Source of the DNA: Pirellulales bacterium
GTDB lineage: Bacteria; Planctomycetota; Planctomycetia; Pirellulales; PALSA-1355
Reading direction: 5' to 3'
Length of the DNA: 64,000 nt
Assembly: GCA_963733035.1 (NCBI GenBank)
Contig: CAVTBU010000006.1
Coordinates: 960,001-1,024,000 of the forward strand
The translations under genes and the position numbers were made by a program. Shown here in pieces: positions 1-64,000 of this stretch (the first letter of the stretch is position 1; every line of letters begins with the position of its first letter). The notes beneath the pieces are model-generated. The model saw only the letters and a list, made by a program, of their open reading frames with translations, made no database searches and was not told where the DNA came from.

Positions 1-777
1 CGTGAGGTGCTTGCGGTGGCGCGGCGAACCGTGCGTGTCATCTAAATACATGTCGCCCGGAATGGCGGCATCCAGCGCGCCGCGAACATCCGCCCTAGCG
101 ATTCCGGCCGGGAAACGAAACTGGTACGGGCGCAACGTGGAAGCGGTAACAGTCAAGAGGATATCACCATTGCCGGGGTCGTGTGTCCCAATCAACAGCG
201 CCTCGGACCGGCCCAGATGCGTCAGCGTAAATCTCCGGAACGCAAATGTCTTCTTCAGCGCGGCCTGCGGCAGAAAAATCGACCGGACAAGCTCGCCCGG
301 CCGCAGGATATTCTCGTTGTTGCCGGTGACGAACTCCACAGCCGGCACCTGGCGTTTGGTGCCGTCGCGGGACCATAACGTGCACACGCCTTCGAGTGCC
401 GTCGTCAGAGAAATCATCGGGCCCGCCGGCAACGACATGACCAGATTGCCTCCCACGGTGGCTTCATTCCAGATCTTGTAGGAGGCCAAAAACGACCGGC
501 AGCACATCGGAATCAACGGGGCCACCAACCATTGGGGCGGCGCCTCGAACCCGTTCAATTGAACCACGCGACAGGTCGCGGCGATTTCGAGACCGTCGGC
601 GGTGACCTTGAGAGGCTCCCAGCCAAACCCATCGATATCGATCAGAGTGTCGGTTTGAAGCTGCGGTTCCGAAAAGAGCCACGTTCCGCCGGCGAGCCAG
701 GCATGCCCGTCGGCCCAGGTTTTCACCTCTTCCGGACGATTCGGTCGCCGAACGGTCTTGATCGTGTGCAGGTCCAT
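1..777 (-). CDS. FAD-binding subunit of a xanthine/CO dehydrogenase-type molybdoenzyme (3' end runs off the window)
   Basis: Not in the ORF track. Manual translation from ATG 777 gives MDLHTIKTVRRP...AWLAGGTWLFSEPQ...KIWNEATVGGNLVMSLPAG, with the AGGT and ATVGGN FAD-binding motifs. Confidence 0.85.
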   Translation of the reverse strand, partial: MDLHTIKTVRRPNRPEEVKTWADGHAWLAGGTWLFSEPQLQTDTLIDIDGFGWEPLKVTADGLEIAATCRVVQLNGFEAPPQWLVAPLIPMCCRSFLASYKIWNEATVGGNLVMSLPAGPMISLTTALEGVCTLWSRDGTKRQVPAVEFVTGNNENILRPGELVRSIFLPQAALKKTFAFRRFTLTHLGRSEALLIGTHDPGNGDILLTVTASTLRPYQFRFPAGIARADVRGALDAAIPGDMYLDDTHGSPRHRKHLT

Positions 778-1229
778 AGTCAAAAGGACTCGTCAGACTC
801 CAAGGTCGAGTTCTTGGTATGGTAGACGGTTGGATCGCCGAACCCAAGCGGATCTTGACGCGACGTTCCGCGCCGCGTTGTTCCCCAACCAAGCTTCGCC
901 CCGGCGGCTCGTCACAGCCATCCTCAAGTCGGCGCTCTGCGGCCCTCCAGTCCCCGGGAAACGTAATTCGCATAGCCAGGATATATCGTCAACACACTCG
1001 TCGAGGCCCAGGGATTGCGGCCAGCACGGCAATCAGATGCACGAACAACAACTCCGGAGGCGATGAGTTCATCGCTTGTTATCTCAGGTCCTCGCAACCT
1101 GCCATCCCCTTCAAGAATAGCTCAATAGCCGTCCTGTCGCCCCGACCTAAGCTAGTTTGAGAGCTCTTCGGCGTTTGTCGCGGAGGGGTCTTCGGTGCGC
1201 CGGTGCGCGTTGGGGTGTCGCGGCAGCGG

Positions 1230-2101
1230 TCACTGGGCGGGCTGGTACATCTCGTCGGCGGGTGCCGGGGCGACGCCGAGTTCGGTGGCAACCGCGTCGA
1301 CTGCGTGCTGGGCGAGGTCGAGATCGACTCGACCATCGGAAGTGAAGTAGGGGCCGATATAGCGTTTGTAGTACCGCTCAACTTCATCGCGGTTCAGCCG
1401 GTCGAGGAACGAGGCGACGTAATCGACGGCCAACTGCGGTTGTTCGGCGATCGTGAACAGGGCTCGCCGGTTGGCCCGCACCAGCGCCTGCAGCGCCGGG
1501 TTATCGAGCGGGATACGAGCGGGATCCACGGCGATTCCCACGGTGGGGATCTGAAAGTGGTCGCCAACCCAGGACAACACCGAAAAGCCCTCCTCGCCGG
1601 CGACCTGTTCGGCGCCAAGGAGCTGCCCACGTAGGCCGCATCGATCGAACCGTCGCGAAGGCGCCGCAGATCCATCTGGTAGTCACCCGGAGCGCGTGCG
1701 ATGCACTCCAGGTCGCGATCGGGGTCGAGGCCGTGCTTGCGGAGCACGATCCGCGCGAAACAGCCCGGCGCCGTGCGGGGCGGGTGGACCGCCAGTCGGC
1801 GCCCGCGAAGATCGGCCATGGATTTCAGCTCGCCACGCCCGAGGAACCAGAACAGCGGACGATGGGTGTTGACGGCGAGCGCTTTCCATTGGATGCCGTC
1901 GGTCAGCCGCGACAGCAAAGCCCGGCCCAAGCCGATGGTTGCGCCACCGCGGAGGCGCTCGGTTTTCCACCGGATTCCGTCGCGGATGGCGACGTGGACA
2001 CCCTCCTCCTCGAAGTATCCCTGCTGATCGGCCACATAGGCGATGAGTTCTTCGTGGAGTCCACGCCCGACGTAGGTCAGATCGATCATGTGCATCTGCA
2101 C
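1230..2101 (-). CDS. NMT1/THI5/SsuA-like ABC substrate-binding protein (frameshift near 1611)
   Basis: ORFs 1394..2101 and 1230..1580 join into one protein (ADQQGYFEEEGVHV...SMADLRGRRLAV...LRDGSIDAA). One base is missing beside GGCGCC. Confidence 0.7.
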
Positions 2102-2149
2102 AATCGCCTTTCTCCGAATCTTGGGCAGCTGCGCTGGCTCTCGCCAGAT

Positions 2150-2893
2150 TCAGTCCATTGCCAGGCCGCCGTTGACCGGAAGGTAGTGACCAGTGGTGAA
2201 ACCGGAATCCTCACTTGCCAAGAAAGCCACGGTCTTGGCGACATCGTCGGGACGAGGCAGCCGCCGCATCGGCGTGGCCGCGGCCAACTCGTGCATCCGC
2301 TCGGCCGTGAATTGCCGGGTCACCCTTGTCCCCTCCACAGTAGCCGGTGCGACGAGATTGGCCGTGATCCCGTGCGGCGCGAGCTCCAAAGCGACGTACC
2401 GCACGAACTGGTCGAGGGCCGCTTTGGCGGTGCCCAGCGCGATCATCCCCTCACGTGCACGGCGCGACAGCCCGGTGCTCAGATAGATCAGCCGACCGTA
2501 GCCGCGCGAAATCATTCCGGGCACAACGGCCTTTGTTGTCAGGAACGCGGCATGCAGCTCGCTGTCCAGCTTGCCGCCCAGCTGCTCCCAGCTCAGCTCG
2601 GCGAACGAGGTGATGGCGAACGGAGTCATCGCGTTGTGCACGAGCACGTCGGTCCCTCCCCAGCGCTGACCGATTTGGTCGACCATCGCGGTGACGTCAT
2701 TCGGCACGGTGACGTCGGCTTTGATCGCCACGGCTTCGCCCCCGGCCGCGGCGATGGTTGCCACCACATCCTCGGCCTGCGGTGCGCTTGAGCGGTAGTT
2801 CACGACCACGCGGTAACCATGTTTGGCCAGCACCGCTGCGGTTGCCGCACCGATTCCGCGGCTGGCTCCGGTGATGAGCGCGACTCGTACCAT
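2150..2893 (-). CDS. Short-chain dehydrogenase/reductase (FabG-like fold)
   Basis: MVRVALITGASRGIG, ELAPHGITANLVAP and FTTGHYLPVNGG motifs. The catalytic YxxxK position reads LGTAK. Confidence 0.85.
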   Translation of the reverse strand: MVRVALITGASRGIGAATAAVLAKHGYRVVVNYRSSAPQAEDVVATIAAAGGEAVAIKADVTVPNDVTAMVDQIGQRWGGTDVLVHNAMTPFAITSFAELSWEQLGGKLDSELHAAFLTTKAVVPGMISRGYGRLIYLSTGLSRRAREGMIALGTAKAALDQFVRYVALELAPHGITANLVAPATVEGTRVTRQFTAERMHELAAATPMRRLPRPDDVAKTVAFLASEDSGFTTGHYLPVNGGLAMD

Positions 2894-3332
2894 CGTCCTT
2901 GCTTTCCGCTGGGGTTGTTCACTGTTCTGTCGAGGCGGACATTGCGCGTCGCCACGGCGTCGCCGAGCAATCGCCGTACCGTTTGGCATCGCACGCCTCC
3001 GCAAACGCGTTTGTGAATCCAGTGACCGACGACCGGGCGGAAAGGACTGGTCGGTCAGCAACCATTCTGGACGTCGCGCGTGCGGAATGACTGCTCGACT
3101 GGGCCAGCAGATTTAGGCAGCTTGTGCGATCCGTTCACGCCAAGCCTCGCACAGCAAGTGATGCTTCCGCACCGACGTGCATCGAAGCGGGGCGCACGCT
3201 TCGACGCTTGTATCCTCCGGATTGACAATCGGGCATCCGATTTGCGGTGCTGCCCGCCGAAATGTTCCGGATGCATTCATTCGGCCCGCAAGCAGCGCGG
3301 AAATACGCGGCGGCGTCGATCATCTCGCAACC

Positions 3333-3359
3333 TGTCACAAAACCCAGGTCGCGAGCGTC
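3333..3359 (+). promoter_or_regulatory. ECF41 (SigJ-type) sigma factor promoter
   Basis: TGTCACA (3333-3339), 16-nt spacer, CGTC (3356-3359). Matches the known ECF41 consensus and lies upstream of the cupin and NAD(P)-binding oxidoreductase/epimerase genes. Confidence 0.7.
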
Positions 3360-3426
3360 CTTGATATAGAAAGCCGGGGAAGCTGGTGCTCCGCAGAGTC
3401 CGCCGAACATCAAACGAGGAAGAATC

Positions 3427-3864
3427 ATGCTCCGCAGTTTACTCGTTCTGGCGTTTGGGGTCGGCGTTGGACTCGGCGGATTTGCGGCGGCAAACTGTTT
3501 TGAGAACGGTGAGTCCGTGAAGATCCGTGCCGCTCGCAACATCAAGGAGAAGTTGGACGGCAAGGGCGCGAAGGTGACGGTCGTCGAGGTGACCATCGAC
3601 CCGGGAAAGTCTGGCTTGCCTCATCGCCACCCGGGGCCGGCGTTCGTTTATGTGGTGGAAGGTGAATACGAGCTCGGAATCGATGACCAGCCGACGAAGT
3701 TTTTCAAAGCCGGCGAGACATTTTACGAGCCGACCGGTTGTCTACATCGGGTGTCGAAGAACCCGGCGGCCAAGGGCAAGACGCGCCTGATTGCGTTCGT
3801 GCTACATCCGCGCGACGCAAAGGAAATCGCGATCCCAGAGCACGCAACGGAACCGTGCCGGTGA
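3427..3864 (+). CDS. Cupin domain protein with signal peptide
   Basis: PHRHPGPAFVYVVEGE and GETFYEPTGCLH cupin motifs; hydrophobic N-terminus. Confidence 0.85.
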   Translation: MLRSLLVLAFGVGVGLGGFAAANCFENGESVKIRAARNIKEKLDGKGAKVTVVEVTIDPGKSGLPHRHPGPAFVYVVEGEYELGIDDQPTKFFKAGETFYEPTGCLHRVSKNPAAKGKTRLIAFVLHPRDAKEIAIPEHATEPCR

Positions 3865-3907
3865 TCAGGCGCGTCCTTCGGCACCACGACAAACCAAGAG
3901 GTTCACA

Positions 3908-4669
3908 ATGAAAATCGTAGTCATCGGCGGCACCGGGCTGATCGGAACCAAGCTCGTGCGTAAGCTACGGCAGCAAGGCCATGAAGTCGTGGCGGCGTCG
4001 CCCTCGTCGGGAGTCAACACCGTCACTGGCGAGGGACTGGCTGACGCGCTCGTGGGCGCGGAGGTCGTCGTCGACGTGGCAAACGCGCCGTCGTGGGAGG
4101 ACAAGGCGGTCATGGAGTTTTTCGAGACCGCAGGGCGCAACCTCCTGGCCGCGGAGGCGGCCGCCAATGTGCGGCATCACGTGGCACTGTCGGTCGTCGG
4201 CACCGACCGCCTGCTGGCGAGTGGGTACTTCCGCGCGAAGATGGCCCAGGAGGAACTGATCAAGGCTTCGGCGACGCCCTACACGATCGTCCGCTCGACG
4301 CAGTTCTTCGATTTCGTAGGGGGAATTGCCCAATCAGCAACGGACGGGCAAACCGTTCGGCTGCCGCCGGTCCTGATGCGGCCGATTGCTTCGGACGACG
4401 TTGCCGCGGTGCTGGCCGGTGTCGCAACGGCAAGACCGAAGAATGGCACGGTCGAAATTGCGGGCCCCGAATTGATCCGGATGGACGAACTGGTGCGGCG
4501 ATTCCTGGTCGCCAGCAAAGACACCCGCCAGGTGAGCACGGATCCAACAGCGCCGTATTACGGCATTCCGGTGAACGATCGAAGCCTGGTGCCTGGCAAA
4601 CGTCCGCGCGTCGGCCCGACGCGCTTCGCGGATTGGCTGGCTTCTCAGTCGCTGGCGGTGGCCCACTGA
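3908..4669 (+). CDS. NmrA-like/atypical SDR NAD(P)H-binding protein
   Basis: MKIVVIGGTGLIG Rossmann motif, GYFRAK, YTIVRSTQFF; GAGG RBS upstream. Confidence 0.85.
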   Translation: MKIVVIGGTGLIGTKLVRKLRQQGHEVVAASPSSGVNTVTGEGLADALVGAEVVVDVANAPSWEDKAVMEFFETAGRNLLAAEAAANVRHHVALSVVGTDRLLASGYFRAKMAQEELIKASATPYTIVRSTQFFDFVGGIAQSATDGQTVRLPPVLMRPIASDDVAAVLAGVATARPKNGTVEIAGPELIRMDELVRRFLVASKDTRQVSTDPTAPYYGIPVNDRSLVPGKRPRVGPTRFADWLASQSLAVAH

Positions 4670-4697
4670 GATCTTAAAAGTCGTTGTGTGTGGGCGC

Positions 4698-5828
4698 TTA
4701 AAAAAAGGCCTTGGTCTGCATTCGCGGGCGAAGACGGCGCGGCCGCGTCATCGCCAATCCGGCAAGTGCGATCAGGCATAGCGCCGCGCTCGACGGTTCG
4801 GGAACGAGCAGAGTCGGGCTGACCGCACCCGCCGTGAAACTGCCACCGTCCGTGACGATGTCATGGCCGGCGTATAGATTCCCATTGGCCTTACTGAGGC
4901 TGGTGAAATTGATGTCGCCGTTGGGCGCGTAGACCGTGCCCAACAGATTCGTGAATTGCACGGCAAAGTTCGCGTGGGTCTCCCAATAGATCTGGCTGGC
5001 GGCAATGCCCGGCACGCTATTGAATGCGGCGCCATTGAGCTTCATTTCTGCCGAGATCAGAAACACGTCGCCTGTGACAAAGATGTTTATCGGGCCCTGG
5101 GTGGTCTCAAAGTTGAACGTCACGAAGGAGCCCAGTGAGCGAATGTCGCTGAAGTAATAGTCTCCGGCGGAGAGGTAGACGGTGTTCGAGCCGATCATGG
5201 TCAGCTCACCGTAGCTGCCCGGCGAGAGCGTTCGCGTATCAAATAACGCCAGGTTGACATTCGTTGCGCCGGCGGAAAAGCTGTGTGAGCTGGGCAAGTC
5301 AACTGGCGTGAAGGCAGGGGGCGAAACCGGCGAAAAGGGAAAGGTCCCGGCTCCCACGGTTGCCGACAACCCCAGCGAGATCGAACCGCCGGCTTTGATG
5401 CTGCCGGTAACGTTCCCGTTCGAGACGACGTTGCCACCGGCCACGATGTTGCCGGCCACATTGGCGGTGGTATTCAGGCCGCCGCCTACGTTCAGGTTTC
5501 CGCCGATGCTGCCGGAAAACGTCATTAGCGCATTCCCGTTGATCGTCACGTCGCCGGTGGTGGTGACGGCACCGAAGTTGTCATAAATCGAGCCGCCAGC
5601 GCGCACGGATTTTGCCGTGGCTCCACTCAGGAACAGATCGCCATTGCTGCCGATGACGCCGGTGGGATCATTGAGCGAGCCGCTAATCGCCGTGATCGCA
5701 TGACCGGCAAAGACGTTGTAGCTGGCTATTGAATCGGCACGCGCGGCCGACGCCGCCATGGCCAAGACCACTAGCAGTGAGAGAGCGCACGTGCGACGCG
5801 GGGTTGTTGTACTGCCCATGTTGTTCAT
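4698..5828 (-). CDS. PEP-CTERM surface protein with beta-helix-like (ice-binding/choice-of-anchor-like) body
   Basis: Signal peptide ending ARA, Gly/Asn-rich repeats, GTVYAPNGDI, then C-terminal VPEPSS + TM helix + Arg cluster. Confidence 0.8.
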   Translation of the reverse strand: MNNMGSTTTPRRTCALSLLVVLAMAASAARADSIASYNVFAGHAITAISGSLNDPTGVIGSNGDLFLSGATAKSVRAGGSIYDNFGAVTTTGDVTINGNALMTFSGSIGGNLNVGGGLNTTANVAGNIVAGGNVVSNGNVTGSIKAGGSISLGLSATVGAGTFPFSPVSPPAFTPVDLPSSHSFSAGATNVNLALFDTRTLSPGSYGELTMIGSNTVYLSAGDYYFSDIRSLGSFVTFNFETTQGPINIFVTGDVFLISAEMKLNGAAFNSVPGIAASQIYWETHANFAVQFTNLLGTVYAPNGDINFTSLSKANGNLYAGHDIVTDGGSFTAGAVSPTLLVPEPSSAALCLIALAGLAMTRPRRLRPRMQTKAFF

Positions 5829-6467
5829 GAATCTCGAGCGTGGGGGGATATCAAAAGGACGATTTGACTGACGAACGAAAGTCGGCTCTGGCCAGGGCGC
5901 AAGCCGAGTTGCGGCTGCCATGGCGCGCAAAATCAGCCTTCAGGGAAGTCAGAGAAAGAATGAGAGGCGTCGGCGGCGGTAAAGAGGTAGCAATGCTACC
6001 GGCGGAATGCGTTTGCCTTTACCAGCCAAATTGCATGAGCGCTCGCCGCGACACCAGGAAGGAATGTTCCAGATTGCACCCTAGTATACTGACCGTCATC
6101 AACCGAATCAAGCACCAATGGGGGGCGAAGCGTGGTCGCTTGAGCGGTTCTGGCCCGCTCGTCAACACCCCGGCGCGGCTGCGGACCTGGCTTCAATCCT
6201 AAATGGCGGTGGTGCCCATTCTTGGTTCTTGAGACCACGATCCGCGGGCGAGAGGGCCGGTGCTGTTGTTTCGTGTGCCTCGGTGAACGGAGGCCTCGAC
6301 AATCAAGTCTCGTCGTCGGTCGATATGTTGCCGTTCTTGTCGCGTGGCGGCGGTGCGTGGAACGGATTGGCTTGCGCGGTTCGAGGGCTCGCATTTTCTG
6401 TTTCGGCCGAATCCATCGAGCGGATAAGATCGGGTATCCCAGGAATCGTACGAAAAATGCGCCGGCA

Positions 6468-7298
6468 ATGATTTACCATTCCCACACTCCCTCGCGGCTG
6501 GCCGACTTCGTCGAACGCTTCTGGCTGTGCCTGGATGTTCCCTTCGATCGACGCGTGCGGATTCTGCCGAGCGGCGCGATGGAGTTGGTGATCAACCTGT
6601 GCGAGGATGAGATTCGGGTTTTTGACTCCTCGCCATCCGAACGCTGCGCGCGGTATTCGGGGACCGTTGTCTCTGGTCCCTACACGGGATCGCTGATGAT
6701 CGACCCAATGCAGCGTTCGACGGTCATCGGCGTGCATTTCAAGCCCGGAGGAGCGTTCCCGTTCCTGAGTGCACCGTCCCACGAACTGGCGGACATGCAC
6801 CTCGACCTTGAAACCCTCTGGGGACGGACCGCCGCCGAATTGCGCGAGCGGCTGTGCGCGGCACGGACGGTTGGACAGCGGTTTTCGCTGCTGGAGGAGA
6901 CGCTTGTCTCGCGGCTACGAAACGGAACTGCGCGCGATGGCGCGGTAGCGATCGCCCTGGCGACGTTCGATCGAACGGACGGAAGAGCAAAGGTCCGCGA
7001 CGTAGCGCGCCACGTCGGGCTTTGCCAGCGGCGACTGATCCAGGTGTTTGCGGCCGAAGTCGGCCTGACGCCGAAAATGTACTGCCGCGTGCGACGGTTT
7101 CAAAAGGCCCGCGACCTCGTGCGCAACCTCGCGGCGCCGGACTGGGCTCACGTGGCAGTGGACTGCGGCTATTGCGACCAATCGCACCTGATCCGCGATT
7201 TCCAGGCACTCTCGGGCCTGAGTCCCCGAAATTACCTCTGCCAGTCGAGCGGCCAATTCGGGACGGTCTTTTCGAACCACATGCCGCAGGCCGGATAG
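6468..7298 (+). CDS. AraC-family transcriptional regulator (DUF6597-type N-terminus)
   Basis: RILPSGAMELVINL N-terminus; C-terminal HTH region FAAEVGLTPK...DCGYCDQSHLIRDF. Confidence 0.85.
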   Translation: MIYHSHTPSRLADFVERFWLCLDVPFDRRVRILPSGAMELVINLCEDEIRVFDSSPSERCARYSGTVVSGPYTGSLMIDPMQRSTVIGVHFKPGGAFPFLSAPSHELADMHLDLETLWGRTAAELRERLCAARTVGQRFSLLEETLVSRLRNGTARDGAVAIALATFDRTDGRAKVRDVARHVGLCQRRLIQVFAAEVGLTPKMYCRVRRFQKARDLVRNLAAPDWAHVAVDCGYCDQSHLIRDFQALSGLSPRNYLCQSSGQFGTVFSNHMPQAG

Positions 7299-7400
7299 GT
7301 CAATTTTGTCCAATACCGGCAGCTGCCGCGGTCGCAGAATGTGAAGGACCGGCGGGACGGCAGCGTCCCCATTTCAAAATCCAGACCAGGAGATACACCG

Positions 7401-7895
7401 ATGGTTAACTACTATCCTGTCGCCACCTGCGGCTTAATGACATTCGCACTCGCGGCTTTCCTAAACCCACAAGCGGCCGGCGGCGGCGATGCGGAAAAAG
7501 AAAAGCCGCCCGCTTTCCGCGCGGTGGCGATCCGGTATCAGGTCAAGGACGTTGACGCTTCGATCGCGTTCTACACCAAACACCTGGGCTTCCAAGTCGA
7601 GCGGCAATTTGGCGCAGGAGCGCCCTTCGGCAGCGTCTCGAACGGTCCGTACGTCGTGTGGCTCAGCGGTCCCGACAGCTCGGGCACTCGGCCACTGCCC
7701 GACGGTCGCAAGCAACAGCCCGGCGGTTGGAACCGACTTGCGCTGGAAGTCGACGATTTGCCAGCCTGCGTTGCGGCACTAAAGAAGGCGGGCTTGCGCT
7801 TCCGGAACGAAATCGTGGAAGGGCCGGGTGGCAAACAGATCCAGCTTGAAGATCCCGACGGCAACCCGGTGGAGTTGTTCGAGTCCGCCTTTTAG
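7401..7895 (+). CDS. VOC/glyoxalase family protein with signal peptide
   Basis: YQVKDVDASIAFYTKHLGF and QIQLEDPDGNPVELF; AGGAG RBS. Confidence 0.85.
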   Translation: MVNYYPVATCGLMTFALAAFLNPQAAGGGDAEKEKPPAFRAVAIRYQVKDVDASIAFYTKHLGFQVERQFGAGAPFGSVSNGPYVVWLSGPDSSGTRPLPDGRKQQPGGWNRLALEVDDLPACVAALKKAGLRFRNEIVEGPGGKQIQLEDPDGNPVELFESAF

Positions 7896-7955
7896 CGGTC
7901 GCGGCTTTGCCCCGCACATGGCGAGGTCGTAAGGATGCGATTGGCCTGGCCGATC

Positions 7956-8045
7956 ATCGGCTCCACAAGCGGCGCTCGCGCGTCGTGCCGTTTAACGGCT
8001 GAGGGGGTGAGCCTGCGCCATTTCCTGGTCGCTCGACCTCGATTT
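7956..8045. repeat. Intergenic ~85-90 bp element, copy A
   Basis: About 61 of 79 core positions identical to 12871-12961 by manual alignment, same orientation. Confidence 0.75.
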
Positions 8046-8373
8046 GTGGGGCGTTGGTGAAACATGACAGTTCGTCATGCGGCACGAACGCAGCCTCTCG
8101 TAGGCCGACAAGCGTCATCAGCTTGAGGTCTTCGCCGCCCGTGACTGCGGTCGGAGGCCGCGCGTTGCGACAGTTCCGTTGTGCGGGCGGACGATCCAGC
8201 CGACACGACTTGGAAGAATTCCCAGAATGCGGCGTGTGTCACACCCCCCGCAGCTAGTATCGGCCGTCGGCAGCGTTTATACTTCTGTGCAGAGGCGCTG
8301 TAGCGGGTGGCGCACAGCTGAGCTGAATCGTTTGGCGACAACGATGGCCCAACTTGGCGTTGAGGAGGTTGGA

Positions 8374-9372
8374 ATGCTGATCTGTCGAGCCACGCGTTCC
8401 TTGGTCGCTGCCGCCGCATGCTCCGTCCATTGTTTGTTGCTGGGGGCCTCAGCCGTCACCGCCGTCTGGCCCTCTGACGCTGCCGCCGTCGGGTGGGACG
8501 GCGACGACTTTCTCATCGCCGGGGCCGGAACGGACACTATCGGCGTCTACGACAGCGACTTGACGTTTAAGGGCAACCTCGATGCGAGCTTCGACAGGGT
8601 CACCGGCCTCGACTTTGACGCTGCGGGCAACCTCGTGGCGGTGGGGCAGAATCAGCAAGTGCGGGTGTACCGAAGCGACGGCACGCTGCTCTCAAGTTTC
8701 ACCAACGCGGACCTGGGCGCTCCGTACGAACTGAAGGTCGGGCCAGCCTCCGTCGGCGGCAATTACTACGTCGGAACCCAGGATGCCAACGGGGGAACCG
8801 GCTTGCGGGAATTCAGTCCCGCAGGAGCGACGCTGCGGCAGTTCGCCAGTGGCGACTACGAGTCCGTGGCCGTGTTGCCTGACAATGTGCTTTGGGGTGG
8901 CGGCTCTTTGAGCGTGAGTGGGATCCACGCGTTCGACCTGATCTCCGGCAACCCCACCGCGACGCTGCCGATCTCCACCGTCGTGACGATGTCCTACAGC
9001 CCCGTCACCGACACGGTGCTGCTGGGCCAAAATAGCGGTTCTGGAATTGTCGAATGGCAGACCGACGGCACCTTGCTCGACTCCTTCAGCGCAGCCGGCT
9101 TCCTGGCCCGCGGCGTGACCCGCGGCCCCGGCGGTGAAGTGTTCGCCACGAGCCAGTTTGACAATGGCGTCTATCACTGGCACGCCGACGGCACTTTCGT
9201 CGGATTCACCGACCTCTCGACTAGCATCGTCGGCACGCGAAACATTGTCTGGACCGGCAACGCCATCCCCGAACCGAGCACCGCCGCACTACTGGCGCTG
9301 GGCAGCCTAATGCTCCTATGGCGTCTGCCCCGCCAGGGAGCAGGAGCGTTTCTGTCCAGCTTACGGAGGTAA
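8374..9372 (+). CDS. PEP-CTERM protein with NHL/beta-propeller-like body
   Basis: GAGGAGG RBS, signal peptide, repeated G-x-x-x-D propeller-like units, C-terminal IPEPSTAALLALG + basic tail. Confidence 0.85.
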   Translation: MLICRATRSLVAAAACSVHCLLLGASAVTAVWPSDAAAVGWDGDDFLIAGAGTDTIGVYDSDLTFKGNLDASFDRVTGLDFDAAGNLVAVGQNQQVRVYRSDGTLLSSFTNADLGAPYELKVGPASVGGNYYVGTQDANGGTGLREFSPAGATLRQFASGDYESVAVLPDNVLWGGGSLSVSGIHAFDLISGNPTATLPISTVVTMSYSPVTDTVLLGQNSGSGIVEWQTDGTLLDSFSAAGFLARGVTRGPGGEVFATSQFDNGVYHWHADGTFVGFTDLSTSIVGTRNIVWTGNAIPEPSTAALLALGSLMLLWRLPRQGAGAFLSSLRR

Positions 9373-9453
9373 TGATGACGCTGTATTTGCCCTCCCTCCG
9401 ATTGGACATCGTAGGTCTTCGGACCTAACGTCGGTCACATCGACGAATGGCAC

Positions 9454-10874
9454 TTAGATGTTGATAAGGCCTTTGGCCATCAGGCGTTTGACTTCGGTGC
9501 GTGGCTTGGTCAGCCAGCCGTAGTGGTTGCGTCGGTGCTTTTTCACTCGGGGCTCGAAGCGGTCTGGCCGATCAGCGACTTGATGCGTGGCGACGGCGTC
9601 AAGCAATTGTTCGTAGATAGCCCTGCGGTGCGGTACGCTGCGTTCGCCTTGTAGAGCGATCAATGGCTGGAACGCCTCCAAGGTCTGAATCGTCCCCTTG
9701 AAGCTGATGGACCGCGGCTGAATATCGTGCCTGCTCGCTGCCTGCGCGATGATCGTGCGGATGAGGTTGTACGCCAGGATATGCGTCCAGATCTCTTTGC
9801 GCACCAGTTCGGGGGTCCTGCAGCGCAAGTCACGCATTTGCATCGTCGACTTGATGGAACGTAGATCGAGCTCATTGTTCCAACGAGCGCGGTACAGCAT
9901 CGCCAGATCCTCCTTGGTGGTTTGCCGCGGGTCCAGCAACGTCGTCACCACCACAATTGACTTGGTCCGGAACCCTGGTTGCGCAACTCGAATTCTCGCT
10001 TCTCGAACGGTGATGTATTCTGGGAGCGATTTGTAAGTGGTCCAGTCCAGAGAACGAATCGAGGTGGGCTTGAACCAGCGGACAAGGTGGTCACTATCGC
10101 CAAGGCGCTTTCCACGCCGAAAGTCCGATTTGCGATTGGCCTTGTTCAGGCGACTGACCAATTCAACGCCGCGTTGCTGGACCACAAAATGTTCGCCCAA
10201 TTGGCCATCAGGCGATCGGTGAGCAACACATCTCCGGGACAAAATGTGTCCCACAATCGGCGGAGCAAGCTGACTTCGCCCTCACCTTTGCCAGCGTACC
10301 GGCAGATTCCAAGATTGATGATCGCCCCGCATGATAGAGACGTGATGGCCCCGATCCGTGCAATCGGGAAGCCGAGCCCTGGCTTCTGATTGTAGACCTG
10401 TGGATAGGCTTGTTGATTCTCTGGAGTATCCGGCATGGTGACCGTCGTGCCATCGAACATGTAGACTCGCCGCCCTTTCCACAGCCAGCGGCGATCGGCT
10501 TTGGCCTCCAATGCGCGACCCACCAAGCAAGCCACCGTCGAGAAGAACTGTTCCGGTAACCGTTTTCTTGCCTGGCAGTACGCACCCGTTTCGGCTGAGC
10601 ACGGACTCTGTCCTTGCGACACACGATGCGCGATCAACCGGGCAACGGCCGCGCGGCACGACGCGTCGGCGCTCAGGACCTGGCCCAAGAAGACCCACAA
10701 CGTGACCAGCGGCGAATAGATCCTGTCGGTCCAGCACACGCCAACCGCTGTCAATGCTTGCGCGACAATTCCTTCAGAGTGCACATCACCGAATGGCAGG
10801 TCCCCGTCTTGAAGAAACTGCCGCCGCAGGAATCTCACCTGTTGCCGAAATCGTCCGCCGCTAGAATAGCGCAT
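9454..10874 (-). CDS. IS4-family DDE transposase (frameshift near 10185)
   Basis: ORFs 10146..10925 and 9454..10254 give FDGTTVTMPDT, LLTDR and the YRARWNNELDLRSIK (YREK-type) motif. GGAGG RBS before ATG 10874. Confidence 0.9.
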
Positions 10875-10879
10875 CCTTG

Positions 10880-10938
10880 GCCTCCTTGCCGTTGATGGAT
10901 GTGTTGCCAAACACCATCTACGCAAGCGAGGCTTTTTT
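10880..10938. promoter_or_regulatory. Long hairpin sequestering the transposase RBS; hairpin + T6 terminator on the + strand
   Basis: gcctccttgccgttgatgg...ccatctacgcaagcgaggc followed by tttttt. One arm contains the transposase Shine-Dalgarno on the minus strand. Confidence 0.65.
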
Positions 10939-10980
10939 GCCTATTGCAAAAGGTCACATTCCGTACCGCCTGGAAAGAAC

Positions 10981-11370
10981 TCACAGTGGGGCATAAAGCT
11001 CAGGATGAGCTGCCAAGTGACGCTGGAATATCTGCACAAGCGTTTGATCGTCCGGAACGTGAACCGCGTATTCCTCATCGACTTCTTTTTCAACACTGTC
11101 AACCTGCGGTCTAGTCTCGATCAGGGTTCGAGCCCGAATGAACAGATCTGCAACGGCATCGAGCCCGTAATACCGATAAGCACGAAGCGCCTCCTCCATT
11201 TCACCGTGGCTCAGTACGTCGAATGGATGAAATACGCCTCCATTCATTGTCAAGCCATGCAACGAAAGAAGCGCGCGCAGTGCGAGATCGCCCTCGTAAC
11301 CGGCGGTACCTGGGCCCTGGTTGGGTTCACAGGCCCGATTCCAGATCTTGTCCGCGAAAGAAAGCTCCGT
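10981..11370 (-). CDS. IS passenger gene: small acidic helical protein, possibly DMP19/DUF4375-like
   Basis: The open frame extends 36 codons upstream of the ORF-track start to an ACG codon preceded by GGAGG: (M)ELSFADKIWNRAC...GDLALRALLSLHGLTMNGGVFH...YRYYGL. The family guess rests on the NGG motif and acidic helices. Confidence 0.65.
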   Translation of the reverse strand, partial: TELSFADKIWNRACEPNQGPGTAGYEGDLALRALLSLHGLTMNGGVFHPFDVLSHGEMEEALRAYRYYGLDAVADLFIRARTLIETRPQVDSVEKEVDEEYAVHVPDDQTLVQIFQRHLAAHPELYAPL

Positions 11371-11895
11371 AGCGTCCTCCCTCAGTCGCGTTGGAATACT
11401 GCATCACCGGCGTCCTTGCCGCTTCTGGATGTCTTTAGCATACGCTCAACTACTCACGCGTTGGCCTTTTGCGTATGTCAGTCTGAGCCAATATCTTACC
11501 AAAGAACTACGTGCCATTCGTCACATCGACCCATGCAGATTGGTGATGATCGGGTATTTAATGTGAATTTTCGAAATGCGCGCGGCGAAGGGAATCGAAT
11601 CGTCATGGCAGTGTCGATCGTTGGAATTCAAATTGAGCGAATCTAGGACAATGCGCGTGTAGCTCACATCGACCACGAGTCGCAGCCTGCTTGGGTGCAT
11701 CGGTACTCCAGTCCGATGCGTTGAAATCGCCGCGACGTTGCTCAGGAGGGCGTGACCTGTGCACGCGGAGGGCTGGCCGCACAGTGTTCGGGTCGACATG
11801 CCGACGTGCCTTCGAAAGATCTGTGAAAGCCGCTTGCTTGCTGCCGCTTGCAGCGCGTACAGTAAAGCGGACCGCCCAACTCGGAGTAGACTCGC

Positions 11896-12456
11896 ATGGG
11901 ACTTCTGACCTTCAGCCTCAACGTCACCCTGGACGGCTGCGTCGACCACCAGGAGGGAATCGCCGACGATGAGACGCACGCCTTCTTCACCCGCCTCATG
12001 GACGAGGGCGGGGCGATGCTGTGGGGCCGCGTCACCTACGAGATGATGGAGAGCTACTGGCCGTCGGTCGCCCGTGGTGACGAGGAGGCGCCGCCGTCGA
12101 TGCGCGAGTGGGCGGTCAAACTGGAGGCCAAGCCGAAGTACGTCGTTTCGTCGACGCGAACGGACTTTCCGTGGACCAACAGTCACCACATCGCCGGCGA
12201 CTTGCGCACGAGCGTGCAGAAGCTCAAGGATTCGACCCCTGCCGGCGTGCTCCTCGGCAGCGGCAAGCTTGCGACCGAGCTGGACCGGCTGGATCTGATC
12301 GACGAATACAAGTTCCTCGTTCACCCCAGGATCGCCGGCCATGGCCCGACCCTGTACCAGAGCGGGCTGCCCAGCACGCGACGGCTTGAGCTGGTCTCGG
12401 CGAAGCCGCTCAGCAACGGCGCGGTCGCCATGCACTACGGGCGTGCACGCGGCTAA
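11896..12456 (+). CDS. Dihydrofolate reductase family (RibD C-terminal/deaminase-reductase) protein
   Basis: NVTLDGCVDH, GRVTYEMM, GSGKLA, LIDEYKFLVHPRIAGHG motifs; GGAG RBS. Confidence 0.9.
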   Translation: MGLLTFSLNVTLDGCVDHQEGIADDETHAFFTRLMDEGGAMLWGRVTYEMMESYWPSVARGDEEAPPSMREWAVKLEAKPKYVVSSTRTDFPWTNSHHIAGDLRTSVQKLKDSTPAGVLLGSGKLATELDRLDLIDEYKFLVHPRIAGHGPTLYQSGLPSTRRLELVSAKPLSNGAVAMHYGRARG

Positions 12457-12541
12457 CGAGGCGGTGAACTTGAGCGGCGGATCGGGCGGGTATTGATGTC
12501 AACGGTTCTTGGCCGCCGCGAGGTTACCTTGGTCGTTCGGC
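12451..12541 (+). other. attC-like integron recombination site (solo)
   Basis: R'' GGCTAAC overlaps the stop codon, then a 5-nt spacer, L'' GGTGAACT, GC stem gcggcgg/ccgccgc, L' AGGTTACC, a 6-nt spacer and R' GTTCGGC; 91 bp. Both R boxes differ from the consensus by one base. Confidence 0.7.
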
Positions 12542-12870
12542 AACGCGCATCGGCCACAGCGTCCAACTCATCCGAAGATCGATTCATGTTTGGCGCGCTT
12601 CGGCGTTCACGACCCGCGCGGGAAACTGCACTGTGCCAGCCTACGGAAGGTGGTGTTGGAATGCGTGGTCGAAACGATGGCATCCGCTTCCTGCGCTGTC
12701 ATCCCCAAAGTGCCTAAGGTGGGCGTGTCCTTGGCGTGCCGTCGATTCGCCCTTGACTGCCGGGGGGCGACTCGCCGAGTGTACTGGGGTGTGGCACCGA
12801 TTGGAAAACGAACGCCACGCGGAACACGACTACGGCCGGCTCGACGCTTGGAAACGCCTTGTGCCGGTTG

Positions 12871-12961
12871 ATCGACTCCACAAACGGTGTCCCCGCGTTA
12901 TGCCGCTTAACGGCGCACCGGTTGAGTCCGCACCATTTCCTGGTAGCTCGACCCTGGATTT
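12871..12961. repeat. Intergenic ~85-90 bp element, copy B
   Basis: Diverged direct repeat of 7956-8045; shares GCCG-n5-CGGC and CCATTTCCTGG. Confidence 0.75.
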
Positions 12962-13061
12962 CGATTATCGACCCGCGCTGCCGCGAGCTAAACTTTACGC
13001 GGAGTGGCGCGGCCGAAGTCCGCCGCGCCGGGGCTCGAAGCGACAGGGGAGGAAGCGAGGT

Positions 13062-13673
13062 ATGTCGGGACGCATGCTGGATTGGCTGGTGGTCAAATGG
13101 CAGTGGCCGTATGCGGCGCTGCTGGCGGCGGGTTTCTTGGGCTTACTGGCGCCCGTGGTGTTTTTCTTGGAGGGGGTGCCGCTGGGGCTCGTCTATTTGC
13201 AACTGCCGATCTACATGGTGCATCAGTACGAAGAGCACCGTGGCGACCGGTTTCGGTTATGGATCAATGGCCGGATCGGCCAGGGCCGCGAAGTGTTGAC
13301 GCCGATCGCGACGTTTTGGATCAACTCGCTGCTGGTGTGGCTGCCCGACCTGGTCGCCCTCTATCTGGCGTGCTTCGTCAATTTGTCTTTTGGACTGGTG
13401 GCCATCTACCTGCCGCTGCTCAATGCGGTGGGGCACATCGTGGCGGCGATCGTCACCCGAAGCTACAACCCGGGGCTCTGGACCAGCGTGGGGCTGTTCG
13501 TGCCGGTTGGCCTCGTGAGCGTGGTGGTCGTGTCGCGCGCGGCCGGCAGCACGCTGGCGAATCAATTGCTGGCGCTCGGCGTGGCGGTGGCCGTGCACGG
13601 GGTGATCATCGTCGACGTGCGCCGGCGACTGGCGATCCTTTCGCCACGAGAAGTTCCGTCGGCTGCGGGCTGA
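13062..13673 (+). CDS. HXXEE domain membrane protein
   Basis: HQYEEH motif, YNPGLWT, multiple hydrophobic segments. Confidence 0.85.
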   Translation: MSGRMLDWLVVKWQWPYAALLAAGFLGLLAPVVFFLEGVPLGLVYLQLPIYMVHQYEEHRGDRFRLWINGRIGQGREVLTPIATFWINSLLVWLPDLVALYLACFVNLSFGLVAIYLPLLNAVGHIVAAIVTRSYNPGLWTSVGLFVPVGLVSVVVVSRAAGSTLANQLLALGVAVAVHGVIIVDVRRRLAILSPREVPSAAG

Positions 13674-13952
13674 GTGGGCGGCGGCCGCTCGAAAAAATCC
13701 GGCGCCCTTGCCCGGTGACCTTTCTGATCGGTTCGCGGCATCTCTGGGAAACGGCCGTCCTTTAAAACGGCTGTTCGCGCGAATTGCGGGACATGCTTCG
13801 CGGCGGACCCTACAATGTCCACCTGGTTCTCGACTGGCGAGGGAATCGCCTCTCGTGCGAGAAGTCGGAGAGGGTGAAACAAGACGGCGCGCTGGAAACA
13901 TGTTTGTTTCACAAGCCAGGTTCGCTAACCGTGTAAGAACAATGAGAATGCC

Positions 13953-15374
13953 ATGCCGTGCAAAACCCTGATCTTGATCGTTGTCGCGAGCATCGCTTGC
14001 CGTGTGGTTCAAGTGGCGGCAGCCGCCGACGCGACGAAGGGGGGTGATCGGCCCAATATTGTCTTCGTCCTGTTCGACGACATGGGCTGGGGGCAACCTC
14101 CCTGCTATAGCCCGCAATCCGCGCTGCGGACGCCGAATCTCGACAAGCTTGCCGCGCAGGGGATGCGTTTCCTCGATGCGCACTCCGCGGCGGCGGTCTG
14201 CACGCCCACACGCTACGGCGTGCTCACGGGGCGCTATCCCTCGCGGATCGGACAATTTGGCGTGCTGACAACCTATTCGCGGCCGCTCATTCCGCCGAGC
14301 CGCACCACGGTCGCCTCGCTGCTCAAACAACACGGCTACTCCACGGCGTGCATCGGCAAATGGCACCTGGGGCTGAACTGGGTGGACGGCAGACCCGGCT
14401 CGGAAAACAAGCTCCCCATCGGCGCCCGCACGACGGACGGCCCGAACGCGCTCGGGTTCGACTACTTTTGCGGTTACACGCACGCGCGCAATATCGGTTC
14501 GGTCATCGAACAAGATCGCGTGGTGGCTCACGTCGAGGAGGACGAGAACCAGCCCCTGATGATCAGCAAGGCGCTCGAGTGGCTCGGTCAGCGGAAACCG
14601 GGCGAACCGTTCTTTCTCTATTTCCCGATGTGCCCACCGCACACGCCGATCGTGCCCTCTGAGGAATTTATCGGCAAGAGCGGCGCCACGGACGTCGTGC
14701 GCAACGACCCAAAGTATGGCGACTGGGTCTATCAGGGTGACGCCATGCTTGGCGAGATCATGGATTTGCTCGATCGGTTGAACCTTGCCGAAAATACGTT
14801 GCTGATCGCAACCAGCGACAACGGCGCCGCGCATCGGCCGTATGCACCGCTACGGGAGTCAAAGAGCAGCATCTACGAAGGCGGGCACCGGGTGCCGTTC
14901 GTCGCGCGCTGGCCCGGCCGGGTGAAGGCCGGGTCGAACTGGAAACACACCGTCTGCTTGAACGACCTGCTGGCGACCGCGGCCGAGATCATCGGCACGC
15001 AGCTCCCCTCGGCGGCTGGTGAGGACAGCGTGTCTCTGCTGCCGGCCTTGCTCGGCACTATCGACGCGCCGACGCGGGAAGCCACGGTCCATCAGTCGCC
15101 AAAAGGTGACCTGGCCATCCGCCAGGGAGCGTGGAAGCTGATACTTCACGCCTCTGGCCAGCGCGAGCTCTTCCAGCTCGTCGACGACATCGGTGAAACG
15201 AACGACGTGTTGGCGGCCAATCCTGATGTCGCCTCAAGGCTCACCGCGCTCATGCAGAGTTATATCGACTCTGGCCGCAGCACGCCCGGTGCAGTGCAGC
15301 AGAACGACCGCAGGCTGTCTTTACCGCGCCAGAAGCCCGCGCCGGGTTTGCCGCAGCAGAAAACCTCCGAATGA
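13953..15374 (+). CDS. Arylsulfatase (formylglycine-dependent S1 sulfatase)
   Basis: PNIVFVLFDDMG, CTPTR, GKWHLG, TSDNG, YEGGHRVP motifs; signal peptide. Confidence 0.95.
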   Translation: MPCKTLILIVVASIACRVVQVAAAADATKGGDRPNIVFVLFDDMGWGQPPCYSPQSALRTPNLDKLAAQGMRFLDAHSAAAVCTPTRYGVLTGRYPSRIGQFGVLTTYSRPLIPPSRTTVASLLKQHGYSTACIGKWHLGLNWVDGRPGSENKLPIGARTTDGPNALGFDYFCGYTHARNIGSVIEQDRVVAHVEEDENQPLMISKALEWLGQRKPGEPFFLYFPMCPPHTPIVPSEEFIGKSGATDVVRNDPKYGDWVYQGDAMLGEIMDLLDRLNLAENTLLIATSDNGAAHRPYAPLRESKSSIYEGGHRVPFVARWPGRVKAGSNWKHTVCLNDLLATAAEIIGTQLPSAAGEDSVSLLPALLGTIDAPTREATVHQSPKGDLAIRQGAWKLILHASGQRELFQLVDDIGETNDVLAANPDVASRLTALMQSYIDSGRSTPGAVQQNDRRLSLPRQKPAPGLPQQKTSE

Positions 15375-15449
15375 GAGCGGCAGAAACTTCCATCGCGCCC
15401 GCGGCGCTGAGTCGAGGACGCCGAACGTCTACGCAATGGCAGGTCTCGC

Positions 15450-16199
15450 CTAGGGCGCTGCTGTTTTGGTGCCCAGTTTCCTGACCGCGTCGACGACCTC
15501 CGCAGGCTCGGCCCGCTTTTTGTAGTCGGCGTCGAGAAACGCGTAGCGAATGACGCCGCCGCGATCGATGACATACGTCGCCGAGAGGGGAAGTTCCATC
15601 GCGTCGCTGCCGTTGCGCTCGGCAAGTTTCAGACGATCGCGATAGAGCGGCAGAATGGACTCCGGGAGCTCGAAAACGAGACCATATTTCCGGGCCGTCG
15701 CGTTGCCTTGGTCGAACAGCGTGATGAAGTCAACCTTGTTCGCCTTGGCCGTTTGCTTGGCGTACTTGGGTAGCTCGGGCGAAAGGACCACCAGCTTCGC
15801 GCCGTTCTCCTCGAGGGACTCAAGCTGCTGCTGCATGCCGCGGAGTTGCAAGTTGCAGTAAGGGCACCAGCCACCACGGTACCACATGAGCACGATCGGG
15901 CCTTCGCTCCACAGATCGCTGAGGGTGACTTGTTTGCCGTTCCAGTCGGTAAGCGTGGCGTCGATGGCCTCGTCTCCCACCTGTCGGGCGGACTTCTCGA
16001 TGCCCGACTGGCGAACCGAATCAATTGCCTGCTCCATCGATTGCAGGAGCTCGGCGGGAAAGCGCTTCGCGGAGGCGTTGGCGACAGCGTTGAGTTGATC
16101 CGCGAGTGTTTTCGGCGGTTGCTGCGGCTCGGCGGCCAAGACGACGGCGGCCATGCTGATGCTGCAGAACAACGAACAGGCGATGACGGTGGGTTTCAT
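15450..16199 (-). CDS. Peroxiredoxin-like (AhpC/TSA) secreted protein
   Basis: YRGGWCPYCNLQL, ELPLSATYVID; signal peptide. Confidence 0.9.
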   Translation of the reverse strand: MKPTVIACSLFCSISMAAVVLAAEPQQPPKTLADQLNAVANASAKRFPAELLQSMEQAIDSVRQSGIEKSARQVGDEAIDATLTDWNGKQVTLSDLWSEGPIVLMWYRGGWCPYCNLQLRGMQQQLESLEENGAKLVVLSPELPKYAKQTAKANKVDFITLFDQGNATARKYGLVFELPESILPLYRDRLKLAERNGSDAMELPLSATYVIDRGGVIRYAFLDADYKKRAEPAEVVDAVRKLGTKTAAP

Positions 16200-16397
16200 G
16201 ATGACCTCTCCTTGCGCGTGGCACTACGAGATTTTTGTCGCCTGAAATTCAGTCAGGCTCTGCCGCGTATTATAGGCGACCCGGCCAGCGGGTACACGAC
16301 GACGGGTTGCCGACCTTGATCGTGCACGGTTTGACCCTTGGCGAGCCGGCTGGGATAATCGCCGCCAGCACGATTTTCCCATTCGGAGTCTAAGATC

Positions 16398-17291
16398 ATG
16401 CGGTGGTTCGCGGTCGTTGTTGTACTGGGCATCTGCGTTCAATTCGCTTCGGGCGCGTCGCCCGAGGCCGGCGGTGAGAAGACGCTCAAGGTGTTATCGA
16501 ACAACGTGGGCATCTTTCCGCGGCAGGTTGCGGCCAACTATCCGGAAAACGTCAAGCAGAAGAAAAAGGACATCGTTGCCGACGAGGAGCAGCGGGCCGA
16601 ACTGCTGGCAAAGGCCCTCATCGATTTTGAAGGAGACCCCGACGTCTTGCTGTTGCAAGAGATCTGGTCGATCAAAGCGCGCGACCGGCTGATCAAGGAC
16701 CTGGCGCCGAAGTATCCCTACTGCGAGCATCCGCCGACGATCGGCGACGGAAAAACCACGATTCAGGCCTCAGGACTGGTCGTCTTCAGCAAGTACCCAC
16801 TGCGTGACTTCGCCTTCAAGGAGTTCACTCGGGGGATCGGCCTCGACAAGGTCGCCCGCAAGGGGATTGTCGGCGCGAAGCTGACTAAGGGGGGGCGCAC
16901 GATCGCGGTGTTCAACACGCATCTCCAGGCGGGCGGCAAGCGAGATCCGTCGGTCAAACCCGACCAGCTTCACGAGTGCAACGAGTTCATTCGCGAGTTG
17001 ACCGGCGACGACAAAGACACGATCGCCGTGATGGCGGGCGACTTCAACATCCCCTCGATCGACGCGGACGCCTACAACCTGATCTTCACCTCGCTGTCCG
17101 GTGCCCACGATAGCTATCGAGAGGAGCTGGGTCCGATCAAAAAGACGGGCCGCAACAAGAAGTTCCCGAACAAGCGGATCGACTACCTGCTGACCTTCGG
17201 CGACACAAAAGCCGAATCGACGATTGTCGATCCGGGCGGGGAGCGGCTATCCGACCACTTCGCGGTGTTTGGAACGATTGACCTTGACTAG
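16398..17291 (+). CDS. Secreted endonuclease/exonuclease/phosphatase family protein (sphingomyelinase-like)
   Basis: LLLQEIW, NTHLQAG, GDFN, RIDY and SDH motifs; signal peptide. Confidence 0.85.
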   Translation: MRWFAVVVVLGICVQFASGASPEAGGEKTLKVLSNNVGIFPRQVAANYPENVKQKKKDIVADEEQRAELLAKALIDFEGDPDVLLLQEIWSIKARDRLIKDLAPKYPYCEHPPTIGDGKTTIQASGLVVFSKYPLRDFAFKEFTRGIGLDKVARKGIVGAKLTKGGRTIAVFNTHLQAGGKRDPSVKPDQLHECNEFIRELTGDDKDTIAVMAGDFNIPSIDADAYNLIFTSLSGAHDSYREELGPIKKTGRNKKFPNKRIDYLLTFGDTKAESTIVDPGGERLSDHFAVFGTIDLD

Positions 17292-17383
17292 GCGAGCGGG
17301 TGCGGGCGGCGATCGCAGTGGGCTGTGCGCCGGCGTCGTCAAGCCCCTTGAGCGGTTGCTCGACATTTTGAAAAGGCATCTCG

Positions 17384-19551
17384 ATGAGACGGCAAGCCAC
17401 GCGGCAGTCGCCGAGCAGCGCATGGAATGCTATTCGCCCGAGTTTGCGACTCGCGGTGGTGATCCTTACGTCGTTATTCGCTGGACAGGAGGCGCTACTC
17501 GCCGGTGACAATCCAGATTCGCGCGTATTTCCCAAGGAGACGTGGAGCGTTGCAAGTCCGGGGGAAGCCCGGCTGGCGGAGTCGCGGCTGCAAGCGGCGC
17601 GTGACTATGCGTTGACCGGCGGTGGATCGGGACACGTCACGCGAGCCGGCAAGCTGGTGATGTCCTGGGGCGATCCGCGGAAGCGATACGATTTGAAGTC
17701 GACGACCAAGTCGATTGGCGTAACGGCTCTCGGATTGGCGATTCAGGACGGCAAGCTCGCAGTCGACGACAAGGCCCGACGCTATCACCCGACACTTGGC
17801 ACACCGCCTGCCGCGAATGCGGAGACCGGATGGTTGGACGAGATTACCATCATGCAACTGGCGACCCAAACCGCCGGCTTCGAAAAGACCGGTGGATTCG
17901 GCAAGCTGCTGTTCAAGCCTGGCTCGAAATGGTGTTACAGCGACGGCGGCCCAAACTGGCTTGCTGAATGTATCACCAAAGTCTACGGACAGGACCTCAA
18001 CGAATTGATGTTTGATCGTGTCTTTGGGCCCATCGGCATCACGCCAAATGACCTGGTGTGGCGCGAGAACGACTACCGACCAAAGCAACTTGACGGTGTC
18101 AAACGGCGGGAGTTTGGCTCGGGCATCAGCGCGAATGTCGACGCGATGGCGCGGATCGGCTACTTGTATCTTCGCCAGGGACGTTGGAACGGCAAACGAA
18201 TCGTGCCGACGGAATTCGTCAAACAAGCAAGCACCACGGTATCAAAGGTTGTGGGCTTGGAAGAGGTCGACGCGGCGAACTACGGCAACGCTTCCGACCA
18301 CTACGGCTTGCTGTGGTGGAACAACGCCGATGGAACGCTGGAGAAGGTACCCCGCGACGCGTTTTGGTCATGGGGGCTCTACGATAGCTTGATCGTCGTC
18401 ATGCCCAGTCTTGACATTGTTGCGGTCCGCGCTGGTGGGGCGTGGCCGCGGCAATCGCGCGAACACTACGAGGTATTGCGGCCATTCCTGGAGCCAATCG
18501 CCCTGGCGGCCGGAAAAACGGACGACCGCGACGCCGACCTGCTCGAACGCAAGATTTCCGCCCGCCGTAGCGCCAGCAAAGCCCTTGCGCCACCCTATCC
18601 GCCGAGCCAGGTGGTCACACGCGTTGAATGGGCCGCGGCGGCCGAGATTACTCGGCGGGCGCGCGGAAGCGATAATTGGCCCATGACCTGGGGGGACGAT
18701 GATGCGCTCTACACCGCCTATGGCGACGGCAAAGGTTTCGAACCGACTGTGGAGTTGAAGCTCAGTCTTGGGCTGAGTCGGATCACCGGAGGCGCGAACG
18801 ATTTCATCGCTGAAAACATTCGATCCCCGACGGTTGAAATGCACGGCGACGGTGCCATCGGAAAAAAGGCAAGCGGCATGCTGATGGTCGACGGCGTGCT
18901 CTATCTGCTGGTTCGAAACGCCGGGAACTCTCAGTTGGCCTGGTCGCGCGACCACGGTCGCACCTGGACGTGGAGCGCGTGGAAGTTCACCAAAAGTTTT
19001 GGCTGTCCGACGCTGTTAAACTTTGGCCGCAATTACGCCGCGCGCGCGACGGATGCGTCTATATCTACTCGCACGACAGCGACAGTGCCTATCAGCCGGC
19101 GGACCGGATGGTGCTCGCACGGGTTCACAAACAGAGAGTCTCCGATCGCAGCGCGTACGAATTCTTCAGCGGAATGGAGTCGGGCCGCGCGACTTGGAGT
19201 TCGAACGTCGACGATCGGGCCGCTGTGTTTTCGTTTCCCGGGCAGTGCTGTCGCTCATCGATCAGCTATGATCCCTTTATTGAGCGATACCTATGGTGCC
19301 AAACCTTACCCGGCGACGACACGCGGTTTGCCGGCGGACTGGGAATCTACGATGCGCCTGAACCCTGGGGCCCCTGGACTACCGTGTTCTTCACGGAAAC
19401 ATGGGACGTTGGGCCGGGCGAAACAGCAAGCATTCCAACGAAGTGGATGGAAACAGACGGCCGGACGATTCATCTGGTGTTTTCCGGCGACGACCATTTT
19501 TCCGTTCGCCAGGCAACCCTGACGCTCGCCAGCCCACCAAAGCGTCCTTAG
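17384..19551 (+). CDS. Serine hydrolase (beta-lactamase fold) fused to a DUF4185-like domain (frameshift near 19040)
   Basis: N-half has STTK (SxxK), YSD and YGLLWW. C-half has GSDNWPMTWGDDDALYTAYGDG...GIYDAPEPWGPW and continues in ORF 18970..19551. Confidence 0.75.
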
Positions 19552-19767
19552 AAACCGCAGCAGGTTGCGAAGACGACAACCCGACCGCCAAAACGGATCT
19601 TGGGAAATGGTTGCCTATCGTGGCGCGACAGAGCCGTAGGGCTCGCGGCGCCGCTTTGACTTACCGGCGTTTCTTCCCCGGGCGAGCGCACGGCGCGGCA
19701 ACTTGTCGCGACTGCTAATTGCGTTGGGCGGTCAACGGTGCTTTGACCCTGACGGGCGTCAGCTTGT

Positions 19768-22173
19768 CTAGCCGCCGCGAACCACGAGAATGTCGAGGTT
19801 TCGGGGGTGGCGGGGATCGATGGGGACTTTGATGGCGAACAGGCCGCCGGGGTGCTCGTCGGTGGGGGGCAACTTGAGTTCGGTCTGGCGGCTGGCGGCA
19901 AACTCGGCAAGCCAATTCGAGGCGCCTTGATCTGGCTGCCAGGCGAAGTCGCGGCCCGACTCGGGATGGAAAGCCGCCATCACGCTGCCGGTGCGATCGG
20001 CCAGCAGCACGCTGCCGGCGGCGGTGTCGCGGGCCCATTCGGTGAGGAGATAGTCGATGTCGATTTCCAGGCTGACGGCGCCAAACAGTTCGCCGCTCGC
20101 CGCGTCGTAAATTGGCACCGCCAAATGTAGAGTTAGCGGTTGTACCTCGGCGTCTTGCGGCACCCTCGCCGAGTTTGGGTTGGGGGCCTTCAATTCCGAA
20201 ATGGCCACGTCGCCCACGTTGAGCGAAGCCACGCTGCTTGCCGGAGAGTCGGCCGCCAGATCGATCCTCCGCGCGGAGCGAACCGCCTCGACGGAAGTTC
20301 GATCGAAGCGATTTCGTTCGACCCGCACAATCTCCTTCGCCTCGTCGCCGAGCGAACTGTAGGCGATCTGGAGGTATTGTGGGTTGGCTCGCAGCAGGCC
20401 CAGGTAAATGGTCTCCAAGCGGTCGCGCCAGGTTGCTTCGTCGTCTTGTTCGCCACTGTCGGGCTGTCGCGCGCGGATGATGCCTTGAATTGGCGGGATG
20501 CGCGACATGAAGCGGACGTTTTGGCGCCCGCTGTCGACCGCCGCTGCCAGATTGACGCTTAATCCCTTGCCGTCGAGGTAGAGCGCTTCCATGCGGGCTT
20601 GCTCGGCGGCGACGCGGCGCTCGTTGGCCGCATAGCCGAGAAACACGAGCGGAATCATGACGGCGGCAAGGACGGTGGCGGCCAAGACCGACAGCCCGCG
20701 GTGCTTGCGCAGCAACCGCGTCAGCTGCCTGGCGCCGGGCTCGCGATAGGCCGACACGGGTTCGCCGGCCATCCACAATTGAATTTCTTCGGCCAGGTCG
20801 GACGCCGACGCATAGCGGGCCGCCGGCGCCGACGCCATGGCCTTGGCGCAGATGGCGTCGAGCGGGGCCGGAACGTCCGGCACGGTATCGCGACAACGCG
20901 GCGTCGGGTTGTCGACGATGGCGGCGTATAGCTCGGCCCCCCGCGCGCTGCGCATGGAACCGGCTTGCGACGCCTCGTGCGGCGCGTAGCCCGTGAGAAT
21001 CGCGAACAGGGTTGCGCCGAGTCCATAGACGTCGGTTCGTTCGTCCATGCACTCGACTCGACCGGCGGCTTGCTCGGGCGACATGTAATGGGGCGTGCCG
21101 AGTACCTGGCCGACCATGGTTTGTTCGACGGTCGACCCGCCCGACAGCGTGCCCGGCGCGCTATCCTGCCAGTCGCCGTCGTCGGTGCGCTTGGCGAGTC
21201 CCCAGTCGAGCACGATCACCTGGCCGAAATTGCCGAGCGCCACGTTTTCGGGCTTCAGATCGCGGTGCAGCACGCCGCGCGAGTGGGCGAAAGCAACCGC
21301 CTGGCAAACCGAGAGAAACGCGCCCAGCAGTCGGTGCAGCTCGACGGCGTCGGCCAGGCCCTCGGCGCGGCGCGTGTGATAGTCGGCGATGGCGTCGGAG
21401 AGCGTTTTCTTGCCGACGAACCGCATCACGTAAAACGGGTGATGGCTGGTCGTGTCTTCGCCGGCCTGATAGACGGGCACGATGTTGGGGTGTTCGAGCT
21501 GGCCGGTGATTTCAGCCTCGCGCCGAAAACGGGCCAGCGCCACTTCGGAGGCGGCGCCGCGCTCGTTGACCTCCTTGATCGCCACCAGCCGCTTGAGCGA
21601 CTGGTCGCGCGCCAGCCAGACGCTGCCCAGGCCGCCGATACCCAGCCGACGCACGATCGCGTATTCGACCATTGCCGTGCGCGGGGCTTCCTGGTCGGCG
21701 GATTCGTTAGCGGTTGCGATGCCCAGCATCCGGCAGATCTGTTCCCACCCGTCGGCGCCAGCCAGAAAGCGCAGCCGCGCGCGCAAGTCGCCGTCGGGCT
21801 GGGCTTCGCACTCGGCCAGCAGTTCGAGCGCGTCCCGCTCCAGCTTCGCTCGATTGTCGGTCGTGATCACGCCTTGACCGACGAGATGCTCAGCCAGCGA
21901 GCGATGACCGTGAATGGTCCAGTTGCCCAAAGCGCGGGCAACTTGTCGCGAGTTCACCTCGCCCGACTGCATCGTCGCCATGGCGAACAGAATATCGCGT
22001 TCCACTTTCCCGGAGCGCTGGAGCGCCGCATCGAAGGCAACCGTGGCGTCGAAACTTGCGCTGCTCGCGTTGCGCGGTGCGCGATGGTCGGGCTGCCGCG
22101 GGAAATCGGACGTGGTTTCGGTGCCTTCCGCCTTGGTTTTGGCGGACGAAGGGGACTGCGATTCTTGCTTCAT
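19768..22173 (-). CDS. Hanks-type Ser/Thr protein kinase with TM helix and C-terminal sensor-like domain
   Basis: GIGGLGSV, VAIKE, HRDLKPEN, DWG and GTPHYMSPEQ motifs; hydrophobic helix after the kinase domain. Confidence 0.95.
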   Translation of the reverse strand: MKQESQSPSSAKTKAEGTETTSDFPRQPDHRAPRNASSASFDATVAFDAALQRSGKVERDILFAMATMQSGEVNSRQVARALGNWTIHGHRSLAEHLVGQGVITTDNRAKLERDALELLAECEAQPDGDLRARLRFLAGADGWEQICRMLGIATANESADQEAPRTAMVEYAIVRRLGIGGLGSVWLARDQSLKRLVAIKEVNERGAASEVALARFRREAEITGQLEHPNIVPVYQAGEDTTSHHPFYVMRFVGKKTLSDAIADYHTRRAEGLADAVELHRLLGAFLSVCQAVAFAHSRGVLHRDLKPENVALGNFGQVIVLDWGLAKRTDDGDWQDSAPGTLSGGSTVEQTMVGQVLGTPHYMSPEQAAGRVECMDERTDVYGLGATLFAILTGYAPHEASQAGSMRSARGAELYAAIVDNPTPRCRDTVPDVPAPLDAICAKAMASAPAARYASASDLAEEIQLWMAGEPVSAYREPGARQLTRLLRKHRGLSVLAATVLAAVMIPLVFLGYAANERRVAAEQARMEALYLDGKGLSVNLAAAVDSGRQNVRFMSRIPPIQGIIRARQPDSGEQDDEATWRDRLETIYLGLLRANPQYLQIAYSSLGDEAKEIVRVERNRFDRTSVEAVRSARRIDLAADSPASSVASLNVGDVAISELKAPNPNSARVPQDAEVQPLTLHLAVPIYDAASGELFGAVSLEIDIDYLLTEWARDTAAGSVLLADRTGSVMAAFHPESGRDFAWQPDQGASNWLAEFAASRQTELKLPPTDEHPGGLFAIKVPIDPRHPRNLDILVVRGG

Positions 22174-22413
22174 GGTGGAGCCAAAGAGCTTAGCGCCCGA
22201 GTTGCCTATAGAAAACAGTAGCACAGGGACGTGGTGGACCGGGGGACGATGGTGTCAGTCATTTTGATCATTCTGGCGATTAAAAGCGAATCGGCCGCGG
22301 TACGGCCGATGGGCGGGGCGAGTTGGCTGCCATAAGCCATTTTAGTGGCATGCGTTAGCGTGCTTACGTCGCGACCGCCCGACGACGCGCTGCGAGCGTC
22401 GCGATGGGGGTGC

Positions 22414-22539
22414 ATTTGGGTCGTTTTTCCAGAAGGATTCCGACTGGCCGGGCTGGCTCAGGTACAGGGCGCGGAGGTGGCAGACGGCATCGGAGCCATC
22501 TTCGCCCCAGCGCATGCCGCTTCCCTTGAGGCGATTGGC
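22414..22539 (-). pseudogene. ISKra4-family transposase C-terminal remnant
   Basis: Manual translation ANRLKGSGMRWGEDGSDAVCHLRALYLSQPGQSESFW matches the characteristic R-x-K-x-x-GMRW C-terminus; no start codon or N-terminal part. Confidence 0.75.
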
Positions 22540-22763
22540 AGCGCCTCACCCCGAATCGGCCGGTCCATCGTGATGCCTCCACGGCACGGAAAACAGGTAA
22601 CGCCTACTCGACAGCTTATCAACCGCCACGATTTTCCACCCACAATTCAGATGCGCCCACCCGTCAATTAGCGCGGTGGTTTTATCGCTTGCCAGTTCTG
22701 TAACCTCCGCCGAGAATAGACGGTCTTGGGCACCCGGGCTTGAAGCAAACTTGGCAAAGCAGC

Positions 22764-23675
22764 GTGTACGTCGAAACGCATTCACTCACCAAGCGGTATG
22801 GAGATTTTACCGCGCTCGATGATTTTAGCTTTGGCGTTGCCCGGGGCGAAGTCGTCGGCCTGCTCGGCCCCAACGGTGCCGGCAAAACCACCTTGCTGCG
22901 ACTACTGATGGGCTTTCTTCAGCCCACGGCGGGCCGCGCCACCATTGATGGACTTGACTGCTATCGTTGTTCGTACGACGTGCACAAGCGCGTCTCGTAT
23001 TTGCCGGGAGAGGCCCGGCTGTTTCGCACGATGTGCGCCCGCGAAGTGATCGACTTTTTCACGGCCATTCGGCGAGATGGCAGCCGGCCGGCGGCCGAAG
23101 CCTTGGCTCGCGACCGTTTTGGGCTCGATCTGACGCGGCCCGTGGCGTCGATGTCGACCGGTATGCGGCAAAAGCTCGCCCTGGCGGTAACCTTGGCCGT
23201 GGCGACGCCGCTGGTTATTCTCGACGAGCCCACCTCAAACCTCGACCCGACCGTGCGCGCCGACGTGGCCGCGCTGGTGGCAGAGGCCAAGGCGTCCGGC
23301 CGCACCGTCATCTTTTCCTCGCACGTCATTTCCGAGGTGGAGCAGGTGTGCGATCGTGCGATCATCCTGCGAGGCGGGAAGCTGGTGCACACCCAGGTCG
23401 TTTCAGAGTTGACGCGCAAACATCGCATTCGAGCACAACTCACCGGCTCGCTGCCACCGGTACCCGAGAGCTTCAACGGCCACGTCAACCTCACGACGAC
23501 TTCCGCCGGCGAGTTGCTGATCGAAACGCCAGGCGAGCTCTCCGGACTATTGGGATGGCTGGCGACGTTGCCGCTCTCCGAAGTGCGCATCGAACCGCTG
23601 GGACTGAACGCCGTGTACGATCAATATCATCCCTTCGAGAATGCGCAGTCGCCCGTAACGCCGCACCAGCAATGA
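22764..23675 (+). CDS. ABC transporter ATP-binding protein
   Basis: Walker A GPNGAGKTT, signature MSTGMRQK, Walker B ILDEPT. Confidence 0.95.
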   Translation: MYVETHSLTKRYGDFTALDDFSFGVARGEVVGLLGPNGAGKTTLLRLLMGFLQPTAGRATIDGLDCYRCSYDVHKRVSYLPGEARLFRTMCAREVIDFFTAIRRDGSRPAAEALARDRFGLDLTRPVASMSTGMRQKLALAVTLAVATPLVILDEPTSNLDPTVRADVAALVAEAKASGRTVIFSSHVISEVEQVCDRAIILRGGKLVHTQVVSELTRKHRIRAQLTGSLPPVPESFNGHVNLTTTSAGELLIETPGELSGLLGWLATLPLSEVRIEPLGLNAVYDQYHPFENAQSPVTPHQQ

Positions 23676-24529
23676 ACCTCGCGCTTTGGAAAAAGACGAT
23701 CAGCGAATCTCGCTGGCTGCTGTTGGGTGGCCTGGCGTTCATGTTCGTGGTGCAGTGGCTGCGGGTGTGGATCGCCAGTTTCTTCTCGACCACCGCCATG
23801 GAAGGCATCTTCAGCTTCATGCCCATGGAAGTCGAGGGACTGCTGCCGGTGTCTTACACGCAGATGGCGAGCACGTCCGGCCGGATCGCCGTCGGCTACG
23901 ATGATCCCATCGTGCTGCTGCTGGTTACGGTGTGGGCGTTTTCGCGCGGATCCGATGCCGTCAGCGGTGAACTCAACCGCGGCACGATGGAAATGGTGCT
24001 CGCCCAGCCCGTCACGCGGCTCGGCGTGCTCAGTTCGCAGGCGATCGTCACGCTTGTCGGCGCGGCCTTGCTGGCGGGCATCGCGCTGTTCGGCACGTTC
24101 GTGGGATTGCTCACGGTGACACTGGACCATCCGACCGAGACGCGCGTCTTCGTGCCCGCGGCGCTGAATCTGTTTGCCGTCACGGTTTTCCTGGCGGGAC
24201 TCAGCACGATGGTTTCTTCGGGCACGAACTACCGCGCGCGTACGATCGGGATCGTGGGTGGCGTGTATGCCGTGTCGATGGTGATGAAGATCGTCGGTCG
24301 CGTCGTACCCAACTGGCAGTGGCTTACGTATTTGTCATTTTTCACTCCGTTCGAACCGCAATTACTCGTCGGCGACCGTTCCAAAGCCTGGGCCTTGTGG
24401 GTGCCGGCCGGCGATTCGTTCGCGCTGGGTGGCGTCGGATATGACAGCGTCCTGATCGGTCTGGGGTTGGCGTTCTACGTCGTCGCCGCCGTTGCCTTCT
24501 GTCGCCGCGACCTGCCGGCTCCGCTCTGA
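23672..24529 (+). CDS. ABC-2 type transporter permease
   Basis: ATGA overlap with the ATPase; GELNRGTMEMVLAQPVTR; about six hydrophobic segments; ends FCRRDLPAPL. Confidence 0.9.
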   Translation: MNLALWKKTISESRWLLLGGLAFMFVVQWLRVWIASFFSTTAMEGIFSFMPMEVEGLLPVSYTQMASTSGRIAVGYDDPIVLLLVTVWAFSRGSDAVSGELNRGTMEMVLAQPVTRLGVLSSQAIVTLVGAALLAGIALFGTFVGLLTVTLDHPTETRVFVPAALNLFAVTVFLAGLSTMVSSGTNYRARTIGIVGGVYAVSMVMKIVGRVVPNWQWLTYLSFFTPFEPQLLVGDRSKAWALWVPAGDSFALGGVGYDSVLIGLGLAFYVVAAVAFCRRDLPAPL

Positions 24530-24715
24530 AATGGGCCTTTTTGGTAGCCCAGGCGCCGGATTTGCAAGCATTTGTCGATGTTATTGCGAATGGTTGTTTG
24601 GCGACCACGCGGCGCTAGTTGCATGGCCTGAATTCGCATGGCGTCGATCGGCCCTTGCCGTCATAATGCTGCCGCTTTTGGCCCGATAGTTCGTTGTGTT
24701 CAGAAAGGAGCAGTC

Positions 24716-26311
24716 ATGCTTCGCCCTGGTATTCGGCGTTGGTCCTGGTGTGCGATTGTGGCCTGTAGCGCGCTGGTGTTTCCTGCCGGCACCGCGGTCG
24801 GCGACGAAGAAGCGGCTCCCGCGGAGAACGGCGTTCAACTGCTGCACCAGGCGATGGAGGTGAAACTCTCGGCCGAGAACCTTACTGATCTCAATCGGGT
24901 AATCAAGCTTTCCCAGGAAGCCATTGATGCCGGACTCCCCGAGGCCGACGTGACGTTTGCCGAGGAGCTGCTGGCCAGCACGCTTTCGCAGCGAGCCGAA
25001 CTGGTTTGCCACGAACTGTTTGAAACTCCCATCACTCCCGGCCGCGGCCAGGCGCTATTGCGGATGGCACTCTCGGATTTGGAGAAGACGACAGCGCTCA
25101 ACTCTGAGCAGCCCGAGGCCCAGTTTCTACTTGGCCGGCTGTACGCCCACCTCGGACAAACCGACAAGGCACTAGCTGCCCTCGATACGGCCGTCCGGCT
25201 GGCAGCGGACGACCCGGCCGCCAAGAGCAAGGCGTTGATGATTCGCGCCAACCTCAAAACCGATCCGAATCAGCGCCAGGCTGATTTTGACGAAGCCGTG
25301 AAGCTGACGCCGACCGAGCCCGACGCACTTCGCTTTCGTGGCATGAACTATCTCACGCAAAACAATCTCGAGTTGGCCATTGCCGATTTCAACGCGGCAA
25401 TCCAACTCGACCCGGACGATGCCGAAACCTACGAAGCCCGCGGCATGGCCGAAGCCGCCAGCGAGAAGCTCGACGAATCGCTGGCCAGCTTCACCAAGGC
25501 CATCGAACTGGAGCCCAATTCGCCCGCCGCCTTGACACACCGCGCTCGGATTCGGGCCATGAAGGGTGACGTACCGGGCGCGCTGGCCGACGTGGAACAG
25601 GCCATGAAGCTGCGGCCCGGTTCGCAGGCCCTGTTGCTGCATGCCAGCCTGCTGGCCGCCAGCGGCAAGTTCGAACAAGCCCTGGGCGAACTGAACGTAC
25701 TCAGGCAAGTGATGCCCGACAGCCCGGACGTGCTGCTGCAAGTCGCGGCCGTGCACCAGGCCTCGCGGCAACCGGAAAAAGCAATTGAAACGTACAGTCA
25801 TCTGCTAGGCGTCGATCCGCAGAACGTCGCGGCGCTGCGGGGTCGGGCCGACGCCTATCTCAATCAAGGTCAACAGGCCGAGGCCATTTCCGACTATGAA
25901 GCAGCTCTCAAGGCCGACGCCCACAATAGCGGCGTGCTCAACAACTTGGCCTGGGTACTAGCCACCTCGCCCAACGACGAACTGCGCGACGGCAAGCGGG
26001 CCGTCGAATTGGCCGACGAGGCCTGCAAAGTGACGGACTACAAGCAGGCCCACATCCTCAGCACGTTGGCGGCCAGCTATGCCGAAACAGGCGACTGGGA
26101 AAAGGCCGTCAATTGGTCGCAGAAAGCCGTCGAGCTAGGAAGCGATCCGATGAAAGCGCAACTCGCCAAGGAACTCGAAAGCTACCAGCAGCAAAAGCCT
26201 TGGCGCGAAGCGGCTCCGCCCGACGCACCAGCCGTCGACGCAACCGCCCAACCCGAGTCCAGTGCCGCTCCCTCGCAAGACGAAACGGCTCGCGCGAAGC
26301 GGGGAACCTGA
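24716..26311 (+). CDS. Secreted tetratricopeptide repeat protein
   Basis: AAAGGAG RBS, signal peptide, many TPR units, NNLAWVLATSP. Confidence 0.9.
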   Translation: MLRPGIRRWSWCAIVACSALVFPAGTAVGDEEAAPAENGVQLLHQAMEVKLSAENLTDLNRVIKLSQEAIDAGLPEADVTFAEELLASTLSQRAELVCHELFETPITPGRGQALLRMALSDLEKTTALNSEQPEAQFLLGRLYAHLGQTDKALAALDTAVRLAADDPAAKSKALMIRANLKTDPNQRQADFDEAVKLTPTEPDALRFRGMNYLTQNNLELAIADFNAAIQLDPDDAETYEARGMAEAASEKLDESLASFTKAIELEPNSPAALTHRARIRAMKGDVPGALADVEQAMKLRPGSQALLLHASLLAASGKFEQALGELNVLRQVMPDSPDVLLQVAAVHQASRQPEKAIETYSHLLGVDPQNVAALRGRADAYLNQGQQAEAISDYEAALKADAHNSGVLNNLAWVLATSPNDELRDGKRAVELADEACKVTDYKQAHILSTLAASYAETGDWEKAVNWSQKAVELGSDPMKAQLAKELESYQQQKPWREAAPPDAPAVDATAQPESSAAPSQDETARAKRGT

Positions 26312-26313
26312 TT

Positions 26314-26883
26314 GTGGACCGTGAGGCGGCCTGGCAACTCGTCTGCCAATACACCTCCAGCGACAGCCTGCGCAAGCACATGCTGGCGGTCGAAGCCGCG
26401 ATGCGGGCTTATGCTCGGCACTACGGTGAAGACGAAGCCACCTGGGGCATCGTGGGGCTACTTCACGATTTTGACTACGAGCGATGGCCCGATCCGCCAG
26501 ATCATCCGCTCCAAGGCGCCGCCATTCTGACCGAACGAGGTTATCCCGAGCACGTGATCTACGCCATCAAGTCACACGCCGACTACCTGCCCGACTGTCC
26601 CCGCGTGTCGCGGCTGGACAAGGCCCTCTATGCGTGCGATGAACTGGCCGGCTTTATCACGGCATGCGCGAAGGTGCGTCCCGAGGGCATCCGGGGCATG
26701 AAAACCAGCAGCGTGAAAAAGAAACTCAAGGCCAAAGCCTTCGCCGCGGCGATCAATCGTGACGACATCACCCGGGGCGCCGCCGATCTGGGCGTTGAGC
26801 TCGACGCACATATTCAGTTTGTCATCGACGCCCTGGCCGACCAGGCTGAATCGCTCGATTTGCTGTCAAACAATGGCAGCTAG
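26314..26883 (+). CDS. HD-domain (HDIG-type) hydrolase
   Basis: SLRKHMLAVEA, GLLHDFDYE, ACDELAGFI. Confidence 0.9.
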   Translation: MDREAAWQLVCQYTSSDSLRKHMLAVEAAMRAYARHYGEDEATWGIVGLLHDFDYERWPDPPDHPLQGAAILTERGYPEHVIYAIKSHADYLPDCPRVSRLDKALYACDELAGFITACAKVRPEGIRGMKTSSVKKKLKAKAFAAAINRDDITRGAADLGVELDAHIQFVIDALADQAESLDLLSNNGS

Positions 26884-26943
26884 AGCCGTCGCTTGTTTAG
26901 CTGGGAGGCATCGCCGACCGCGCATCGGTCCGGTGGCCCCGTA

Positions 26944-27249
26944 CTATTCGGCCACCTTCTTGCCCGCTTCGGCCGATTCCTTGTTGCCGGTGATGACTTC
27001 GATTCTGCCGTCCGCCGCCACGGTAATTTGCTTGCCCTGCTTCATGAGCGAGCCCAAATACTGAATCGTCGCGGGCGTGATCTTGAACTGCGACGGAGCC
27101 CCTATCAACCCGCGCTTCGGCTCGACCTTCTCGAATTTCAACCCGGCAAGTCCGCTCTGAACGATGGCTTGAGTTTCGGAAATGTACATGGCGGCGCTAG
27201 CCAGGCTGGCGGTGCCAAGCACCGTGGCGATACAGAAAATTCGCTTCAT
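26944..27249 (-). CDS. Small hypothetical secreted protein
   Basis: MKRIFCIATVLGTASLASAA signal-like N-terminus; GGGG/AGG upstream. Confidence 0.55.
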   Translation of the reverse strand: MKRIFCIATVLGTASLASAAMYISETQAIVQSGLAGLKFEKVEPKRGLIGAPSQFKITPATIQYLGSLMKQGKQITVAADGRIEVITGNKESAEAGKKVAE

Positions 27250-27400
27250 GGCTAAACCCCTGGAGGCAAGGATTGTCTCGACCACAACGCCAATCTAGCA
27301 CACCGCGAACCGCTTGCGATGACTGCCGCAAAAGGGCACCGGCCACGGCGATGCGGCTTGGCCCGCGCGGCGGAAACCGCGACAGCGTTCGAAAGAAAGG

Positions 27401-27805
27401 CTACAGCGCCCGCTCTTCGGCAACGCGATAGACCCGCCGGATGATCGCCCAGAAAAACGGGAGGTAGGCGATATCACTAAAAATGAGCACCACGAAAAAG
27501 ATCGGCGGCATCTTGCCGAGCAGGACATAGCCGGTGCCCAGCATCGAGCCCAGCAGCTTGCTCAAGAAGCCCAGCAACAGCAGATTGCGGTTCTGGATCG
27601 GGCGAAAGGCGACCATCAGGTAACCCGCGCCGAACAGCGCCACGAGAATGCCGACCAGTTGCACGTACATGATCAAGTTGGGCTTTGGCAGCCCAAAGAA
27701 CTTGAACATCTCATGATAAAAGACCGTCAGATTGATGCCGACCAGCAGGTTGTAGCAGCCGGCAAAGCAAAGCAGCTTGCGCATCCACGGCTTGAGCGGA
27801 TCCAT
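27401..27805 (-). CDS. Four-TM hypothetical membrane protein
   Basis: AGCYNLLVG...VGILVALFGAGY...GFLSKLLG; AAAGGG RBS. Confidence 0.75.
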   Translation of the reverse strand: MDPLKPWMRKLLCFAGCYNLLVGINLTVFYHEMFKFFGLPKPNLIMYVQLVGILVALFGAGYLMVAFRPIQNRNLLLLGFLSKLLGSMLGTGYVLLGKMPPIFFVVLIFSDIAYLPFFWAIIRRVYRVAEERAL

Positions 27806-27846
27806 GAGAATTCCCTTTCTCGATCCAATTTGGCAGCAGCGTCTGC

Positions 27847-29583
27847 CTAGACGCCGGCTTCCTGGGCGGCGTATTTTTCCGTCCAGTTCACCAGGTCGTC
27901 ACGTCCTTTGCGATCGCAGAAGTCGCCCAGCGTTTCGCCGTCTTGGCGGTCCTGCTTGAAGTAAGCCAACAGCGGCACGATCGTACGCACCACCTCGTCG
28001 GCGGGCACCATGTCCTTGAAGTTGAAATTCAGGCGATCACCAAGCAAGCGGCCGCCAACGAAGACCGTGTACTTGCCCGCCGCCTTGCCAACCAGACCGA
28101 TATCGCAGTTGTACGGCCGCGCACAACCGTTCGGGCAGCCTGTCATCCGCAGTGTAAAGGTTTCGTTCGAGAGCCCCAGCTTGGCCAGTTCGACTTCGAG
28201 TTGATCGATCAACCCCGGCAGTGCCCGCTCGCTCTCGGTGATTGCCAAACCACACGTTGGCCAGGCAACGCAGGCCATCGACCAGCGGCGGATGTTCGAA
28301 ATCTCTTCGCTCAACTTGACGCCGTGGTCGCGGAGAATGTTTTCCAGGGTGGCGCGATCGCCCGGATCGACGTCGGTAAACAGAATGCTCTGATGAGCCG
28401 TCAGGCGAATGCCCGGCTTAATCGTTGTACAGATTTTTCGCAGCGCGGTTTTGAGACGGAAGTCATCGACGTCGTGAATGCGGCCATTCTCGACATTCAA
28501 GCCGTAGAACAACTTCCCGTCGCCCTGCTCGTGCCAGCCGATATGATCGTCGAAGCCACATACGTCGTCCGGATGCGGTTCGGTGAGCGGCTGGCCATAG
28601 TACTCCTCGACCTTGGCCTTGAACGCCGGCAACCCCCAGTTGTTGATCAGGTACTTGAGCCGGGCCACTTTGCGATCCGAACGGTTTCCGAAATCGCGCT
28701 GCACCTTGACAATGGCCGTCGCCACGTCGATCGCCTGCTCGGGCCGAATGTACGCCATCCGTTTGGCGACCGCCGGAAACGTCTTTTCGGCGCTAGGTGT
28801 GACGCCCATTCCGCCGCCCACCAGCACATTGTAGCCGCTGATTTTGCCGTCCTCGATGACCGCCATCAGCCCCAAATCGTTCGCGTACAGATCGACGCAA
28901 TTGTCGCCGGCTAGTCCAACGGCGGTCTTGAACTTCCGCGGCAAGTAGGTTGGGCCATAAATCGGTTCCACCTCGTGACCGTCGCTGCCGCCACCGGCCA
29001 GCGTCTCTTCTCCGCTCTGGGGATCGGTAAGCCACAACTCGTGATAGGCCGTCGTCCGTGGACAAAGGTGCGCGGCCAGATCGTCGGCGAGCTGCTGCAA
29101 TTGTTGGCGAATCGAATCGCAGAGCGGCGCGGGGCAACACATAACGTTGCGTTCCACATCGCCGCAAGCGGCCAGCGTCGAAAGCTGAATCTCGTTGATC
29201 CGACAGATCGTCTTCTGAAGATCGCTCTTCACGACACCATGCAGTTGCAGGCCCTGCCGACTCGTGACCCGCAGCGTCGTATTGCCCACCTCGTCGCACA
29301 GATCGATTTCGGCGAGAAGCTGAGCGCTCGTGAGTTTGCCCCCCGGAATCTTGGTGCGAACCATGAACGAGTAATGTTTGCTGCTCTTCGCACCGTCCTT
29401 TCGTCCGGCGGCCCGCGCATCGCGATCGTCTTGCTGGTAGGTACCGTGATGTTTTAGTAGCTGAATGCTGCTCTTGCCGAAATTGTCGTTCCCATCGCGC
29501 AATTCCTGGGCGATCTCGCCGCGCAGGTAATTGCTCTCGCTCTTGAACGTTTCCACAGGGCTGAGTTTCTTTTCGTCGGACAT
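27847..29583 (-). CDS. cysI: Assimilatory sulfite reductase hemoprotein (siroheme/4Fe-4S)
   Basis: HGTYQQDDRD, YLPRKFK, MACVAWPTCGLA and RMTGCPNGCARP motifs. Confidence 0.9.
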   Translation of the reverse strand: MSDEKKLSPVETFKSESNYLRGEIAQELRDGNDNFGKSSIQLLKHHGTYQQDDRDARAAGRKDGAKSSKHYSFMVRTKIPGGKLTSAQLLAEIDLCDEVGNTTLRVTSRQGLQLHGVVKSDLQKTICRINEIQLSTLAACGDVERNVMCCPAPLCDSIRQQLQQLADDLAAHLCPRTTAYHELWLTDPQSGEETLAGGGSDGHEVEPIYGPTYLPRKFKTAVGLAGDNCVDLYANDLGLMAVIEDGKISGYNVLVGGGMGVTPSAEKTFPAVAKRMAYIRPEQAIDVATAIVKVQRDFGNRSDRKVARLKYLINNWGLPAFKAKVEEYYGQPLTEPHPDDVCGFDDHIGWHEQGDGKLFYGLNVENGRIHDVDDFRLKTALRKICTTIKPGIRLTAHQSILFTDVDPGDRATLENILRDHGVKLSEEISNIRRWSMACVAWPTCGLAITESERALPGLIDQLEVELAKLGLSNETFTLRMTGCPNGCARPYNCDIGLVGKAAGKYTVFVGGRLLGDRLNFNFKDMVPADEVVRTIVPLLAYFKQDRQDGETLGDFCDRKGRDDLVNWTEKYAAQEAGV

Positions 29584-29880
29584 GGCGTGATCGGCGGCTG
29601 CGGGAGAGAGGGTAGGTGCGCCCCTGGGGCGCGGCGGTCAACTGCGCTATCTATGCAATCGTCATCATGATAAGCATCATTGTAATATTTATCCGGTTCG
29701 GCGGTCAAAAAGTCAACTGACTATAGCCACCGAGGCTGTTTTGGACCATGTCGTTTCGGCCCGTGTCTGCCCAATGAGAAGCCCCGGATGCGACAGTAAA
29801 CCAGGGGTCCGCAGGGGATTGGTCTCACGGCATCCAGTGGGCTAGAATGCGTCCTCCCGCCGCGTTTCGAAAGCCAAAGG

Positions 29881-30759
29881 ATGGTTCCCCAAGTGACGGC
29901 CGCAATCCTGGACGGAAAACAATTGGCACGCCAAATCCGCGAGGAATTGCGCGATGAGGTGGCTGAATTCATCCAGAATAACGGCGAGGTTCCCACGCTG
30001 GCCGCGGTGCTCGTAGGAAACGATCCATCGAGCGAAGTCTATGTGCGCAATAAGGTTAATGCTTGCGAGCAGGCCGGAATCATCAGCCGACTATTCCGCC
30101 TGCCGGCCGACACGCCCCAGGATGATCTGCTCACCCTGTTGGCCAAACTGAACCGGTCCAAGGACGAGCCAATCCACGGCATCCTGGTGCAGCTGCCCCT
30201 TCCCCCCCAGATCGATGCCACCCGAATTCTAAGCGCCGTGAGCCCACTCAAGGACGTCGATGGTTTTCATCCGGAAAACGTGGGGCGGATGGTCCAAGGG
30301 AATGCCCGCTATTTACCCTGCACGCCGTACGGAATCCAGCAATTACTTGTTCGAAACGGGATCAAAACGTCGGGACAGCATGTTGTCGTGGTCGGCCGCA
30401 GCGAAACGGTCGGCAAGCCGATGGCCCTGATGCTGATGCAGCGCGGCTCGGGAGCCGACGCCACGGTGACGGTGTGCCACAGCAAAACCCAAGATTTACC
30501 GAGCCTTACGCGTCAGGCTGATATTCTGATCGTGGCCATCGGGCAGCCGCAGTTCATCAAGGCGGAGATGGTCAAGCCTGGGGCCGTGGTCATCGACGTG
30601 GGAATCCATCGGACCGCGCAAGGTTTGGTCGGGGACGTTGATTTTGCCGGGGTCAGCCAAGTGGCCAGCCACATCAGCCCCGTACCCGGCGGCGTGGGAC
30701 CGTTAACCGTGACGATGCTGCTGGCCAACACCCTCACGGCCGCTCGTTTACAACAGTAG
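29881..30759 (+). CDS. folD: Bifunctional methylene-THF dehydrogenase/cyclohydrolase
   Basis: YVRNK, HGILVQLPLP, KDVDGFHP, PCTP, PVPGGVGPLT. Confidence 0.95.
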   Translation: MVPQVTAAILDGKQLARQIREELRDEVAEFIQNNGEVPTLAAVLVGNDPSSEVYVRNKVNACEQAGIISRLFRLPADTPQDDLLTLLAKLNRSKDEPIHGILVQLPLPPQIDATRILSAVSPLKDVDGFHPENVGRMVQGNARYLPCTPYGIQQLLVRNGIKTSGQHVVVVGRSETVGKPMALMLMQRGSGADATVTVCHSKTQDLPSLTRQADILIVAIGQPQFIKAEMVKPGAVVIDVGIHRTAQGLVGDVDFAGVSQVASHISPVPGGVGPLTVTMLLANTLTAARLQQ

Positions 30760-31050
30760 CGTCTGCTTAACCTGGCGCCGCCGGGCACCAACAGTCCGGT
30801 TCTCGTTACGTTGACGTTGGACACGCCGGGGGCGACAGACGGCACCTAGAGCGGCGGCGGAACACTCACCGCTCCACAAGTGACCGACCTGACTGCTGGA
30901 AACATCGAGATCAACCTGCGCAGGCAGATGTTTCCAAGGGGTAAGATTCGCGGACAACTTTCCGCGGTTCCCGAGCCAAGCGGCGGGGCGCGTTTGGCAT
31001 TGGGAGCCGTGTGCGCCGCGGTGGTGACGCGGCGCCATCTGCGACCGGGG
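30760..31050 (+). pseudogene. Truncated CHRD-domain PEP-CTERM gene
   Basis: Frame reads LAPPGTNSPVL...GT*SGGGTLT...DLTAGNIEINL...FPRGKIRGQLSAVPEPS + TM + RR. In-frame TAG at 30847; 5' part missing. Confidence 0.7.
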
Positions 31051-31100
31051 GCTCGACGACCGTCGCGCGGCCTGGTATCCAAGGCTGGCGGGCGAGCGGC

Positions 31101-31463
31101 TTATTCCAACTCGTGCACGTCGCCGAGCACGCCGCGGGGAATGCAGATGGTGAGCACGGTGAGCTTGCCGTTTGGACTGGCCGTGGCTTTGTGCTTGACG
31201 CCGCGGGGGACGTAAACGACCACGCCTTTGTGCAGTTCGATCTGGTCGTTATCGAGCGTCATCGTGCCGCTGCCGTCGATGACGTAGTAGAACTCGTCGG
31301 TCCGCGCGTGGTAGTGGAGCTTCGCGTCCTGGATTTCCACCTGATGGATTTCCGCGGCCGCCCCATCGGCCTCTTCCACCAGGCAGCGAATCTGCCCACA
31401 AGTCTCGGCCCAGGGTGTGGCGTCGGCCGGATCGCGCCGCAGATAGCTGGCTTTCACGCTCAT
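31101..31463 (-). CDS. Cupin domain protein
   Basis: LHYHARTDEFYYVIDGSG, YVPRGVKH; GAGG RBS. Confidence 0.85.
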   Translation of the reverse strand: MSVKASYLRRDPADATPWAETCGQIRCLVEEADGAAAEIHQVEIQDAKLHYHARTDEFYYVIDGSGTMTLDNDQIELHKGVVVYVPRGVKHKATASPNGKLTVLTICIPRGVLGDVHELE

Positions 31464-31665
31464 GGGATTGACCTCGTGGATATGAGTGGGGGCAATACCG
31501 CATTCAGGGTAACAAGTCATGGGCGGTGCGGCAAATTTCGCCGGCCTTGTGCCAGGTGCTGGCGGTTGTCCTTTCTTTGTTTGGAGCGGGCGATGCCAAG
31601 ATTTGGCCCATCGCGGCGAACAACTCCGCGTGGACCGTTTGAAATGCGCGTACGAGAGCTGAAGC

Positions 31666-32868
31666 ATGACGAGACTTGCATCGCTGGTTTTGGTTTGTTT
31701 GCCCCTGACGCTGCCGAGGCTGCTGTCGCCGGCCATGGCGGCGGATCCCGTGCCGACGGTCGATACGCAACGTCTGGGCGAGCTTCAGACGCGCTTTCAG
31801 GCAGGACTCGACGCCGTTTGCGCGAAGTACGAACTGCCGGGAATGACCGCTGCCTATGTGCTGCCCGACGGCACGGTGCGAGCCTTTGCCAGCGGGCTGG
31901 CGGACAAGGAAAGCGGCACCAAAATGACCGTCGACTCGCGGATGCCGGCCGGTAGTATCGGCAAGACGTTCGTCGCGGCCACCGTCATCGGCCTGGCACA
32001 AGACGGTCGGCTGTCGCTGGACGACAAGATCGAAAAGTGGCTCGGCCAGGAGCCCTGGTTTAACGATCTGCCCAACGCGCACGAGATCACGATTCGCCAA
32101 CTACTCATGCATCGTAGCGGGCTGGCAGATCACATCTACGACGCGAAGTGGATTGCCGCCGCCCGGCAGATGGTCCGCTCGCTCGACACCGATCCTGACT
32201 ACTATTTCAAGCCCGACGAACTGGTTGGGTACATCCTCAACCGCAAGCCGCTTTTCCCGGCTGGCCAGAGATTCAAGTACACCGACACCGGCTATATCTT
32301 GTTGGGATTGATCATTGAGCGCGCCGGCGGCGCGAGCTACTACGATCAGGTTCGACAGCGCTTTCTGGATCCGTTGAAACTCAAACTCACCGAGCCGGCC
32401 GATCATCGCGATCTGCCGAACCTTGCCGCCGGCTACCTGTCGCCGAAGAATCCGTTTGGCCTTCCCGAGAAAATTACGGCCGGCGGCAAGCTACGATACA
32501 ATCCGGCCACGGAATGGACCGGCGGAGGATTGGTCAGCAATCCGCGGGACCTGGCGGTGTGGGCCAAGACGCTGTATGAAGGCCGCGCATTGGAGAAACC
32601 GTATCTCGACGAACTACTGGCCACCGATCCGCAAGACACGAAGAAGTCGAGCAAGTATGGGCTAGGCGTCTATATTACCAAGAGTCCGCTCGGCGTCAGC
32701 TATGGTCACGGGGGATGGTCGGTCGGCTATTTGTCGCACGTCGACTATTACCCGGACCAGCGAGTGGCCGTGGCCGTGCAGACCAACTCGGATGTCCGCG
32801 ACGACATGCTGGGCGACCTGATGGCGCTCATCAAGGACGTGCTCGACACCGTCGGCCAAGCGAACTAG
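31666..32868 (+). CDS. Secreted serine hydrolase, beta-lactamase/AmpC-like family
   Basis: GSIGKTF (SxxK), LLMHRSG, YTD, YGHGG; signal peptide. Confidence 0.9.
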   Translation: MTRLASLVLVCLPLTLPRLLSPAMAADPVPTVDTQRLGELQTRFQAGLDAVCAKYELPGMTAAYVLPDGTVRAFASGLADKESGTKMTVDSRMPAGSIGKTFVAATVIGLAQDGRLSLDDKIEKWLGQEPWFNDLPNAHEITIRQLLMHRSGLADHIYDAKWIAAARQMVRSLDTDPDYYFKPDELVGYILNRKPLFPAGQRFKYTDTGYILLGLIIERAGGASYYDQVRQRFLDPLKLKLTEPADHRDLPNLAAGYLSPKNPFGLPEKITAGGKLRYNPATEWTGGGLVSNPRDLAVWAKTLYEGRALEKPYLDELLATDPQDTKKSSKYGLGVYITKSPLGVSYGHGGWSVGYLSHVDYYPDQRVAVAVQTNSDVRDDMLGDLMALIKDVLDTVGQAN

Positions 32869-32976
32869 CCTTGGCGCGACTTTGCCTGGACCGGGTCGGT
32901 GGTAGTGGTTCCCGCTGGAACCTGGCCTGGGTTGCCTCCGTCAACGCGCGTGTTCCCTGTTGGCCGTCGGCACGAA

Positions 32977-33372
32977 TCACGCGCTGTTGGTTGCTGGCGG
33001 GTTGGGGCGGTCGGCGAATTCCAGCCGGTTGCCGACGGGGTCGTGCGCGTAAAAGCGTCGGACCGGCGGAGCGGAGTGATCGTATTGAATGGAGTTGCCC
33101 CCTTTCGTCAGGCGTTCGGCCAGGGCATCGAGCGTGGGCACCAGGAAGCAGGGATGCGCCTTCTTGCTCGGGGTGAAATCCTCCTCCACGCCGAGGTGTA
33201 ATTGCCGACCATCGGCCAATCGAAACCAGAGCCCGCCGCGCGCTTTCAGCGGCGGCGGCTTTTCGATTTCGACCAGGCCAAGCAATTCGCCATAGAACGC
33301 GCGCAACAGCGGCTCGACCCGCGGCGGAATCGCGATCTGCACGTGGTCGAGACCGACGATCATCGTTTCCAT
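32977..33372 (-). CDS. VOC/glyoxalase family protein
   Basis: LDHVQIAIP, KKAHPCF, RFYAHDPVGNRLEF. Confidence 0.9.
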   Translation of the reverse strand: METMIVGLDHVQIAIPPRVEPLLRAFYGELLGLVEIEKPPPLKARGGLWFRLADGRQLHLGVEEDFTPSKKAHPCFLVPTLDALAERLTKGGNSIQYDHSAPPVRRFYAHDPVGNRLEFADRPNPPATNSA

Positions 33373-33551
33373 GTTAGGCCTGCCCAACGGTGGTGATTCG
33401 CGGGGATTCTACCATGTTCTTGGGGCCAGCGGCGTTGCCTGCGGGTGACGGTTCCGTAGTGGCGTCTCAACGGGCGGCGGTATAAAATCAAAAGCGGGTT
33501 TTGTCCGTGAGGGTGTTCTTTTGATCAAAGTTACCTGGCGAGGAGCGATCG

Positions 33552-34610
33552 ATGGCGCGCATCTTCTCCTTCGCGGCGTTTCTGCTGGGGCTTTGCGCTG
33601 CTCCGCTGGCGCTTGGCGATGAGCCGATCGCGATTCCTGCGGCCACGATGCCGCAGGTCCACCAGACGGTCGACCGCGCGATCGGTTATTTGCAGACCGA
33701 AAGCGCCGCCTGGCTAAACACGCGTGGCTGCGCTGCATGTCATCACGTGCCGATGCCGCTTTGGGCGCTGAGCGAGGCCGAACGGCAAGGGTACGCGATC
33801 GACAAGCAGTTCGTCGCCAGCACGGCCGAATCGTTGCTGGGCAGCAAGGACAAGCTGATGTCCTCGAAGATCTTTCCCAATCCGGCAGATCCACCCGACC
33901 CGCGCCCACAGGGTCGAGGGCTGAATATGGGACTCCCGTTTCTGGCGGTCGCGGCGCGATCGTTGCCCGCGCTGAATGAGGGACAAAAGCAAAGCCTGCG
34001 GCTGATAACTGAGGAAATCGTCAAGAAGCAACAACCAGATGGTTCGTGGGAGTTTTTTTCCACGCTCCGCCGTCCGCCAATTAACGAAAGCCAGACTACC
34101 GACGCCGCCTGGATCATCATGGCACTCGCAGGGGAGACCGAACCCGACGCGCCGGAAGCACAGCGCGCGGCGCTCCAGAAAGCGATCGACTGGCTCGACG
34201 CTGCCAAGCCCTCCGGGCTCCATCAAGAGAAGGTCATGGAGGTTCTCTTGGGGGCTCACACCGCCGAGCCACGCGATACGATGCAAGCGACGATCGACGA
34301 GTTACTTGCCTTGCAACGCGCCGACGGTGGCTGGAGCCAGACCGTGCCAGAACCCAAGAGCGACGCTTTTGCCACCGGCCAGACGTTGTATGCCTTGTCG
34401 CTCGTCGGCTATACGGCCGAACGACCCGAAATTCAGCGTGGGATCGACTTCCTGGTTGCCACGCAAATGCCGGACGGCAGTTGGCCGATGGTTTCTCGAT
34501 CGACCCCTGATGGCTCACCGGGGAGTTCGAAGCTTTTGACGCCGATCAATTGCGCCGCCAGTTCCTGGGCCACACTCGGCCTGGCAAGACTTGTGCCGCG
34601 CGGAGATTGA
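33552..34610 (+). CDS. Secreted prenyltransferase/squalene-cyclase-repeat protein with CxxCH
   Basis: QW-like repeats QQPDGSW, QRADGGW, QMPDGSW; N-terminal GCAACHH; GAGGAG RBS. Confidence 0.85.
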   Translation: MARIFSFAAFLLGLCAAPLALGDEPIAIPAATMPQVHQTVDRAIGYLQTESAAWLNTRGCAACHHVPMPLWALSEAERQGYAIDKQFVASTAESLLGSKDKLMSSKIFPNPADPPDPRPQGRGLNMGLPFLAVAARSLPALNEGQKQSLRLITEEIVKKQQPDGSWEFFSTLRRPPINESQTTDAAWIIMALAGETEPDAPEAQRAALQKAIDWLDAAKPSGLHQEKVMEVLLGAHTAEPRDTMQATIDELLALQRADGGWSQTVPEPKSDAFATGQTLYALSLVGYTAERPEIQRGIDFLVATQMPDGSWPMVSRSTPDGSPGSSKLLTPINCAASSWATLGLARLVPRGD

Positions 34611-34643
34611 CCGGACGCGCGTGTCGCGATGTGTCGTTACCGG

Positions 34644-35420
34644 TCAGTTCGTAGGCTTTCGCGCCACGGCGATCAACCTTTGGGCCTGCGGGTCGTAGGG
34701 GGTGCCTTCGAAGGTGCCGTAAAGCGCGACTTCGTTGAAGCCGACGCTGGCTAATAGCTCGCGGAACTCGCGGCCGGAGTAGATCCAGTGGCCAATGCGG
34801 AAGCTCTTGGTTCGGCCGCCAGCGATCAGGGTCCACTCGTCGTCGACGCGCGACCAGTCGTGGGTGATGCGGGTGCGGTTGACGAGGACACGGCCGTCAG
34901 CCAGCTCGGTCGAACGGGTCGGCTGATAGCGAGCGGCCAGGACTTCCTTGCCGAGGTGATCGAACACGAAGGTTCCGCCCGGCTTGAGGCTGTCGTACAG
35001 GTTCTGGAGCACGCGGCGGTTTTCGGCCGGATCGTCAAAGTAGCCGAACGACGTGAAGAGGTTGATTGCCAGATCGAAGCTTGCTGGCCGCACGAACTGA
35101 CGCATGTCCTCATGCACCCACTCGACCGTCGCGCCGGCCTGGCTTGCCCGGCGGCTGGCCTCGTCGAGCAGGAACTGCGTGCGATCGACGCCGGTCACTT
35201 CAAAGCCCGCCAGCGCAAAGGGCAGGGCGTAGCGTCCCGGCCCGCACGCCAGGTCGAGCAGACTTCCGCTTGAGATTCCCGTGAGCCCCGTGATCTGAGG
35301 GACGTGTTGGGCAGCGGCGGCGAATTGCTGCTCGGGGAACATGAACGGGAACATTTCGTTCCAGAAAGAGTCATCCTCGAACCAGGGGGCAGCGTCTGCG
35401 CTATTGGGCTTTGGACTCAT
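34644..35420 (-). CDS. Class I SAM-dependent methyltransferase
   Basis: LDLACGPGR, NLFTSFGYF, LKPGG. Confidence 0.9.
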   Translation of the reverse strand: MSPKPNSADAAPWFEDDSFWNEMFPFMFPEQQFAAAAQHVPQITGLTGISSGSLLDLACGPGRYALPFALAGFEVTGVDRTQFLLDEASRRASQAGATVEWVHEDMRQFVRPASFDLAINLFTSFGYFDDPAENRRVLQNLYDSLKPGGTFVFDHLGKEVLAARYQPTRSTELADGRVLVNRTRITHDWSRVDDEWTLIAGGRTKSFRIGHWIYSGREFRELLASVGFNEVALYGTFEGTPYDPQAQRLIAVARKPTN

Positions 35421-35516
35421 GGTACTGGGAGATGCGGGGCCTCACTGGACAACAGAATGCGGCTAGGGGAGTTGACACGATGGCCGGTCGGCAGGTTCGT
35501 GCGACGTCGCGACGGC

Positions 35517-36236
35517 TTACCGTGCGAGCTTGCTGCGTTGCGGAACTGCCGACTTCGAACGCACCTGCTCGAACACGAACAGCATTTCGCGGGCGATCTG
35601 CTGGCAGCGGGCATCGTAGGTGGCGGATTCTTGCTCGGTGCCGTCTGCCGATTTGGGATCGTCGTAGGGCAGGGCGATGCGTCGGGCGGCGCCTTGCACA
35701 ACCGGGCAGTTTTGGTCAGCGTCGCTGCACGTCATCACGGCGCAGAAGTTGCGCTGGGGATTGCCAGCGGTGCTGTAGATTTTGGAAAAGCAAACCAGCG
35801 GTGACACACCCTTACTAAAGCGGACCTGGTAGCGGGGATTGTTGCCGCCGTCCTCTACAGTAATGTCAAACCCGGCGCGGCGCAAGGCGGCGATGGCCCG
35901 CGGGTTGAACGCCGTGGCTTCGGTGCCGCCGGAAAAGGTTTCGACCGGCGAAACGCCATAGCGAGCGGCGGCGGCCGCGGCCCAGATTTGGGCCAACTGG
36001 CTGCGACGCGAATTGTGCGTGCAGATGAACGTCAACCGGGCTGGCTCGCCGGCGGCCACCCGACCGCGCACATATTCGGCCAACCCCGTCAGTTGCCGCT
36101 GGCGATCGAGGGGAATTGTTTCGAACTCGGCAATGCGGGCCTGCACGTAAGCATCGAGCGGCGGATTGAGCGGACGTGAGTCGCCAGCCGCGAGCGCGAC
36201 ACCGAGCAGCGCGAAAGTCGTCAGGAGGTGTGTCAT
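35517..36236 (-). CDS. Low-molecular-weight protein-tyrosine-phosphatase/ArsC-like protein with signal peptide
   Basis: P-loop FICTHNSRRSQ, SGGTE, AVMTC, YDDPK. Confidence 0.85.
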   Translation of the reverse strand: MTHLLTTFALLGVALAAGDSRPLNPPLDAYVQARIAEFETIPLDRQRQLTGLAEYVRGRVAAGEPARLTFICTHNSRRSQLAQIWAAAAAARYGVSPVETFSGGTEATAFNPRAIAALRRAGFDITVEDGGNNPRYQVRFSKGVSPLVCFSKIYSTAGNPQRNFCAVMTCSDADQNCPVVQGAARRIALPYDDPKSADGTEQESATYDARCQQIAREMLFVFEQVRSKSAVPQRSKLAR

Positions 36237-36479
36237 GGAACTGGCCGGCGGGATTAAGAGAGTGCGCTCAGAATAGCTGTGGCGAGCGCGCCGGGCAAAT
36301 GGAGGTACGAGGGAGCGGAGAAGACTGGCCGCAGCGGCGAACTTGGCAGAGTTTGGCGATTGTACTGATCATTCCGGCCCCAAACGCCGAAACTGCATGA
36401 GACGGTCGCGGCGATGCGCAATCGAAACGGGCCGATAAAGTCAAATCTGTTAAGCCAGGAAGACTAAGGGGAAGCGGCG

Positions 36480-37487
36480 ATGCCTACCAGGTCACAGTTG
36501 GTGCTAGCAGTTTTTGCGCTATGCATGCTGGGTTTTCAGATGCGGGCCGAGGCCGAAGAATTCGCGGCGTTTGAGTACGAGACGCAAGAAGCCCCGGACT
36601 CGGCGTTTGAGTACGAGACTGAAGAAGCCGCGGGGCCGGAGGATGCGGCGGAGGAGGTGCTCGCCGGCGATGTGATGGACGGGGGCCTGATGCAGTGTTA
36701 CTCGCCGATGCCGGGCTTCTTTCTGGGATTGGGGGGTAGCTACAACTCGGTGCGGTTCGACCAGTATCTGTATGCCAGCGGTATTTCAAACGTCTACAGC
36801 GGCTCGACGCAAGTAGCCTATGGCGAAGCCGGCGGACCGGCCACGCCGTTTCTAAACACGCAGACGACGTTTGCTCCGACCGCGCAAGTGGGCTACCTGC
36901 GAGGTTGCAACTGTTGCAACTGGTTTTGGGGAACGAAGCTGGCCTACAAGTATCTGGGGCTGGTGTTCACCGATTCGAACATCAACTCGCCGCAGGTCGG
37001 AGCCTTTACGAACACAACGACGGACCCGAATTCGTTCACGGGGCACGTGATTGTGGGTTCGACGCAAACCACGGTGAATCACCAGCTGGCGCTGGTTCCG
37101 TTCTTCGGACGTTCGTTTGAGAGGGGCCGGGTGTATTTTGGCGCCGGTCCGGTCGTGTTTGGCACCAACACCCAAATCTACAACGCGACCGGCTTTGCCG
37201 ATATCAACGGAACCCACGTCGACATCACCGGAACCCCGGTGAATTTTTCAGACTCGACTTGGATGTGGGGCACGGTTGGACAAGTTGGTTTGATGTACTA
37301 CTTGTCTCCGACCTGGTTTCTCGATCTGAGCTACGACGTCGCCGTGACCGCGCGGTATACGAAACACAATTCGTCGCTCTTTTCGACCACAACGGATGGA
37401 TATACGGATGCGGGCACGTTGTTCGTCAACCCGACGCAGCAGATCACCGCGCAGTCGATTGCCCTGACAATCAATCGGATGTATTAG
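36480..37487 (+). CDS. Outer-membrane beta-barrel protein
   Basis: Signal peptide, acidic linker, amphipathic strands, C-terminal aromatic residue (INRMY). Confidence 0.7.
   Translation: MPTRSQLVLAVFALCMLGFQMRAEAEEFAAFEYETQEAPDSAFEYETEEAAGPEDAAEEVLAGDVMDGGLMQCYSPMPGFFLGLGGSYNSVRFDQYLYASGISNVYSGSTQVAYGEAGGPATPFLNTQTTFAPTAQVGYLRGCNCCNWFWGTKLAYKYLGLVFTDSNINSPQVGAFTNTTTDPNSFTGHVIVGSTQTTVNHQLALVPFFGRSFERGRVYFGAGPVVFGTNTQIYNATGFADINGTHVDITGTPVNFSDSTWMWGTVGQVGLMYYLSPTWFLDLSYDVAVTARYTKHNSSLFSTTTDGYTDAGTLFVNPTQQITAQSIALTINRMY
36565..36632 (+). repeat. 36-bp-period coding tandem duplication
   Basis: cggcgtttgagtacgagac at 36565 and 36601, encoding AFEYET(Q/E)EA twice. Confidence 0.8.
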
Positions 37488-37579
37488 GGATTCGATCGTC
37501 GAGTCGGGCGACGGCCGCGCGTCGCAGGGCGAAGCTGACACCACGGCTGCAAATCCAGGGCATGGGTAAGGGGCTTGCA

Positions 37580-39007
37580 ATGCGAATCTGGCTGAGCGTG
37601 ATGTTGGCGGTGACATTGCTCGGCGGGGTCCGCGCGCGGGCGGGCGGCGAGGGCTTACAGCGCGCGGCTGGCGCGCCGATAGCGCTGTCGGTGGCCAGCG
37701 ATGAAGCGGGCCGAACGGGCGACGACTTTAACTCGGACGGCGCAGCGAGCGAAACGGAAGAGACGGATTCCGCCGGCGACGACGATCCGTTCCAGACGCA
37801 GGGTTATCTGCAGATGGAGGACGTGGAGGCGGAGGAGGTTGAGCCGAACGAGGGCCTCGAGCCGTTGGATCTGTTTGAACCAATTGACACCACAGGCGGG
37901 GAGGAATTCTTCGAGCCTGGCGGAGTTGGTCCGGCCGTCGGCGGATATGCGCTGGCGGTGGGTGTGCCGAACATGCGCCCTGGCTTTCGATTTCAGGCCG
38001 GACTGTTGTATCTGCAGCCCAGCGCCGACAACCTGGGCTGGGGCATTCTGACGACCGAGCACAACTACGCGTCGCCCTACCCGTTGGCCACGCCGCTGTG
38101 GAACGTCAAAACGCTTCAGCCGGGTTACCAGCCGGGCTTCGAACTGGGAACCGGTTATACGTTTGCCGGCACGGGGCGCGACGCGCAGCTCAACTGGCAG
38201 CACTTGCGCACCAATACGTATGACTCCGGCGTAGCGGGAGACGGGCAGTGGATCTCGCCGTTCTCGCAAACCGGTCCGCCCACGGCCGACACGTACGACG
38301 AGTTGAATTCCAACTCGGGCGTGAACAAATTGCGGTCGGCCAACGCGCAAGTCAAGTTTTCGTATGACGCGGTGAACCTCGACTTCGGCCAGTATGTAAA
38401 CGTCGGCCAGCGGCTGCTGTTCCGACTGTTTGCCGGGTTGAGTTATGCGCAGCTGCGCGAGCAACTCAATTCGACGTTCTATGGCGTCGAGCCTTCGCCG
38501 ACGGCACCGTTTCCAGAAAACACGCAGCTTTCGATCGCGCTGAATAACACGACCAGCTTTTGGGGCGTTGGACCACGATTTGGCTTCGACAGTTCCTACC
38601 TGACAAAACGCGGGCTGCGACTGACGGGGCAATTGGCCGGGGCGGCGCTCATCGGCCAGACGCAGCCGGCGCAGTACCAATTTGCAGCCACGTCGCCCGA
38701 CCTGGCGCTCCTCGGCATCGCCGTCAACCGCGAGTATGTCGCCAGCAGCGCTTTCTCGCACGTGGTCTACGCCGCCAACGCCAAGCTGGGCATCGGCTAT
38801 ACTCGCGTCCTGCGGGGCGGATCGGTGTTCACCTTCGACACCGGCTACCTGGCGGCTATCTATTTCAACCCGTTCGCCGGCTATGAGACGAACGAGAACA
38901 TCCTGGCACTGCAGATCGGTTCCCTTTCCAGCGGCAGCATCCGGCACATTCAGCAGAGCAACTTTTCGCTCAACGGGTTCTATTTGAACGCCGGATTGAA
39001 CTGGTGA
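37580..39007 (+). CDS. Lpg1974-like (Legionella MOMP-type) pore-forming outer-membrane protein
   Basis: LYLQPSADNL, YDAVNLDFGQ, FWGVGPRFG; C-terminal YLNAGLNW beta-signal. Confidence 0.75.
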   Translation: MRIWLSVMLAVTLLGGVRARAGGEGLQRAAGAPIALSVASDEAGRTGDDFNSDGAASETEETDSAGDDDPFQTQGYLQMEDVEAEEVEPNEGLEPLDLFEPIDTTGGEEFFEPGGVGPAVGGYALAVGVPNMRPGFRFQAGLLYLQPSADNLGWGILTTEHNYASPYPLATPLWNVKTLQPGYQPGFELGTGYTFAGTGRDAQLNWQHLRTNTYDSGVAGDGQWISPFSQTGPPTADTYDELNSNSGVNKLRSANAQVKFSYDAVNLDFGQYVNVGQRLLFRLFAGLSYAQLREQLNSTFYGVEPSPTAPFPENTQLSIALNNTTSFWGVGPRFGFDSSYLTKRGLRLTGQLAGAALIGQTQPAQYQFAATSPDLALLGIAVNREYVASSAFSHVVYAANAKLGIGYTRVLRGGSVFTFDTGYLAAIYFNPFAGYETNENILALQIGSLSSGSIRHIQQSNFSLNGFYLNAGLNW

Positions 39008-39185
39008 ACCGTGGCGCGCCTACTGCTTGTAGCGGGCCTGGGTCGGTGGCGAGCAGAACTCGACCGTGTGGCCGGCTGGATCGGGCGTATAGGCGTGGCG
39101 CCATCGCCCGGGCATGTCGTGCGGCGGCTAGCCGGAAAACATGGGTCGTCTCGCCTCGTTTGCGCTATCGGGCCGCCGATTGCCG

Positions 39186-40636
39186 TCATGGGGGACTGAC
39201 GGCGCGGGTGCGCATTTCGTCGGTTTTGAACGGTTTGAGGCCCGTTACCTCGCGACGGTTGTCGGTGGTGGGAAACACATCCCACAGGTTGTCGTTGGCG
39301 CTGACGCCAATCTCCAGGTTGCCGGTCGTCAAGTACGTCGTCTTGGCGACGAAGTCGGTGCCGTTGCCGCGGTCGAAACGAAGCACGATCGGATAGTTTG
39401 ACCGTAGCGTACGTGCGCCACCGGCCGGAACGATCAAGTCGTCGCCGCGAAAGATGAAATTGAACTGCTGGTTACTTTGTGAATTATCGAGCACCAGCTC
39501 GAAGTGCTGACGATAGAGCTGCCAACCGAGCTCAGTGGGCGTGAAGTAATAGGTGCCGGGCGTCAACGTATATGCGGCCTGGCCGAACTGGGCGCCGCGG
39601 TCGTACTCGATGAGCCAATTACGGCCGTCTGGAAGTGGCGGCAGTTTTTGCGACATGCCCGGCTCCGCGACATAGTGCGTGCCGTCGATGTTGTAATTGA
39701 TGGTACCGGTTGAACTCGAGGGATTCACCAGCAGCACGCCTTCGCTGACTTCCGCGCCTTCCGCTTCGGCCAGCGGCGTTCCACTAACCAGCGGCAGTCC
39801 CAACGCTTGGGCCGCGTTGCCGGTGTCGATTTCCAGCGGGCCGTCACCCTGGCGGCCGATGAGCACCGCGTGGTCGCCCAGCACGATGGCCGTACCGACG
39901 GGCATCGTGGGATCAAAAATCATCGTCACGTCGCCGCCCGTCGGAAGCTTGGCCGTGGGGCCCTTGGCCGGGATGGCGTTTTCGATGATCTTACGCGCTG
40001 CCACCCAATCTTCGAGCGTAGCGACCTCGGACGACAGGTCGGAGACCGCCGGCGTGGACCCGGCGATCTTACCGAGCGCGGCGTCGAAAGCCTCGACGTC
40101 TTGCGCAGCGCCGCCTTGTTCTTGCCAGCATCTTGCACAAGTTGCGTCATCAAGTGCTTGACGTCAGTTTGTCGAGCGGCCTGTTCGGCGCCGGCCGTGT
40201 CTTGCGGGTTGCCTTTGACCCAGGTTTCATAGACCGCCGTTGGATCGCCAGCCCGCAACGCGCTGACCAGCGCTTGTTGGTCCTCTGCCTTCCAGCCGGT
40301 GGTCTTGGTAAGGACCGCCAACTCGTCGGGCAGGATAGTTTTGAGCTTGTCGCGCAGATCGGCAACCTGGTTGGAAATGTGCCGGTCGATGTTCGACAGC
40401 GCCGTGGTCTGGGCGTCGGCCGAAAGCGGCACCGGCTTGATAATCTTGTTCGTCATCGCGACCGGCTTATTCGGCTCGAAGGTGTTCGGTCGCACCGCGG
40501 CGTTGGCGCGCGACGGCTCCGGACCAAACCGCGGCGGGGCGGCGGGTTGCGCCGTGGCGCTCGTGGACAACAGAAAGACAGCCAACGGCGCAGCGATCGC
40601 GAATAGAACGGCGGTTCGGAAAAAAGGGCGAAGCAT
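39186..40636 (-). CDS. Hypothetical secreted protein (frameshift near 40104)
   Basis: ORFs 39926..40636 (signal peptide, helical) and 39186..40004 (two similar beta-rich repeats, IEYDRG / LRFDRG) join with one added base. Confidence 0.7.
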
Positions 40637-41021
40637 GGCAATATCCCCCCGCAGAAATTGGAGTTGCGACCGGCGTCGCCGCGCGGCCTGGAGAATCTTT
40701 CACGTCGCGTAGAGACCATTAAGACGATTGACAAAATCTCTGCGCAGCAAATTGCATTCCAAGTGCCAGACGCGGCGATGGAGAGGTTGCCCCGACCAAT
40801 TTATTGGATGCCCGCTTGCCCGCGCGATTTCACGGCGATCATCGTGGGCGTGGGGCTGGCCAATTGCGACTGTGTCGCGGTTAGACGCTTACGACAATGC
40901 AAAGCACCAGCATTGCACGCGGTGCTGGTCAGTGGAGGAGGGCGGAGAAAGTAGGCAGGCATGTCATGCACGGAATGCATGATCTAGGTGACGGGGAAAC
41001 GGGAGGCAAAGCTCCCGGTCC

Positions 41022-43223
41022 CTACCGCATGTTCATATCGCAGCTCAAGCCGCCGGCGGCGGGGACGTAGGCGGTGCGGGTGTAGTCCATCACCATGCGG
41101 TGGGCGCTGAAGCGCCAGGCCAGAGAGCTGATGGAGTTGATCATGCGCTGGATCCAGCCGCGCGGCAGGCCGTCGACGTCGCGGTCGTAGTACAGTGGAA
41201 TGACCTCGTTCTCGAGCACTTCGTACAGCGACTCGGCGTCGCGCTGGTCGGTGATCTGGTCGGAGACATGGGCGAAGCCCTTGCCGATCGCAAAGCCGTT
41301 CGAGCCGTCGTAGGCTTCGGCCCACCAACCGTCTAGCACCGAGCAGTTCAGGCCGCCGTTGAGCACGGCCTTCTGGCCGCTGGTGCCCGAGGCTTCGAGC
41401 GGGCGGCGAGGGTTGTTGAGCCAGACGTCGACGCCCTGAATCAGGTGGCGGCAGACGTTGATGTCGTAGTCCTCGATAAACACGATGCGGTTGGCGAATC
41501 GATCGTCGTGCCGGGCATTGGCGATTCGCTTGATCAGTTGCTTGCCGGGCTCGTCCGCCGGGTGAGCCTTGCCGGCAACGATGATCTGGATCGGACGCTC
41601 CTCGTCGTTGATGATCTTGTAAAACCGCTCGAGGTCGGTCATGAACAGGTCGGCTCGCTTGTAGGTGGCGAACCGGCGGGCAAAGCCGATGGTGAGGATG
41701 TTCGGATCGAACAGATTTCGCGCGGCTTCGACCACGGCGTCGCTCTCGCCACGGCGGCGGCACTGCCGGCTCACGCGGCGGCGAACGAACGCCAACAGCA
41801 GGTTCTTAAGCGCGTAGTGTACTTCCCACAGCTCGCCCGGATCGATGCGGTTGATGCATTCCCAGGCTTCCGGCTCGCCCATTCGCTGGAGCCATCCGCC
41901 CGGGAAGTTGCGCTCGTAGAGCTGGAGCATTTGCCAGGCGAGCCAACTGGGCACGTGGACGCCGTTGGTGATGTGTCCGATGGGAATTTCTTCTTCCACG
42001 CGCCAGGGCCAGAGGTGGGCCCACATGCGGCGCGAGACGTGTCCGTGCAGGCAGCTGACGGCGTTGGCCCGCCGCGAGAGCTTGAGGCCCAGCACGGTCA
42101 TGCAGAAGCTTTCGCCTTCGTTGTGCGGCTCGACGCGGCCGAGGCCCATCAGTTGTTCGTAGCTGATTTTGAGCCGATCGCGCAGGGGGCCCAAGTGCTC
42201 TTCGATCAGGCCGCCGTCGAAGCGGTCGTGACCGGCCGGCACGGGCGTGTGCGTGGTGAAGACGGTATGTTGAGCCACTTCGCGCAGCGCGTTGTCGAAG
42301 CTGACGCCGTCGTTTTCCATCCGCTCGCGAATGACTTCGAGCGTGGCAAATACGCTGTGGCCTTCGTTCAAATGATAGACGCCCGGCGTGATGCCCAGGG
42401 CGGCCAGGGCCCGCACGCCGCCGACGCCCAGGACGAGCTCCTGGCGAATGCGGGTACGATGGTCGCCGCCGTAGAGCCGGCTGGTCAGCTCGCGGTCTTC
42501 GGGGCTGTTGCCCTCGACGTCGCAATCGAGCAGATATAAATGAACGCGGCCGACGTGCATCAGCCAGACCTTGGCCAGCAGTTCGCCGGTGCGGGTTTCG
42601 ACCGCGATGGTGATTTGCTTGCCGTGCTCGTCGCAGGCCGGCTGCATCGGGACGTTCTCAACCTTGGTGTCGAGGTATTCCTCGCGCTGGTAGCCTTCCA
42701 GGTCGAGATGCTGCTTGAAGTAGCCCTGGTCGTAGAACAAGCCGATGGCCACCAGGGGAATGCCTAGGCCGCTGGCGCTTTTAATATGGTCGCCCGAGAG
42801 GACGCCCAGGCCGCCGGAGTAGATGGGCACCGACTCGTGGATGCCAAACTCGGCGGAGAAGTAGGCGACGGGCTTGCTGCCCAGCACACCGGCGTTGGTC
42901 CGGCCCCAGGTGTGCGTGTTGGCCATGTATTCCTTGAGCCGGCGGTAGGCGTAGTTGATGCGGCTGTAGAGCACCAGCTCCGAGGCCCGCATTTCGAGCC
43001 GCTCGGGGGTGAACTCAGCCAGCAGCGCAATGGGGTTGTGGTCGAGTTGCCGCCAGCGAATGGGGTCGAGATCGCGGAAGAGATTGATGACTTCCGGGTG
43101 CCAGGTCCACCACAGATTGCGGGCCATGGCCACGCATTTGTCGTACAAGGTCTGTGGTGAAAGCTCGGAGAGCGCCAATTTTTTCGACGACTCAGCGGGG
43201 GGCGCGGCTTCGGTGCGACTCAT
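41022..43223 (-). CDS. glgP: Alpha-glucan phosphorylase
   Basis: YSGGLGVLSGDH, HLNEGH, FARRFATYKR, EASGTSGQK (PLP lysine); GGGAGG RBS. Confidence 0.95.
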   Translation of the reverse strand: MSRTEAAPPAESSKKLALSELSPQTLYDKCVAMARNLWWTWHPEVINLFRDLDPIRWRQLDHNPIALLAEFTPERLEMRASELVLYSRINYAYRRLKEYMANTHTWGRTNAGVLGSKPVAYFSAEFGIHESVPIYSGGLGVLSGDHIKSASGLGIPLVAIGLFYDQGYFKQHLDLEGYQREEYLDTKVENVPMQPACDEHGKQITIAVETRTGELLAKVWLMHVGRVHLYLLDCDVEGNSPEDRELTSRLYGGDHRTRIRQELVLGVGGVRALAALGITPGVYHLNEGHSVFATLEVIRERMENDGVSFDNALREVAQHTVFTTHTPVPAGHDRFDGGLIEEHLGPLRDRLKISYEQLMGLGRVEPHNEGESFCMTVLGLKLSRRANAVSCLHGHVSRRMWAHLWPWRVEEEIPIGHITNGVHVPSWLAWQMLQLYERNFPGGWLQRMGEPEAWECINRIDPGELWEVHYALKNLLLAFVRRRVSRQCRRRGESDAVVEAARNLFDPNILTIGFARRFATYKRADLFMTDLERFYKIINDEERPIQIIVAGKAHPADEPGKQLIKRIANARHDDRFANRIVFIEDYDINVCRHLIQGVDVWLNNPRRPLEASGTSGQKAVLNGGLNCSVLDGWWAEAYDGSNGFAIGKGFAHVSDQITDQRDAESLYEVLENEVIPLYYDRDVDGLPRGWIQRMINSISSLAWRFSAHRMVMDYTRTAYVPAAGGLSCDMNMR

Positions 43224-43445
43224 CAATCAAGACCTCCCAGACAGCAAAATAAGCGACGAATTATAACGAGACGGCAAATGTGGATCGACCCCACAATCCG
43301 ACCGCCTCGGCATCGTGCCGCCTAGAAGTTGCCCGACCTAAGCCGCTTCACTAGATTAAGTTCAGGTCACGCGTCCTGGATTATATAAGTCTGCGTCGGC
43401 CGCTGTCGAATCCTTTTTTCCGCCACACCGCAGGACCGCAACGTC

Positions 43446-44524
43446 ATGACGAAAACTTCTACTATCCATTCGCCAGACGATGCGGGGCTCGCGCGGCTCG
43501 CGGCGGATTTAGTACGATTGGGCGGTGAGATGGATCGCAGCGGCGCCTGGCCCGCCGAGCAATTGCGCCTTTGTGGCGAGGCCGGAGTATTCGAGTGGTT
43601 CATGCCGCGGCACTGGGGCGGACAGGAGTGGAGCGAGTTGGACGTGACGCGCGGTTACCTGCAGTTGAGCGCGGCCTGTCTGACCACGACGTTTGTCATC
43701 ACCCAGCGGACCGGGGCGTGCCAGCGGATTGCCGGCTGCGAAATCGAGCCGCTGAAGGAGCGGTTGCTACCGGATTTGGTGTCGGGCAAGTCCTTTGCCA
43801 CGGTGGGCATTTCGCATCTGACGACCAGTCGCCGGCACTTGGGCCGCCCCGTGCTGCGGGCCGAAGAAGTGGAGGGCGGCTTCATGCTCGATGGCTTTTC
43901 GCCGTGGGTCACCGGTGCAGACCATGCCAGCGTAATTGTGACTGGCGCGGAACTGGCCGACGGCCGGCAGATTCTGGTGGCATTGCCCACCGATGCGCCT
44001 GGAGTGACGATTCCCGCGCCGCCCGAGCTGGTCGGTATTTCGGCCAGCCACACCGGCGAAGTCCGTTTGGACAACGTACGTCTCGAGGCGGAGTGGCTGT
44101 TGGCCGGGCCGGTCGAGAACGTGATGAAGATCGGTGCCGGCGCGAACACGGGTGGTTTGCAGACCTCGACACTGGCGATTGGGCTGGCCGGCGCGGCAGT
44201 GACGTACTTGGAAGGCGAAGTCGCCAAGCGACCTGATTTGGAGACGCCGGCCGTGGAGCTGCGCCGCGATCAGCGGAAGCTGGAGGCGACGCTGTTGGAG
44301 TTGGCCACCGGGAACCAGGTGTGCAGCAACGAACAGCTTCGGGCAGGCGCGAACAGCATCGCCCTGCGCGCAGCCAGGCGGCCCTGGCCGCCGCGAAGGG
44401 AACCGGATACATCGTGGGTCATCCGGCCGGCCGCTGGTGCCGCGAGGCGCTGTTCTTTCTGGTGTGGAGCTGTCCGCAGGGTGTGATGGCGGCGAATTTA
44501 TGCGAGCTAGCGGGGATTGACTGA
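43446..44524 (+). CDS. Acyl-CoA dehydrogenase family protein (frameshift near 44370)
   Basis: ATVGISHLTTSR, LDGFSPWVTGA; the C-terminus QAALAAAKGTGY...REALFFLVWSCP lies in the next frame. Confidence 0.85.
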
Positions 44525-44631
44525 ACGGCGCCCCGCCCCCTTGCGCCCTAGCCCCAAATGGGCTATGATTTGCGGTTTGTCGTTATCGAAGAAAATTGTG
44601 AGAGAGTAAGAATAGGAGTGCAGGCGCGACC

Positions 44632-45285
44632 ATGGTTAACGATACGAATGTTCACTGGCACGATCACAGCGTAAGCCGCGAAGAACGAGAGGCCCTCAAG
44701 GGGAACAAGGGTTGTGTGATTTGGTTCACCGGCTTGAGCGCCTGCGGCAAGAGCACCGTCTCGAACCTGGTCGACCACTTGTTGCACAAGCGGGGCGTGC
44801 ACAGCTACGTGCTCGACGGCGACAACGTGCGTCATGGCCTGAATGCCGGCCCGGGGATGCTCAAGGAACGGCATGGCGAGGAGTTCGCCAAGCGATTTGG
44901 CCTGGGTTTCTCGGCGCAAGACCGCGAAGAGAACATTCGTCGCATTGGTGCGGTGGCGAAGCTATTTGCCGAAGCTGGCACGGTGACGCTGACCGCCTTC
45001 ATTAGCCCCTATCGCCGCGACCGCGATGCGGTGCGGGCAGCGATGAACGAGGGGGACTTCATCGAGATCTTCGTCGATGCCCCGATCGAGGTTTGCGAAG
45101 CCCGCGATCCCAAGGGGTTGTACAAGAAGGCGCGTGCGGGCGAGATCAAGGGCTTTACCGGGATCGACGATCCGTACGAAGCGCCCGAAAAGCCCGAGCT
45201 GGTGCTCGACGCGGGGACCAAGGACGCCGAAACCTTGGCTGGGGAAGTGATTGCCTACCTTGAGAAGACCGGCAAGATTCATTAG
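44632..45285 (+). CDS. cysC: Adenylyl-sulfate kinase
   Basis: [42 protein letters not shown]. Confidence 0.95.
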
Positions 45286-45368
45286 TTCGAACTAAGGTTT
45301 TGGATGTGCCAGCATGCACAAAGCGCGCCAATCGGGGGCGTGCTATCGTCGTGCGTCGCTCTTTCTGG

Positions 45369-45396
45369 TTGACATCGCTCGCGTGCCCACTACATT
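45369..45396 (+). promoter_or_regulatory. Sigma70-type promoter for the BON gene
   Basis: TTGACA (45369-45374), 16-nt spacer, TACATT (45391-45396). Confidence 0.5.
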
Positions 45397-45586
45397 GAAT
45401 TGGGCGTGCGGTCGACGCGATGGGGGCGGTATCAACTGAATCCGCCACCGTGCTCCTCCCCGCTCGCGACTTACCGGCGTGATGGGCACCATGCAGGATG
45501 TTTGCCCACGTGGAACCGCAGTGAGTTTCGCCGCGCTGACCGCAGTTAGAATTGTTCTTCAATGTCCAGGGAGGGAGGCGGCATCA

Positions 45587-45805
45587 ATGCCAGTACTCAC
45601 GGCAAAAGATGTGCAGGCTAAAGCGCAACAGGCGCTGGCCGAGAGTCCCGTCTTCGCGCTACGCGAGATCCTCGTCGAGCGTGACGGCGACACGCTCATT
45701 CTCATCGGCGAAGTCTGCAGCTTTTATCACAAGCAGATGGCGCAGGAAATCGTGCGCCAACATGGCGAAGGCGTGGAAGTCGTCAATACGATCCACGTGC
45801 AGTAG
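45587..45805 (+). CDS. Small single-BON-domain protein
   Basis: GEVCSFYHKQMAQE...VVNTIHV; strong GGAGG RBS. Confidence 0.8.
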   Translation: MPVLTAKDVQAKAQQALAESPVFALREILVERDGDTLILIGEVCSFYHKQMAQEIVRQHGEGVEVVNTIHVQ

Positions 45806-45835
45806 CCTGTTGCTCGCGGCGGCCGGCCGCCAGCA

Positions 45836-46893
45836 CTACGCGGCGCAAACGACTGCGCCTGCGCGGTGAGTTGCTCGGCCACGGTTTCGTAAACGCGTTC
45901 GACCGTTAGCAGCCGCATACAATCGTGGTGCTTCAGCGGGCAAGCGCGTCGTCCGCAAGGCCCACAGGGCACCGCGTGGTTCAAACAAACTTCGCGCGGA
46001 TAGTGCGTACGGGTCCAGGCCTTGTCGGTTGGTCCGAACAGCGTGATTACCGGCACGTCAAAGGCCACGGCAAAGAACCGCGGACCGCTATCGGTGGTGA
46101 CCATCAGCCGGCTGCGACGAATGCAGGCCTTGGTCAAGCCGATTGAGATCGGTTCATCGGCCAGGCTCACCACGCGGGGATGATTCGCCGTGTTGACAAT
46201 TTCCCGGGCAATCTCGCGCTCGTTCGGCCCGCACGTGACCAGCACCGCCAAGCCCTTTCGGGTGGCGATTCGCTCGGCCAGCCGGGCGAAGTATTCGGTG
46301 GGCCAGAGCTTGGCGGCACCGTAGGCGCCGCTTGAGTTGAGCACGACCACCTGGTCTCCCGGCGGCAAGTTCCACTTCTCCCAAACCGCGTCGGCGGCGG
46401 CCTCATCGGCGATGAGCGTGGCCAGTTCGAGCCGGGGCGACTGGGGTTCGCAACCGAGCGCGTAAGCAATGTGCAGGTAGGCGTCGATGGCGGGGAACGG
46501 AAGCCGGTGAAATCCGACGCGCGGGGCGTAGACCTTGTGCGTTAGCAGCAGGCTTCGCCCATAGCGCACGTACCCGACACGCTGCGCCGCGCCGCTGGCT
46601 CGCGCCAAAATCGCCGTCCGCATCGAGTTGGTAAGCAGCACCATTGTGTCGAAGCCAGCTCGCCGCATGGCAGCCAGTGCGGCCGGCGTGCGTTCGGCGG
46701 GATTCGACGAACGCGGGTTGAACAGAATGCGGCCGCTTAGCCAGGGCGTGCCGGCCAAGACCTCCGACACGTAGGGCCGCATGATGCCGATCATTTTCGC
46801 ACCGGGGCCATAGTGCTGACGCAGTGCGCGGAGCGTCGGCGTGCACATGGCCGCATCGCCGACCCAATTGGGGATGAACACGCCGATTTTCAC
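45836..46893 (-). CDS. waaF: LPS heptosyltransferase II, GT9 (probable frameshift near 45855)
   Basis: PNWVGDAAM, GAYGAAKLWP, TTDSGPRF, LFGPT, CGPC...CPLKHHDCM. Adding one base gives an end of APVVCAA* and removes the overlap with the BON gene. Confidence 0.85.
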
Positions 46894-46947
46894 GCCACGT
46901 CTCCCTGACTGTCGGTCGAACATGCCTTGCCGGCATCGCTCAACCTG

Positions 46948-47576
46948 CTAACGACCTGCCCCGTTCAGATGCGTGGGAGGATACGTGTATTGGCCAATTC
47001 GTGGAATGCCAGCCGGAACGCGCAACAGATGTTCGATTTGATCGGCGGCCGCCAGCAGGTCGGCGGCGACCAGATCAGGTTTTACGTTCACTTCGGGCTC
47101 GCCTGTGCCTCTGCGCCGGTCTGCACGAGCACTGTGCGGCAACCAGCAGCGCGTCCAGCAGCGACGTCGGACAACTTGTCGCCGATAGCAACGCTGGCAG
47201 ACAAGTCGAGCCCGTGGTCTTGCGCTGCTTGCAGCAGCATGCCCGGCGCCGGTTTGCGAAGCGGCGAGTCGCGGCGAAATTCCCCCAGGCCCTCGGTCGG
47301 ATGAAAGGGGCAAAAATAGATGCCGGCAATCTTGATGCCTCCGTCGTGCAGCAATCGGCACAAGGCGGCGTTGAACGTATGCATTTGGGCTTCGCTGAAA
47401 TAGCCCCGACCGATGCCCGACTGGTTCGTCGTGATGAACAGTTTAAAACCGAGCGACTGTAACTTGCGCAAGCCCGCGCACACGTTCTCGACAAGCAGCA
47501 GATCTTTCACGCGATGCGCATAGCCGACGTCGACGTTGAGGGTGCCGTCGCGATCAAGAAAGATGGCTGGTTTCAC
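46948..47576 (-). CDS. gmhB: D,D-heptose 1,7-bisphosphate phosphatase (frameshift near 47113)
   Basis: AIFLDRDGTL, TNQSGIGRG, CPFHP, RKPAPGML, IGDKLSD. The typical C-terminus KPDLVAADLLAAA lies in the next frame. Confidence 0.9.
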
Positions 47577-47614
47577 CGGACAAGTCCATCGTGGAGTTGG
47601 ATTGCTGCTGTTGA

Positions 47615-48662
47615 CTAGGCAGCGGCCGCGCCTGGCGATGCGTATTGCAAGGCTGCATCCAGAACTTCGTTTACCGTGATGCGGGCCATCAGGGCATCGC
47701 CTTGTTCTTTGGGAACGCTGGGGTCTTCGCCAATTTCCTGCGGGGCGACCAGCAGCGTGTGGCGCGTTCCGAGCGGTGCCCATTTGGCGGGCACATGGGC
47801 CGGATGCGGACTAAACAGGGCGACCGTGGGCGTGCCGACCACCCCGGCCACGTGCATCGGCCCCGTGCTGGAAACGATCAAGACTTGTTGCGCAAATCGC
47901 CGCGGTCAGTTCCGGCAATGTCAGGTTGGTGTAACGCGCGACGCGCGACCGCAGCCCCGAGTCGAGCTGGCCGCTAACCTCTTCCAGCAGCGACTGTTCG
48001 TCCGGGCTGCCGGTCAACATGACCCGGCCATGTGGTGCCAGGCGACGGACCAACTCGGCGTAGTGCGAAACGGGCCAATTGTAGGCGCTGTTCTTGTTGC
48101 CCGGATGGACCCCAAACAACGGGCCTTCGCTGCCCAGATCTCTCGCGATCCGTTCGGTGACGCGCTGTTTCGCGGCCGGGTCGACTGGAAAGCGGGGGAG
48201 CTGAATTGGCTTGGATGCCGCGACCCCCAACTTTGCGGCGAAGGCCATGGCGAACGCGGCTTCGTGAATCGGCGGACGGCTGCGGTGCAACATGACCGGA
48301 TGCGTGGAGGTGAGCCAGCCGACGGGCTTGTATCCCCAGCCGACGCGGCAAGGAATGCGTGCCGCACGCACCGCCAGGCAGTTGCGAGTATTCGTATTAA
48401 ATACGAGCGCGGCGTCAAAGCGCTCCGTTGCCAGCCGGCGACCCAGCGCCCACGCGCTTTCGTCAGGCTCGTCGTAAAGCAGCTCGTCGATCGCCGGATG
48501 TTCGGAAACCAACGGCCCGGCATAGCGGCTTGCCAGCAGCGTGAGACGCGCCTCGGGCAGCTGTGCCCGTAGGGCCTCGATGGCGGGCAGCGTCAGCACC
48601 AGGTCGCCGACGCGATCGTTTCTCACCAGCAGGATCTTGCCTGGTTGCTTGGACGCTGCCAT
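47615..48662 (-). CDS. GT9 family glycosyltransferase (frameshift near 47890)
   Basis: RNDRVGDLVLTLP, VHPG...NWP; SSTGPMHVA...PTVALF in the next frame. Confidence 0.85.
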
Positions 48663-48694
48663 CAATTGGTTGCCTCAAATTATGACGGCGCGGC

Positions 48695-49525
48695 TTAGGC
48701 GGCGTCGCGCTGTCCGATATCTTGGTGAGCCGCGGCGGGGTGCTCGAGTTCGGGGTCGGGTTGCGGAAGTGCGTGCTGCATTTCCCACATCCGCACTTGC
48801 TTGGCAAACGATGAGAAACCGGTGAGCACGCTGAGCTGCAAGCCGGCCAGTCCGTCGAGAAATCCCAAGCGAAAGATGTAGCAGTGCAAGAACCGAAAGG
48901 GGAGCGCGAACATCATCGACCAGAAGTTTGCCCGGCGTCCGGCCTGATATTTGTTTTGAGCTCCCTGCACCGTGTAGCGCTGGAGCTTGCGAAAGTATTG
49001 ATCGTAGGTCCAGTAGGTGAAGTGCGTGAGTCGGTGCTTGAGCTTGCCGACGTTGCCGGTGGTGATGCCGACTTCGGCATGATCGCTTTCGCCCTGGTAA
49101 CGTCCAAGGTCGCGGCGAAACAGTCGCAATACTTTGTCGGCGCCCCAGCCAGCGTAGCGAATGCGGTGTCCCAAAAAGTAGTTGGCGCGATAGATGTCGT
49201 AGCCGTCGCGCTTTGGGCCGGCCGTGAGCAGGGCGTTGATCTCGTCGGCCAACTCCGGTGATACGCGTTCGTCGGAGTCGACGATCAGCACCCACTCGTG
49301 CCTGGCCTGCGGGATGGCCCAATTCTTGAAGTTGCCAGAATTGATGTACTCGCGTTCGACAATCCGGCAACCGCCCAGCGAGCGCACAATGTCGAGCGTG
49401 CCATCGGTCGAACCGGAATCGGCCACTAGAATCTCATCGCCCACCAGCTTGGCCGACAGTACGCAAGGACGGATGTTCTTGCGCTCGTTCTTGCAGGGAA
49501 TGATGACGGTCAGCTTTTGCTTCAT
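48695..49525 (-). CDS. GT2 LPS glycosyltransferase (WaaE/KdtX-like)
   Basis: LTVIIPCKNE, DSGSTDGT, WVLIVDSDE, GFLDGLAG. Confidence 0.9.
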   Translation of the reverse strand: MKQKLTVIIPCKNERKNIRPCVLSAKLVGDEILVADSGSTDGTLDIVRSLGGCRIVEREYINSGNFKNWAIPQARHEWVLIVDSDERVSPELADEINALLTAGPKRDGYDIYRANYFLGHRIRYAGWGADKVLRLFRRDLGRYQGESDHAEVGITTGNVGKLKHRLTHFTYWTYDQYFRKLQRYTVQGAQNKYQAGRRANFWSMMFALPFRFLHCYIFRLGFLDGLAGLQLSVLTGFSSFAKQVRMWEMQHALPQPDPELEHPAAAHQDIGQRDAA

Positions 49526-49529
49526 GACA

Positions 49530-51080
49530 TCAGCCTGCTCGACGCAAGTTGGGCGGTGTCGCGGGAGAGGCGGTTGCCGTCTGGGCTGTCGTCGGCGCCG
49601 GTTCGCCCCGAGCGAGCGACGAGAGAATGTTGGTGGTGGAGATGCCATCGACGAGCCCAGTGACGCAGACACGGCCGCCGTAGGACTCGACGATCTCATG
49701 TCCCACGACTTGCTGCGGAGTGTAGGTTCCACCTTTGACCAACACTTCGGGACGAATGGCTTCCAGCAGCGCGTGCGGCGTGTCTTCGTCGAACACGACG
49801 ACGTAGTTCACACAGGCCAGAGCCGCCAGCATCGCGGCGCGGTCGGCTTCGCTGATAACCGGCCGGCTGGGGCCTTTGAGCCGCCTGACACTGGAGTCGC
49901 TGTTAACGCCTACGACCAGCAGGTTTCCCAGGGCCGCCGCTTCGGCGAGGTAGCTCACGTGACCCACGTGGAGCAGGTCGAAACAGCCGTTGGTGAAGAC
50001 GATTTTTTGTCCCCGGCGTCGATGCTGTTCGGCGATTTGCGTCATCTGTGCGAGTGTGACGACTTTGGACGCGCTGCCATGTCGGATCGAGAGTAGCTCG
50101 GCCCGAATCTCGTCGCGGTAGAGGACCGTCACTCCGGCGCGCTCGACTTCCAGGCCCGCCGCGACGTTACCCAGCCGGACGGCATCGTCAGGGGTCGTGC
50201 CCGATGCCAGACACAGGCCGACCATCGCCAGGACCATGTCGCCCGCCCCCGTGATGTCGTAGATCGAACGGGCCTGCGTGGGAAAGAACTCGCCGAAACC
50301 GGTTTGCTCGACCAGCAGCATGCCGTCGCGATCGAGCGTGACCAAGGCCATCTTGGCGTCGAGCTGTTCGCATAGCTTGCGCCCGGCCGCCATGGCGTCC
50401 GTCGGCTGGGCAATCTTGATGCCGGTGGCATGTTCGGTTTCGCTGCGGTTGGGCTTAATGACCGTCACGCCGCGGTAGTTTTCCAGCGGACACGACAGGC
50501 TCGGGTCGACGACGATTGGAATTCCAACCAGCGTAGCGGCGTTGATGGCCGCCCGCAGCACGCGGGGCGTGCAGACGCCTTTGCCGTAGTCGGAGATTAG
50601 CAACGCGTCGTGCCACGGCATCCGCGATTCAATTCTTTCGATGAGCTCCTCTTCCAGCGGCGTATCAATTGCCGCGCAGCTTTCGTGGTCGACGCGGAGG
50701 ATCTGGCTGGGGTGTCGACTATCGGCTCGACCGACGAACCGCTCCTTGACGGAGGTTGGACGGGTCGGATCGGCGACGATCGCCTCGCAGCAGGCGCCGG
50801 CCGCATCGAGCAGCCTACGTAACTCCTCGCCGGCCGCGTCCGCTCCGATGACGCCTGCACAAGTCACGTCGGCTTCGAGGGCTAAAAGCATGTTGGCCAC
50901 ATTGGCAGCCCCGCCGGGGCGAGCTTCGCGGCCATCGGCGCGGAGCACGATGACAGGGGCTTCTTGGCTGATTCGCTGGGCATCGCCGTAGGTATAGCGA
51001 TCGAGCAACAGATCGCCGAGGACGAGAACCTTGGGACGATCAAGCCGTTCCAATACGCGCGCCAAATCGTGGGGACTCAT
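49530..51080 (-). CDS. hldE: Bifunctional heptose-7-phosphate kinase / heptose-1-phosphate adenylyltransferase
   Basis: RISQEAPV, GGAANVA, DITGAGD (PfkB) plus FTNGCFDLLHVGH and KGPSRP (cytidyltransferase-like). Confidence 0.95.
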   Translation of the reverse strand: MSPHDLARVLERLDRPKVLVLGDLLLDRYTYGDAQRISQEAPVIVLRADGREARPGGAANVANMLLALEADVTCAGVIGADAAGEELRRLLDAAGACCEAIVADPTRPTSVKERFVGRADSRHPSQILRVDHESCAAIDTPLEEELIERIESRMPWHDALLISDYGKGVCTPRVLRAAINAATLVGIPIVVDPSLSCPLENYRGVTVIKPNRSETEHATGIKIAQPTDAMAAGRKLCEQLDAKMALVTLDRDGMLLVEQTGFGEFFPTQARSIYDITGAGDMVLAMVGLCLASGTTPDDAVRLGNVAAGLEVERAGVTVLYRDEIRAELLSIRHGSASKVVTLAQMTQIAEQHRRRGQKIVFTNGCFDLLHVGHVSYLAEAAALGNLLVVGVNSDSSVRRLKGPSRPVISEADRAAMLAALACVNYVVVFDEDTPHALLEAIRPEVLVKGGTYTPQQVVGHEIVESYGGRVCVTGLVDGISTTNILSSLARGEPAPTTAQTATASPATPPNLRRAG

Positions 51081-51271
51081 AGGGCGTCCTTGTCCTATGC
51101 GGCGTCGATCGATGTATCAGGTGAATGTACGAATCGCCCGGGCCATCGCATTGCTAGCATCCTTGTCGGCGAAGCGGCCGGGCGGGGGCGCGATTATCGA
51201 CCGTGATGCCAACTCGAAGCAATAGAGAAATCGGCGGAATGACGCGCCCCGCAAGGTGCACATGCAACAAG

Positions 51272-52361
51272 CTATGCGACGGCGGCCAGGGCCTGTTCGA
51301 GCTCTTCGCCACCACGAGGACCGATGGTCAGGTGTGCCTGACGAGCGGCAGGGGAGTCGGCTACCGCCGGATCTAGCGTGACCAGCACGTTGAAGTCGGC
51401 CCGACCGCTGAACCGGCCCTTGCCGGGTAGGAGCAGGATTTCAACCTCTGGCTTGTCCACTCGCCGCGCTGCGAACCGCTTTCTGGCCCACGTGGCAGCC
51501 GGGTGCGCTTGCACGGTTTCGCCCACCAGCTGAATTGCCAGATCGTCGAGCGACCGCTTCTCGAGGCCGTTGCGGCAGCGGGTGAGCCGGCCTTTGCGCA
51601 GCAGGTAGTCTACGTTTTTTCCCTGCTTCCAATGGGCCGGCATGCTGGCTTCATTGGGATGCCACAGATGAAAGGTGTGGGTCCAGCGGAGAATTGACGC
51701 CACGCCAACGCCGGCCTTCCGCAGCCGGTGGCGCAGGTCGTCGTCCTCGCAGCCCCAGCCCTCGAAGTTTTCGTCGTAGCCATTCACGCGTTCGTAGTCG
51801 CGCCGCCAGATGCCGACGTTGTTGCCGATGAGCTTCGGCTTCGTTGGATGGCGAATCAGTCGATAAAAGCGGCTCGAGCGGTCGATCTTTCGCAGGCGTT
51901 TCAGCTCACTGGCCGGTCCCCAGCCGGTGAACTCGCCTGAGTGGATCACCTCGAGCGTGACCCGCGCCGACGCCGGTTCATCGAGGCGGCAGCAATCGCC
52001 GGCCATTACCGTGTGCGGGCGGCGATGCGCGTAAGTGCTGCCACACGTGGTCGCGGGGTAGTATGCAATCGCCGTCGAGGAAGAGCAGGTAGGGAGCCTG
52101 GCTGGCCTTGGCCCCTTCATTGCGGCACCGCGACAGGCGAAACACGGTGTGCTCGTGCGTGGTAAAGCCGACGCGAAACGGCACTCGCCGGGCAAACTCG
52201 GCAACGATCTGGGGTGTTTCGTCCGTCGAGCCGTCGTCGGTGACGACCAACTCCATGCGACCCTCGACTCCCTGTTGCAGGGCGATCGATTCGAGCGCCC
52301 GACGCAGATGCGCAGGCCGCTGGTAGGTCGACATCAACAGGGCGATTTCTGGCGGGCTCAT
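51272..52361 (-). CDS. GT2 glycosyltransferase with galactosyltransferase-like C-terminus (frameshift near 52028)
   Basis: TYQRP, DDGSTD, FLDGDC; then VNGYDENFEGWGCEDDDL and HLWH in the next frame. Confidence 0.85.
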
Positions 52362-52446
52362 GGGCGGCGAAGATACCCCGCGCCATAGGGTTTGGCCAAT
52401 AGCAGTCGGGCGAATGGTGATTTGCTAGCGAGCTGTCCGTCGAGGT

Positions 52447-53514
52447 CTAGACACTGGCTTGCGCGATTTCGACCAGCGGCGTCAGCGCCATTTCTAGGTC
52501 AGCCTGGCCCCTGGCGATTTCCAAACGGCTGGCCAATGCGAACAGCGGAGTTTTGGCGGGCCAGCGGTCGCTGATTTTCACCAGGTCTTTGAACGTGCAC
52601 ACCACCGCTGCGATACTGCTGGAATCTGCCCAGTTGGCAAGGCTCGTCAGGTCGTCGTGCGGATAGGCAAAGTGATCGGGCAGTTCGCGGAAGGCTTGCA
52701 TTTTGTAGCCGCACCCGGCGAGCGCGCGTCGAAAGCCATCTGGATTTCCGATGCCGCAAAAGGCCGCGAGCGGTTGGCCCACCAGTGAGTCGAGCGGCGG
52801 CTCGCTGCCATCGCAGGCTCGTAAGGCTTTCGGTGCGTAGGTGGCTTCTAGCCAAATGGCGCGCGGTGCGAACTGCAAGGCCCGGCGGCGTACTTCCGCG
52901 CGGGCGGCTGCGTCGAGCTGTTCGCTGCGCGTCAGCATGAAGGCATTGGCCCGTGCCCAGCCGGCCAGCGGTTCGCGGAGCGTGCCACGCGGGAAAACGT
53001 GGTCGAAGCCGAACGGTTCCAATGCGTCGATCAACACCAGGTCGAAGTCGCGCGCCAGCCGGCGATGCTGGAAACCGTCGTCGAGCAGAATCAGCTGGCA
53101 GCCAAACTGGGCGACGGCACGCTGCGCCCCGCGCACGCGGTCGGGATCCAACACGTGCGGCACGTCGGGCAGCTTCTTTGCCAGCTCGAGCGCCTCGTCG
53201 TTTGGTTGCCCATTTTGCGAGCCGTAGCCTCGGCTGACGAGTCCCACCCGCACGCCGCGATCGACGAGCCAGCGGGCGAGCCATTCCACGGCTGGCGTCT
53301 TGCCGGTGCCGCCGAGGGTCAGGTTGCCGACGCTGATCACCGGCACGCGCGCGCGATGCGTTGCCGCTCGGCCGGTGTCGTAGCGCCAGTTGCGCACCCG
53401 CACGGCGGCGGAATAGGGGAGCTCGAGCGACCCGAGCGCGGCACGGGCCAGCGCGGCCTTCAGCCCGCGGCGGCGGCCGCTTACCAGGTCGCGAAACTGG
53501 CTGGGTCCGAGCAA
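52447..53514 (-). CDS. lpxK: Tetraacyldisaccharide 4'-kinase
   Basis: VISVGNLTLGGTGKTP, SRGYG, LDDGFQH, PRGTLRE, FCGIGNP. Confidence 0.95.
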   Translation of the reverse strand: MLGPSQFRDLVSGRRRGLKAALARAALGSLELPYSAAVRVRNWRYDTGRAATHRARVPVISVGNLTLGGTGKTPAVEWLARWLVDRGVRVGLVSRGYGSQNGQPNDEALELAKKLPDVPHVLDPDRVRGAQRAVAQFGCQLILLDDGFQHRRLARDFDLVLIDALEPFGFDHVFPRGTLREPLAGWARANAFMLTRSEQLDAAARAEVRRRALQFAPRAIWLEATYAPKALRACDGSEPPLDSLVGQPLAAFCGIGNPDGFRRALAGCGYKMQAFRELPDHFAYPHDDLTSLANWADSSSIAAVVCTFKDLVKISDRWPAKTPLFALASRLEIARGQADLEMALTPLVEIAQASV

Positions 53515-53702
53515 GGCGGCATCCTGACGGGTAAAGCCGAACGGGTTCGATCCCTGAACGGGCCGCAGTATGACGTGATTTTACCGCACGACAATGTCGA
53601 TTGCCGCGATGCTTCGTTCCGCTCGCGGCTAGCAATGCCAACGGGCCGCCGGCTTTTGCTGCCAGCGGCCCGGGCGGTTTGCGGTTCGTTGGGCGGTGCC
53701 GC

Positions 53703-54794
53703 CTACAGCTTGTTGCAAATGGCTTCGGCCATTTCGCGGGTGCCGACGGCGGTCGGGTCGTTGCGGTCGGCCTTCAGGTCGTAGGTGACCGACTTGCCTT
53801 CGGCGATCACGTCGGCCACGGCCTTTTCGAGCCGCGCGGCCGCGTCGGTTTCGCCCATGTGGCGAAGCATCAGCATGCCCGAGAGGATCAGGGCCGTGGG
53901 GTTGACCTTGTTCTTGCCCTTGTACTTGGGGGCGCTGCCGTGGGTGGCTTCGAACACGGCGCCGTCGGGACCGATGTTGGCTCCCGGTGCCACGCCCAAT
54001 CCGCCCACCAGGCCGGCGGCCAGGTCGCTCAGAATGTCGCCATACAGGTTCGGCAGCACCAGCACGTCGTATAGCTCCGGCTTTTGCACCAGCTGCATGC
54101 ACATGTTGTCGACGATCCGCTCTTCGAACTCGATGTTCGGATACTCTTTGGCCACCTCCATCGCCGTGTGCAGCCACAGCCCGTCGGTGAACTTCATGAT
54201 GTTGGCCTTGTGCACGCAGGTGACCTTCTTGCGGCCGTTGTCGCGGGCATAGTCGAAGGCGCACTTTACAATCCGCTTGGTGCCGCTGACGCTGATCGGC
54301 TTGATCGAAATGCCGGTTTCGGTCTCGCCGGTCTTTACCTTCCGCTCCGAGAGCTTGTTGATCTCGGCGATCAGTTCGGCCGTTTCGGGCTTGCCCTTTT
54401 CGAACTCGATGCCGGCGTACAGGTCTTCGGTGTTTTCGCGAACGATGACCAGGTCGACCGGCAGCGAACTGAAGTACGAGCGAACGCCCTTGTATTGCTT
54501 GCAGGGGCGGATGCAGGCGTACAGGCCCAGGGCTTGCCGCAGGTGGACGTTGATGCTGCGAAAGCCGGTGCCCACGGGCGTGGTGATCGGGGCCTTCAAG
54601 GCACACTTGGTGCGCCGGACGCTTTCCATCACGCCCTCGGGCAGCGGCGTGCCCAGGCGTTCCATCACGTCGACGCCGGCTTCCTGCACGTCCCAATTGA
54701 TTTTGACGCCCGTGGCGTCGACACAACGCTTGGCGGCCTCGGCCAATTCCGGCCCGGTGCCGTCACCGGTAATCAACGTAACCTCATGTGCCAT
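53703..54794 (-). CDS. icd: Isocitrate/isopropylmalate dehydrogenase family (isocitrate dehydrogenase-like)
   Basis: [47 protein letters not shown]. Confidence 0.8.
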
Positions 54795-55661
54795 CAGAGT
54801 TCTCGACAGAAAAAGCGGGGAAGTAAGGCGGGTAATTGCGAACCAACGGGGGAGGTTTGTAAGCGAGTCAGGCTAACACATGCCCAAACGAGCGTCAAAG
54901 GGCCGTGCGGACGGAAGGATGCAGGCCGACGGATGAAGGAGGAATTGGCAGACAGTGAGCCCGCGCGGGCGTTCGTGGCGGCCAGCCGACAAACAGGCTG
55001 GCGGCGTGGCCCGATTTGGAATTCGCAAAATTTCGCGTGGCCCGGTTTTCGAACGTCGCGCAGCACGCAACTTTTCATTCCTAAGGGAGCCCGAAAAACC
55101 GAACGATTCGCCTCCCCCATTTCGCGCATTTGCTCCTGTTTGACCACCAGCGCAATCTCCATGACCCGAGTTCAGAATGCCCCGAGGCTAGGCTAGTGAA
55201 AGTGGCGGCCCTATTTCAATGCGTGGCCGGAAAGGCGGGGGTAAATCGGGGCGCTTGGATGCGGAAGTGATTGGGTGTGGTCTGGCTGGGGAGGAACGGT
55301 GGAGGGACGCGAATGGTTGGCCAAGGCCGCGTTAACGTAGCAGGCTCACGCCATGAGCTGTCGCAGGAGTGGCAAGGGGTGTCGCGCGTCGGGCGGCGCT
55401 TACTTTCCTCTGGCATTCCTATCTTCATGGTTGCAATTCAGTTGTGGTCTTGCGCCGCCAAGGCTCGCTGTCGGCATTTCGTGACAGTTTACGGTTTTCA
55501 GATTATGGGCATCGAGGGAGTGAAGCAGGTGCGGCTCTGCACCAGCAGCTCTCTTGTACCTGCGGCAGCCGGCACGTCTGCCGGTGCCGTCGGCCGACAT
55601 GAAATGAGGCAACCGTTGTTTAGTTACGAAAAGAATCGTCTCAATAGAAGGTGGTGCAACT

Positions 55662-56045
55662 ATGCGAGGAATCAGGTTCGGAACGTTTGCCGCTTTCGCG
55701 ACACTGCTGCTGGGAATGACGAACGAAGCCGCAGCCGCAAAAAAAGATGGCTGGTGGGTGAAGGTGATTAAGCAAAAGACCGAGGCAAAGGCAATCAAAC
55801 TCGAAATCGGGTTGGGTGGCAACGACGCATCACACAAGCCGTGGACGACTTGGAAGAGTGCAGACGATGCCGAGTTCGATGTCCCGGACGAGTTCAAGAG
55901 CGTTGCGGAAATTTGGATCAAAGGCATTGCTGATCCGGAGGATCGAAACGTCGACATGGAGATCTACTACAAGGATCGGTGCACCCAGAAAATGGAATTC
56001 GATGCTGACGAAGAACATGAGATCAGTCAAGGGGACGAGTGTTAG
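55662..56045 (+). CDS. Hypothetical small secreted acidic protein
   Basis: Signal peptide ending AAA, AAGGTGG RBS, followed by an intrinsic terminator. Confidence 0.7.
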   Translation: MRGIRFGTFAAFATLLLGMTNEAAAAKKDGWWVKVIKQKTEAKAIKLEIGLGGNDASHKPWTTWKSADDAEFDVPDEFKSVAEIWIKGIADPEDRNVDMEIYYKDRCTQKMEFDADEEHEISQGDEC

Positions 56046-56078
56046 CAACGTCGCCCGCGATGAGGTCACAGCGATCCT

Positions 56079-56110
56079 GGCACCGGCCCGAACGAGCCGG
56101 TGCCTTTTTT
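56079..56110 (+). terminator. Rho-independent terminator
   Basis: GGCACCGGC, 8-nt loop, GCCGGTGCC, then TTTTTT. Confidence 0.85.
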
Positions 56111-56450
56111 GCGCCACATCGAAGCCCGTCTTGCTCGACAGACAATCGACTGGACCACCTTTTGATTCTGTGTTCGTTGGAGCGGCCGATCATGTCTTTT
56201 ACGGTTACGGCACGGGCGACAAGTCTGTCGGGGTAGCCCGCGGTTTTCGCGAAGGTTTTGTTCTTGGGGTCACCTGCCCGACTTGCCGGCAGGCATTTCA
56301 ACTAACCTTGCCCCGGACGACTGACAAAAGGGGCAGCTTTGTGCAAACTGCGTGGTCAAGAACACAAAAATAGGCGCAAGAGCGATGCAGATATGGCGAT
56401 GTCGCACTTGACCAATTCCGTTTTTCGTCGCGACTCGCTAGATTGGTTGA

Positions 56451-57431
56451 ATGGAAACACTTGCTGATTATCTTCCTGGCGCGCTGCGCGACCTCGTTGA
56501 TCCGCAAACGGCCTTGCCTCGTATTGCCAAGGATCGCCAGCTGACGGCCCAAATCGAGGCCTCGATTCGCGAGATTCCGACCAGCCATGATCTGCGGCTG
56601 GATGACGCTCGAACGTTCGACGTGGAGCCCGAAAGCGTTCACCTTGTGCTGACGTCGCCACCCTACTGGACGTTGAAGGAATATCGGGACAGCGAGGGGC
56701 AGCTGGGACACGTCGAAGACTACGACGAGTTTTTGACGCAGCTAGACAAAGTTTGGAAACGCTGCTTCAAAGCACTTGTTCCGGGGGGGCGTCTGATTTG
56801 CGTCGTCGGAGATGTGTGCCTGTCCAGGCGAAAAAACAACGGTCGCCACACGGTGGTTCCGCTGCACGCATCCATTCAAGAGCGCTGCCGCAAGATCGGC
56901 TACGACAATTTGGCTCCGATCATCTGGCACAAGATCGCCAATGCCGTCTACGAGGTTGACGGCAATGGCGCCGGCTTTTTGGGCAAGCCCTACGAGCCGA
57001 ATGCCGTCATCAAGAACGACATCGAGTTTATCTTGATGGAGCGCAAGCCGGGGGGCTATCGCACGCCCTCGGTGACCACGCGCGTGCTAAGTGTGATTCC
57101 AGAGGACAAACATCGCGAATGGTTCCAACAGATATGGCAGGGCCTCACGGGAGCTTCCACGAAGAATCACCCGGCCCCTTATCCTGTTGAGCTCGCCGAA
57201 CGCCTGGTTCGGATGTTCAGCTTCGTGGGGGATACCGTGCTCGATCCATTCATGGGTACGGCATCAACCAACATTGCGGCGAGCCGCTGGGGGCGCAACA
57301 GCATCGGCATTGAAGTCGACCCCCAATACTACGATCGAGCGTGCAAGCGCATGCGCGAACAGACGGAAGGTCTGTTTGGATCCGCTACGATCCAAAACGG
57401 GAAGCGTACCCGCTCGATAGTCGCGAGATGA
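56451..57431 (+). CDS. Beta-class N4-cytosine/N6-adenine DNA methyltransferase
   Basis: Catalytic TSPPY near the N-terminus; HPAPYP and VLDPFMGTAST (motif I) near the C-terminus. Confidence 0.95.
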   Translation: METLADYLPGALRDLVDPQTALPRIAKDRQLTAQIEASIREIPTSHDLRLDDARTFDVEPESVHLVLTSPPYWTLKEYRDSEGQLGHVEDYDEFLTQLDKVWKRCFKALVPGGRLICVVGDVCLSRRKNNGRHTVVPLHASIQERCRKIGYDNLAPIIWHKIANAVYEVDGNGAGFLGKPYEPNAVIKNDIEFILMERKPGGYRTPSVTTRVLSVIPEDKHREWFQQIWQGLTGASTKNHPAPYPVELAERLVRMFSFVGDTVLDPFMGTASTNIAASRWGRNSIGIEVDPQYYDRACKRMREQTEGLFGSATIQNGKRTRSIVAR

Positions 57432-58149
57432 ACGTGTCGTAGTGATCCGCGTCGCCTGGCTGTGGAGCGGGCGGGTCTGTCCAGAGGAACGCAGGACCTT
57501 GGTTATCACAGTCGATGACTATGGTTGCGTAAGCGTCAAAGCCGACGCCGTCCGCTGCGTCGCGGATGGGCAAACCGCGCAGATGGTTGACCATTCGCTC
57601 GGCCGCGCGCGGTTGCTTGTGCTGCGAGACGTGCAGCTCTTCGGCGTTCTTTTGTCGCAACGGTGACACGAACGTCTTGGCGATGTTCACGACGGTTACG
57701 CCGGCTGCCAGTGCTTCGCGGTCCCCCTGATGGACAATCTCGTGAGACGAGCCGAGTTCATCGAAGACGCGCGGCTGCGACTTGCTGTGCTCGGTCATCA
57801 CGGTTTTCGCTTCGCAGGCGATCAACACCCGCTCAATCTGTCCTGGAAAGATTGTGCGGGCGAACCTTGTTTTCTCCAGTATCAACTTCGTCGTGCCGAT
57901 CGCCAGATCGAGTGTCTTCGTCTTGCCGTTCGGGAAGGTGTGCCGGGCATTGATGCCATAAACGATCCTATCGGCTAAGGCATCCCTGCTTAATGCGGGA
58001 CAGGCTCGCAGCAGATCTTCCAGGATGAGCGTGCAAAGCGCGATGGAGTGGGCATCGCTACGGCTGTGGTAGTGATAGTCCCAACCGTAGTTTTTATCTT
58101 TGTGCTCGTGCTTGGTGAACCACGATGCAAGTTCTTGCGGTGCGCTCAT
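57385..58149 (-). CDS. Putative type II restriction endonuclease (PD-(D/E)xK-like)
   Basis: KTLDLAIG...IACEAK catalytic-like pattern; 254 aa; convergent with and overlapping the MTase by 47 bp; GGAG RBS. Confidence 0.65.
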   Translation of the reverse strand: MSAPQELASWFTKHEHKDKNYGWDYHYHSRSDAHSIALCTLILEDLLRACPALSRDALADRIVYGINARHTFPNGKTKTLDLAIGTTKLILEKTRFARTIFPGQIERVLIACEAKTVMTEHSKSQPRVFDELGSSHEIVHQGDREALAAGVTVVNIAKTFVSPLRQKNAEELHVSQHKQPRAAERMVNHLRGLPIRDAADGVGFDAYATIVIDCDNQGPAFLWTDPPAPQPGDADHYDTFISRLSSGYASRFGS

Positions 58150-58662
58150 GCCTGGTACTCCTGCCTTCCATGGCCTGGAACGCCGGCATCGTGCGGAAAA
58201 TGGGGTGTTAAGTCAAGCGAGATCCTCCCGCGGGGTTGGCACGAGCAAGCTGTCGGTGTTGCGAAGCAACAAAATGGAAGAGCGGTCGAACCAGATCGAG
58301 TCGGCCTCTTGTGGCTGCGGCACGTGGGGCACAAAGTTGTCCGGGCCAACCGCTCTCGATGGCGTCTAGATTCGCCGCGTATTTAGGGCTGTTGTTCGAG
58401 ACTTCACGCTCTCGCTGCTTTGTTTGCCAGAAACTCATATTTACTGTCCGAGCAAAATCAGGAATCATGCTCGCGGCGGGTGCCGTATTGCATGGCCATC
58501 TGTGGTAGACGTTGAGTCGCTCATTATCTAGGACACTAACTCATACCATTGATACTCATGAGCAGGATGCTTATCGGAACCGTACGCGGGCCGGACACTC
58601 TTACACTTGCCTCGCGCGGTTACGAAACGTTCGTAGGCCCGCGATATTTGTTCCCTGGTCTT

Positions 58663-59751
58663 ATGAAGTTCGTTGTATGTCTTTGGTGCACGGCACCGGC
58701 AGCGGCGCTGACCATTACGTCCAATGATTTCGAGGCCTTTTCCACGGCGGTCAGCAGCGCGGCTCCGGGAAGCACGATTGATTTCGATCTCGGCGCAAGC
58801 TCAACCATTCAGTTTACGCATCCGGTGTCCCTGCAATCGGACATCACGATTCATGGCAACAACACCGTGATTTTCGACGGCGGCGACGCGACGGGAATGT
58901 TCTCCCTGGGGAGCGGAGTCACCGCCAATTTCTCCGGTCTTAGGTTTCAACACGGCTTATACCCAGCGATTTATAGCAGTTATGGACTCGCCAACGTCGC
59001 CAATTGCTCGTTCTTCTACAACAACGGGGGCGCGATTCTCGGCAATGTACAGATTACGGGCAGCACATTCGCGTTTAATCAGGCCCGGTTCGGCGGAGCG
59101 GTGTGCGCCGATGGAATCCATGGCAAAGTCATTGTGGATAACTCGACCTTTTTCGGCAACTCGGCATACATTGGAGGTGCGATCGATGGCAACACGAGGA
59201 CCCTCGTGCTTCGCAACAGCACTGTGTTTGGGAATGTCGCCAGTCTCGGTGGCGGGGTAGCGTGGGAAGGTCGAGGCGGCTACTGCTTGATCGAAAGCTC
59301 GATCCTCGCAGGCAATGTTAAAACGTATTTTTCGACTGAATCCCATGATTTGTATATTGTCCCCGGTTCCATCCTGATCGATCACAGCCTCGTCGGAACG
59401 GGCTTGCTAATCGGCCTGCACGATGGGGTTAACAATGGGGTGTATGCAAATGTCGTGGGCGACGGCGTTCATGTCGCTGGAGTCGCGATCGATGACCTTC
59501 TCGGTGACTTGCGCGACAATGGAGGTCCTACGATGACGATGGCACTCCTGGGTTCGAACAACCCAGCACTAGGTGCCGGCAGCAATCCGCTTGGTGTAGC
59601 TTACGACCAGCGCGGTGCCCCTTATTCCCGGGTAAACGGTCTCGGCGTGGACATCGGAGCCTTTGAGCTGCAAGTCCCCGAGCCTGCGACATGCCTACTT
59701 GCGCTCATCGGGTTCACGGCCGTCACTCTGACTGGTTGGCGGAAGAGATGA
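58663..59751 (+). CDS. PEP-CTERM protein with Pmp-like GGA(I/V) repeats and choice-of-anchor-Q-like region (start uncertain)
   Basis: FxxN / GGAI repeats, LRDNGGPTMTMAL, DQRG...DIGAFE, VPEPAT + TM + RKR. Confidence 0.85.
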   Translation: MKFVVCLWCTAPAAALTITSNDFEAFSTAVSSAAPGSTIDFDLGASSTIQFTHPVSLQSDITIHGNNTVIFDGGDATGMFSLGSGVTANFSGLRFQHGLYPAIYSSYGLANVANCSFFYNNGGAILGNVQITGSTFAFNQARFGGAVCADGIHGKVIVDNSTFFGNSAYIGGAIDGNTRTLVLRNSTVFGNVASLGGGVAWEGRGGYCLIESSILAGNVKTYFSTESHDLYIVPGSILIDHSLVGTGLLIGLHDGVNNGVYANVVGDGVHVAGVAIDDLLGDLRDNGGPTMTMALLGSNNPALGAGSNPLGVAYDQRGAPYSRVNGLGVDIGAFELQVPEPATCLLALIGFTAVTLTGWRKR

Positions 59752-59952
59752 ATCGCCGCGCGATCGCTTAACTTCCGAATTCAGGTGACGCCAGCAATTG
59801 TCGGCTTTGCGCAACAAAAAGAGGTGCGATGTCGGGACCAAGTTCGTCACTGCGTATGGCAGTCTTTCATCTCTCCTCGATCCAGGCCGCATGGAGGTCC
59901 ACTCGTGACGGCCGAATCAGATTTGGTATTTGCGCGGGTGCTTTCCGGCGAA

Positions 59953-60657
59953 TCATTCCGGTGTGACGGGCACGCTGGTGACGATTCCGGTGGCCAAATC
60001 GTAGACTCCTCCTGCCACTTTGAGCCGGCCCTCTTCGATGAGGGCGGCGATTACGGGGGAAGCCTCGGCAATGGTCATGGCCTGATTGATAACGTTCTCG
60101 CGGACGGCGCGGTCTAAATCATTGGCTGATGCTTTGACCGCGGGGCGCAGGTATTGAAACAGCGAACTGATCTGGCCCGGTACGAGCTCGCGCTTCATGG
60201 CTGCGGTGACCGCTCCACAGGAAGTATGCCCTAGAACGTAAATGATTTTCGCCCCGAGGATGTGCGTCGCGAATTCCAAACTGCCGATGATTTCCGGGGT
60301 CGCAACGTTACCGGCAATGCGCGTGACGAACAAATCACCGAAGCCTTGATCGAATACGATTTCGACCGGGACGCGCGAGTCGGCACAACCTAGGACGACT
60401 GCAAACGGGGATTGTAGCGCAGCGACTTCTTGCAGTCGCTGCATATTTCGATGCGCCGCCAGGGTCTCACCGCGGACGAAACGCTCGTTTCCTTCAGACA
60501 GTGCGAGCAAGACTTCATCGGGCGTTTCCGGTCGCCGGCCAACGCGCTGGTTTTCTCCGGTCGCCTTGATGGCCGGGATGGGTGATGTCATCGGGCTTGC
60601 GGATTGGAGAATCTCCCCAGGCGAAACAGCTAGGCCGCGGTGGTCACTCACTTCCAT
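59953..60657 (-). CDS. Beta-class carbonic anhydrase
   Basis: GNERF, LGCADSRVP, RIAGN, LGHTSCGAV zinc-ligand motifs. Confidence 0.95.
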   Translation of the reverse strand: MEVSDHRGLAVSPGEILQSASPMTSPIPAIKATGENQRVGRRPETPDEVLLALSEGNERFVRGETLAAHRNMQRLQEVAALQSPFAVVLGCADSRVPVEIVFDQGFGDLFVTRIAGNVATPEIIGSLEFATHILGAKIIYVLGHTSCGAVTAAMKRELVPGQISSLFQYLRPAVKASANDLDRAVRENVINQAMTIAEASPVIAALIEEGRLKVAGGVYDLATGIVTSVPVTPE

Positions 60658-60705
60658 GGCTTCTTTACCTTCGATTCTGATTTAACGAGGTCGTCCGTGG
60701 CGCAG

Positions 60706-60915
60706 TTATTCCGAGCTCGACGGGCCAGCTCGCTTCGGGCGCGGCACCATCGAGTTTTCGGACTCCGAGAAGCCCTGTCGCGTCATCGCTTCGTGTCGAC
60801 GGGAAGGTGACAATGCGCCCCGCAACAGCCAGAGGCAGGGTCGCGGCGCTAGAGCCGCCTCGACGGCCAGCGGGAGGGCAATCATGCCCACGACGTAAAG
60901 TAAGCTTTGCAGCAT
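60706..60915 (-). CDS. Possible small membrane peptide upstream of the carbonic anhydrase
   Basis: AAGGA RBS and hydrophobic N-terminus; no recognisable domain. Confidence 0.3.
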   Translation of the reverse strand: MLQSLLYVVGMIALPLAVEAALAPRPCLWLLRGALSPSRRHEAMTRQGFSESENSMVPRPKRAGPSSSE

Positions 60916-61164
60916 GCGGTTTTTCCTTGAAATGGTTCCCTGGACCCTGCAGGGAGCGGACGGTTTTTCAGGTTCGGCCTGGGCGAGGCTGAAGTCGGGT
61001 TTGCCATCGAAATCTGAAAGTCTTTAGGGGTATTTAGCCGGACTGCCTGCCGGCAGTAAGCAAACGTTCCAAGTACCTCGAGTCAGCGAGGTCATGGTTG
61101 AGCCTCGGTGCTTGCGAATCTTATCGGCCCCACAACCATCAGAGCCAATAGATAGTTGGCCTTC

Positions 61165-61331
61165 GATCCATCGAAAAAACCGATGGATCAGCTGGATCGC
61201 CGGCGCCCGGGCAGGGGGCATCCGCGGTGGTAGCGGGTCGGTGGTCCGGCGCTTGAGATGCACCGCGAAAAAGCGGCCTCGATCGATAGCTGCTACCTAT
61301 GTAAACTGCTATATATATCGACTGTTGTTAT
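61165..61331. promoter_or_regulatory. LysR-type (T-N11-A) operator boxes
   Basis: GATCCATCG-N7-CGATGGATC (61165-61189), ATAG-N7-CTAT (61286-61300) and imperfect ATCG-N7-TTAT (61317-61331). Confidence 0.6.
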
Positions 61332-61458
61332 AGGACCTTGTCGCGATGCCGGTCGCCAGGCTCGGTTCCAACGGCCGCGGTCGGAGGCGCACTGCGCCGC
61401 AACCGACAATCCACCGGCGAGCGGTACGAGACCTGACGAATGCCCCGAGGAGGATCGC

Positions 61459-62361
61459 GTGGACTGGTTGAACTATCATCACCTGTTCTATTTTTGGCAG
61501 GTGGCGCGCGACGGAAGTGTCGTCCGAGCCGCACGTACATTGCATCTCTCCCAGCCCACGGTTTCGGCCCAGGTGCGCGCCCTGGAACGCGCGCTGGGGC
61601 AGAAATTATTCCAGAAGCAGGGGCGGTATCTGGTGCTGACCGAGGTAGGTCGGCAAGTTCAGCGCTACGCCGAGGAAATCTTCGCCCTGGGACGCGAGCT
61701 GACGGAAGTCGTTGGCCGCGACCAGCCGACCGCGGCGACACGCTTCGCCGTTGGTATCTCGGATGCGCTTCCGAAGATGACCACCTACAAGCTGCTCGAA
61801 CCGGCCCTGGCCCTTGAGCCGCGGCCTCGGGTGGTGATGAAGATTGACAAGACCGAGCGCCTGCTGACGCAGTTAGCCGAACACAGCCTGGACCTGGTGT
61901 TGGCCGACGATCGCGTCCGCTCGGATATGAGCATTCGTGCCTTTACGCATCTGTTAGGCGAAAGCGGCGTCAGCATTTTCGCGACGCGCCAACTGGCTCG
62001 ACAATATCGGCGCAAGTTTCCGCAGTCGTTGCATGGGGCGCCCTTACTAGTGCAGACGACCAACACTTCCCTCCGGCGGACGATCGATCAATGGTTCTAC
62101 GAACGTAATCTGGCGCCACAAATTGTCGGCGAAGTTGAGGATATGGCGATGCTTCAGGTTCTCGGACAGCAGGGCATGGGGCTGTTCGCCGCGCCCTCGG
62201 TGGTGGAAAAGGTAATCTGCAAGCAGCACGACGTATGTGTATTGGGACAACTGGCTGAGGCCAGGGAACGTTTCTATGCCATTTCCGTCGAGCGACGACT
62301 CCGACATCCAGCGGTTGTCGCCATGTCACAGGCGGCACGCAAAAATCTATTTGTTGCCTAG
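61459..62361 (+). CDS. nhaR: NhaR-like LysR transcriptional activator
   Basis: WLNYHHLFYFWQVA, SQPTVSAQ, YAEEIFALGREL, FYAISVERRLRHP; GAGGAGG RBS before GTG. Confidence 0.8.
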   Translation: MDWLNYHHLFYFWQVARDGSVVRAARTLHLSQPTVSAQVRALERALGQKLFQKQGRYLVLTEVGRQVQRYAEEIFALGRELTEVVGRDQPTAATRFAVGISDALPKMTTYKLLEPALALEPRPRVVMKIDKTERLLTQLAEHSLDLVLADDRVRSDMSIRAFTHLLGESGVSIFATRQLARQYRRKFPQSLHGAPLLVQTTNTSLRRTIDQWFYERNLAPQIVGEVEDMAMLQVLGQQGMGLFAAPSVVEKVICKQHDVCVLGQLAEARERFYAISVERRLRHPAVVAMSQAARKNLFVA

Positions 62362-62868
62362 TCCTGCGGTCGGAGCCTGACTTTACCTTCGAACCGCGTC
62401 AACCGTTGATTGCAACCTTGGGCAGAATCTTGCAAATCCACGCGCGGTATGCTAGTTTTCTTGGGCCTGGTATGCCGCTTGTCTGACCGGGGCGTGTCAA
62501 AAGGCTCGTCCGCCCAGAACGACAATCGCCTCGAAGCTGCTCTTGTGCGAGAAATGCTTGTGGGTCAACCGGCGGTCGCCGGAGTCCAATCGCCAGCGAC
62601 GGTAATCCTGACTCGCCGCACGTTTTGAATGCTTGCGCGGGACAGACTCGATGAACCGTCTCTTCAATGACCAGGCGGCGCCCGCTCCATTCGCTTATTC
62701 CCAGGAACGCGCTGTTAAGGGCGTGAGATGTTCCTGCCCGGCTCGGCTGGATCGCAACGGCGCCGAACGGCTTGATTTCGCACTTTGTTTCAAAACCGCG
62801 TCTGCCGTATTTGCCATATTCCATCGAGAGATTTTGTCATGAACCAACATCTGGAGATACCGCGAGCA

Positions 62869-64000
62869 ATGAGATACCTCGTGGGAAGCTGCCTCGTGAT
62901 CGCGTGTTTATCCTCGAAGGTGGCCGGCGCGGCGGTCATCGTGACAAACCTGGTGACCGACGATCAGGCCGCGAACCCGGCCGCGACCACGGATCCCAAT
63001 TTGGTCAATGCCTGGGGCACTTCGTATGCGCCCACGGGTCCGTTTTGGGTTTCCAACAATGGCACCGGCACGTCGACGCTGTATAACGTGAATCCCGCGA
63101 CCAATGTTCCCACGACACTGGGCCTGGTGGTGTCTGTGCCGGGGGGTGGAAGCGTCACCGGTCAGGCATATAACAACTCGTCGGCGGCCTTTAACGGCGA
63201 CCAATTCCTGTTCGTCAATGAGGACGGTACGATCTCCGGTTGGCGCGGCGCGCTCGGTACGAATGCCGAAATACTTCAGACTGGTCTCGCGGCGAATGTC
63301 TACAAGGGAGCGTCGCAAGCGACCGTTGCCGGCAATGCGTATCTTTACTCGGCAAACTTTCGTGCCGGCACCGTTGACGTGCTCAAAGGGACTGCCCTTG
63401 CTCCCGATTTGGCTGGCAACTTCACGGACCCCAACCTGCCCGCCGGCTACGCGCCGTTTAACATCGAAAACCTCGGCGGCACTCTGTACGTCGCCTACGC
63501 GCTGCAGGATTCCACGCAGACGGATGAAGTCGCGGGCGCTGGCCTGGGCATTGTCGATGCGTTCGACACCAACGGCGTTCTACTCGGTCGTATCGCCAGC
63601 GGCGGACCGCTGAATGCTCCCTGGGGCATGTGCATCGCGCCCGATGGCTTTGCCGGCGTCGGCGGCGACCTGCTGGTAGGCAATTTCGGCGACGGCACGA
63701 TTAACGCGTTCAATTTGAGCACCCACGCGTACGACGGACCGCTCACCGATGCGTCGAACCAGCCGATTTCGATTGATGGCCTCTGGAGTTTGCGAGTCGG
63801 TAACGATACCGCGGCCGGAGCGTCGGGGGCGGTCTATTTTACCGCGGGCCCCGGCGATGAGTCGCACGGCTTGTTTGGCGTGTTGACCTCTGTGCCTGAG
63901 CCGTCGACCTGGACTTTGGCTGGCTCGGCCGCGGTCCTCTGGGCGATGGTTTTTGCAAGCGGACGGCTGCGAGCCTCCATCGGCGCAAGCGTCTGTAGGC
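62869..64000 (+). CDS. TIGR03118-family PEP-CTERM protein (last codons run off the window)
   Basis: Not in the ORF track. Manual translation gives TNLVTDD, DPNLVNAWG, PFWVSNNGTG, YAPFNI, LNAPWG, LLVGNFGDGTINAF, IDGLWSL, HGLFG, VPEPS. Confidence 0.9.
   Translation, partial: MRYLVGSCLVIACLSSKVAGAAVIVTNLVTDDQAANPAATTDPNLVNAWGTSYAPTGPFWVSNNGTGTSTLYNVNPATNVPTTLGLVVSVPGGGSVTGQAYNNSSAAFNGDQFLFVNEDGTISGWRGALGTNAEILQTGLAANVYKGASQATVAGNAYLYSANFRAGTVDVLKGTALAPDLAGNFTDPNLPAGYAPFNIENLGGTLYVAYALQDSTQTDEVAGAGLGIVDAFDTNGVLLGRIASGGPLNAPWGMCIAPDGFAGVGGDLLVGNFGDGTINAFNLSTHAYDGPLTDASNQPISIDGLWSLRVGNDTAAGASGAVYFTAGPGDESHGLFGVLTSVPEPSTWTLAGSAAVLWAMVFASGRLRASIGASVCR

Follow-up and report, generated by a model that had tools for sequence, protein, structure and literature searches.

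Within the IS4 family, members of the IS231 subgroup have been described that carry additional DNA and passengers in the interval from the left inverted repeat to the transposase gene, and the authors of the 2008 survey "IS4 family goes genomic" stated that this layout was unobserved in other IS4 subgroups (PMC2266710). Insertion sequences (ISs) that carry passenger genes form a named class in ISfinder, the transporter ISs (tIS; PMC3129680). Here, we describe an IS4-family element of 2075 bp that occupies positions 9445-11519 of the window (i.e., the whole 64-kb stretch of DNA that was analysed) in minus-strand orientation. The element is probably a single defective and decaying transporter IS, similar to members of the IS4 subgroup, with a passenger between its left repeat and its transposase gene, and a one-off among the relatives sampled. 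Read along the minus strand, it consists of an outer left end, a DMP19-like gene, a repeat-less hairpin leader, the transposase, and the right repeat.

Element boundaries and relatives

The inverted repeats of the element are GAATGGCAC(N)TAG, and their arms extend over 21 nt with 86% complementarity. Across the 64 kb, the sequence GAATGGCACNTAG is found at two places only, 9445-9457 (+) and 11507-11519 (-). The only two exact copies of the 11-mer GTCACATCGAC in the window each abut one of these repeats, at 9434-9444 and 11520-11530, as expected of a target-site duplication. On the right, the repeat and its subterminal region, an exact match to GAATGGCACTTAG on the plus strand (9445-9478), were also recognized by the leader profile described below (positions 1-35, E 0.005). 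The element lies between a PEP-CTERM-type gene (8179-9372) and a RibD_C gene (11896-12456), and no Rfam family matched within 9300-11700. The element-free (empty) site would read ACGTCGGTCACATCGACCCATGC.

Relatives of the IS were the best 80 of 460 confirmed loci, drawn from a collection with one genome per species. Among these, 56 of the 57 end pairs bounded elements of normal length (1529-1593 bp, typically ~1545 bp, with ends of the GAATG type and repeats of 11 bp), and the 2075-bp window element is therefore a normal copy plus ~530 bp. The sequence-only reading had taken the terminal repeats and perfect 11-bp duplication to mean that the 2075 bp moved as one unit. The flanks agree with that claim, 11 bp being the norm of the family (perfect duplications at 33 of the same 57 end pairs), and they suggest that the whole unit, cargo ORF included, would have transposed together. 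Transporter ISs are defined by a gene without a role in transposition that is enclosed by the IS repeats and travels with them, and the cargo ORF, lying inside the repeats of a unit flanked in this way, fits that description.

Three off-size elements were found among the best 80 loci. Two contain nested ISs, and the third is a 230-bp miniature derivative (L038) with its own duplication, indicating that ends alone have been mobilised in this IS group. The two longer relatives were considered as cargo carriers and set aside, as the nested ISs of L001 (2538 bp) and L021 (3090 bp) encode DUF4096/DDE_Tnp_1 and DUF772/DDE_Tnp_1 proteins; locus L078 shows the same gap as L021. Neither the cargo nor a doubled same-strand leader was found at any of the best 80 of 460 loci, and none of their 57 end pairs enclosed non-IS extra DNA. 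The cargo was accordingly rejected as a regular accessory gene of the IS group. At L050, a second leader-like match (4526-4616) lies upstream of a different ORF.

Doubled leader, cargo gene and transposase

The transposase leader is present twice, 530 bp apart, the inverted repeat being kept by the outer copy and absent from the inner one. At this 530-bp spacing, the two copies share a direct repeat of 47 nt with 74% identity, and their local alignment spanned 83 columns with a score of 29, which was attained by none of 1000 dinucleotide shuffles (8.2 +/- 1.3) and none of 1000 random pieces of the window (8.0 +/- 1.3). When 50 distinct leaders from relatives were combined into a profile, it matched the outer copy at 11519-11391 (model positions 1-129, E 4.9e-16) as well as the inner copy at 10949-10862 (model positions 39-128, E 1.9e-21). 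Together, the profile matches and the two controls rule out chance resemblance. The sequence-only reading, which had reported a leader of ~110 bp twice on the minus strand and proposed aligning the copies with each other, is thus borne out, as is its description of a gene unrelated to transposition lying between two left-end leader copies.

The outer left end (11391-11519, minus strand) consists of the inverted repeat (11507-11519), a conserved subterminal region of 38 nt, and a decayed leader. It also retains, as had been claimed, about five transposase-like codons (MQYSN vs. MRYSS). These open a remnant reading frame (11327-11404, minus strand, MQYSNATEGGRYGAFFRGQDLESGL* in the frame 0 translation) that resembles the transposase start in its first five codons only and overlaps the cargo start in a different frame; the profile match extends to 11391. 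Identity of the outer leader to the consensus is 76% over positions 1-38 and 69% over positions 39-128, and its identity to individual relatives is 76-82% and at most 70% over the same segments. For the inner leader, identity to the nearest relatives is 85-89%. Its predicted hairpin (10880-10932; -31.6 kcal/mol, z -3.2) pairs the ribosome-binding site of the transposase (10879-10890), a structure that is conserved among the leaders of relatives and has been lost from the outer copy (-19.5 kcal/mol, z 0).

The inner copy had been read as losing its terminal bases exactly at the stop codon of the passenger. Its inverted repeat is certainly absent, but a start at AGTTCTTT (10981) lacks statistical support, since the match of 10944-10995 to positions 1-50 of relatives' leaders was equalled or exceeded by 30 of 300 shuffles. 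Homology of the inner leader is reliable from 10949 only (10875-10949, minus strand). The 31 nt between the cargo stop codon and this point (10950-10980) were left unaligned by the profile and did not rise above the same shuffles; judging from the letters AGTTCTT and GGAATGTGAC, they may correspond to leader positions 12-38. MAFFT had aligned the terminal repeat with GGAATGTGAC of the inner copy, a pairing that was rejected, as GGAATGTGAC matches the internal leader motif GAA(A/T)TGACATAGG of relatives.

The cargo ORF (10981-11370, minus strand) has 129 codons plus TGA and encodes an acidic (pI 4.8), DMP19-like protein (PF14300). The ORF opens with ACG in place of the ATG of its homologs, a difference that had gone unnoticed in the earlier reading; 4 nt upstream, the sequence GGGAGGA (11375-11381) resembles a Shine-Dalgarno sequence of its own. 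The protein scored 22.8 bits against PF14300 (E 1.5e-4), below the gathering cut-off of 25; among aligned members of the cargo family, 14 of 14 matched PF14300 at E <= 0.01 (best 2.3e-7), and all 30 of its atlas neighbours belong to PF14300. The predicted model is all-helical (pLDDT 85), and its best structural match by Foldseek was DMP19 (3wur_A) with a TM score of 0.50 and a probability of 0.80 at an E-value of only 1.1. By sequence, the cargo family profile matched no solved structure. The likeness to DMP19 of Neisseria meningitidis lies in the PF14300 matches of the aligned members and atlas neighbours, the all-helical predicted fold and the acidic composition. DNA mimicry has been shown for the Neisseria protein only (PMC3384305, PMC5722371); the acidic composition is the one feature of a DNA mimic seen in the cargo protein.

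A consensus promoter scan of the outer leader gave no match. Together with the cargo's own Shine-Dalgarno-like sequence and the ACG start in this copy, this leaves the suggestion that the passenger is expressed from the recycled leader without support. GC3 is 0.54 in the cargo, 0.67-0.70 in the transposase and 0.76-0.88 in the host neighbours; therefore, the cargo and the IS differ in history, and neither is native to the site. Homologs of the cargo numbered 17 (P0001-P0017), including ones of 65-80% identity on short contigs of 1.8-7 kb; several of the 17 contigs, at 1.8-2.1 kb, are roughly the size of such an element. At E <= 1e-30, the cargo matched only two clusters among 1.84 billion representatives, and a search of a plasmid collection found no homologs.

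The transposase is a 473-codon DDE type on the minus strand, split by a frame break. Its first 231 codons (10182-10874, ATG at 10874-10872) match NF033592 positions 11-184 and are 92% identical to residues 1-231 of the intact homolog P0141. One base is then missing in codon 232 (10180-10182), where the window reads TGG-TC-CAG and the DNA of eight relatives reads TGG/CTG CTC CAA/AAG. Codons 233-473 (9454-10179), which match NF033592 positions 196-331 as well as PF01609, are 84% identical to residues 232-473 of P0141, and the TAA stop codon falls inside the right repeat. Because the gene is split, each half scores below the NF033592 cut-off of 115 bits (100.6 and 85 bits); the PF01609 match, at 42.6 bits, exceeded its cut-off of 23. 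The YREK motif, spaced Y-2-R-3-E-6-K, is present in the C-terminal frame as YRARWNNELDLRSIK. The IS4 family table marks YREK as present (PMC2266710), and with the NF033592 and PF01609 matches, the inverted repeats and a duplication of the ~10-bp class, it upholds the assignment to the IS4 family made from the sequence. The statement that the inner copy keeps its transposase holds for the presence of the gene; the broken frame had been missed. A programmed frameshift was considered and rejected, as intact homologs of 471-473 aa read through, the DNA of relatives carries an extra base here, and no slippery run is present. Among full-length homologs of 91% identity on single short contigs, the three closest (P0139, P0140, P0142) have contigs of 1589-1644 nt, in which the cargo would not fit as well.

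This copy is defective: its transposase gene is one base short at codon 232, and its cargo starts with ACG. Either lesion could be an assembly error. At present, the element could move only with transposase supplied in trans.

Origin of the arrangement

A one-off transporter IS would have arisen when a young, ordinary IS copy was fused to a left-end fragment, older or diverged, that lay upstream of the cargo gene. The joining would have involved two illegitimate junctions, one just before the ribosome-binding site of the cargo and the other at its stop codon, where CAC.GT.AGTTC is a possible microhomology. The whole 2075 bp would then have been inserted by cut-and-paste into the preferred target of the group, the palindrome CGTCGGT-N7-ACCGACG; we infer this order of events. 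Since only the outermost repeats are present, a transposase can cut nowhere else, which locks the cargo in. The inner leader and the transposase are close to those of cargo-less relatives, so that the inner part appears to be recent and the outer part old. The heavily decayed outer leader could also mark an old cargo-bearing unit, the relatives of which would for that reason have escaped detection.

The outer copy might instead descend from the leader of this very element, with no sister IS involved: a single aberrant event of repair or template switching would have duplicated the leader internally and added filler DNA, and the old duplicate would since have diverged. The nearest relatives of the two leaders fall in the same subgroup (L076, L011/L013 and L052, then the inner copy at rank 5 of 51, for the outer leader; L052, L037, L029 and L011/L013 for the inner), and both copies have ACATCCA in the hairpin loop region. 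However, outer and inner leaders are only 67% identical, yet the inner one is so much closer to cargo-less relatives, and intact, apparently cargo-less homologs of the transposase share 84-92% identity with it; we regard such a duplication as unlikely.

Somewhat harder to sustain is a recurrent cargo-carrying lineage, a gene-capture system in which different genes would enter the slot flanked by the two copies of the left end and be expressed from the recycled leader. An outer leader that is far from all functional leaders while conserved at positions 1-38 would be in keeping with long persistence in mobile form, cargo homologs of 65-80% identity lie on short contigs, and varied passenger genes occupy the same position in IS231 relatives, as described in PMC2266710 and PMC6199540. 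In addition, the cargo homolog P0012 and the transposase homolog P0239 share a contig size (2812) and source labels, a single match that is within chance, with ~0.7 coincidences expected by a rough estimate from the listed sizes. Apart from 2812, however, no contig size of a cargo homolog recurs among the 240 transposase homologs listed, including those of 89-92% identity on contigs of 2071-2210 nt. Against this lineage also stand the three null counts among the best 80 of 460 loci, the two clusters at E <= 1e-30, the outer leader without a promoter match and the ACG start, and we consider it quite improbable. The sequence-only reading had put the locus forward as an undescribed system, while allowing that the lack of any other cargo-bearing copy would make it a one-off rearrangement. 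The same counts point to the latter, and the claim of an undescribed system fails further on a layout already known from the IS231 subgroup and a class already named.

Assembly in place, without movement as a unit, is in our estimate more doubtful again. Two related ISs would have inserted separately in nearby GTCACATCGAC targets flanking a resident gene, and later deletions would have eliminated the inner repeat along with the bulk of the upstream copy; with separate insertions, the identical 11-mers would not be one duplication. The target of the group is palindromic, and exact GTCACATCGAC flanks independent copies in other genomes, on both sides of L013 and L048 and on the left of L037 and L059, its reverse complement flanking L029 and L009. 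Moreover, a copy of GTCACATCGAC with one mismatch lies 143 bp off, at 11663-11673. Yet GTCACATCGAC is scarce in the window, both exact copies being at the element, two insertions and two deletions would be needed at one spot, and the GC3 of the cargo relative to its neighbours indicates that it is not a resident gene of the region. Allowing up to two mismatches, the specific target motif had 6 matches in the window vs. 2.3 expected. The idea that the target is a REP-like element repeated in the host found no support in the window (CGGTN7ACCG, 5 matches vs. 1.85 expected).

It is highly improbable that an IS4-subgroup lineage in Planctomycetota keeps acidic, DMP19-like and DNA-mimic-like genes as standing cargo behind a left-end copy that was sacrificed, with diverged alleles in the same slot of different genomes, for which the lead is the pair P0012 and P0239 on contigs of equal size, and in which the cargo could, for example, titrate DNA-binding nucleoid or defence proteins for the element's benefit.

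Comparison with described elements

As a one-off transporter IS, the locus offers a small, clean example of an IS becoming a gene-carrying transposon outside the Bacillus IS231 group, from which the layout was first reported. It also documents a widespread planctomycete IS group whose duplications are strictly 11 bp, whose preferred target is palindromic, and whose leaders conserve a hairpin that covers the ribosome-binding site of the transposase. Being a single defective copy, it carries little further weight unless cargo-bearing sisters emerge.

Tn5 and Tn10 are compound transposons of IS4-family members, a kind of element also mentioned in PMC6199540, in which a gene lies between two IS-derived sequences and is moved by the outermost ends. 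Compound transposons have two complete IS copies, whereas here the second copy amounts to 129 nt only, lies in direct orientation, and lacks its inner end. The relatives fit the IS4 subgroup as tabulated (1400-1650 bp, -AATR- ends, direct repeats of 10-13 bp, YREK); the window copy is longer because of its cargo module, and agreement with the published end consensus is loose at its WTW positions (PMC2266710). With IS231 and MIC231 of the Bacillus cereus group, the window element shares the transposase family, a passenger that follows the left repeat and precedes the transposase gene, and a conserved left end before the passenger; derivatives of IS231 are likewise described as mobilised via IS ends (PMC2266710, PMC6199540). 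It differs from them in its Planctomycetota host, in an 11-bp duplication within a palindromic target, and in its ends, which are GAATG... (GAATGGCAC) rather than the CAT-------AA--TAA tabulated for the IS231 subgroup (PMC2266710). A further difference may be the additional, repeat-less leader copy ahead of its transposase. An MIC consists of two IS ends and one or more passengers with no transposase gene, whereas the window element has one, albeit broken. As an IS bounded by its repeats and carrying a gene unrelated to transposition, it is no different in kind from the transporter ISs (PMC3129680).

Element boundaries and target preference

The element occupies 9445-11519 (2075 bp), and its genes are read from the minus strand. 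The 64 kb contain exactly two instances of GAATGGCACNTAG, one at each element end and in inverted orientation, and the arms of this terminal inverted repeat reach 21 nt with 86% complementarity. GTCACATCGAC likewise has two exact occurrences, each abutting one end from outside. One leader lies upstream of the transposase ATG (10874-10872, minus strand), and a second copy, ending in the terminal repeat, lies 530 bp further out. A genome scan with the N-terminal half of the transposase gave 460 confirmed relatives, from which the analysis used the best 80 loci (60-86% identity, Planctomycetota nearly throughout). End pairs could be defined for 57 of these best 80 of 460 loci, and 56 enclosed 1529-1593 bp while one enclosed 2538 bp; since the relatives' elements measure 1529-1593 bp, the window element amounts to a normal copy plus ~530 bp. 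A perfect 11-bp duplication flanked 33 of the 57, the flank being too short to judge in two. Off-size copies at L001 (2887-5424) and L021 (1342-4431; L078 is alike) each hold a nested, transposase-bearing IS inside an intact outer 11-bp duplication; the proteins of the ISs nested in L001 and L021 have DUF4096/DDE_Tnp_1 and DUF772/DDE_Tnp_1. L038 is a miniature derivative (1539-1768, 230 bp) with both inverted repeats, no gene and the perfect 11-bp duplication GACGATGCCAC.

The target preference of this IS group is strong, with duplications that follow G-T-(G/C)-N5-(G/C)-A-C within a wider flanking palindrome, CGTCGGT-N7-ACCGACG. Independent insertions from different genomes share GTCACATCGAC: it stands on both sides of L013 and L048 and on the left of L037 and L059, and its reverse complement is found at L029 and L009. 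Because the same 11-mer recurs at other copies, identical flanking 11-mers are weaker proof of movement as a unit than they would be with random targets. They leave room for assembly of the element in situ, with no movement as a unit, as the exact 11-mer flanks other copies of the group; against this, GC3 is 0.54 in the cargo vs 0.76-0.88 in host neighbours, which speaks for a cargo that came from elsewhere.

Sites illustrating the preference are window 9429-9449 and 11515-11536 and loci L013, L048, L037, L059, L029, L009 and L071. In addition, CTCACATCGAC, the target 11-mer with one mismatch, lies at 11663-11673, 143 bp from the insertion site. At L037, L059, L010, L035 and L009 the two flanks are reverse complements of each other and not a direct repeat, the outcome expected when recombination between two copies of opposite orientation in similar targets has caused an inversion. 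Pfam gave no match (E <= 0.001) for the neighbouring ORF at 8179-9372, which ends in the tail PEPSTAALLALGSLMLLWRLPRQ that we take to be PEP-CTERM-like.

Duplication and divergence of the leader

The sequence-only reading held that the transposase leader is duplicated, and this was borne out: the outer (11391-11519) and inner copies gave a local alignment of 83 columns with a score of 29, a score reached by 0 of 1000 dinucleotide shuffles (8.2 +/- 1.3) and 0 of 1000 random window pieces (8.0 +/- 1.3). An nhmmer profile built solely from 50 distinct leaders of relatives matched the entire outer copy (11519-11391, model 1-129, E 4.9e-16), the inner copy with a match that starts at model position 39 (10949-10862, E 1.9e-21) and, with positions 1-35, the right end of the element (E 0.005). 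That reading also had the inner copy cut exactly at the cargo stop codon, which is plausible: the distance from that codon to 10949 is 31 nt, about the length expected, and includes AGTTCTT and GGAATGTGAC, but the similarity of these 31 nt to positions 1-50 of the relatives did not rise above shuffles (30/300). A MAFFT pairing of GGAATGTGAC with the terminal repeat was wrong, the motif being internal in relatives.

The inner copy and its nearest relatives share 85-89% identity at positions 39-128; there the outer copy shows <=70% identity to any relative and 67% to the inner copy. At positions 1-38 the outer copy has 76-82% identity to relatives; therefore, the outer copy has retained what transposition needs, and the remainder has drifted. 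We infer that a young, ordinary IS was joined to an older left-end fragment.

In the best 80 of 460 loci, the leader profile found no case of two same-strand leaders ahead of one transposase. Seven loci gave two long matches: those in L015 and L022 were second IS copies on the opposite strand, and those in L025, L053, L061 and L074 were weak reverse-strand hairpin self-matches. The seventh, L050, has a leader-like stretch (4526-4616) that matches profile positions 27-113 and includes the hairpin motif of the ribosome-binding site, located 100 nt past the IS right end and ahead of a different ORF (MKIVESAQKC...). Relatives' leaders are mostly 112-116 nt; those of L026, L034, L039, L040, L043, L045 and L053 reach 153-163 nt through a ~47-nt insertion with a small palindrome (TAAGCA.CGCTATCGC..CATTGCTT).

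The inner leader is predicted to form a hairpin (10880-10932; -31.6 kcal/mol, z -3.2) in which GGCCUC..CUUGC pairs with GGCAAGGAGGCC, and GGCAAGGAGGCC includes the ribosome-binding site. This hairpin is conserved at the corresponding place in leaders among L001-L080: the same pairs were predicted in 19 aligned leaders, with compensatory changes in three (e.g., L032, L035), and there was no Rfam match to the hairpin. It is reminiscent of the fold-back control of IS10 and IS50. In the outer leader the hairpin is lost (-19.5 kcal/mol, z 0) and the ribosome-binding site is AAGGACG.

Transposase, cargo and a probable mechanism

The two halves of the IS4-family transposase lie in two minus-strand frames, which match NF033592 positions 11-184 and 196-331, the second half also matching PF01609. 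Against the intact 473-aa homolog P0141, the N-terminal frame covers residues 1-231 (92%) and the second frame residues 232-473 (84%). The window has TGG-TC-CAG at codon 232, for which eight relatives have a full CTC or CTT codon; therefore, the gene lacks one base at 10180-10182. No slippery run occurs at the frame break, intact homologs are single frames, and the gene is otherwise intact.

The cargo, 10981-11370 on the minus strand, lies in a reading frame with 140 open codons. Its close homologs, of 127-129 aa and 65-80% identity, all begin MELS..., aligned with TELS... in the window, where the start is an ACG at 11370-11368, 4 nt downstream of GGGAGGA; no in-frame ATG, GTG or TTG lies upstream of it. 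Every invariant family residue is kept. Since these residues are retained and the transposase is otherwise intact, the defects in both genes look recent or like assembly errors. At present the window copy is non-autonomous, with a cargo that is probably not expressed.

PF14300 (DMP19-like) matches 14/14 aligned members, the window protein itself scoring 22.8 bits, slightly below the cut-off of 25, and its 30 neighbours in the atlas all belong to PF14300 clusters. The protein is acidic (pI 4.8), and its AlphaFold model is all-helical (pLDDT 85), with DMP19 (3wur_A) as best PDB match (TM 0.50, probability 0.80, E 1.1). This is a broad family, with 590 clusters at E <= 1e-3, in which near relatives of the cargo are rare, with 2 at E <= 1e-30. 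According to PMC3384305 and PMC5722371, DNA mimicry is established solely for the Neisseria protein DMP19.

In the mechanism that we consider most likely, a transposase would bind the sole two repeats, one at the outer left end and one at the right end, and so move everything between them. The inner leader would still control transposase translation, while the cargo might use its own ribosome-binding site with some other promoter or read-through; the outer leader gave no promoter in a consensus scan.

Passenger genes in related elements

By tblastn, none of the best 80 of 460 loci has a cargo homolog. The closest full-length transposase homologs are 89-92% identical, three of them on contigs of 1589-1644 nt with no room for cargo. 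When contigs of cargo homologs were compared with those of 240 listed transposase homologs, sizes agreed solely at 2812 nt, where P0012, a cargo homolog with 47% identity, and P0239, a transposase homolog with 79%, share the same source labels; from listed lengths, we roughly estimate that about 0.7 such coincidences would be expected overall.

Searches of the literature other than the primary IS231 papers gave nothing specific on a doubled leader in IS4-family elements. De Palmenaer et al. (2008; PMC2266710) describe many elements of the IS231 subgroup in which extra DNA with passenger genes separates the left repeat from the transposase gene, a layout there unseen, as of 2008, in IS4 subgroups outside IS231; by its published table, the window's IS group is a candidate member of the IS4 subgroup. 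MIC231 cassettes, according to PMC6199540, have a conserved region beside the left repeat in common and are mobilised in trans. The name transporter IS is used in PMC3129680 for an IS with passenger genes, and the window element is a further example of this known kind, an IS with a passenger gene.
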